From: Pseudomonadota bacterium
GTDB lineage: Bacteria > Pseudomonadota > Gammaproteobacteria > Pseudomonadales > Moraxellaceae
Assembly (NCBI GenBank): GCA_036019135.1
Contig: JAYXXU010000114.1
Location: forward strand, 1 to 33,857
Direction of reading: 5' to 3'
Length of the DNA: 33,857 nucleotides
Of this stretch, positions 1 through 33,857 are shown piece by piece. The position numbers and the translations under genes were made by a program. The notes beneath the pieces were generated by a model. That model was not told the origin of the DNA and did no database searches. It saw nothing but the letters and a program-made list of their open reading frames with translations. Numbering within the stretch: the first letter of the stretch is position 1; every line of letters starts with the position of its first letter.

Positions 1-127
1 TTGCACGGCTGAAGCAGTTTAGAGCCATTGCCACGAGATACGATAAACTGAAACGTAATTTCGTCAGTCTGGTGGCATTAGCATGTGCCTTCATCTGGTT
101 GCCAATGTGAAACGTCAACAGACCCTA
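1..127 (+). mobile_element. IS5-family insertion sequence, terminal fragment cut by the window edge; holds the transposase 3' end and the terminal inverted repeat
   Basis: Bases 1-127 are the exact reverse complement of 33731-33857. Frame 3 reads ARLKQFRAIATRYDKLKRNFVSLVALACAFIWLPM*, which matches the RxIATRYDK C-terminal signature of IS5-family DDE transposases. The terminus reads ...AACGTCAACAGACCC(TA). Confidence 0.8.
3..110 (+). CDS. IS5-family DDE transposase, C-terminal 35 codons (partial; continues upstream of the window)
   Basis: Open frame from the window edge to TGA at 108-110. It carries the FRAIATRYDKL motif. Confidence 0.75.
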   Translation, partial: ARLKQFRAIATRYDKLKRNFVSLVALACAFIWLPM

Positions 128-301
128 ATCTTTGATGTCATTAATCTGCCAAGAATAGGTTTTATTAAATTCCCCAATCTGACGCTTAAACACCTGCCCA
201 GATACAGGCGGATTTTTATAGCTCATGACAAACACACAGGTGTAAATCGCCCAAGGCTCATAGTCTCGATTCGGTCTGACCCGTTCTAGCTGTTCCATCG
301 G
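125..301 (-). pseudogene. 3' half of a small lipoprotein gene split by the IS21-family insertion
   Basis: The minus-strand frame ...PMEQLERVRPNRDYEPWAIY...INDIKD* joins in phase, through the duplicated CCGATG (Pro-Met), to the 5' half at 2322-2489. The TAG stop (125-127) lies within the 127 bp shared by the two IS5-like ends. Confidence 0.8.
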
Positions 302-388
302 TGTCAACGCCAATGTAAAAATGACCCCCTAGCGCCAGTTTAAAATTGACCCCCCTAGGTCAAACTAGCGGCTTTTTGAGCCGCTGTT

Positions 389-2244
<1,856 letters not shown>

Positions 2245-2321
2245 CCCAAACGATCAAAGGGGGTCAGTTTTAAATTGGCGTTCACGAGGTAAAAGGGGTC
2301 AGTTTTAAGTTGGCGTTGACA

Positions 2322-2489
2322 CATCGGGTTAGTGCGCTCACACTCTTCAACCTCAACATGCAAATTGTCGGTCTTAAAGTTGGTATAAGTTTTAAAGGCT
2401 GATTTAATGTCCTCACCGCTCGGTGGATTGCCTTTGTATGAGCAGCCAGAAAGCAGCAATACGCAGAACACAGCCACAGTTTTTTTCAT
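2322..2489 (-). pseudogene. 5' half of the lipoprotein gene split by the IS21-family insertion
   Basis: MKKTVAVFCVLLLSGCSYKG... contains a signal peptide and an LSGC lipobox. The frame runs ...HVEVEECERTNPM and then enters the IS21 end. The reconstructed gene would be about 113 codons. Confidence 0.8.
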
Positions 2490-2524
2490 ATTCAGATCCC
2501 TGATCGCGCTGGTGACTTGGATGG

Positions 2525-2902
2525 TTACTTAGACTTCATGACGATGTATCCAATCACAGCAATCATGATCACACCGCCAATCACTTGACCCACCACAGGA
2601 AACATCACAGCGGGCCAGACGACCCCTTGACCAAGGTTGTATGCAAAGCTTTTATCGTTGTAATAACCCCAGAAGTGCTGATAAACCGCGAACAGCAAAC
2701 CAATGGATGCGTATATTCCGACCAGTATGAGTTTAATTTGTGTGGCACTCATCCATGTTTCCCCCCCTGCAAACATCCCAACGACCAACCAAATCGTAAT
2801 TACACCAATCAAGAACGGTAGGTTGATCACCCAAATCAAAGCACCAAACACAAGCCAAGCCAGAGCGCAGACAAGTGCCAAACCCACTAAAAACTTAATC
2901 AT
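2525..2902 (-). CDS. Small integral membrane protein of unknown function
   Basis: The 125-aa ORF consists almost entirely of hydrophobic segments (about 4 predicted TM helices). I recognise no family. Confidence 0.55.
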   Translation of the reverse strand: MIKFLVGLALVCALAWLVFGALIWVINLPFLIGVITIWLVVGMFAGGETWMSATQIKLILVGIYASIGLLFAVYQHFWGYYNDKSFAYNLGQGVVWPAVMFPVVGQVIGGVIMIAVIGYIVMKSK

Positions 2903-3021
2903 GGGATGCCAATGCCAAAACGATGAAGTGGAATTTATTCATCAAGATACATTTCAGATTAACCATCAATGTTAGGTCAGCACTGCAACTACAAGCAGGA
3001 TCAACACAGGCTCAGAAACGC

Positions 3022-3273
3022 TTAATTCTTGCACTCTTGTACAACACGTCTTGCGTCAGCTCTAAACTCGTCTGTGGTGCTGTCACCATAAGTGTTGAGC
3101 ATAAATTCCCGAGTGCCATATTTATCGGTGAGCTTGTCAAAGGTGCATTCACAACTACTCACCGCCCGACCCGAGTTGACACACTCACCAACGAAGTGGC
3201 TTTTTTCTTTGCTCATACAAGCGGTGACCGCAAGCGCAGCAGTCAATACAGCGATGGTGTGTAAAATTCGCAT
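3022..3273 (-). CDS. Small Cys-containing lipoprotein of unknown function
   Basis: MRILHTIAVLTAALAVTACMSKE... has a signal peptide with a VTAC lipobox. The mature part holds four further Cys residues. Confidence 0.55.
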   Translation of the reverse strand: MRILHTIAVLTAALAVTACMSKEKSHFVGECVNSGRAVSSCECTFDKLTDKYGTREFMLNTYGDSTTDEFRADARRVVQECKN

Positions 3274-3525
3274 GGTTAGATCTCTTTTATTCCGAATTAG
3301 GATTATTCTGAATTAGAATAAAATAGTCAATCGTATTGTCCCAGCATCATTCAATCAGTACGTCGTATTTTGACGCTCTAACTGAGTTTTGAGGACAGGC
3401 CAACACTGAAGCCAGACCCAGCGAACCACTCTCAATGTGATCGCTGGGCTGTCGGCTTGTTTTATCTAAAAAAACCTAAAATGGTATTATCCCCAGACAG
3501 GATAACACTAGCAGCCTAATTAAGT

Positions 3526-3777
3526 TTGGCTGGACATGTGTTGAAAACCATTCATCAAGATCGTTATGGCCGACTGATTGGCGAGATGGTGAAATTGCGT
3601 AAGGACAAGAAAATGACGCAAACCCAACTGGCGCAGCAGCTGGGCAAACCACAGTCTTATGTCGCAAAGATTGAAACACTAGAGCGCAAGTTGGATATTG
3701 TCGAGTTTGTTGATTGGTGCAACGCGATTGGACAAAGTCCATCTGAATTGTTGCGAGCGCAGCTTGAGGCTGAATAA
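3526..3777 (+). CDS. XRE-family helix-turn-helix transcriptional regulator
   Basis: MTQTQLAQQLGKPQSYVAKIETLERKLDIVEF is a classic XRE HTH followed by the ERxLD motif. The start is uncertain, with a TTG at 3526 and a GTG at 3535. Confidence 0.7.
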   Translation: MAGHVLKTIHQDRYGRLIGEMVKLRKDKKMTQTQLAQQLGKPQSYVAKIETLERKLDIVEFVDWCNAIGQSPSELLRAQLEAE

Positions 3778-3849
3778 GTTGCATTTATAAGCCTTGACCT
3801 ATAAAAGGTTTTAGCTTATATTTGGTGTGTTGCCAATCAGAGTAATGTC

Positions 3850-4197
3850 ATGTGGTCTGTAATACTCGAACAAGAGTTCGAAGATTGGCTGAATAGTTTA
3901 GCCGAAGACGAACAAGACAGTGTTGTAGCGGTTTTGGTCGTATTGCAGCAGCAAGGCCCACGTCTCGGTCGCCCCTACGTTGACACCCTGAAAGGGACGC
4001 ACTTGCCTAACCTCAAAGAACTGCGTATTCAACACAGAGGGTTGCCATACCGCGCTTTCTTTGCCTTTGATCCTGCACGACAAGCGATTGTGTTGTGTGC
4101 CGGTAATAAACGTGGTGATAAACGCTTTTATGAGCGCATGATCCCTTGGGCTGAAGCGATTTATGCACGGCACTTGGCGCAACTGGAGGAACAGTAA
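3850..4197 (+). CDS. RelE/ParE-superfamily toxin (HigB/Gp49-like)
   Basis: The 115-aa protein has LKELRIQHRGLPYRAFFAFDPARQAIVLCAGNKRGDKRFYERMIPWAE, the pattern of Gp49-like addiction-module killers. The toxin lies upstream of the antitoxin, as in higBA. Confidence 0.75.
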   Translation: MWSVILEQEFEDWLNSLAEDEQDSVVAVLVVLQQQGPRLGRPYVDTLKGTHLPNLKELRIQHRGLPYRAFFAFDPARQAIVLCAGNKRGDKRFYERMIPWAEAIYARHLAQLEEQ

Positions 4198-4199
4198 AG

Positions 4200-4499
4200 A
4201 TGGCAAAGCAACTGAATGATTGGATGGCCGCTCAACCCCTAGAGCGTCAAAGTAAAATCTTGGCGAAGGCTGATCAAATTCAAGCCTCTATCCGTCTGGC
4301 AGAACTACGCAAGCAACAAGCCGTCACACAAGCTGAGTTGGCGGAGCGGATGTGTGTTTCTCAAGCGAGTATCTCGCAACTCGAAAACCAAGCAGACGTA
4401 CAGCTATCCACCCTAATGCGCTACGTCCGTGCGCTTGGTGGTCAACTGCGTATCGAAGTCGATATGCCAGACGGCACACATCAGAGTCTCACGATCTGA
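4200..4499 (+). CDS. XRE-family HTH antitoxin (HigA-like) paired with 3850-4197
   Basis: It has the HTH VTQAELAERMCVSQASISQLENQ and a C-terminal LMRYVRALGGQLRIEV. It starts 3 nt after the toxin stop. Confidence 0.75.
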   Translation: MAKQLNDWMAAQPLERQSKILAKADQIQASIRLAELRKQQAVTQAELAERMCVSQASISQLENQADVQLSTLMRYVRALGGQLRIEVDMPDGTHQSLTI

Positions 4500-4556
4500 T
4501 CACCTATTCGAAATAGCTTAACGTGCTTTAAATTCCGTTTCCTGACACGACCCCAC

Positions 4557-4877
4557 CTAAGGGGTATGCGTCTTCACATAGTCCCTCAACACCTGATTGA
4601 TCCGCGTCTGCCAACCTTTGCCACCTGCCTTAAAGGTTGCCAACACATCTGCATCCAAGCGCATTGTGGTCGCGACTTTAGGTCGATCCGATACCGGACG
4701 ACCGACGGTACGGCCAACCGTCTTGTTGCCAACCTTCATCACTGCACCTGCCCAGTCCGCCTCTGTCGTGGCTGGATTGTCCTGATCAAACGCAATCTCT
4801 TCGTCTGTCATTGCAGCCACCCTTACCCAATCGGTCAGATCAACTGGGGTAGCTGCGCCAAAAGTATTTTTACTCAT
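4557..4877 (-). CDS. brnA: BrnA-family (DUF4415-like) antitoxin, copy 1; now an orphan
   Basis: The 106-aa protein ends ...GKGWQTRINQVLRDYVKTHTP. It differs from copy 2 (17950-18270) at 4 of 106 residues. Confidence 0.8.
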   Translation of the reverse strand: MSKNTFGAATPVDLTDWVRVAAMTDEEIAFDQDNPATTEADWAGAVMKVGNKTVGRTVGRPVSDRPKVATTMRLDADVLATFKAGGKGWQTRINQVLRDYVKTHTP

Positions 4878-4950
4878 GCTTGCCCGCCTTACGAATTGAA
4901 ATGATATGGTCGCACTGATTACAGGCAGTATGAACCATCATCACCACGAG
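4840..4950 (-). pseudogene. 3' remnant of brnT (5' two-thirds deleted)
   Basis: Nucleotide homology to the intact brnT at 18233-18343 runs only to about 4950, after which the sequence diverges. No start codon or N-terminal DUF497 region remains. Confidence 0.7.
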
Positions 4951-4989
4951 AGCCCCAAAAGACAATTCAGCGCAACCCCTCATCTTCCA

Positions 4990-5541
4990 CTACGCCCCTT
5001 TAATTGCCCTGTACAGCGTCGCATGATGACAGTTGAGGATTCGTGCCGTCTCACGCACCGAAGTGCCCTCAGCAATCAAACGCTGCCCTAGGTTGATCTG
5101 TTCTGGGGTCAGCTTAGGTGGTCGGCCAAACCGCACGCCTTTTTGTTTAGCAGATACCCGACCGGCATGGGTACGCTCAGCAATCAACGACCGTTCAAAC
5201 TCGGCAATACCCGCAAAGATGGTTAGTACCATTTTGCCAGACGGTGACGTGGTATCTGCCCACGGCTCGGCCAACGACCGTAGCCCCACCCCTGCCCGAC
5301 TAAGCAACTCCGAAATCTCTAGCAAGTCCTGTGTCGAACGCGCTAACCGATCCAATCGCGTCACCACCAGCACATCGCCTTCACGCACATGATCGAGTAA
5401 CCGATTCAGTTCTGGTCGCTGTCGTTGTGCACCGGACAACTTCTCCTCATAGATCCGTTGGCACTCGACCGCCCGCAGCGCACTACGCTGCTGGTCGAGA
5501 TGTTGATCATCGGTTGATACCCGTGCATAACCAATCAGCAT
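4990..5541 (-). CDS. Serine recombinase (resolvase)
   Basis: I prefer the start MLIGYARVSTDDQHLDQQ (catalytic Ser motif) at 5541. The C-terminal HTH is VRETARILNCHHATLYRAIK. The 183-aa length is typical for the family. Confidence 0.88.
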   Translation of the reverse strand: MLIGYARVSTDDQHLDQQRSALRAVECQRIYEEKLSGAQRQRPELNRLLDHVREGDVLVVTRLDRLARSTQDLLEISELLSRAGVGLRSLAEPWADTTSPSGKMVLTIFAGIAEFERSLIAERTHAGRVSAKQKGVRFGRPPKLTPEQINLGQRLIAEGTSVRETARILNCHHATLYRAIKGA

Positions 5542-5590
5542 CGAAAAATCCTCATGTGCGCCGATATGCCCTGACACACCCTGTTTGGGC

Positions 5591-5704
5591 TGTCGCAAAA
5601 CTGTATCGTAATAGTACACTTTCGCACCGTAGTTTTGCGACATCAAAAACTGAGGATTTGCGGTGATTTTGGATTTGTCGCATAACTTACAATTTATGCG
5701 ACAA
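5591..5704. promoter_or_regulatory. Candidate res (resolution) site for the adjacent resolvase
   Basis: Four half-sites of the form TGTCGCAWAA are present. A perfect 11-bp inverted repeat, TTGTCGCATAA-N8-TTATGCGACAA, lies at 5675-5704, and its 28-bp core TGTCGCATAA...TTATGCGACA has the length of a subsite I. A perfect 12-bp pair, TGTCGCAAAACT...AGTTTTGCGACA, lies at 5591-5642. The half-sites resemble the TGTCYNNTA consensus for Tn3/gamma-delta resolvases. Confidence 0.55.
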
Positions 5705-5860
5705 ACGGTGCAGTAATAGCAGCACCTCTGAAACCTATTCGCTTACAGAAAGTTTAACCCTGTTAATGAGACAGTGTGGCCTGTTGCTTGGGAACCAAGA
5801 GCAATCCTTGAGCCACAACTCGGTCGGCATCAGAAAAACAGGCTCACCCCACATCAGGAA

Positions 5861-5897
5861 TGTCGTATTTTTGCTGGACAGTTTGTCGTATTTTTGC
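5861..5897 (+). promoter_or_regulatory. Two 14-bp direct repeats (TGTCGTATTTTTGC) in the abiE promoter region; a possible AbiEi operator
   Basis: The repeats lie at 5861-5874 and 5884-5897, 23 bp start to start. The block is identical in the second abiE copy (about 23536-23572), although nearby upstream bases differ. Confidence 0.4.
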
Positions 5898-5940
5898 AAG
5901 AATAAATCTTGATTTTTTAGTGTCCTAAAGGACTCTTCAG

Positions 5941-6336
5941 ATGACCATTAAACGCCGGATACAAACACGTCTACAACGCTCGAAGCGGTACGTGTTTACC
6001 CGTGATGACTTCAGCGACTTGGCCGGATACGATCAAGTCGGACGTGTGTTACGTGAATTGGTGAAAGACGGTGCATTGCTCAAGATTGGCTACGGTCTGT
6101 ATACCAAAGCCAAGCGCAACAGCATTACAGGCAATCTGATGCCAGCCTGTCCCGCTGGATCAGATGCCGTAATCTTAGAAGCACTCGACCGTCTTAAAGT
6201 TGACTATCTGTTGGATGACAGCACCACCCGTTACCTCAGTGGACAATCCACCCAGATCCCAGCCTTCACCAAACTGCATGTATCTGGACGGTTTAGCAGA
6301 CGTCTGGCAGTCGGTAGTAGTCAATTGAATGCTTAA
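5941..6336 (+). CDS. AbiEi-like antitoxin / transcriptional regulator (type IV TA), copy 1
   Basis: The 131-aa protein has a winged-helix-like N-terminus (FTRDDFSDLAGYDQVGRVLRELVKDGALLKIGYGLY). It overlaps the downstream nucleotidyltransferase gene by 8 nt. Confidence 0.7.
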   Translation: MTIKRRIQTRLQRSKRYVFTRDDFSDLAGYDQVGRVLRELVKDGALLKIGYGLYTKAKRNSITGNLMPACPAGSDAVILEALDRLKVDYLLDDSTTRYLSGQSTQIPAFTKLHVSGRFSRRLAVGSSQLNA

Positions 6337-7321
6337 GCTCACAGAACGTTTTGCTGAAGTTGCCGACGCTCTCGGTATTGGTGCAACCTCAATTGTCGAA
6401 AAAGACTATTACGTGGTCGAGCTACTGGCGTTATTGCACCCTTTACGCTTTGACTCACATCAATTGGTCTTCGCCGGTGGAACTGCACTGGCAAAAGCAG
6501 GAATCCGCCTAAACCGAATGTCGGAAGATGTGGATATTAAGCTGATTCCGAACCATATGTTTTTAGCCAAAAGTAGAACTCAGCGCAAAGCCATTAGACG
6601 TCAGGTGGTACAAGCGATTCAACACGCGATTGAGCAGTCAGTATTGTTTTCCTTCGATCCTGCCGAACCACACACCTACCTCGATGAATATCGCTATGCG
6701 GAGATACCCATTCGCTACCCACAAGCTTTTGCCCAAAGCCCTTGCCTTCGACCCTTTATCAAGCTGGAACTCATTGAGTCCGCACTGATCGAACCCGCCG
6801 AGCCACGTTCAGTCTCATCACTGATATTTGATCTGACTCAATTCGGCACACAACTGACTGACTTTCCAGCTGTTACCGTGCGTAGCACATTGGTTGAAAA
6901 AATTGTCTCGATGCTACGGCGAACCGCAGCAGTGGCGAGAAACAGCGAACGCTCAGATGATCCAGCACTGGTTCGTCACGTGTATGATCACTTCAGAATT
7001 ACGCAAGCTTTTGATTTTGAGCACACGGCATTGATCCCACTGCTGCAAAACGTTATTTCCGCAGATGTGGAGCGGTTTGGCGGGCAACACCCTCAAATGC
7101 GGGAAACGCCACTAGATGAACTGCGCTTTGGGCTAGAGCAACTCACCAGCAACCCGATTCATCAAGAACGCTATCATCACTTCGTAACACCGATGGTGTT
7201 TGGTCAAACCACCGTGACATGGCAAGATGCCTATGAATGCTTTCAGAAATCAGTGACGTCACTACTCGATTCGGTTGAACAGACTAATCAGAGCCGGAGT
7301 AGCTTAAAGTTGTCCAATTGA
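6329..7321 (+). CDS. AbiEii/AbiGii-family nucleotidyltransferase toxin, copy 1 (intact)
   Basis: It contains FAGGTALAKAGIRLNRMSEDVDIKL, the GGTAL ... RxSxDxD signature of the DUF1814/AbiEii family. It is 330 aa long. Confidence 0.8.
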   Translation: MLKLTERFAEVADALGIGATSIVEKDYYVVELLALLHPLRFDSHQLVFAGGTALAKAGIRLNRMSEDVDIKLIPNHMFLAKSRTQRKAIRRQVVQAIQHAIEQSVLFSFDPAEPHTYLDEYRYAEIPIRYPQAFAQSPCLRPFIKLELIESALIEPAEPRSVSSLIFDLTQFGTQLTDFPAVTVRSTLVEKIVSMLRRTAAVARNSERSDDPALVRHVYDHFRITQAFDFEHTALIPLLQNVISADVERFGGQHPQMRETPLDELRFGLEQLTSNPIHQERYHHFVTPMVFGQTTVTWQDAYECFQKSVTSLLDSVEQTNQSRSSLKLSN

Positions 7322-7357
7322 CAACCGTAGACCATTACATGTTGTTATTGGTCAAAG

Positions 7358-8731
7358 TTAGTGTAAGGTGGGGAGTGAAATTTTAAAACTGATATAACCC
7401 AACCCTGTGTCTACAGAAATTTTGCCACCATGTGCGGTCACAATCGACTGCGTGATGGCCAGTCCCAAACCTGTGCCGTCATCAGTTCTTTGGCGCGAGC
7501 TGTCTGCACGGTAAAAACGATCAAATAATCGCGAGGTCTGTTCTGCGGACAGCGGTTCGGATGCGTTAGTAATACTGATTAATAGGCTCTCTTCTTGCTG
7601 TTGAAGCGACACCGTTACACAGCTATCCGCTTTGCCATAGCGAATTGAATTCGAGATCAAATTACTGAGCGCACGTTGTAGCATCAACTGATCGCCGTGA
7701 ATCATCGCTGCGCCCTGTTGAATTAAACGAATCTGTTTGTCATCTGCCAGTGCATCATAAAACTCAAATAATCGACTGATTTCACAGGCCAAATCAACCT
7801 GCTGACGATGCGGAAGTACCAAGCCGTGATCTGCCTTGGCCAAAAACAACATATCGGCAATCATTCGTGCCAAACGTTCGTACTCCTCCAAGTTAGAGTA
7901 AAGTACATTTTGATACGCTGGCGTGTCGCGAGATTTGGATAGACACACTTGGGTTTGTGTCATTAAGTTATTGATTGGTGTTCTTAATTCATGCGCTAAA
8001 TCTGACGAAAAATCTGATAGCCGCGTTACTGTTGACTCTAAGCGGTTGAGCATATCGTTAAACGCATAAGCCAGTGGCAGCAACTCAGTGGGCGAGCGTT
8101 CGATATCCAGTCGATCAGTCAACCGCTGCGCGCTGATACCTTTGGCCACCTGCGCCATCTCGTGTACTGGACGCAACCCACGTCGTGCTGCCAGCCAGCC
8201 TAGTAGAACCAAAATCAGTGTTCCCGTACAACCAATCCAAAATAATTGTTTGCGAAACTGGTGCAAGAAGTGATCGTGATGAGTGGTGGGAATTCCCACA
8301 ATAATACGACGACTCATGACCTGAGCGATGGGTGGATAGTCAACCGCCAGCCCACGATAGCGCTGCTGCTGGCTATGCCACTCCATCATTGTGAGGGATT
8401 GATCTGCACGATTGCTGGGCATACTGGGGAACTGTGCTGCAATACTGGCCAATATCGGTGCACCAATCGGACGCTCAACTTGCACCATCAGACCCTGATG
8501 ACCCACCAAGGCATTTTTGATCTGTTGGCTTAATGCAGCCGTAGTCTGCGGATTTTGCTGCAAAATATTATCAATTAAAACCAATTTACCTTCTAACAAC
8601 ATGCGGTCTTGTTCTTCAAAATGTACCAATACCAACTGATGAATCACACCACCCATCAGGCACAAAATCAAAATAGTTGAAACAGTAAACAATAAGCTAA
8701 TCCGCAGGCTAATCGCTTTAAGTAGCGTCAT
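7358..8731 (-). CDS. cusS: Heavy-metal (copper) sensor histidine kinase, CusS/CopS type
   Basis: It has two TM segments around a periplasmic domain, an H-box ([12 protein letters not shown]) and a G-box ([13 protein letters not shown]). It overlaps the regulator gene by 14 nt. Confidence 0.88.
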
Positions 8732-9404
8732 GTTCGATCTCTAGCACATAGCCCATGCCGCGAATCGTTTGGATCAGGCGTGGATTAAATCCTTGATCCA
8801 CTTTGCTGCGCAGGCGTTTAATCGCCACTTCGATCACGTTGGTATCACTGTCAAAATTCATATCCCAGACCTGTGAGGCGATCAGCGAGCGCGGCAGAAT
8901 TTCGCCTTGTCGGCGCAGTAACAACTCCAGCAAAGCAAACTCTTTGGCAGTCAAATCAATCCGTAGCCCTGACCGCGTTACACGTCGCCGCCGCACGTCC
9001 ATTTCTAAGTCGGCGACAATCATCATGTCGTCATCACGCTTCTGCAAGCCGCGTCGTAGTAAGGTTCTAATTCGCGCCAGTAACTCTGAAAAGGCAAACG
9101 GCTTAACCAAGTAATCATCAGCACCCAGCTCTAAGCCTTTGACCCGATCATCAACCTGATCCTTGGCGGTTAAAAACAAAACCGGCATGGTAAGACCCGC
9201 TTGCCGAATATCAATCAGCACTTGCCAACCGCTGAGCAACGGTAACATCACGTCCAAAATAATCAGGTCGTAGTGTTCGGACAACGCTTGGTGCTTGCCT
9301 GAGATGCCGTCGGTCATCCAGTCAGTCAGATAACCCGCTTCGGTCAAGCCTTGCTTCAGATAGTCGCCAGTTTTTGGCTCATCTTCCACCAAAAGAATTT
9401 TCAT
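8718..9404 (-). CDS. cusR: Heavy-metal response regulator, OmpR family (CusR/CopR type)
   Basis: It has a receiver domain ([25 protein letters not shown]) and a winged-helix output domain (RGMGYVLE). Confidence 0.9.
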
Positions 9405-9469
9405 TGTTGTGCATGCTCCGCCGTGTCACACGCACAGCATACGAGGTATCCGTAGCAACTGTCTGCAAC

Positions 9470-9485
9470 ATGACAAAAATGTCAT
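9470..9485. promoter_or_regulatory. Copper box (CusR/CopR/PcoR-type operator) in the divergent intergenic region
   Basis: ATGACAAAAATGTCAT is a perfect palindrome that matches the ATGACA-N4-TGTCAT core of characterised cop/cus boxes. It lies between cusR (start 9404) and the gene starting at 9598. Confidence 0.65.
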
Positions 9486-9597
9486 TTTCAAGTCATCTAA
9501 CTGTTGGTTCGCACTCTCCAAACTAGCACCTGTGTTCATTCTTGGTGCAATGATTGATTGTTCACCAAAACCAATAAAAGAATGACGGCTGGAGTGC

Positions 9598-11187
9598 ATG
9601 ATGCAAAGCTATTATCGGTTGAAACAGGTACTGCCTGTCATCGCTACCCTATTCGTGGTGAGCTGTGTCTCAGTGCCTAAAGATCGAGGCATGGTAGACG
9701 TGAATCACTTGCTTGCATCGCGTCAACCCAGCCTCGCTCAGCAGCCCAATGCTTTAAGTCTGTCTGAATCACAGGTGCAACAACAAGTTGACGCACTGTT
9801 GGCACAGACACTTAGTTTAGAAAATGCGGTCACTGTGGCGTTTTTAAAAAACCCAATGCTCAAGCAAGAATACGCCAAACTGGGACTTGTGCAAGCAGAT
9901 GTGATGGAAGCAGGGCGGCTCAGCAATCCTGTGCTGTCTTTAAGTGCCTCCACATCTAATGTGGCAAATGAGCGCACAGCCTTTGATTACGGTTTGGTGC
10001 AAAACTTTACAGAGCTACTATTTCTAAAAACACGCCGTCAAGCTGCACAACTCGATCTGCAACGCGCCAAGGCCGATACAGGCATGGCTTTACAACATTT
10101 TGCCGCGCAGGTGGCAAATGCTTATATTCAGTTGGTCAAAGCTGAACAGATCATGCAGATGCAGCGCGTCGCAGCGCAAGCGGCGGCAACGTCAAGTCAT
10201 CTGGCAGAACGTTTCTATAAGGCAGGCAATATTAGCGCTTTAGAGCTTGCGAGAGAACAAGCATCTGCGACCCAAGCACACATTTCAGTGGATAACAGCT
10301 TGGCAGACCTCGCCTTGGCACGCACACGGTTGCGTCAATTGATGGGGCTAGATGCGACTCAAGACCAATGGACTGTTGAGAATGAGTTGCCGCTACCGAA
10401 CGAAAGTGAGCCAAGCATGGCTGACTTGCATGTAACAGCCTTGAACAACAGGCTCGATCTAACCTCGGCTAGATTGGAAGCACAAGCTTATGCGCGTGTA
10501 TTAGGATTATCTCAATCATTACAGTGGCTACCGCTACTTGAAGTTGGGGTGCAAGGCTCAAAAGAAAGCAGTGGTGCACGCTTGATTGGCCCAACTGTGG
10601 CTATTGAACTGCCAATTTTCGGTAAAAACCGCGCCAACCAACTTAGAGCACAAGCACGGCTAGAGCAAGCAACACAAAAGGCGATTGCACTAGAAACTGA
10701 GATTAGCAGCCAAATCCATACGCTGTATCAGCAGATGATGGTGGCTCGTTCCCGTTTTGGTCGATACCAAAACGAGCTGCTACCGCAGCGTCAAGCAATT
10801 CTGGCGCGGAGTGTGGAAATGCATAATTACATGCTCGTGGGTCAATTCGATCTATTGACTGCAAAACAGCAAGAAATTGAAGCGAATCAAGGTCTGATCA
10901 ATGCGTTGGGGGAATACTGGCTCAAGCGCACTGAACTTACTCAAATGGTAGGTGCTGACTTACCGCATTCCGCTCAGTCAGATGCACCAAGGTTGGAAAA
11001 TACCCGTTCGGCCAAACCAGTCAGTTCCCAGTCAGTACAGCAGGCACATGCAGGTCACGGAATGGCTCATGTTCAGCAGCCAACCCCACAGGAGACCACC
11101 ATGCCGCTTCAGGAAAACGTGCGGCCTAACGAAACAGACTCCTCTCAGGTTCCAGACAGCAGTAGTCCATCAGTGCATAAACATTGA
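9598..11187 (+). CDS. Outer-membrane efflux factor (TolC/OprM family) lipoprotein with a C-terminal low-complexity tail
   Basis: It has the lipobox FVVSC and two OEP-type repeat halves rich in coiled-coil Q/A/L sequence. The last 73 or so residues are Pro/Ser/Gln/His-rich (HAGHGMAHVQQ...SVHKH). Confidence 0.8.
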   Translation: MMQSYYRLKQVLPVIATLFVVSCVSVPKDRGMVDVNHLLASRQPSLAQQPNALSLSESQVQQQVDALLAQTLSLENAVTVAFLKNPMLKQEYAKLGLVQADVMEAGRLSNPVLSLSASTSNVANERTAFDYGLVQNFTELLFLKTRRQAAQLDLQRAKADTGMALQHFAAQVANAYIQLVKAEQIMQMQRVAAQAAATSSHLAERFYKAGNISALELAREQASATQAHISVDNSLADLALARTRLRQLMGLDATQDQWTVENELPLPNESEPSMADLHVTALNNRLDLTSARLEAQAYARVLGLSQSLQWLPLLEVGVQGSKESSGARLIGPTVAIELPIFGKNRANQLRAQARLEQATQKAIALETEISSQIHTLYQQMMVARSRFGRYQNELLPQRQAILARSVEMHNYMLVGQFDLLTAKQQEIEANQGLINALGEYWLKRTELTQMVGADLPHSAQSDAPRLENTRSAKPVSSQSVQQAHAGHGMAHVQQPTPQETTMPLQENVRPNETDSSQVPDSSSPSVHKH

Positions 11188-11239
11188 TTGACCCCGTTTT
11201 TTCTCGGGCCTTCGCCCATTCACCGTCAAGAGGTTTTTT

Positions 11240-11599
11240 ATGAATACGCGCTTTCTTCATCTTATAGCTGCCTGCAGCACAACACTCGTTTTGCTGTCAC
11301 AACCAGCACTCGCACACGATCCCGCTGAACACGCTAAAGAGGCAGCCAGTGCAAAGGCAGCCCCTAACTGTGCCGCCATGCAAAGCATGGATCGCTCAAA
11401 AATGGACATGAATGATCCTGTCATGAAAGCCATGCATGCACGCTGTGCTGCAAAAATGCGAGCCGAGCCAAACAGCATGAGCAATATGGACCATAGCAAG
11501 ATGGAAGGAATGGATCATTCGCAGATGAACATGGGCAGCAAGCCACCTGCACCTAGCAATAAACCTGCACCTTCAGCAAATGGGCACGAGGGACACTAA
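11240..11599 (+). CDS. Secreted Met/His-rich putative copper-binding protein
   Basis: It has a signal peptide (LLSQPALA/HDP) and repeated MDxSxM motifs (MDRSKMDM, MDHSKMEGMDHSQMNM). Confidence 0.65.
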   Translation: MNTRFLHLIAACSTTLVLLSQPALAHDPAEHAKEAASAKAAPNCAAMQSMDRSKMDMNDPVMKAMHARCAAKMRAEPNSMSNMDHSKMEGMDHSQMNMGSKPPAPSNKPAPSANGHEGH

Positions 11600-11600
11600 G

Positions 11601-13040
11601 ATGACATCTCGACGCAGTCTGCTCAAATGGATGGGAATAGGTGGTGCTAGTGCGATTGCTGGCACGCTGACCAATACCGTCCGCGCCCAATCCGATATGC
11701 ATGTCATGGCAGAAATGAGCGAGTCTATGACTGCGTCGCCTGATTCGATGGCAGCAGATACCCTGCCTCTAAACCCAAAAAATCAGGATAACCGCTACAA
11801 CCCAGTGCAAACCCTCAATGGTTGGACGCTCCCCTATACGCTTAAAGATGGCGTGAAAGAGTTCCACCTCGTCGCTGAAGAAATTGAGCATGAATTTTCA
11901 CCCGGCAGTATAGCCAAGTGCTGGGGTTACAACGGCACTACACCTGGCCCTACTATTGAAGTGGTAGAGGGAGATCGCATTCGAATTCTAGTGACCAATC
12001 GACTGGGTGAGCCAACTAGCATCCACTGGCACGGCATTGACTTACCTAATGGTATGGATGGTGTGGCCGGTCTGAATCAACCTGGAATTGAACCAAACGA
12101 AACGTTTGTCTATGAATTCACGCTGCGGCAGCACGGTACGCACATGTACCATCCTCACGCCGATGAAATGACCCAGATGGCCTATGGCATGATGGGGATG
12201 TTCATCATCCATCCTAATGCTGGTGAAAAAATTCCTATTGCGCGTGACTATTGTTTCTTAATGCATAATTGGTCACTGCACCCAGGCACCTATAGACCCG
12301 ATCCATCAATTATGCAAGATTTTGATTTATGGACATTTAACAGTAAAACCTTTCCAGCGATTGATCATCTGGTCGCTGCCACAGGTGAAAGAATTCGAAT
12401 TCGAATGGGCAATTTGTCCATGTGGAATCATCCTATTCACCTACACAGTAATCCTTTTTGGGTGACGGGTTCAGATGGAGGCCGTTGGCCGCAAAGCCAG
12501 TGGAGAAGGGAAGTGACTGAAATTGTTGGTGTTGGGCAAATGAGAGATATTGAATTTGTCGCCACAGAACCAGGAGACTGGGCCTTTCATTGTCATATGG
12601 CACATCACACGATGGGTCCGATGGGGCATGGCGTGCCCAATCCAACAGGAGTAGACCAATCTGGCGTTGAAGCAGACATACGTCAATTGATTCCCAGCTA
12701 TATGGCGATGGGTAAAAATGGTATGAGTGAGCACAGTAGCCATATTGCCATGGGCATGAAAGGACCAGAAAACACGTTACCCATGATGACAGGGCAAGGA
12801 CAGTTTGGTCCTATCGAAATGGGTGGCATGTTCACTGTTCTAAAAGTACGCGACAAATTACCACGTAGCCAAAGCTCAGTGGAAGGATGGTATCGACATC
12901 CTCAAGGTAAAGTTGCTTATAAAATCAGTGAAGACGTTAATTTCGGGCAGCCTGTACGGCGACGTGGCAGTATTTCCCCAAAGCGCCCTGCTGATGACGC
13001 AGCAATGCCAGTCATGGATCACAGCCACCATGGCCGTTAA
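11601..13040 (+). CDS. Tat-exported multicopper oxidase
   Basis: It has a twin-arginine signal (TSRRSLLKWMG...VRAQS) and the copper-ligand motifs HWHG, HPH, HPIHLH and HCHMAHH. A Met-rich segment is present (PSYMAMGKNGMSEHSSHIAMGMKGPENTLPMMTG). The ATG at 11601 follows a GAGGGA ribosome-binding site. Confidence 0.88.
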   Translation: MTSRRSLLKWMGIGGASAIAGTLTNTVRAQSDMHVMAEMSESMTASPDSMAADTLPLNPKNQDNRYNPVQTLNGWTLPYTLKDGVKEFHLVAEEIEHEFSPGSIAKCWGYNGTTPGPTIEVVEGDRIRILVTNRLGEPTSIHWHGIDLPNGMDGVAGLNQPGIEPNETFVYEFTLRQHGTHMYHPHADEMTQMAYGMMGMFIIHPNAGEKIPIARDYCFLMHNWSLHPGTYRPDPSIMQDFDLWTFNSKTFPAIDHLVAATGERIRIRMGNLSMWNHPIHLHSNPFWVTGSDGGRWPQSQWRREVTEIVGVGQMRDIEFVATEPGDWAFHCHMAHHTMGPMGHGVPNPTGVDQSGVEADIRQLIPSYMAMGKNGMSEHSSHIAMGMKGPENTLPMMTGQGQFGPIEMGGMFTVLKVRDKLPRSQSSVEGWYRHPQGKVAYKISEDVNFGQPVRRRGSISPKRPADDAAMPVMDHSHHGR

Positions 13041-13061
13041 ATTAATGAAGAGGCAAGCCAA

Positions 13062-13640
13062 ATGAATATTGTAAAAAGCCTTACTGTAACCTTTGGTATT
13101 TTCCTTTTGGCATCAATTACCTTTATGTATTCGGGACTATATCCGATGGGAGCGGATGTTCCTCACAGCAAGCCAGTGTATTGGGCGTTGGAAACGCTGC
13201 GCGAGCGCTCCATCCAACGTGCAGCCGCCCTCATTCAGCCTCCTGAGTTGGATGACCCACAAATGCTACTCAGTGGTGGGGCAGACTATAACGATATGTG
13301 TGCAGGCTGCCATCTTAAACCCGGTAAAACGTCTTCAGATCTGAGCACTGGTCTTTACCCTACTCCGCCTAACCTGACAGTAAACCAGCAAAAAACAGCA
13401 GATTCTAAGCTTGCCTCGGCACGTCAGTTTTGGATCATTAAACATGGTATCAAAGCCAGTGGCATGCCCGCTTGGGGTGCATCGCATGATGATGCAAGAA
13501 TTTGGGCTATGGTGGCCTTTATCCAAAAAATGCCAACATTAACACCTGACCAATATCAAATTCTTACTGCACGTGAAAGCGATGATATGGCGATGAATGA
13601 CACCGTATTTAAACCTGTTGGGGAATACCAAGGAGATTGA
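13062..13640 (+). CDS. Membrane-anchored or periplasmic mono-haem c-type cytochrome
   Basis: It has a single CxxCH motif (CAGCH), a downstream GMPAWG (likely the Met ligand) and an N-terminal hydrophobic anchor. Confidence 0.8.
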   Translation: MNIVKSLTVTFGIFLLASITFMYSGLYPMGADVPHSKPVYWALETLRERSIQRAAALIQPPELDDPQMLLSGGADYNDMCAGCHLKPGKTSSDLSTGLYPTPPNLTVNQQKTADSKLASARQFWIIKHGIKASGMPAWGASHDDARIWAMVAFIQKMPTLTPDQYQILTARESDDMAMNDTVFKPVGEYQGD

Positions 13641-14179
13641 TGATCATGAGACTCTCTAAAAAAACCGCACTCGGACTAATATCTATATTGATGCTGACTG
13701 CTTGCAACAACGCCGCAAACCAAACCATTGCCGCACCAGCTCAACCCCAAAACGCCAGCAATAGCTTTAAAGAGGCTACTAGCATTTTTACAGTATATAA
13801 AAGTCCAACCTGTGGCTGTTGCCAGAAGTGGATTAACCATTTGGAACAGCAAGGGTTAAAGACCGTAATAGATCACCCTGCCGACTTAAACTCGATCAAA
13901 AAGCAGTATCAGATTGCTCAAGAGGTGCGTTCTTGTCACACAACAATTTCAGAAGAAGGTTATGTTTTTGAGGGACATGTGCCTGCTCGTTATATTAAAC
14001 AATTTTTAAGAAATCCCCCAGCAGATGCACTTGGCTTGGCAGTACCAAGCATGCCACTAGGTAGTCCAGGGATGGAAGTGGGAGATGAATTTATGCCTTA
14101 CAAAGTTTTGCTGTTAAAGAAAAATGGTACCTACAGCACTTTTACCGAGGTAAATACGGTTGGGCAACAGTACGAATGA
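13640..14179 (+). CDS. copG: DUF411 (CopG-family) periplasmic copper-binding protein
   Basis: It has a lipoprotein-like signal (MLTAC) and the CxCC motif in YKSPTCGCCQKW, plus GHVP and SPGME motifs. The start could be the ATG at 13640 or the one at 13646. Confidence 0.8.
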   Translation: MIMRLSKKTALGLISILMLTACNNAANQTIAAPAQPQNASNSFKEATSIFTVYKSPTCGCCQKWINHLEQQGLKTVIDHPADLNSIKKQYQIAQEVRSCHTTISEEGYVFEGHVPARYIKQFLRNPPADALGLAVPSMPLGSPGMEVGDEFMPYKVLLLKKNGTYSTFTEVNTVGQQYE

Positions 14180-14377
14180 ACAGAAAATCCAGCAAGTTCC
14201 ACGGCTAGGTCGCCTACATCAGCTTTTTGAAAAAATTAGTCTAACAAGTCTAAAAGAGTCGCTGATTCAACAAAAAGGATGACTTATAGCACTTTGTTCA
14301 CGGATGGCGCACCTCAACTCTTGGCTGCAAGATGCCCCGAAAGGCATCAGAAAGTCTAATGCTGATGGGTGCTATTT

Positions 14378-14776
14378 TTACTGATCAAGCCCCGTCTCAA
14401 GTTGCTGCAAGATCGGACAGTCGGGCTGACTGTCCCCGCAACAGGCTTCCGCCAACTCAATCAGCGTATCGCGCATACGAGTCAGTCCCTGAATACGCTG
14501 ATCCAACTCGGCAATATGTATTGCTGTCAGTTGTTTGACGTCGGCACTGGCGCGAGTTTGATTTTGCCAAAGTGAGAGGAGGTCTTTGACTTGTGTGAGA
14601 GAGAAGCCTAGTTCGCGTGCGTGTCGCACAAACTGAAACAGATGAACGTCACGACTGGTATATTGGCGATAACCTGTATCTGTGCGTGGGCTGGTCTCAA
14701 TTAAGCCAATACTTTCGTAATGTCGGATCATTTTAGCTGACAAGCCACTGGCTTTCGCCACTGCACCAATATTCAT
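14378..14776 (-). CDS. cueR: MerR-family Cu(I)-responsive regulator CueR
   Basis: It starts [26 protein letters not shown] and has a C-terminal metal loop ([10 protein letters not shown]). It overlaps the copA stop by 4 nt. Confidence 0.88.
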
Positions 14777-17187
14777 ACTGATGGTAGCTCCGTAACAGGC
14801 TGACGTTTGGCACGCCAGCGTCTAAGCAATAAGGAATTGAGCACTACACTGACACTCGATACAGCCATCGCAGCCCCTGCAATCATTGGACTAAGAAAAC
14901 CCAAGGCCGCCAACGGAATCGCAATCACGTTATAAATGAATGCCCAGAACAGATTCTGCTGGATTTTATGGTAGGTGCGTGTGGAGAGGTCAATCGCATC
15001 AGCAACCAATGCAGGATCACCGCGCATCAGGGTGATCCCTGCGCTGTGCATGGCCACATCTGTACCGGTACTCATCGCAATCCCGACATCAGCAGCGGCA
15101 AGGGCCGGTGCATCATTTAAGCCATCACCGACCATCGCCACCACCTGATGCTGCTGTTTCAAGGATTGAATATAGTCTACTTTTTCGGCAGGCAATAAAC
15201 TGGCTTGGACGATATCAATCGACAATGCCTCAGCCACCATCTGGGCTGCACCTAGATTATCACCAGTCAGCATGGCGGTTTGGATGCCCATGTGTTGTAG
15301 TTTAGCCACTGCACCTGCTGCACTTGGCTTGATCTGATCACCAAATGCCATTAAACCCAGCAGCCGAGCAGCCGCTGTTTGTCCGTGTGCCACTGCCAGC
15401 CATGACACCGTGCGCCCTTGTTGTTCTAGCTGAACTGATCTTGCCAGCAGTGCATCGAGAGTAACACCTTGCTCTTGCATCAGCCGCTGATTACCGAGTA
15501 AATAGGTCTGTCCATCAATCTGTGCCGACAAACCGCGACCCGCTAACGTCTGTAAATTCTGCACCGATTGCAGGGTAATCTGATCGCGCTTGGCAACCGC
15601 TGAGACCGCTTTGGCCAACGGATGATCACTGCCTGCTTGCAGACTGGCAATCAGTTGCAGTAGCGCGGCATCTGTACCATCTATCGCTTCAACGGCGACC
15701 ACATCAGGCTGTCCAATGGTGAGCGTGCCCGTTTTATCAAAGGCCACCAGTTTTATCCGATGGGCAAGCTCTAGGCTCTGAGCGTCTTTAATCAAGATAC
15801 CCTGTTGTGCAGCCATGCCAGTGCCGACCATAATCGCGGTCGGCGTGGCCAATCCTAGCGCACAGGGGCAGGCGATCACCAAGACTGACACGGCATTGAT
15901 AATCGCAATCTCCGCATCCCCAGTGACCCACCACCAAGCCATCAGGGTGATCAAGGCAATCAGCAGCACGACTGGCACAAACACTTGGCTGACCTGATCG
16001 ACCAAACGCTGAATCGGTGCTTTGCCTGCTTGGGCATCTTCGACCAAGCGAATCATCCGCGCCAGCATGCTGTCATGACCAACCGCTGTGGTGCGTACCA
16101 GCAGTCGACCTTCCGCATTCATCGCACCGCCTGTGACGTGGTCTCCTAGGCTTTTTTCAACGGGTAGACTTTCACCAGTCAGCATCGACTCATCGACCTG
16201 ACTGTGTCCTTCGGTCACGTCACCGTCGACTGGAATTCGTTCGCCAGCTTTGACGATTACCACATCGTCCACTTCAATTTGATCGATTGGAAGCTCGATT
16301 TCTGATCCATCGCGTAAAATTCGGGCAGTGTTGGGACGCAGTGCCTGTAGGGCAGTAATCGCGGTGACGGTCTGTTGTTTGGCTCGTTGCTCTAACCATT
16401 TGCCGAGCAAGACTAAGGTAATTACCACCGCTGAGGCTTCAAAGTACAGATGTGGCATTTGCCCTGCGTCAGCGGTCAGCCACAAATAAATACTTAAGCC
16501 ATAAGCCGCACTAGTTCCCAAGGCGACCAACACATCCATATTGGCTGTGCCTGCTTTAAGCGCGCCCCAACCTGCCCGATAAAACCGCGCGCCTAACCAA
16601 AACTGTACCGGCGTCGCAAGCAGGAATTGCAGCCATGCGGGCAGCATCCAATTTAGACCAATCGTCATCGCCAGCATGCTGAGTAGCATCGGCAGTGATA
16701 AGAGAGCGCCAGCCGCGACAGGCCACCATTCAGGCAAGCGTTTCAACACACTTGGCTGAGAACCAGAGGCATCTGGTGGCGGTAGCGACGCGCGGTAACC
16801 CGCTTGCTGGATCGCCTCGATCAGTGTGGCAATTGGCAAGCCCTTGATGATTTGAATTGTGGCGCGTTCAGTGACCAGATTGACACTGGCATGTTGTACT
16901 CCAGACACTGCCTGCAATGCGGTTTCGATCCGAGAGGCGCAACTGGCACAGGTCATGCCACTAATATCAAGGCGAATCGATTCAGTGGTGACCTGATAGC
17001 CAGCGATTTCAACCGCCTGTTGTAGCGCAGCCATGCTTAAATCGGCGTTTCCGTCTACCGTGGCCAGTTCAGTGACCAAATTGACACTGGCCTGATTGAC
17101 TGCGGGAAGTTGCTGCAAGGCACGCTCAATCCGACTTGCACAGCTGGCACAGGTCATACCGCTAATTCCAATTGAGAAATGACTCAT
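14773..17187 (-). CDS. copA: Copper-translocating P1B-type ATPase
   Basis: It has two N-terminal HMA domains ([12 protein letters not shown] twice) and the motifs CPC ([11 protein letters not shown]), DKTGT and [10 protein letters not shown]. It is 804 aa long. Confidence 0.95.
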
Positions 17188-17223
17188 AGGTGATCTCCGA
17201 CATAATGTTTTAATTGTAAAAAA

Positions 17224-17424
17224 TCAGCTTGTCACAGTCGCATCAAAACCAAGTTTTTGAATAATGGTTAAAATTGCTGCTGCTGATTCGGCACTGTCAA
17301 CCGTGACTAACTTGTTGGCGAGATTGACCACGACCTCGGCTTTGGCATCCTGATTTTTGATGGCTTGGGTGATTTTTTTGATACAGCTACCGCAGCCCAT
17401 ACCGCTGACATGGAATGTATACAT
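17224..17424 (-). CDS. copZ: Copper chaperone CopZ (HMA domain)
   Basis: The 66-aa protein has the motif GMGCGSC. Confidence 0.88.
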   Translation of the reverse strand: MYTFHVSGMGCGSCIKKITQAIKNQDAKAEVVVNLANKLVTVDSAESAAAILTIIQKLGFDATVTS

Positions 17425-17464
17425 GATGAAAACCTCAATCGTTTCGACAGGAGATACTGTCTGA

Positions 17465-17502
17465 TCCTTACAACATGAGGCTTCCCATCATGGTAAGGTC
17501 AA
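17465..17502 (-). promoter_or_regulatory. Putative CueR-dependent promoter/operator of copZ-copA-cueR
   Basis: The minus strand reads TTGACC-TTACCATGATGGGAAGCCT-CATGTT, a -35 hexamer with a 19-bp spacer. The dyad ACCTTACC-N5-GGGAAGCC resembles the CueR operator pattern ACCTTCCC-N5-GGGAAGGT. The -10 element is weak. Confidence 0.55.
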
Positions 17503-17538
17503 GCCTGATAGCGATTTTTTTGTATTTTTTTGGATGCC

Positions 17539-17826
17539 CTAATGTCCGGTATCAACGTACATCCGAGCAAGCGTTGACACAGAATCCTGAACACTACCCA
17601 AAAAACGGCATAGGCTTATCCCGAATTGGCGTTGTTTTAGTTCGCGCCAACGCAGCATCAGTGCAGCATCTTCTTGCTCAAAAGTGGATTCGCCACGTTC
17701 AACCCGATCAAACATCGCCATAAGCTCCGTTTGGCTGTTGGCAATCACACTGTCATCAAATTCAAGATCGACAATCCCCATAGCTCGATCACGGTTTTTT
17801 TGGAACTCAGTTTGTGCCGCGGTCAT
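17539..17826 (-). CDS. Hypothetical protein (95 aa); possibly a truncated or junction ORF
   Basis: This is an open frame only, and I recognise no motif in it. Confidence 0.3.
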   Translation of the reverse strand: MTAAQTEFQKNRDRAMGIVDLEFDDSVIANSQTELMAMFDRVERGESTFEQEDAALMLRWRELKQRQFGISLCRFLGSVQDSVSTLARMYVDTGH

Positions 17827-17949
17827 GATGCGCTCTGGTTGACATGCTGATTTAATGCTATACCGCTTGAACGATTTGTATCATGAGCTTAGGCATGGCA
17901 AACGGCTGGACGATCTAACAGCCAGCTTGTTTAACCATGCCTTGACCAC

Positions 17950-18270
17950 TTACGGCGTATGCGTCTTCACATAGTCCCGCAACACCTGATTGATCCGCGT
18001 TTGCCAACCTTTGCCACTGGCCTTGAAGGTTGCTAGCACATCAGCATCTAAGCGCATCGTGGTCGCGACTTTAGGTCGATCCGATACCGGACGACCGACG
18101 GTACGGCCAACGGTCTTGTCGCCGACCTTCATCACTGCACCTGCCCAATCCGCCTCTGTAGTGGCTGGATTATCCTGATCAAAGGCAATCTCTTCGTCTG
18201 TCATTGCAGCTACCCTTGCCCAATCGGTCAGATCAACTGGGGTAGCAGCGCCAATAGTATTTTTGCTCAT
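17950..18270 (-). CDS. brnA: BrnA-family antitoxin, copy 2
   Basis: I prefer the start MSKNTIGAATPVDL at 18270. The protein is near-identical to copy 1. Its start overlaps the brnT 3' end. Confidence 0.85.
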   Translation of the reverse strand: MSKNTIGAATPVDLTDWARVAAMTDEEIAFDQDNPATTEADWAGAVMKVGDKTVGRTVGRPVSDRPKVATTMRLDADVLATFKASGKGWQTRINQVLRDYVKTHTP

Positions 18271-18508
18271 GCTTGCTCGCCTTACGAATTGAAATGATGT
18301 GGTCGCACTGATCACGGGCAGTATGAACCATCATGACCACGACAACGTTTCCATACAGACCCAAGGTTTGAAATCGCTGCTCACCATAATCTTCTCTGGA
18401 GTCCTCCATGGTGATATGGAAACCCTCAAGGACGCTGGCAGCACCAATAAAGTCAAACCCATGCTTCTCAAGATTGCTTAAGCGTTTGGCTTCATCAAAG
18501 GTAATCAT
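18233..18508 (-). CDS. brnT: BrnT-family (DUF497) ribonuclease toxin, intact
   Basis: It starts MITFDEAKRLSNLEKHGFDFIGAASVLEG and continues ...YGEQRFQTLG...IISIRKASKHEQKYY. The toxin-first gene order is typical of brnTA. Confidence 0.85.
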   Translation of the reverse strand: MITFDEAKRLSNLEKHGFDFIGAASVLEGFHITMEDSREDYGEQRFQTLGLYGNVVVVMMVHTARDQCDHIISIRKASKHEQKYYWRCYPS

Positions 18509-18640
18509 GCTTGCTCCTTATCACCAATTATTGTACTAACAAAAAATAGGATCGTCAAAACATCTTAAGTATTTCAGGCTAGTCGCAGACCACAGCAGCA
18601 GTCATTCAAATGACGAATCAGCGCAGCCCCTCATCCCCCA

Positions 18641-18683
18641 CTACGCCCCCTTTAATCGCCCTGTAGAGCGTCGCATGATGACA
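18641..18683 (-). pseudogene. 3'-terminal remnant (about 13 codons plus stop) of a resolvase gene homologous to 4990-5541
   Basis: Bases 18618-18683 align with 4967-5031, apart from a few substitutions and a 1-nt indel. The alignment ends abruptly at 18683. Confidence 0.6.
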
Positions 18684-18807
18684 TATGGCGTAGCAACACA
18701 GCACGAATGGTCTGGTCTGGACAACCAGTTCTCATATGCACCATTCGCAAGCAGTTCCTGAACGTTTTTATTAAAAAACCATTCTTTGTGAACGTTTTTT
18801 AGCTATT

Positions 18808-20370
18808 ATGACTAAAACTTGGCTGGATTGGTCTGATATGAACGATTGGATTGGCTATCAATGGATTGCACAGACTTACCAGTTGCAGCCTGTGCAAGCG
18901 TTTCGAGTGCGCAGTCAGATCGGCACACAACGCAAAAGCGTGACCCAGCATGCTGAGCGGCTGGAAACCTTCACGCCGAATGTGCGGCCGCAATCCAATC
19001 TAACTGCGCATCTTACGTTTGCACTCAAACACGAAGGCGTGCATTTAGAATTTTTAGCCCGCTTATTTGCGGCGCTGCCGATCAGCGTGATTGAAGAGTG
19101 GATACGTAATGAACCCACCGGCCAGTATGCGCGACGAGTTGGTTTTTTGTATGAGTGGTTGATGCATACCCCACTCAACGTGCCTGATGTGTCAGGTGGT
19201 GGCTACGTCGACCTGCTCAATCCAGATGACTATATGGTCGCCACAACACCGACTAAAAGTAGTCGCTGGCGGATTCGGAATAACTTACTGGGCACAGCAG
19301 ACTACTGCCCGCTGATTTATCGGACAGCTGCGGTGCAACAGGCAGTACAACTAGATATTGCAGCGGCGATTGATGCCATGCAGGTGGCGTATGGCGAAGA
19401 TATTCTGATGCGCAGCGCGGTGTGGCTGACCAATAAGGAAAGCAAAGCCAGTTTTGTAATTGAGCATGCGGGTGATCAACTTGACCGTATCAGTCGGTTT
19501 GCCGCCGTGATGGAGCTGCATTGTGGACAGGCTGAACAACCGCTCGCCATGCCCCGTCTGGTCGAGTTACAGCGCGAGATTCTCGGCGCACAGGCACTGC
19601 ACTATGGGGTGCGGCAGTCGCCAGTGTTTGTGGGTGAGGTGGTGCACTTTACGCCGGTGGTGCATTACATTGCACCGCCATGGCAACAGCTTAACAGCAT
19701 GCTGGCAGGGTTGGCGGTGTGCGAGCAGAACAGCAGAGATCAGTCCTCGGTGCTACGTGCCGCGCTATTGTCGTTTGGCTTCGTGCTGATTCATCCGATG
19801 GTAGATGGGAATGGCCGTTTGTCCCGATTTTTAATCAATGATGTGTTACGGCGTGATGGTGTCCTGCCCGCACCGCTAATTTTGCCGGTGTCGGCGACAA
19901 TCACCCGCAGCACCCGACAGCGACGGCACTATGATCAAGTGCTGGAAAGTTATTCCAAGCCGATCATGCGGCATGTGGCGGGTCGTTATCGTTTTGTGGG
20001 AATGCAAACGTTTGCGGATGGGGTAAAAAGTAATCTTGAGTTTGATGCTGAAAAAGAGACCTTACCGGTTTGGCGCTATCCAGATTTAACCGAACAAGTC
20101 GAGTACTTGGCGGAGGTAATTCATTTGACACTGACCGAGGAAATGCCACGAGAGGCGCAGACCATCCAGCAGTTGCGACAAACACGTCTCGCACTTAAGG
20201 CGCTGATCGAAGGTTCAGACTATACGCTGGATCGGATTATTCGGGCTGTGCGGGAACATGGTCAAATCTCTAACAAACTGCGTGAGGAATTTCCGTTACT
20301 GGATCGGCCTGTTCTGGCGGCTCAAGTGATTGAGGTGATACAGCAAGGTTTTGCGGTTAATGTGAAGTAA
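18808..20370 (+). CDS. Fic-domain protein (520 aa) with a canonical active site
   Basis: It has the Fic motif HPMVDGNGRLSR and an upstream SFVIEH that resembles the intramolecular inhibitory motif S/TxxxE(G/N). The start is uncertain (ATG at 18808 or 18838). Confidence 0.85.
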   Translation: MTKTWLDWSDMNDWIGYQWIAQTYQLQPVQAFRVRSQIGTQRKSVTQHAERLETFTPNVRPQSNLTAHLTFALKHEGVHLEFLARLFAALPISVIEEWIRNEPTGQYARRVGFLYEWLMHTPLNVPDVSGGGYVDLLNPDDYMVATTPTKSSRWRIRNNLLGTADYCPLIYRTAAVQQAVQLDIAAAIDAMQVAYGEDILMRSAVWLTNKESKASFVIEHAGDQLDRISRFAAVMELHCGQAEQPLAMPRLVELQREILGAQALHYGVRQSPVFVGEVVHFTPVVHYIAPPWQQLNSMLAGLAVCEQNSRDQSSVLRAALLSFGFVLIHPMVDGNGRLSRFLINDVLRRDGVLPAPLILPVSATITRSTRQRRHYDQVLESYSKPIMRHVAGRYRFVGMQTFADGVKSNLEFDAEKETLPVWRYPDLTEQVEYLAEVIHLTLTEEMPREAQTIQQLRQTRLALKALIEGSDYTLDRIIRAVREHGQISNKLREEFPLLDRPVLAAQVIEVIQQGFAVNVK

Positions 20371-20396
20371 TCTCACGCAAAACAGACGAAGGTCAC

Positions 20397-20972
20397 TCAC
20401 ACCTGCACCCTTACCCGCATAATGGTTTGCCGACTGGTCTTAAACGCTCGTGCCAGTGCTGACACGCTCTCTCCTGCGGTTAATCGTGCGTTGACCTCGG
20501 TCTGCTGTTCTTCGCTCAGTGACGGTGGCCGCCCAAAACGCTTACCGGCTTGTCGTGCCCGCTCTAGCCCTGCTTGGGTACGCTCAATTAGCAAATCCCG
20601 CTCAAACTCTGCGACTGCCGCAATCACCTGCATGGTCATCTTACCTGCCGGACTGGTCAGATCGACACCGCCCAAGGCCAAGCAGTGAACGCGCACGCCG
20701 AGTTTATCCAGTTGCTCCACGGTTGCACGTACATCCATCGCATTACGGCCGAGGCGATCCAGTTTAGTCACCACCAACACATCATCGGGTTCAAGTCGGT
20801 CGATCAGCTTACAAAACCCGATACGCTGCTTGGTCGCGACTGATCCACTGACTCGCTCCTCAATGATTCGACGCGGATGAATCGCAAATCCAGCATTCTG
20901 GATTTCGATCACTTGGTTTTGTGTGTCTTGATCAGCGGTTGAGACCCGACAGTAGGCAAATACACGAGACAT
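20397..20972 (-). CDS. Serine recombinase (resolvase/invertase family), second paralogue
   Basis: I prefer the start [20 protein letters not shown] at 20972. The C-terminal HTH is [18 protein letters not shown]. Confidence 0.88.
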
Positions 20973-21144
20973 GCTGGTTTTTTCGTCCAAAAAGGCTGTA
21001 CGAATGATAATAGATGTTCAAAACAAATCTAGCTATTTTCCGTACACCCCGTGTAAGCCTGTCCGAAAACGGACGGTTGGGGACACCGACAACAAGCTAG
21101 TCAAACCATACGCTGCATAAAAAATATTGGCGTTTTTTGATTTT

Positions 21145-21178
21145 GTATAAAAAATCTGTGTACAGTATAAAAAATCTG
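21145..21178 (+). repeat. Two 14-bp direct repeats (GTATAAAAAATCTG), 20 bp start to start
   Basis: The repeats lie at 21145-21158 and 21165-21178, in the 265-bp gap between the recombinase start and the hipA stop. The same gap contains a near-palindrome, CTGTCCGAAAACGGACGG. Confidence 0.5.
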
Positions 21179-21237
21179 GGACGACCCCTATGTTGAGCTG
21201 ATCAGCAATGATTAAAGAACGCTTGCTAAGCTAACCT

Positions 21238-22533
21238 TTAGCCACGGTACAGCACAGCATTTTCCGTCGCCACTCGATTCAGTGTCTGTTGGATGGTTTT
21301 CACTGTTGCCTGAGAGACGCCAACTGGTGCAGCAACCGTTTGCCATTGCTGAACCGCTTCAACGACCTCAGCAATCACCTGCTGCGCTTGTGGCCAACTT
21401 AAGTTGGCATGGGCAGCCAGTTTTTGAATGGTCTTAAGCGGTGGTTTTTGGCCAAAGCCCGCAAAAGCCGTCATATGCTCACCGTGCGGTAACGGACTGA
21501 AGGTTATGTCATAATGCGGTGCAAGCGACCACTGCCCCTGATCGTCGCACAAAAATGCCCAGTTTTTACTGTGGTCATCCTGATTACAAGCAAACAAATT
21601 AAACATCGCTCGTCGAAAAATCTGCGCGCCAACCGCAGGCTGTCGGCACAGCAAGCTACCCGCCTTGATTAGGTCTTCATAGTCGAGCGATGGTTGCCGA
21701 AAATCTGCATCCAACAAAGCACAGGCGCTTTGCATGTGAATACGGCCACCGCTTGCCGTTCGATCAAAGCGTTTAAGCATCAACCATGTTTGGTTGGTTT
21801 GACCAGTCTGTGACGAACTTGCAGCATCAATCAACTCCCAGACGGGCACATCAATCCCTGCATGTGCTGCCATTTTTAGATAAGCAGCTTCACAGCGACC
21901 TTCTTCGTGACCCAGTGGCAATTGTGCAGCGGTAAATTTAACCAGCCATGGCTGCCAATCGGGATGTGCTTGGGTGCTGATTAAATCAAGTTGTGTGGGA
22001 CACCGATAAATGAGTGCCTTGGGGCGTGCTCCGCCTGAACTGCCCGCTGCCGCCAACTGTCCTAGAATCTGATCGGATTGACCAGCAAACACTGCCTGAG
22101 CCGACTGCCCTAGTGCAAACAAATCCAAATGCTGCTGTGTATCAAGTGTCATATCCAACAAGTGTGGTTCAAAGCTCAGCGCACCCATCGCGCGATCATG
22201 GATATAGGCCAGACGATCCATGGCCGTCAGGTGCTGGGGCAAAACACCCGACTGACGAAACACCCGATCCATCAGCAGCATGCCCCAGCCATCTGGCAGT
22301 GCATCGGCAAACAATCCGTGTAAGCCGTGATGTGGGCGCTTGGGTGCAAGCTGTACACTGGCGTCAAAATTCAGCGTGAACGGCGCAAGCGATTGTTGCG
22401 TCGCTAAATAATCTGCGTCGTACTGAAAATACACCCCTTGATGGTTTTGTGCTAACACACCTACCACCTGCCGTACAGCGGCTGCGTTGGTGCGATAGAC
22501 CACCAAACGCGAGACGGGTGTAAACGTTTTCAT
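21238..22533 (-). CDS. hipA: HipA-family serine/threonine kinase toxin
   Basis: The motifs LPDGWG, SSGGARPKAL and QDDHSKNWAF are present in a 431-aa protein. It overlaps the upstream HTH gene by 4 nt. Confidence 0.88.
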   Translation of the reverse strand: MKTFTPVSRLVVYRTNAAAVRQVVGVLAQNHQGVYFQYDADYLATQQSLAPFTLNFDASVQLAPKRPHHGLHGLFADALPDGWGMLLMDRVFRQSGVLPQHLTAMDRLAYIHDRAMGALSFEPHLLDMTLDTQQHLDLFALGQSAQAVFAGQSDQILGQLAAAGSSGGARPKALIYRCPTQLDLISTQAHPDWQPWLVKFTAAQLPLGHEEGRCEAAYLKMAAHAGIDVPVWELIDAASSSQTGQTNQTWLMLKRFDRTASGGRIHMQSACALLDADFRQPSLDYEDLIKAGSLLCRQPAVGAQIFRRAMFNLFACNQDDHSKNWAFLCDDQGQWSLAPHYDITFSPLPHGEHMTAFAGFGQKPPLKTIQKLAAHANLSWPQAQQVIAEVVEAVQQWQTVAAPVGVSQATVKTIQQTLNRVATENAVLYRG

Positions 22534-22829
22534 CGTTTCAGCACCTCATCAATACTAAGCGGTGCAATCTCAACGGGCTGGCACAACTGATCGATACGCG
22601 CCAAGTCGTCAACACACTGCCATAACAATAAAAACTGTCCCAAGCTGATTTGCCCAGTCGTCTCAAACTTTTTAATGGTCGATGCAGGCACTAGGCTGCG
22701 CTCGGCGAGGGTTTGCCTTGACCATCGTAATACCCTACGCCGCTGGCGGACGGCTTCAGCAAGGTGTATTTGCACATCGTGTGCAGAGTATAAACTGAGC
22801 TTCATGGCTGTATCGCTAGCATGCATCAA
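22530..22829 (-). CDS. hipB: HipB-like HTH antitoxin
   Basis: It has an HTH (WSRQTLAERSLVPASTIKKFE) and sits immediately upstream of hipA, overlapping it. The start may be the MKLSLYS Met at 22803. Confidence 0.7.
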   Translation of the reverse strand: MMHASDTAMKLSLYSAHDVQIHLAEAVRQRRRVLRWSRQTLAERSLVPASTIKKFETTGQISLGQFLLLWQCVDDLARIDQLCQPVEIAPLSIDEVLKR

Positions 22830-22910
22830 TAGATATTATTATACCTATAAATTGCTTTATAAGCAGATAATAGACACTACTGTGTCTTTTAAATCTCAGC
22901 TTAGTGTGGC

Positions 22911-22982
22911 TTGCTAATCGCGTTCGAGATCATGGGTAGCGAGGTACATGATGCCAAGGCTGCACCTGATTTGATCAAACAA
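22911..22982 (+). pseudogene. Short internal remnant of an IS5-family transposase
   Basis: LIAFEIMGSEVHDAKAAPDLIKQ fits the xxFxLTxGxxHDxxxAxxLI block that I recall from IS5-family transposases. There is no start codon and the similarity ends after about 24 codons. Confidence 0.4.
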
Positions 22983-23008
22983 CCACACTTTCAGCTCATG
23001 CATCATGA

Positions 23009-23245
23009 TCAAACATCCGTTGCTGTCAGGTCGGTTGCATCACTGATCTGCAACGCTAAACCTAACCCTGCCAACACTTGCAGCACTTTATCCAATCGCA
23101 CGGTGGGCTTACCTGCTTCAAGGTCAACAATAAACCGAATGCCAACACCAACGGCCAGCGCCAACTGTGGCTGAGTTAAGCCTAGTTGTTGGCGGGTTTG
23201 TCGTACTCGTTGACCAATCTGTGCAGTAGAGTGAATTTCAGACAT
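23009..23245 (-). CDS. Y4mF/XRE-type HTH antitoxin-like regulator with no toxin partner
   Basis: MSEIHSTAQIGQRVRQTRQQLGLTQPQLALAVGVGIRFIVDLEAGKPTVRLDKVLQVLAGLGLAL shows the pattern of y4mF-family antitoxins, which normally precede HipA-like kinases. Confidence 0.7.
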   Translation of the reverse strand: MSEIHSTAQIGQRVRQTRQQLGLTQPQLALAVGVGIRFIVDLEAGKPTVRLDKVLQVLAGLGLALQISDATDLTATDV

Positions 23246-23264
23246 CGGCAGGGCATCCCTGACA

Positions 23265-23328
23265 TCCCGAACGGGAAATATGATCTGTATATAAACCAGT
23301 ATAATGCAAAATTTCCCGAACGGGAAAT
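23265..23328. promoter_or_regulatory. Two copies of a palindromic operator-like site, (AT)TTCCCGAACGGGAAAT, upstream of the orphan HTH gene
   Basis: The full site at 23311-23328 is ATTTCCCG-AA-CGGGAAAT, with perfect 8-bp arms. A shorter copy, TCCCGAACGGGAAAT, lies at 23265-23279. AT-rich promoter-like sequence (TATAAT/TATATA) lies between them. Confidence 0.5.
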
Positions 23329-23615
23329 AAAATAAATCACAGCTTGGTGTCATTTACGAATAGGCTCACCAAATGAGCCGAATAACTCGCATAATCGGCT
23401 CAAGACACTGGATCGCTGTTGGAGAGTTGAACTCTATTAATGAGACAGTGTTGACTTGTTGCTTGGGAACCAAGAGCAATGCTTGAGCCACAACTCGGTA
23501 GGTATCAGAAAAGCAGGCTCGCCCCACATCAAGAATGTCGTATTTTTGCTGGACAGTTTGTCGTATTTTTGCAAGAATAAATCTTGACTTTTTAGTGTCC
23601 TAAAGGACTCTTCAG

Positions 23616-24011
23616 ATGACCATTAAACGCCGGATTCAAACACGTCTACAACGCTCGAAGCGGTACGTGTTTACCCGTGATGACTTCAGTGATTTGGCCG
23701 GATACGATCAAGTCGGACGTGTGTTGCGTGAATTGGTGAAAGACGGTGCACTGCTCAAGATTGGCTATGGTCTGTATACCAAAGCCAAGCGCAACAGCAT
23801 TACAGGCAGTCTGATGCCCGCCTGTCCCGCTGGATCAGATGCCGTAATATTAGAAGCACTCGACCGTCTTAAAATTGACTATCTGTTGGATGACAGCACC
23901 ACCCGTTACCTCAGTGGACAATCCACCCAGATCCCAGCCTTCACTAAACTGCATGTCTCTGGACGGTTTAGCAGACGTCTAGCAGTCGGTAGTAGTCAAT
24001 TGAATGCATAA
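23616..24011 (+). CDS. AbiEi-like antitoxin, copy 2 (intact)
   Basis: It differs from copy 1 at 2 of 131 residues. Confidence 0.7.
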   Translation: MTIKRRIQTRLQRSKRYVFTRDDFSDLAGYDQVGRVLRELVKDGALLKIGYGLYTKAKRNSITGSLMPACPAGSDAVILEALDRLKIDYLLDDSTTRYLSGQSTQIPAFTKLHVSGRFSRRLAVGSSQLNA

Positions 24012-24996
24012 ACTCACAGAACGTTTTGCTGAAGTCGCCGATGCTCTCGGTATTGGTGCAACCTCAATTGTCGAAAAAGACTATTACGTGGTCGAGCTAC
24101 TGGCGTTATTGCACCCTTTACGCTTTGACTCATATCAACTGGTCTTCGCCGGTGGAACTGCACTGGCAAAAGCGGGAATCCGCTTAAACCGAATGTAGGA
24201 AGATGTGGATATTAAGCTGGTTCCAAACCCTATTTTTTTGGCAAAAAGTAGAACTCAGCGCAAAAACATCAGACGTCAGGTGGTACAAGCAATTCAACAC
24301 GCGATTGAGCAGTCAGTATTGTTTTCCTTCGATCCTGCCGAACCACACACCTACCTCGATGAATATCGCTATGCGGAAATACCCATTCGCTACCCACAAG
24401 CTTTTGCCCAAAGCCCTTGCCTTCGACCCTTTATCAAGCTGGAACTCATTGAGTCCGCACTAATAGAACCCGCCGAGCCACGTTCAGCTTCATCACTGAT
24501 ATTTGATCTGACTCAATCTGGCACACAACTGACTGACTTTCCAGCCGTTACCGTGCGTAGTACATTGGTTGAAAAAATTGTCTCCATGCTACGGCGAACC
24601 GCAGCAGTGGCCAGAAACAGCGAACGCTCGGATGATCCAGCACTGGTTCGTCATGTCTATGATCACTTCAGAATTACGCAAGCTTTTGATTTCGAGCACA
24701 CAGCATTAATCCCACTGCTGCAAAACGTTATTGCCGCAGATGTGCAGCGATTTGGCGGGCAACACCCTCAAATGCGGGAAACGCCACTAGATGAGCTCCG
24801 CTTTGGACTAGAGCAACTCACCAGCAACCCCATCCATCAAGAACGCTATCATCACTTCGTAACACCGATGGTGTTTGGTCAAGCCACCGTGACATGGCAA
24901 GATGCCTATGAATGCTTTCAGAAATCAGTGACGTCACTGCTCGATTCAGTTGAACAGAGTGACCAGATCTTGAATGGCTCAAAGTTGTTCAATTAA
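24004..24996 (+). pseudogene. AbiEii-family nucleotidyltransferase toxin, copy 2, interrupted by one in-frame TAG
   Basis: The TCG (Ser) at 6521-6523 in copy 1 corresponds to TAG at 24196-24198 here, a C-to-A change at 24197 within the RMSEDVD motif. The frame is otherwise intact and continues through 24205-24996 in the same phase. Confidence 0.8.
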
Positions 24997-25014
24997 TCAA
25001 TAAATAGCGACTTA

Positions 25015-25611
25015 CTAACCAACCAAAGTCAGCCCAAACAACCGCTCCAACTGTGCAAACGCCAGCTGCCGCTCACGCGCCTGTCCTAAGCGAACACAAT
25101 CGACCAAGGCCAGTAGATCATACAGCGCAGCGTCATGCTTGACCGCCACTGCCACACTCGCAAACAACGGTACAATCGCCTGCCCCTTGGCAGACCCTCG
25201 TGCATCTGGCCAGACGGGAATCAACTCGCCCGCACTCATCAACTGCTGCTGTAGCACAGGCTCAGCAAACCCTATTGGAATCCCCCGTGTGACCTCGCCT
25301 GGTCGCACAGGAAACAAATAGCGCACTGACGAACGCAGAATGTCCAGCAATGCCGACCGATTGACACGCGGCACATGCCACTGCCGATCTAGCCTGACTA
25401 ACCCAATCTCCAGCAAATGATTGAGCAACAGGCTGACCTGACTTTTACTAATTCCTGTCTGCTCTGCCAAACGCCGAACACTGTATTGCTGAATATCCAC
25501 GTGCTCACTTTTACGCTCAGCATTTTCGATACAGACCAGCTTGAGCAACAACCCAACTGCTTGACTCTTCAACATCACAACACCCGTCCATTGTCCTAGG
25601 ACTTGGGACAA
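25015..25611 (-). CDS. Hypothetical protein with a winged-helix-like N-terminal segment
   Basis: It contains SVRRLAEQTGISKSQVSLLLNHLLEIGLVRL. The start is uncertain (TTG at 25611 or ATG at 25575). I recognise no family. Confidence 0.4.
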   Translation of the reverse strand: MSQVLGQWTGVVMLKSQAVGLLLKLVCIENAERKSEHVDIQQYSVRRLAEQTGISKSQVSLLLNHLLEIGLVRLDRQWHVPRVNRSALLDILRSSVRYLFPVRPGEVTRGIPIGFAEPVLQQQLMSAGELIPVWPDARGSAKGQAIVPLFASVAVAVKHDAALYDLLALVDCVRLGQARERQLAFAQLERLFGLTLVG

Positions 25612-25663
25612 GAGCTAATATAATAACGGGGGTGCTACAACTACGCCCAGCTTTTTAGTGTAG

Positions 25664-25888
25664 GCATTAGCGCCGCTTACAAGCAGATGCAGGTATCTGC
25701 GAGTACAGTTGCATGACTCAAGCAGCAAGGGTTGTTTTTTGCTTGAGTGGATATTGCAGATGATGTTCAAGCTGGAGCAATGTGCCCAGCAGAATTGGCT
25801 AAATTTACGTGGCTTTGATGATCTGAAAAAAGTCGTCACAGGCGTCAAATTTAAAGATGGAGTCGAGGGCAACCAGAATGCCGCTTAA
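25664..25888 (+). pseudogene. C-terminal remnant of an IS256 (Mutator)-family transposase
   Basis: The frame ...SKGCFLLEWILQMMFKLEQCAQQNWLNLRGFDDLKKVVTGVKFKDGVEGNQNAA* fits the pattern I recall from memory for the IS256-family C-terminus, TKGC...MVFKL...W+RL+G...L..V..GV.F.DG. Everything upstream of this frame is missing. Confidence 0.5.
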
Positions 25889-26104
25889 TGTCCCTGAACA
25901 CCAGATTTGACAATAGCTCAAAAGCAACACGATTCTAAGCATGCAATTTTTTCAAAAAAATTTAGCTAGTTTGAATCCATTTATGCAAATTGCGCGTATA
26001 CATATAGACGACTAATTCAATTTATACCGATTAGGTCGGGATAGATCAGTCGCAAAACGCAACTTGGATATGCTCTTTGCATCGATCAAAAATGGAGTTA
26101 CCCC

Positions 26105-27610
26105 ATGAACCGTCTCACTACACTATCTGCCGCCATGCTAATGGCGATGACTACCATGACAGTACAAGCTTCTAGCCATCGTGAAGCACCCAGTATCACA
26201 AAGAGCCCAAAGGTGGACGCGACTGATTTTTACATGTTTAAGAGCTATGAATCAGGACGAAGCGGATTTGTGACGCTAATCGCCAATTACCAACCTCTGC
26301 AAGATGCATATGGTGGACCCAATTATTTTTCGATGGATCCTAACGCACTCTACGAGATTCACATCGATAACAACGGCGATGCTAAAGAAGACATCACCTT
26401 TCAATTCCGCTTTACGCAAATGCTAAACGACTTGAAAGTTCCTGTAGGTGGGCAAATGGTATCTGTCCCACTATCAAATATTGGAGCGATTACTAACAAT
26501 AGCAATACCGCGCAAAACACCGCTGAACGCTACAGCGTCACCATGGTTAAGGGAGATCGCCGTGCTGGTAACCGCAGTAAATTAGGTACATTTGACAAAC
26601 CATTTGATAATGTTGGTAATAAGTCGATCCCCAATTACGCTAGCTATGCCAACAGTTTTATTAAGACCGTCAACTTTCCAAGCTGTGGCGCAGGAAAAGT
26701 ATTCGTTGGACAGCGTAAAGATTCTTTTGCCGTCAACCTCGGTGAAATTTTTGACCTAGTCAATATCACAGCACCCGCAACTGCTTTTGATGCAAACGCT
26801 GAAGACAAGGGGCTGAATACACTGGCTGACAAAAACGTTACTACTATTGCAATGGAAGTGCCGATTGCCTGTCTAACTGCGGGCAATGATCCCGTAATCG
26901 GTGCATGGACAACAGCTAGTTTGCGTCAAGGTCGCTTACTCAATCCCAGCCCTGAAAGCAACCTCACGACTGCTGCCAAAGAGGGTGGTGCATGGACACA
27001 AGTATCACGTTTAGGTATGCCACTGGTCAATGAAGTGGTGATCGGCCTTAAAGACAAAGATAAATTTAATGCAAGCAAACCTCAAAGTGACAGCCAATTT
27101 GCGACGTATGTAACGAACCCAACGTTGCCAACATTGCTTGAAGTATTGTTTAAAGAGGCAACAAATGGCGCTGTAGTTGCACCAACCAATTTCCCACGCA
27201 ATGACTTGGTCGGTACATTTCTGACTGGTATTAAAGGCTTGAACCAGCCAGCACGCCCAGTCGCATCAGAGATGCTACGCCTCAATACAGCAATTCCTGC
27301 CACAACAAAGGCTAATCAACAACGAATGGGTGTACTCGCTGGTGACTTTGCTGGATTCCCAAATGGCCGTCGTCCAGGTGATGATGTGGTTGATGCTGCT
27401 TTGCGGGTATCGATGGGCTTACTCTGTCATGTTGATGCAATTGGACCCATTGCGGATTTAAATGGTGATTTGAGCTGTCAGCCAACTGATGCCAAGGCTG
27501 GTACGATTTCGTTCACTGATGGTGCGCTGCAAAGCCCAGCTCAATTTGGTGATCGTTTCCCGTACTTGAACACCCCTATCGCTGGCTCACCAAATGTTGC
27601 CAGCCGTTAA
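26105..27610 (+). CDS. Secreted DUF4331-domain protein
   Basis: It has a signal peptide ending TVQA followed by SSHREAPSITKSPKVDATDFYMF. It also shows NYQPLQDAYGGPNYF, YEIHIDNNGDAKEDITFQFRF, LGMPLVNEVVIGLKDKDKFN and GFPNGRRPGDDVVDAAL, the conserved blocks I associate with DUF4331 (PF14224). A GGAG ribosome-binding site precedes the ATG. Confidence 0.85.
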   Translation: MNRLTTLSAAMLMAMTTMTVQASSHREAPSITKSPKVDATDFYMFKSYESGRSGFVTLIANYQPLQDAYGGPNYFSMDPNALYEIHIDNNGDAKEDITFQFRFTQMLNDLKVPVGGQMVSVPLSNIGAITNNSNTAQNTAERYSVTMVKGDRRAGNRSKLGTFDKPFDNVGNKSIPNYASYANSFIKTVNFPSCGAGKVFVGQRKDSFAVNLGEIFDLVNITAPATAFDANAEDKGLNTLADKNVTTIAMEVPIACLTAGNDPVIGAWTTASLRQGRLLNPSPESNLTTAAKEGGAWTQVSRLGMPLVNEVVIGLKDKDKFNASKPQSDSQFATYVTNPTLPTLLEVLFKEATNGAVVAPTNFPRNDLVGTFLTGIKGLNQPARPVASEMLRLNTAIPATTKANQQRMGVLAGDFAGFPNGRRPGDDVVDAALRVSMGLLCHVDAIGPIADLNGDLSCQPTDAKAGTISFTDGALQSPAQFGDRFPYLNTPIAGSPNVASR

Positions 27611-27634
27611 TCGGGCAGGTTAGGAGATCGAATC

Positions 27635-27874
27635 ATGCGTTATCTCATGCTATTCACCGTTTGCACCATCATGCTGACTGGTTGCTTTAATGACTCAAAT
27701 GACTCACAAGGTCGTACACAGCCTGCACCTGCACAGCCAGATAGCTTTGTGGTGCAAGTGCAACGCCAAGTCGATATTCCAAAGGCAAACGCTGATTCAC
27801 TTGAAGCGATTCAAGTAAGCAATATTGTCGAAACCTCACCAGAAACTGACGAACCGATATCAATCGTATTTTAA
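27635..27874 (+). CDS. Small lipoprotein (79 aa) of unknown function
   Basis: It has the lipobox MLTGC and an AGGAG ribosome-binding site. It starts 24 nt after the DUF4331 stop. Confidence 0.6.
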   Translation: MRYLMLFTVCTIMLTGCFNDSNDSQGRTQPAPAQPDSFVVQVQRQVDIPKANADSLEAIQVSNIVETSPETDEPISIVF

Positions 27875-27899
27875 CTGACATCGGTCAATCGTTTTACGC

Positions 27900-27932
27900 C
27901 AACTCAACTGAGTGAAGCTCTCAGTTGAGTTG
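27900..27932 (+). other. Perfect 13-bp stem / 7-nt loop hairpin inside the operon
   Basis: The sequence is CAACTCAACTGAG-tgaagct-CTCAGTTGAGTTG. It lies between the lipoprotein stop (27874) and the TPR-like gene start, and no clear U-tract follows it. Confidence 0.6.
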
Positions 27933-27967
27933 ATGAGTTGCTTGATAAATATCAACAGGACTATTTG

Positions 27968-29179
27968 ATGCGCCATATGACTCATAATGAGCCGCCTAAG
28001 TGGCATTTTTTAGCTCTATTCTTTGGCCTGATGTATGTGATATGCCATGTCAGCACAGCACAAGCATCACCGTACCGCCCAACCAATCCCGATCAAGTTT
28101 TAGAAAAATTGCCGCGAGACTTTCCTCAGTTAACGCTTGATCCTCGTACAGTCGCTCAAACCCCATCTGACGTAGATGCCAAACTGTCACAAATTCAAAA
28201 ACTATTAGAATATGCTTATTTACAAGGTGATCCACGTGCATTAGGCCAAGCAACTGCACTGTTACAGCGCCACCCTATGAGCTCTAACAATGTACCACTA
28301 TTAATGCTGCGGGCGCAGGCTGCCCAAGCCAATCATCAGTTCGCCGAAGCAACCAAATTTCTTAAACAAGTGACGCAACAACAACCCAACCATAGCGAAG
28401 CCTATTTACAATTGGCTTCAATCGAGTTGGTCAGTGGTCATTTTAATACTGCACGTCAATCCTGTGAGCTGGTTCGTGGTCTAGATGCACTCGTCTTACG
28501 TCTAGTTTGTCTTGCGCAAGTGGATGCGATGACTGGAAAACTAGCCGATACTGCTGCAAAACTACAAAAAATTTCGCAGCTACTCGATACATTAAATGCA
28601 TCACAACAGTTGTGGGTGCAATTGATTCAAGCCGATATTGCACTACGGCTCAATGACAAAATCCTCATGGCAAAAATATTAAAACAACTGCCTACCAATA
28701 ACGTGCCCGCCTTGACAGCACGCGCTGACTGGTTGATGGCGCAAGGGCAATGGCAAAAAGTATATGATTTATTAAAAAATCATACTGAGCACGAAGGCTT
28801 ATTAATCCGATGGCTCACCAGTAAACATCGACTTAAACATGCCGATGCGATAGAACACCAAAAGCTGCTAACTGAGAAAATTGCGCAATGGCGGCGACGC
28901 AATGATCAAGCGCATTATCGCGAGCAGGCCAGCTATGCTCTGTTAGCAGAGTCGGCCAAACAATCATTGAACCTGGCACGTGAAAACTGGAAAACTCAAC
29001 GCGAAACAGCCGATATGGTGATTTATGCAACGGCTGCGTTGCGTAGTAAGAGTCAGGTAGATATTCAAGCTTTATTAGATTGGGCGGATAGCACGAGGTT
29101 TGAGTATCCAATTGTGCTACAACGATTAATTGCTGCTCAGAACACGATAAAACCACATACACAGGATCGCGTCAAATGA
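27968..29179 (+). CDS. Exported or membrane-anchored TPR-like repeat protein
   Basis: It has an N-terminal hydrophobic segment (WHFLALFFGLMYVICHVSTAQA/SP) followed by helical repeats of TPR character (for example NHSEAYLQLASIELVSGHFNTARQSCE). I prefer the ATG at 27968 over the TTG at 27938. Confidence 0.55.
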   Translation: MRHMTHNEPPKWHFLALFFGLMYVICHVSTAQASPYRPTNPDQVLEKLPRDFPQLTLDPRTVAQTPSDVDAKLSQIQKLLEYAYLQGDPRALGQATALLQRHPMSSNNVPLLMLRAQAAQANHQFAEATKFLKQVTQQQPNHSEAYLQLASIELVSGHFNTARQSCELVRGLDALVLRLVCLAQVDAMTGKLADTAAKLQKISQLLDTLNASQQLWVQLIQADIALRLNDKILMAKILKQLPTNNVPALTARADWLMAQGQWQKVYDLLKNHTEHEGLLIRWLTSKHRLKHADAIEHQKLLTEKIAQWRRRNDQAHYREQASYALLAESAKQSLNLARENWKTQRETADMVIYATAALRSKSQVDIQALLDWADSTRFEYPIVLQRLIAAQNTIKPHTQDRVK

Positions 29180-30348
29180 TCACACTAACGCTTTTTTTGC
29201 GAAGTCGTTATCTGCTGGCAAGCCTTCTGCTGTTGTGTGGGCTATACATGGTGTGGATGCCGACAGCACACGCGCATCAGTCTAGTACAGCTTACTTGCA
29301 CCTATCGAAAGATTCGACAGACCAACCGCCTATACTCCAGTATCGGCTAGCTCTTAGAGATCTGGCAACGCTGTTACCACTTGATGCCAATCAAGATCAA
29401 CAGATCACATGGCAAGAGTTGTCAAGCCAGCAAAGAGCTGTCAATCAGTTATTACATGATCAGATACGCTTATCAAGTGCAGGTGCAGCGTGCACACTTA
29501 GCGCCAGCGAACCCTTGCTGATCGAGCAAGTGGCAGGACAAAATTATGTAGTGCAGCCATTACAGACATCATGTACCGAGCCTGATCAGTTAGATTATCG
29601 AATCCTGAAAGACATCGACAGTAATCATCGTCTGCTGCTGACTACGCAACAAATCGAACCAAGCCGTACTCAGACTCAACTGATTGCACCATCGGTAATC
29701 GAATTGTCTGCTGCATCACACTCATGGTTCGGGACAGCACAGCAATTTGTACTTGAAGGAGTACACCATTTGCTGATTGGTGCAGATCACGTGCTCTTTC
29801 TATTTTGTATTTTATTGCCCGCAGTATACCAACCACGCACCACTCGTCAGGCTACATTCATACCAGTTGAATATCCATCAAACACCATACGACAGGTGGT
29901 ATATGTAGCGACCGCATTTACACTGGCTCACTCGGTGACACTGACATTGGCTGCACTACAAATCGTTCAACTTCCAGCACAATGGGTCGAATCTGTGATC
30001 GCTGGCTCAATCATGGTAGCGGCACTGATGAATCTATTTGGTACTCAACGCCGCCAGATCGGACTCGCTTTTGTATTTGGTTTAATTCATGGCTTTGGCT
30101 TTGCCAATGTGCTATCGGATCTACCACTCCAGCCATTAGAGCGTGTGGTCGCGCTGTTATCGTTTAATCTCGGCATTGAGCTGGGACAGTTGCTCTGCAT
30201 CCTATTGTTTATGCCGTTTGCTTTATGGTTGCGCCATTCAGGATTTTATCGATGGGGCATATTTACGCTAGGTTCTGGCATTGCGGCGATCATTGCTTTG
30301 CTGTGGATGTTACAGCGAGTATTTGAGTGGAGTTTAATTGCTGGATAG
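29176..30348 (+). CDS. HupE/UreJ-type (HupE_UreJ_2-like) membrane protein with an N-terminal periplasmic domain of about 160 aa
   Basis: The signal ends PTAHA/HQSS, so the mature protein starts with His. The C-terminal multi-TM domain begins FVLEGVHHLLIGADHVLFLFCILL and includes GLIHGFGFANVL. Its start overlaps the TPR-like gene stop (ATGA). Confidence 0.8.
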   Translation: MITLTLFLRSRYLLASLLLLCGLYMVWMPTAHAHQSSTAYLHLSKDSTDQPPILQYRLALRDLATLLPLDANQDQQITWQELSSQQRAVNQLLHDQIRLSSAGAACTLSASEPLLIEQVAGQNYVVQPLQTSCTEPDQLDYRILKDIDSNHRLLLTTQQIEPSRTQTQLIAPSVIELSAASHSWFGTAQQFVLEGVHHLLIGADHVLFLFCILLPAVYQPRTTRQATFIPVEYPSNTIRQVVYVATAFTLAHSVTLTLAALQIVQLPAQWVESVIAGSIMVAALMNLFGTQRRQIGLAFVFGLIHGFGFANVLSDLPLQPLERVVALLSFNLGIELGQLLCILLFMPFALWLRHSGFYRWGIFTLGSGIAAIIALLWMLQRVFEWSLIAG

Positions 30349-30410
30349 CCCAAAGCTTTCTATACGTTGAAGATATTGTTTGAAAGCTTTATTTAAAGGA
30401 GCAAGTACAA

Positions 30411-32540
30411 ATGCAGCAATGGACAGCATGCCGATTGTTTAAACTAACGCTATTGGCCATGTACTGTAGTGGTGTGGCGTATGCGGGTGGACCACCACAG
30501 CCAACTGCCATTTTACCCACCATCACGGTTAGTGCCAATGCGGTACCAACGTCACAGTTACAAATCGCAGATACTGCCTCTCAAGGTACGGTCGATCAGC
30601 AGCAATTGGCCAACCGTCCTTTATTGCGGCCAGCTGAGGTACTCGAAACCGTACCTGGGGTGATTGCGACTCAACACAGTGGTGACGGCAAAGCCAATCA
30701 GTACTTTTTGCGGGGCTTTAATTTGGATCACGGTACAGACTTTGCCGTATCGGTCGACGGTGTACCAATCAACTTACCGACCCACGGCCATGGGCAAAGC
30801 TATCTGGACATGAACTTTATTATTCCAGAATTGGTTGAGCGGATCGACTATCGCAAAGGTGTCTATGCAGCACAAGATGGCGATTTTGCATCGGCAGGAC
30901 AAGCTGAGATCCGCACGGTACGTGAGCTAGAGCGGCCATTTGTACAAATCACCATCGGTGAAAATGCATATCAGCGGACACTTGCTGCTGGATCAGTTGC
31001 ACTCAATGATCAAGCAAGCCTGCTTGGCGCGATGTCACTGACACGACATGATGGCGTATGGGAGATGCCTCAAAAATTAGAAGCTGACCAAGCGGTGCTG
31101 CGCTACACCGAAGGAGATCCGCAACAGCATTGGACAATACTTGCACAATACTATCAGGCTAAATGGCAGGCGACAGATCAAGTGGCACAACGTGCAATTG
31201 ATCAAGGCGTAATAGGCCGATTTGGCAATCTCGAAAGCAGTAACGGCGGTGACACCCAACGTAGCTCATTGTCCTTGAATAGGGTATGGCACAACGCACA
31301 ACAATCGCAAATCTTGAACTTGTACGCCCTAGACTACCAACTGAACTTATTCTCTAATTTTACTTATTTTTTGGGTGATCCGTTACGTGGAGATCAATTT
31401 GAGCAGGTAGATCGGCGTCAAGTTTTGGGTGGTAATCTCAAACAAACTTGGCGTTCAAATTGGCAAGAGCGAGCAATGAGTAATAGTTTGGGCATACAAC
31501 TACGACACGATCATATTCGTGACGTTGGACTGCATTTGACTGAACGACGCGAGCGGTTTGACACAGTTCGACAAGATCAAGTCAATCAGACCTCATTGGG
31601 AGGATGGGCTGAGAATCAGGTGCAATGGCTGCCGTGGTTGCGCAGTGTGGCAGGATTACGGGTAGACGCCTATCGCTTCGACGTACAAGCAAATCGCCCT
31701 GAGAACTCAGGCCGTGCATATGACCAAATTGTGAGTCCTAAATTTGGCGTAGTACTGGGCCCATGGGCAAAAACTGAATACTATCTGAGCGCAGGTAGAG
31801 GATTTCACAGCAACGATGCGCGCGGCTCAACGATCAAGATCAATCCTGATCCGCGTGAAGCGGAATTTTTGCAAACCATTGACCGTGTTGATCCATTGGT
31901 CAGAACACGTGGGGCTGAACTCGGCTTGCGTACGGAATGGCTGCCTAACTTACATAGCAGCATGGCGATATGGCATCTAAAATCTGACTCTGAGCTGTTA
32001 TTCGTCGGTGATGCTGGTACTACCGAAGCCAGTCGTCCGAGTGAGCGATACGGATTGGAAATGAGTCATTTTTATCAGCCAAACGCAGTATGGACAGTAG
32101 ATCTTGATGCGGCTTGGTCACATGGACGGTTTAGTAATGATGCACTAGAGGGCAACCGTATTAGTGGAGCCATGGAAAAGACGGCATCACTTGGCCTGAC
32201 TTATCAACCATACGAAGACTGGGATATTGGGCTGCGTGGCCGCTATTTTGGTTCTCGACCTTTGATTGAAGATAATAGTAAACGGGCGACTGCATCCACT
32301 TTGCTCAATGCTCAAGTAACCTATCGCCCTCATCCTGACTGGCAAGCACGGCTTGAAGTGTTTAATTTGCTGGATCGCAAGGTGAATGACATCGAATACT
32401 TTTATGCGTCATGTTTACCTAGCGAACTCAGTACGCCGATCTGCGCTGCCAATGCAAATGAACGCGAAGGTGTAGAAGATCGGCATGTACATCCAGCTGA
32501 GCCGCGTAGTCTTCGCTTATCAGTACGCTTGAGCTTTTAA
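30411..32540 (+). CDS. TonB-dependent outer-membrane receptor
   Basis: It has a signal peptide, a TonB-box-like PTITVSA, plug motifs (VLETVPGVIATQ, FLRGFNLDHGTDF) and a long beta-barrel region that ends with the terminal aromatic ...LSVRLSF. An AAGGAG ribosome-binding site is present. Confidence 0.9.
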   Translation: MQQWTACRLFKLTLLAMYCSGVAYAGGPPQPTAILPTITVSANAVPTSQLQIADTASQGTVDQQQLANRPLLRPAEVLETVPGVIATQHSGDGKANQYFLRGFNLDHGTDFAVSVDGVPINLPTHGHGQSYLDMNFIIPELVERIDYRKGVYAAQDGDFASAGQAEIRTVRELERPFVQITIGENAYQRTLAAGSVALNDQASLLGAMSLTRHDGVWEMPQKLEADQAVLRYTEGDPQQHWTILAQYYQAKWQATDQVAQRAIDQGVIGRFGNLESSNGGDTQRSSLSLNRVWHNAQQSQILNLYALDYQLNLFSNFTYFLGDPLRGDQFEQVDRRQVLGGNLKQTWRSNWQERAMSNSLGIQLRHDHIRDVGLHLTERRERFDTVRQDQVNQTSLGGWAENQVQWLPWLRSVAGLRVDAYRFDVQANRPENSGRAYDQIVSPKFGVVLGPWAKTEYYLSAGRGFHSNDARGSTIKINPDPREAEFLQTIDRVDPLVRTRGAELGLRTEWLPNLHSSMAIWHLKSDSELLFVGDAGTTEASRPSERYGLEMSHFYQPNAVWTVDLDAAWSHGRFSNDALEGNRISGAMEKTASLGLTYQPYEDWDIGLRGRYFGSRPLIEDNSKRATASTLLNAQVTYRPHPDWQARLEVFNLLDRKVNDIEYFYASCLPSELSTPICAANANEREGVEDRHVHPAEPRSLRLSVRLSF

Positions 32541-32590
32541 ACTGGCAGTAATCACTCTCAGCGTACCCTCAAAAGGGTGCCAGTATTTTG
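32541..32590 (+). terminator. Weak candidate terminator after the receptor gene
   Basis: ACTGGCA...TGCCAGT forms an outer stem, with an inner ACCCT-caaa-AGGGT stem, followed by ATTTTGG. The structure is imperfect and the U-tract is short. Confidence 0.3.
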
Positions 32591-32733
32591 GCGCACTTGG
32601 TGGCTTGATGGTCTTAATCACGCCAAGCCCTCAGGCAGTTGGCTTTGTTAAAGTGACAGCTCAAAACGCATAAGAACAGATCACCACTCAGTGGGATGAT
32701 AATCCTTAAAAAATTGACCATACATACTTCTAC

Positions 32734-33729
32734 CTAACGCCCACGCCGTTCTTGCCAGTGCCGCAACTCAGACGGCCGCAAGCCATAGCGTGCCAATACG
32801 CCTTCATGCAGTCGCCCAAGCTCCTGCACCATCAATGCCTGTACGTTGCTTTGCTCAACATCTGGCACGTATTGTCTGACCGCTTGTTGAATCAGTGTCA
32901 GTGGATCTGCATCTGGTTGGCTAACTACCGCATGAATAGTTTGTTTAATCAAATCACGCCATGCAAGCCTGAGCGGGTCTGGTTCTGCCAGTTCTTGTTT
33001 AATCGCCAGATATTCTTGTGCAGAGCGTTGATACGCCCAAACATACAGATCGCGCAACAGTTCGACGCGGGTCATTTCGTACACGCCCAAGATCGCACGG
33101 CTATAGGCATGTTCTGGCACATCCAAGAAAGTTAACGGGCAAAGATTCATCCGAAACAAGGGTAAGTTGGCTGCCAAGCGCGAAGTGCGTTTGTTCATAT
33201 CAGCAAATGGTTGTAAATATGGCAAATGCACCATCATAAAAAATGATTGCTCAAACGGATCATCGATCTGATTGGCCTTATCCAATAACAAATCAAAAAA
33301 CTCGTTGATCTGCTGCGGCACAGATAACGGACGATAAGCGCTCTTGGTGATATCGACCATATGCTGTCGAATCCGTCCCTCGTCTGCTGGATTGGGCAAC
33401 AGGTTTTCCGCCAATGCGCTGTGTAGATTCATCAGCGTATAGCGGTTAAAACTGGCGCTGTCGATGTTATCAACCAGCAGTTCAATCGCTGTTTTATGGT
33501 TCAAGATCATTTGGGTTTCGATGGCGGCTTTACCACGCGCCGCTTGACCATGCTCAATCAGTTCACGGGTATCGAGTCTGGAATACGTATTTCCTTCCAG
33601 ATGACTGGATGCCCAAGACAAATCAATCAACAGGCGATTCAAGATGGCGCGGCTGTAGGTGCCTGCGGCCAGTGTCGTGGCTGAGGTACGCCCGATCTGA
33701 TGCAGTTGGCGTCGTAGTGGCTCAGACAA
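32734..33729 (-). CDS. Fic-fold protein with a degenerate active-site motif, apparently 5'-truncated by the flanking IS
   Basis: The inhibitory-type motif SSHLEGN is intact. The catalytic motif position reads LQPFADMNKRTSR rather than HPFxDGNGRxxR. The only available start is a TTG, one base inside the IS junction, and the frame stays open into the IS end. Confidence 0.7.
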   Translation of the reverse strand: MSEPLRRQLHQIGRTSATTLAAGTYSRAILNRLLIDLSWASSHLEGNTYSRLDTRELIEHGQAARGKAAIETQMILNHKTAIELLVDNIDSASFNRYTLMNLHSALAENLLPNPADEGRIRQHMVDITKSAYRPLSVPQQINEFFDLLLDKANQIDDPFEQSFFMMVHLPYLQPFADMNKRTSRLAANLPLFRMNLCPLTFLDVPEHAYSRAILGVYEMTRVELLRDLYVWAYQRSAQEYLAIKQELAEPDPLRLAWRDLIKQTIHAVVSQPDADPLTLIQQAVRQYVPDVEQSNVQALMVQELGRLHEGVLARYGLRPSELRHWQERRGR

Positions 33730-33730
33730 G

Positions 33731-33857
33731 TAGGGTCTGTTGACGTTTCACATTGGCAACCAGATGAAGGCACATGCTAATGCCACCAGACTGACGAAAT
33801 TACGTTTCAGTTTATCGTATCTCGTGGCAATGGCTCTAAACTGCTTCAGCCGTGCAA
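33731..33857 (-). mobile_element. IS5-family insertion sequence, terminal fragment; an inverted copy of 1-127
   Basis: It is the exact reverse complement of 1-127. The transposase 3' end lies on the minus strand (33748-33855). Confidence 0.8.
33748..33855 (-). CDS. IS5-family DDE transposase, C-terminal 35 codons (partial; continues beyond the window)
   Basis: This is the mirror image of 3-110. Confidence 0.75.
   Translation of the reverse strand, partial: ARLKQFRAIATRYDKLKRNFVSLVALACAFIWLPM

Follow-up and report, generated by a model that had tools for sequence, protein, structure and literature searches.

The question raised by this locus is what five adjacent genes, each encoding an exported or membrane protein, do together on a mobile element beside copper genes. 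The window (the whole stretch of DNA analysed, 33,857 nt) carried on the + strand a DUF4331 protein of 501 aa (26105–27610; PF14224, E = 2e-152, full length), a small lipoprotein of 79 aa (27635–27874), a TPR-like protein of 403 aa (27968–29179; several weak TPR matches, alternative TTG start at 27938), an anglerase-like HupE/UreJ-2 permease of 390 aa (29176–30348; PF13795, E = 4e-44; PF04955, E = 5e-6), and a TonB-dependent outer-membrane receptor (TBDR) of 709 aa (30411–32540; plug and TonB_dep_Rec barrel). The ORF positions, with gaps of 24, 93, −4, and 62 nt, and the gene identities, taken from profile matches and for the 79-aa protein from its lipobox, agreed with the initial annotation, as did the export signal in every product (signal peptides, lipobox, anchor-type segment, hydrophobic segments). 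The mobile-element setting and neighbouring copper systems that it described were both seen, the former as IS21 istAB, two resolvases, and AbiE, HipBA, and Fic modules, the latter as CusRS, an OEP/multicopper-oxidase/DUF411 cluster, and CueR-CopA. A terminator-like hairpin followed by a T-rich tail lay at 32563–32580 (+), 23 nt past the TBDR stop codon, in a consensus scan whose regional count of such sites was not above chance; the same scan found none in the 62-nt permease–TBDR gap.

The five genes belong to a widespread and hitherto undescribed bacterial system centred on the DUF4331 family. Its likeliest function is the capture of a scarce transition metal outside the cytoplasm, followed by transfer of that metal inward. 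The more specific reading, an envelope-crossing transition-metal acquisition pathway under ECF sigma control with nickel favoured, stands at about an even chance in our estimate.

The co-occurrence of these families, which the initial annotation had marked for checking, was observed across genomes. Among evaluable related loci, DUF4331, TPR, and HupE/UreJ-2 genes stood side by side in 51 of 68 from genomes and 31 of 46 from metagenomes, so that the core cassette was found in 82 of 114, with the order DUF4331, TPR, permease kept in 80 of the 82. A TPR homologue adjoined DUF4331 in 101 of 160 related loci, and this pair also occurred in Chloroflexi, Eisenbacteria, and other distant lineages. A same-subfamily TBDR was nearby in only 19 of the 114 loci. 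The five-gene unit originally claimed was therefore upheld as a conserved core of four (DUF4331, lipoprotein, TPR, permease) without the TBDR, which, at about 17% of related loci, is a recurrent accessory outside the cassette. That about 83% of related loci, among them the closest relative, lack it counts against the uptake reading. In that closest relative (DUF4331 86% identical), a chromosome-like contig carried the four-gene cassette, and neither a TBDR nor copper genes lay nearby; the position of the window cassette among copper genes is therefore probably coincidental.

DUF4331 is a family of unknown function, and no mention of it by name was found in the literature searched. The AlphaFold2 model (pLDDT 89.9, pTM 0.90) gave a confidently predicted fold with residues 16–25 as a flexible tail, and neither sequence searches nor comparison of the predicted structure returned a PDB relative. 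The Sec signal peptide showed a predicted cleavage between VQA and SSHREAP, giving a mature start of Ser-Ser-His (nt 26171–26179); a signal-peptidase site followed at once by SS-H (AxA↓SS-H) was present in 337 of 353 N-terminally complete members. ATCUN (amino-terminal Cu(II)/Ni(II)-binding) motifs require a free N-terminus and His at position 3, with any residue at position 1 and any but Pro at position 2, and such X-X-His termini bind Cu(II) very tightly; positions 1 and 2 need no conservation. The predicted mature protein shares the His at position 3 with serum albumin and histatin-5, but positions 1 and 2 of this candidate motif are conserved too. Because Ser-Ser is nearly invariant, beyond ATCUN needs, Ser-Ser-His may serve another purpose. 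To our knowledge, no bacterial family of exported proteins has yet been described as defined by an ATCUN motif. Besides His25, the invariant residues comprised Asp, Asn, Arg, Gly, and Pro but neither Cys nor Met nor a second His. Such a set fits a Ni or Cu site within the fold less well than it fits Ca2+ sites or an anionic ligand. We infer that DUF4331 binds metal.

The permease showed a signal peptide with cleavage AHA↓H, placing mature His1 at residue 34 (nt 29275–29277), and at least five further hydrophobic segments. As PF13795 covered residues 191–354 only, residues 1–190 form an extra region, predicted to hold a periplasmic domain (about 157 aa) that includes an EF-hand-like loop, followed by the membrane domain. 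In about 50 of 53 permease orthologues, AxA↓H precedes the GxDH motif by about 170 aa, and His1, S4, ALRDL, D37, two Cys, and H118 were invariant in their N-domains. The extension that the initial annotation had noted is thus real, but its architecture is not uncharacterised, having been published in October 2025 as the anglerase-permease (PMC12537917). That study described anglerase-HupE/UreJ-2 permeases with Ang-1 in Pseudomonadota and Ang-2 in Actinomycetota (Nat Commun 2025, PMC12537917; the RbAng-1a structure is PDB 9GCE as cited there). In its fusion to HupE/UreJ-2, Ang-1 uses His1, a mono-histidine brace, to bind Cu2+ (74 nM) and Ni2+ (220 nM) (PMC12537917). By analogy, this preference for Cu2+ would count against the nickel reading.

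The window permease has in common with anglerases the signal peptide, the processed His1, a non-cytoplasmic domain (about 160–175 aa), a linker, and the PF13795 domain; the role proposed for anglerases is likewise Cu/Ni capture and hand-over to the permease, and DUF4198 is a recurrent neighbour in both. The likeness to Ang-1/Ang-2 is one of architecture; the window protein, which may be Ang-1 proper or a further type, carries a conserved EF-hand-like loop and two Cys. Its N-domain profile matched the PDB only in EF-hand loops, and no sequence similarity of the N-domain to PDB chains was detected, which counts against the proposed explanation. The main anglerase neighbours are given as ‘unknown function’ in PMC12537917, where no link to DUF4331, TPR, lipoprotein, ECF promoter, or TBDR is described. 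Canonical HupE/UreJ nickel permeases (PF04955; R. leguminosarum HupE, as referred to in PMC12537917, ref. 26) have a homologous membrane domain (E = 5e-6), and by inspection the window permease shares their GxxHxxxGxDH-like motif (EGVHHLLIGADH) and HGFGFA motif. The canonical proteins are single-gene accessories of hydrogenase/urease operons without the extra N-domain, whereas the window permease belongs to a cassette of several genes and has no Ni-enzyme genes in its vicinity. CopC-CopD and YcnI-YcnJ are copper import systems (CopC family as referred to in PMC12537917, ref. 25); they follow a shared logic, with a periplasmic N-terminal His brace paired or fused with an inner-membrane permease. 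Their protein families are unrelated to those of the cassette, and no CopC/CopD homologue was found among the larger ORFs of the window or in the 160 related loci, except CopCD near L001.

The partner of DUF4331 changed between lineages. It was HupE/UreJ-2 in Proteobacteria loci and a NicO/RcnA-type protein with a His-rich loop in Thermomicrobiales loci, while in core-less loci DUF4198 was found directly 3′ of DUF4331, or 5′ on the opposite strand within about 3 kb. Each of the three partners starts with His1 after the signal-peptidase site, and the N-domains of the HupE and NicO partners aligned over 123 columns (hhalign E = 2e-4). All belong to Ni/Co/Zn/Cu-linked families, and their alternation supports a metal role. 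The DUF4198 protein IsDUF4198 binds Ni2+ with a Kd of 18 nM and has TonB-receptor and NikR neighbours (PMC12537917), and Zcp, a DUF4198 protein of N. gonorrhoeae, captures periplasmic Zn (PMC12663993). DUF4198 proteins are exported, carry a processed His1, have TBDR and NikR neighbours, and occur beside DUF4331 where the TPR–permease pair is absent. DUF4331 differs from them in its unrelated sequence, its larger size (about 480 aa mature), and its conserved His at position 3 instead of 1.

The 79-aa lipoprotein had a lipobox (LTGC, nt 27674–27685), a low-complexity linker, and an acidic C-terminal tail (SPETDEPISIVF), with no family in Pfam or NCBIfam. In at least 23 related loci, the same position, between the DUF4331 and TPR genes, was taken by a lipobox ORF with the C-terminal tail ‘..EP..I(D)......(D/E)TEP..’. 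The TPR protein showed one N-terminal hydrophobic segment (AQA↓SPYRP), either a signal peptide or an anchor, and its stop codon overlapped the permease start by 4 nt in the window and in at least 42 of the 82 core loci.

The TBDR had a signal peptide, a TonB-box-like PTITVSA (nt 30516–30536, by inspection), and no N-terminal signalling extension. No curated subfamily fitted it, nor did it match the TonB-copper (OprC/NosA) model. It was 45% identical over its full length to the Agitococcus TBDR, which adjoins the cassette in divergent orientation beside a TonB gene, and 44.7% and 42% identical to the TBDRs of L041 and L066, two loci where a canonical NikR box (GTATGA-N15/16-TCATAC) stands ahead of the orthologous TBDR, between it and nikR. 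L133 and L001 have TonB within or next to the cluster. Ni-linked neighbours across the 160 loci were NikR (RHH_1 and NikR_C; adjoining the cluster in 4) and DUF4198 (13); copper-linked neighbours were CopA (2) and a bufferin operon (1), with MCO, CusRS, CueR, and CopCD at 0. Nickel is the likeliest metal, with copper second and cobalt or zinc possible. The presence of NikR in only 4 of 160 loci and the absence of a NikR box from the window count against nickel. NikR-controlled TonB-dependent nickel uptake (H. pylori FrpB4/FecA3; proteobacterial TBDTs predicted, listed in PMC11247825) likewise has a TBDR as outer-membrane nickel gate. Orthologues of the window TBDR have NikR genes and canonical boxes, whereas the window itself has neither; NikR systems use NixA or an ABC importer at the inner membrane, whereas the cassette uses a HupE/UreJ-2 permease and its operon is driven by an ECF promoter.

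That ECF-sigma-type promoter lay at 25972–25998 (+), 107 nt 5′ of the DUF4331 start codon, as TGAATCC (−35 region), 16 nt, and CGTA (−10 region). TGMATCC-N16-CGTA matched once in the window (0.04 expected by chance), and in a survey of the window and 146 loci the bipartite motif TG(C/A)ATCC-N16-CGTA, with its spacing fixed, was found 5′ of DUF4331 in 84 of the 147 sequences. The genes 3′ of motif matches in the loci were DUF4331 (81), the same-subfamily TBDR (13), and the ECF sigma gene (12); the motif 5′ of the sigma gene suggests an autoregulated regulon. The initial annotation had stated that the operon contains no regulator, which was correct in that the window holds no sigma/anti-sigma or NikR gene but missed this conserved promoter. 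Homologues of ECF sigma, RskA, TonB, NikR, and DUF4198 were all absent from the window, so the cognate sigma factor must be encoded elsewhere.

In the proposed mechanism, the accessory TBDR would bring metal, free or chelated, through the outer membrane. DUF4331, after Sec export and processing that exposes NH2-Ser-Ser-His, would capture or buffer the metal outside the cytoplasm and hand it to the processed His1 ‘anglerase’ domain of the permease, which would feed it to the HupE/UreJ-2 channel and so to the cytoplasm. Two further proteins may act as scaffolds: the TPR protein, whose translation would be coupled to that of the permease, and the acidic-tailed lipoprotein, placed at the outer membrane. 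These roles are presumptive for both. Transcription would start from the SigK/RskA-type ECF promoter and in the window rely on a sigma factor encoded elsewhere. We infer the order of hand-off, the direction of transport, and the identity of the metal. Of the metal-trafficking hypothesis first put forward, an uncharacterised envelope route with DUF4331 as its soluble part was backed by the conserved neighbourhood, partner swapping, NikR, and Ser-Ser-His; the placing of the TBDR in the core was not.

The same architecture could serve copper, for import or periplasmic chaperoning, e.g., for cuproenzymes, and would hence travel with the window's copper island, which we regard as unlikely. The window cassette does lie beside the copper systems named above, a Cu-type P-ATPase and a cupredoxin are upstream in L169, CopCD is within about 3 kb in L001, and in Acinetobacter tjernbergiae a bufferin-like MbnB/DUF2063/DoxX operon is directly 5′ of DUF4331; the tighter Cu2+ binding of Ang-1 and the X-X-His terminus point the same way. 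However, copper genes were rare across the 160 loci and absent near the closest relative's cassette, the TBDR did not match the TonB-copper model, no CopR-, CusR-, or CueR-like box was found upstream of the operon, and nickel is indicated by NikR (4 loci), NikR boxes (2 loci), and DUF4198 (13 loci).

Export or buffering is possible, given that in E. coli the RcnA-type relatives function in efflux and that stress is the usual trigger of ECF/anti-sigma pairs. A metal-stress module of this kind, with envelope-stress ECF induction, DUF4331 sequestering periplasmic excess, and the permease exporting or equilibrating metal, appears quite improbable to us. The Chloroflexi partner is RcnA-like (HALSPGHGK signature, His-rich loop), RcnA being the E. 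coli Ni/Co efflux protein (PMC11247825), Zcp buffers periplasmic zinc and does not import it (PMC12663993), and the mobile element that carries the window copy is rich in metal-resistance genes; HupE/UreJ relatives, however, are described as uptake permeases (PMC12537917, PMC11247825). The recurrent TBDR and TonB association also points to import, and no conserved efflux pump components were found in the cassette neighbourhoods of the related loci. NikR boxes precede the receptor, and NikR classically represses uptake genes. It is very unlikely, in our judgement, that DUF4331 is no metal carrier at all but a secreted enzyme or a binder of some ligand that is non-metallic or chelated (for instance, an anionic organic compound or a metallophore), its N-terminus serving sorting, maturation, or TPR recognition. 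Such a role would agree with invariant residues dominated by Asp, Asn, and Arg and including only one His, with DNNGD and GFPNGRRxGDD loops that by inspection resemble Ca2+ or ligand-binding loops, with a Ser-Ser kept more strictly than ATCUN requires, with a fold whose lack of known relatives leaves function unconstrained, and with T9SS sorting domains in relatives from other phyla, which suggest a cell-surface or extracellular location. Nevertheless, DUF4331 is constantly partnered by metal-handling proteins that carry His1 sites and is associated with NikR and DUF4198, and metallophore binding would still make the system a metal-uptake route.

For the preferred reading, a metal acquisition pathway under ECF control, CnrYXH is a metal-sensing ECF analogue of the sigma control of the cassette. 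In relatives, a sigma gene (region 2 and region 4) adjoined an anti-sigma gene with RskA_C, as in SigK/RskA-type ECF systems (ECF18/ECF19; PMC7826278, PMC7509140). A DUF4331 cassette and TBDR as regulon content are undescribed there, and the window differs in lacking the pair. By inspection, the ECF sigma factor of the relatives contained two Cys residues.

The cassette at 26105–32540 (+ strand) consisted of five ORFs separated by intergenic gaps of 24, 93, −4, and 62 nt, and the ORF coordinates bore out the co-directional arrangement described in the initial annotation. In profile searches, the first product matched PF14224 (DUF4331) over profile positions 1–421 of 421 with E = 2.1e-152 and 508.6 bits (cut-off 27). 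The 79-aa lipoprotein showed no family match, and the third product showed several weak TPR matches. The permease matched PF13795 (HupE/UreJ-2) with E = 3.8e-44 at residues 191–354 of 390 only, and PF04955 with E = 4.8e-6. The TonB-dependent receptor gave matches to both Plug PF07715 (E = 2e-16) and barrel PF00593 (E = 9e-24), so that the DUF4331, HupE/UreJ-2, and receptor domains named beforehand were all recovered. Every product had been expected to be exported, and an export signal was predicted in each of the five. DUF4331 has the cleavage site VQA↓SSH and the small protein a lipobox (LTGC); the hydrophobic N-terminal segment of the TPR protein ends in AQA↓SP. Both the permease and the receptor have a signal peptide, followed in the permease by at least five hydrophobic segments between residues 199 and 379. 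By inspection only, a TonB-box-like PTITVSA was seen at receptor residues 36–42. Among NCBIfam models at E ≤ 0.01, the receptor did not match the TonB-copper receptor model (OprC/NosA, TIGR01778); its best matches were generic siderophore, haem, and B12 models, far under their cut-offs, and it fell into no curated subfamily. An Rfam scan of the entire window (e.g., for a B12 riboswitch) gave no match, and no record resembling the operon or the remaining window was found in the plasmid database.

Conservation was analyzed in loci collected through DUF4331 alignments, 80 from one-genome-per-species contigs and 80 from metagenomes. All ORFs of these loci were scored against the proteins of the window, and 68 genome and 46 metagenome loci were evaluable. 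TPR and HupE/UreJ-2 genes adjoined DUF4331 in 51/68 genome and 31/46 metagenome loci, whereas a receptor of the same subfamily (≥300 bits) was near DUF4331 in 13/68 and 6/46, respectively. The gene order of the core was identical in 80 of the 82 core loci. In at least 42 of them, the TPR stop and permease start shared a 4-nt overlap, suggesting that the two genes are translationally coupled. Sequence searches cannot follow the small lipoprotein, given its shortness and divergence, but its position is conserved; it has a lipobox, then a linker of low complexity and an acidic tail ‘..EP..I(D)......(D/E)TEP..’ at the C-terminus. Niveibacterium and the closest relative of the window (DUF4331 86% identical) have the four genes without the receptor; in the closest relative, the cassette sits between a Na/Ala symporter and sbcCD with copper genes absent nearby. 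Agitococcus lubricus has the receptor, together with a TonB gene, in divergent orientation upstream of DUF4331, a small ORF, TPR, and HupE/UreJ-2. The window receptor showed 45% identity with the Agitococcus receptor over the full length, despite the unlike gene arrangement, and 33–52% identity with the other cluster-linked receptors. On this comparison, the conserved unit comprises the four genes, with the receptor as an accessory that recurs. The five-gene operon proposed initially was thus confirmed for DUF4331, TPR, and permease (82/114 loci) but not for the receptor, which was nearby in only 19/114. MetN-like ABC ATPase, ThrRS, histidine kinase, and peroxiredoxin genes were ruled out as parts of the system, as they are lineage-specific housekeeping neighbours.

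The permease carries an N-terminal region that resembles a recently published metal-capture domain in its architecture. Predicted cleavage at AHA↓HQSS leaves His as the first mature residue (His1), and mature residues 1–157 lie ahead of the PF13795 match. The pattern AxA↓H occurred in about 50 of 53 permease orthologues, roughly 170 residues ahead of the membrane motif GxDH, so the mature permease is predicted to start with His1 in these orthologues also. His1 was invariant in the N-domain alignment, together with Ser4, an ALRDL motif, an EF-hand-like loop LDxDGDGxLTWGE, two Cys, and a second His. The N-domain belonged to no Pfam family; its profile matched only EF-hand loops in the PDB, and the whole protein matched no PDB chain. 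The anglerase domains Ang-1 and Ang-2, published in October 2025, use His1 as a mono-histidine brace and occur fused to permeases of the HupE/UreJ-2 family (PMC12537917). The RbAng-1a affinity was 74 nM for Cu2+ and 220 nM for Ni2+, the Ang-1 domain was solved as PDB 9GCE, and its authors proposed that the domain captures metal and feeds the permease (PMC12537917). The window permease shares with this class a predicted His1 after a signal peptide, a non-cytoplasmic domain of about 160–175 aa, and a C-terminal PF13795. Its N-domain may be Ang-1 proper or a further type. The commonest neighbours of Ang-1 were unknown-function proteins and DUF4198, and DUF4331, the TPR protein, and the putative ECF regulon described below were unmentioned (PMC12537917). 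The initial annotation called the system uncharacterised, which holds for the cassette as a whole in the searchable literature but no longer for the permease class (PMC12537917).

The DUF4331 family comprised 5,080 representatives of 50%-identity clusters (E ≤ 1e-3), spanning Proteobacteria, Nitrospirota, Chloroflexi, and other lineages and including T9SS-secreted forms. Three samples gave 353 N-terminally complete members, and 337 of them showed a signal peptide whose standard −3/−1 cleavage site is followed directly by Ser-Ser-His-(Arg/Ser)-Glu-Ala-Pro. The window site VQA↓SSH meets the −1/−3 rule, and its predicted mature N-terminus fits the ATCUN pattern (X-X-His, residue 2 not Pro), a binding motif for Cu(II) and Ni(II) elsewhere. 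If the signal peptide were instead cleaved one or two residues further on, His would become residue 2 or 1, with ASS↓H yielding His1. AlphaFold2 prediction with 26 close homologues reached only pLDDT 48; with 150 sequences including the Chloroflexi clade it was confident (pLDDT 89.9, pTM 0.90). The N-terminal half of the model was β-rich and the C-terminal half mixed. Low confidence was limited to residues 16–25, which include Ser-Ser-His, and the extreme C-terminal residues. An invariant yet flexible tail in the model would fit a functional rather than a structural role. The remaining invariant residues were Asp, Asn, Arg, Gly, and Pro, a pattern that would suit Ca2+ sites or an anionic ligand, so there is no indication that the body of the protein binds metal. 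No DUF4331 relative was found in the PDB by sequence or by profile, and Foldseek with the confident model gave no match at E ≤ 1e-3 in the PDB and BFVD (best TM-score 0.13). No publication on DUF4331, PF14224, PF13795, or HupE_UreJ_2 was found in the searchable literature. Several DUF4331 proteins (L086 5523–9046, L170 6001–7827, P0291, P0302, P0313, P0368, and others) end in FlgD_ig and Por_Secre_tail (T9SS) domains, from which a location at the cell surface or outside the cell follows for those lineages; L086 had two DUF4331 genes in tandem. Short eukaryote-like signal peptides with the variant SSHSEAPGT were observed in 16 of the 150 representatives (P0154, P0163, P0165, P0168, P0176, and others).

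Outside the core loci, DUF4331 was found with other partners. Thermomicrobiales and another distant lineage showed an ECF sigma gene (with or without RskA), DUF4331, TPR, and a 504–536-aa NicO-family protein with an RcnA-like HALSPGHGK signature, a His-rich loop, the start A↓HPLGNF, and a DxNGDG loop. BLASTP gave no significant match between HupE-type and NicO-type N-domains; hhalign aligned 123 columns (E = 2e-4, probability 47%), which is suggestive only. The fusion of this N-domain with NicO appears to be undescribed in the literature examined. Two Chloroflexi-type loci (L085 10229–11743 and L087 9932–11542) encoded NicO/RcnA-like proteins with a His1 N-domain of about 220 aa, DxNGDG, and a long His-rich loop. 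Other distant loci showed DUF4331–TPR alone or with a shorter HupE/UreJ-2. In most proteobacterial loci without TPR and permease, DUF4198 either followed DUF4331 directly or lay up to about 3 kb upstream of it on the opposite strand. DUF4331 with DUF4198 in place of TPR and permease was seen in L027, L031, L035, L080, L086, L091–L093, L113, L121, L134, and L137. Where its N-terminus was readable, DUF4198 also showed His1 after the signal peptide, as A↓H(D/E)FW. DUF4198 proteins are experimentally periplasmic metal binders (PMC12537917, PMC12663993): IsDUF4198 has a Kd of 18 nM for Ni and is encoded near a TonB receptor and NikR (PMC12537917), and Zcp binds Zn (PMC12663993). Three unrelated DUF4331 partners are therefore all predicted, from their cleavage sites, to expose a processed N-terminal His.

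Upstream of DUF4331, k-mer enrichment over the window and 146 loci detected the motif TG(C/A)ATCC-N16-CGTA with fixed spacing in 84/147 sequences. Four positions of the −10 element were 88–94% conserved, and the median distance from motif to start codon was 82 nt. TGAATCC-N16-CGTA at 25972–25998 was the sole match in the window, against a chance expectation of 0.04. The genes downstream of motif matches in the fetched loci were DUF4331 (81), the same receptor subfamily (13), and the ECF sigma gene (12). From this conservation, we infer that 25972–25998 is a conserved ECF-type promoter. The sigma factor of the cluster showed region 2 and region 4 domains, and its adjacent partner an RskA_C domain. 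By inspection, the sigma factor has two Cys, which are also found in SigK-type ECF18/19 factors (PMC7826278, PMC7509140). The ECF sigma and RskA-type anti-sigma pair was present in 36/114 evaluable related loci (genome 19/68, metagenome 17/46), and the window held no homologue of either at E ≤ 0.01, so expression of the operon would depend on a factor encoded elsewhere. The earlier observation of no regulator thus stands for sigma and anti-sigma genes, but a conserved putative ECF-type promoter precedes the operon. Operators of the types suggested beforehand were not detected: scored by consensus, candidate Fur, Zur, NikR, CopR/CusR, and CueR-type boxes ahead of the operon did not exceed the level of shuffled sequence. 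NikR operators gave nine sites at three mismatches in the window versus 12 expected, none near the operon. A NikR-box match in the Acinetobacter tjernbergiae locus (L005) was rejected as chance, being 9 kb away in an AT-rich spacer. Just upstream of the operon, 25015–25611 (− strand) encodes a 198-aa protein with a weak IclR/MarR-type HTH; other genomes have no counterpart of it beside the cassette, and it was therefore not counted as a cassette regulator.

Nickel is the best candidate for the metal of the cassette, given the NikR and DUF4198 genes near it and the links of the HupE/UreJ and NicO families to Ni/Co. NikR (RHH_1 + NikR_C) adjoined the cluster in four loci, and between nikR and the orthologous receptor we observed GTATGA-N15-TCATAC in L041 and GTATGA-N16-TCATAC in L066. 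In the census of 160 loci, the nickel-linked neighbours were NikR (4) and DUF4198 (13). Among copper-linked genes, CopA-type ATPase was found twice and a bufferin-like operon once, and multicopper oxidase, CusRS, CueR, and CopCD were never found. Copper is nevertheless a serious alternative, as Ang-1 prefers Cu2+, ATCUN sites bind Cu(II) tightly, and copper genes are near the cassette in the window, L169, L001, and Acinetobacter tjernbergiae. However, such genes rarely adjoin the cassette elsewhere in the census; the copper context of the window is therefore probably incidental, and the copper island was ruled out as an indicator of the metal.

For the direction of transport, uptake is favoured by the TonB-dependent receptor, by TonB, which was inside the operon in one locus, and by NikR control. 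Metal buffering or export is possible; a partner of RcnA type, control by an ECF factor, and the placement of this copy on a resistance island would point that way. We rate the cassette as a candidate TonB-dependent, permease-mediated type of transition-metal acquisition with one component family of unknown fold and function. The metal-trafficking pathway first suggested for these genes was largely borne out by the comparison, with the corrections of a four-gene core, an accessory receptor, and a probably incidental copper context. In the Acinetobacter tjernbergiae locus (L005 6450–15121), a bufferin-like RiPP operon with MbnB/DUF692, DUF2063, an ECF sigma gene (− strand), and DoxX (+ strand) directly precedes DUF4331, TPR, and the receptor; this cluster had no HupE/UreJ-2 gene.

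Taken together, DUF4331 may represent a new class of extracytoplasmic metal-capture protein; we put this joint reading forward tentatively, as possible rather than probable. DUF4331 would capture the metal through its processed Ser-Ser-His N-terminus and hand it to a His1 partner, which may be the anglerase-HupE/UreJ-2 permease, the NicO-type transporter, or DUF4198. The TPR protein would couple metal donor and acceptor, and a dedicated SigK/RskA-like ECF sigma factor would sense the metal status of the envelope and control the whole system. If true, this would be a widespread and previously unrecognised acquisition pathway for nickel (or copper). The passage of nickel, and less so of copper, across the periplasm to inner-membrane permeases is poorly understood outside a few pathogens. 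The cassette offers a concrete, testable route, with DUF4331, a capture-domain permease, a defined ECF promoter motif, and a NikR-linked receptor subfamily. A large DUF family without a solved fold relative would gain a function, and the ‘processed N-terminal histidine’ principle of metalloprotein discovery would come to include an X-X-His variant. The searchable literature did not describe the whole system, namely DUF4331, TPR, and lipoprotein as partners of anglerase-permeases, the SigK-like regulon, and the NikR-linked receptor subfamily.

Gene annotation of the window agreed with the description of a mobile element next to two copper systems. The mobile and defence genes were IS21 istAB, two resolvases, two AbiE modules, HipBA, and two Fic genes; the copper systems were CusRS with an OEP/multicopper-oxidase/cytochrome c/DUF411 cluster, and CueR with a CopA-type ATPase. 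The location of this copy on a mobile element suggests that uptake modules move horizontally together with metal-resistance genes. Positions 1–127 and 33731–33857 form a perfect 127-nt inverted repeat. As 127 is a common maximum assembler k-mer, the repeat may be an assembly artefact instead of genuine terminal inverted repeats belonging to a transposon or linear element, and the window is probably the whole contig. Repeats of 93–95% identity at 4553–4852/17946–18245, 4995–5031/18647–18683, and 5739–6076/23413–23751 cover a resolvase end and the AbiEi region, which suggests a mosaic element with similar resolvase/AbiE modules ahead of different cargo (copper block, DUF4331 block). The AbiEi/AbiEii copy at 5941–7321 is intact; the second pair at 23616–24996 is apparently damaged, with the AbiEii frame split into 24004–24198 and 24205–24996. 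Between the outer-membrane efflux protein and multicopper oxidase genes, a 119-aa ORF of no Pfam family (11240–11599) overlaps the multicopper oxidase start by 20 nt.
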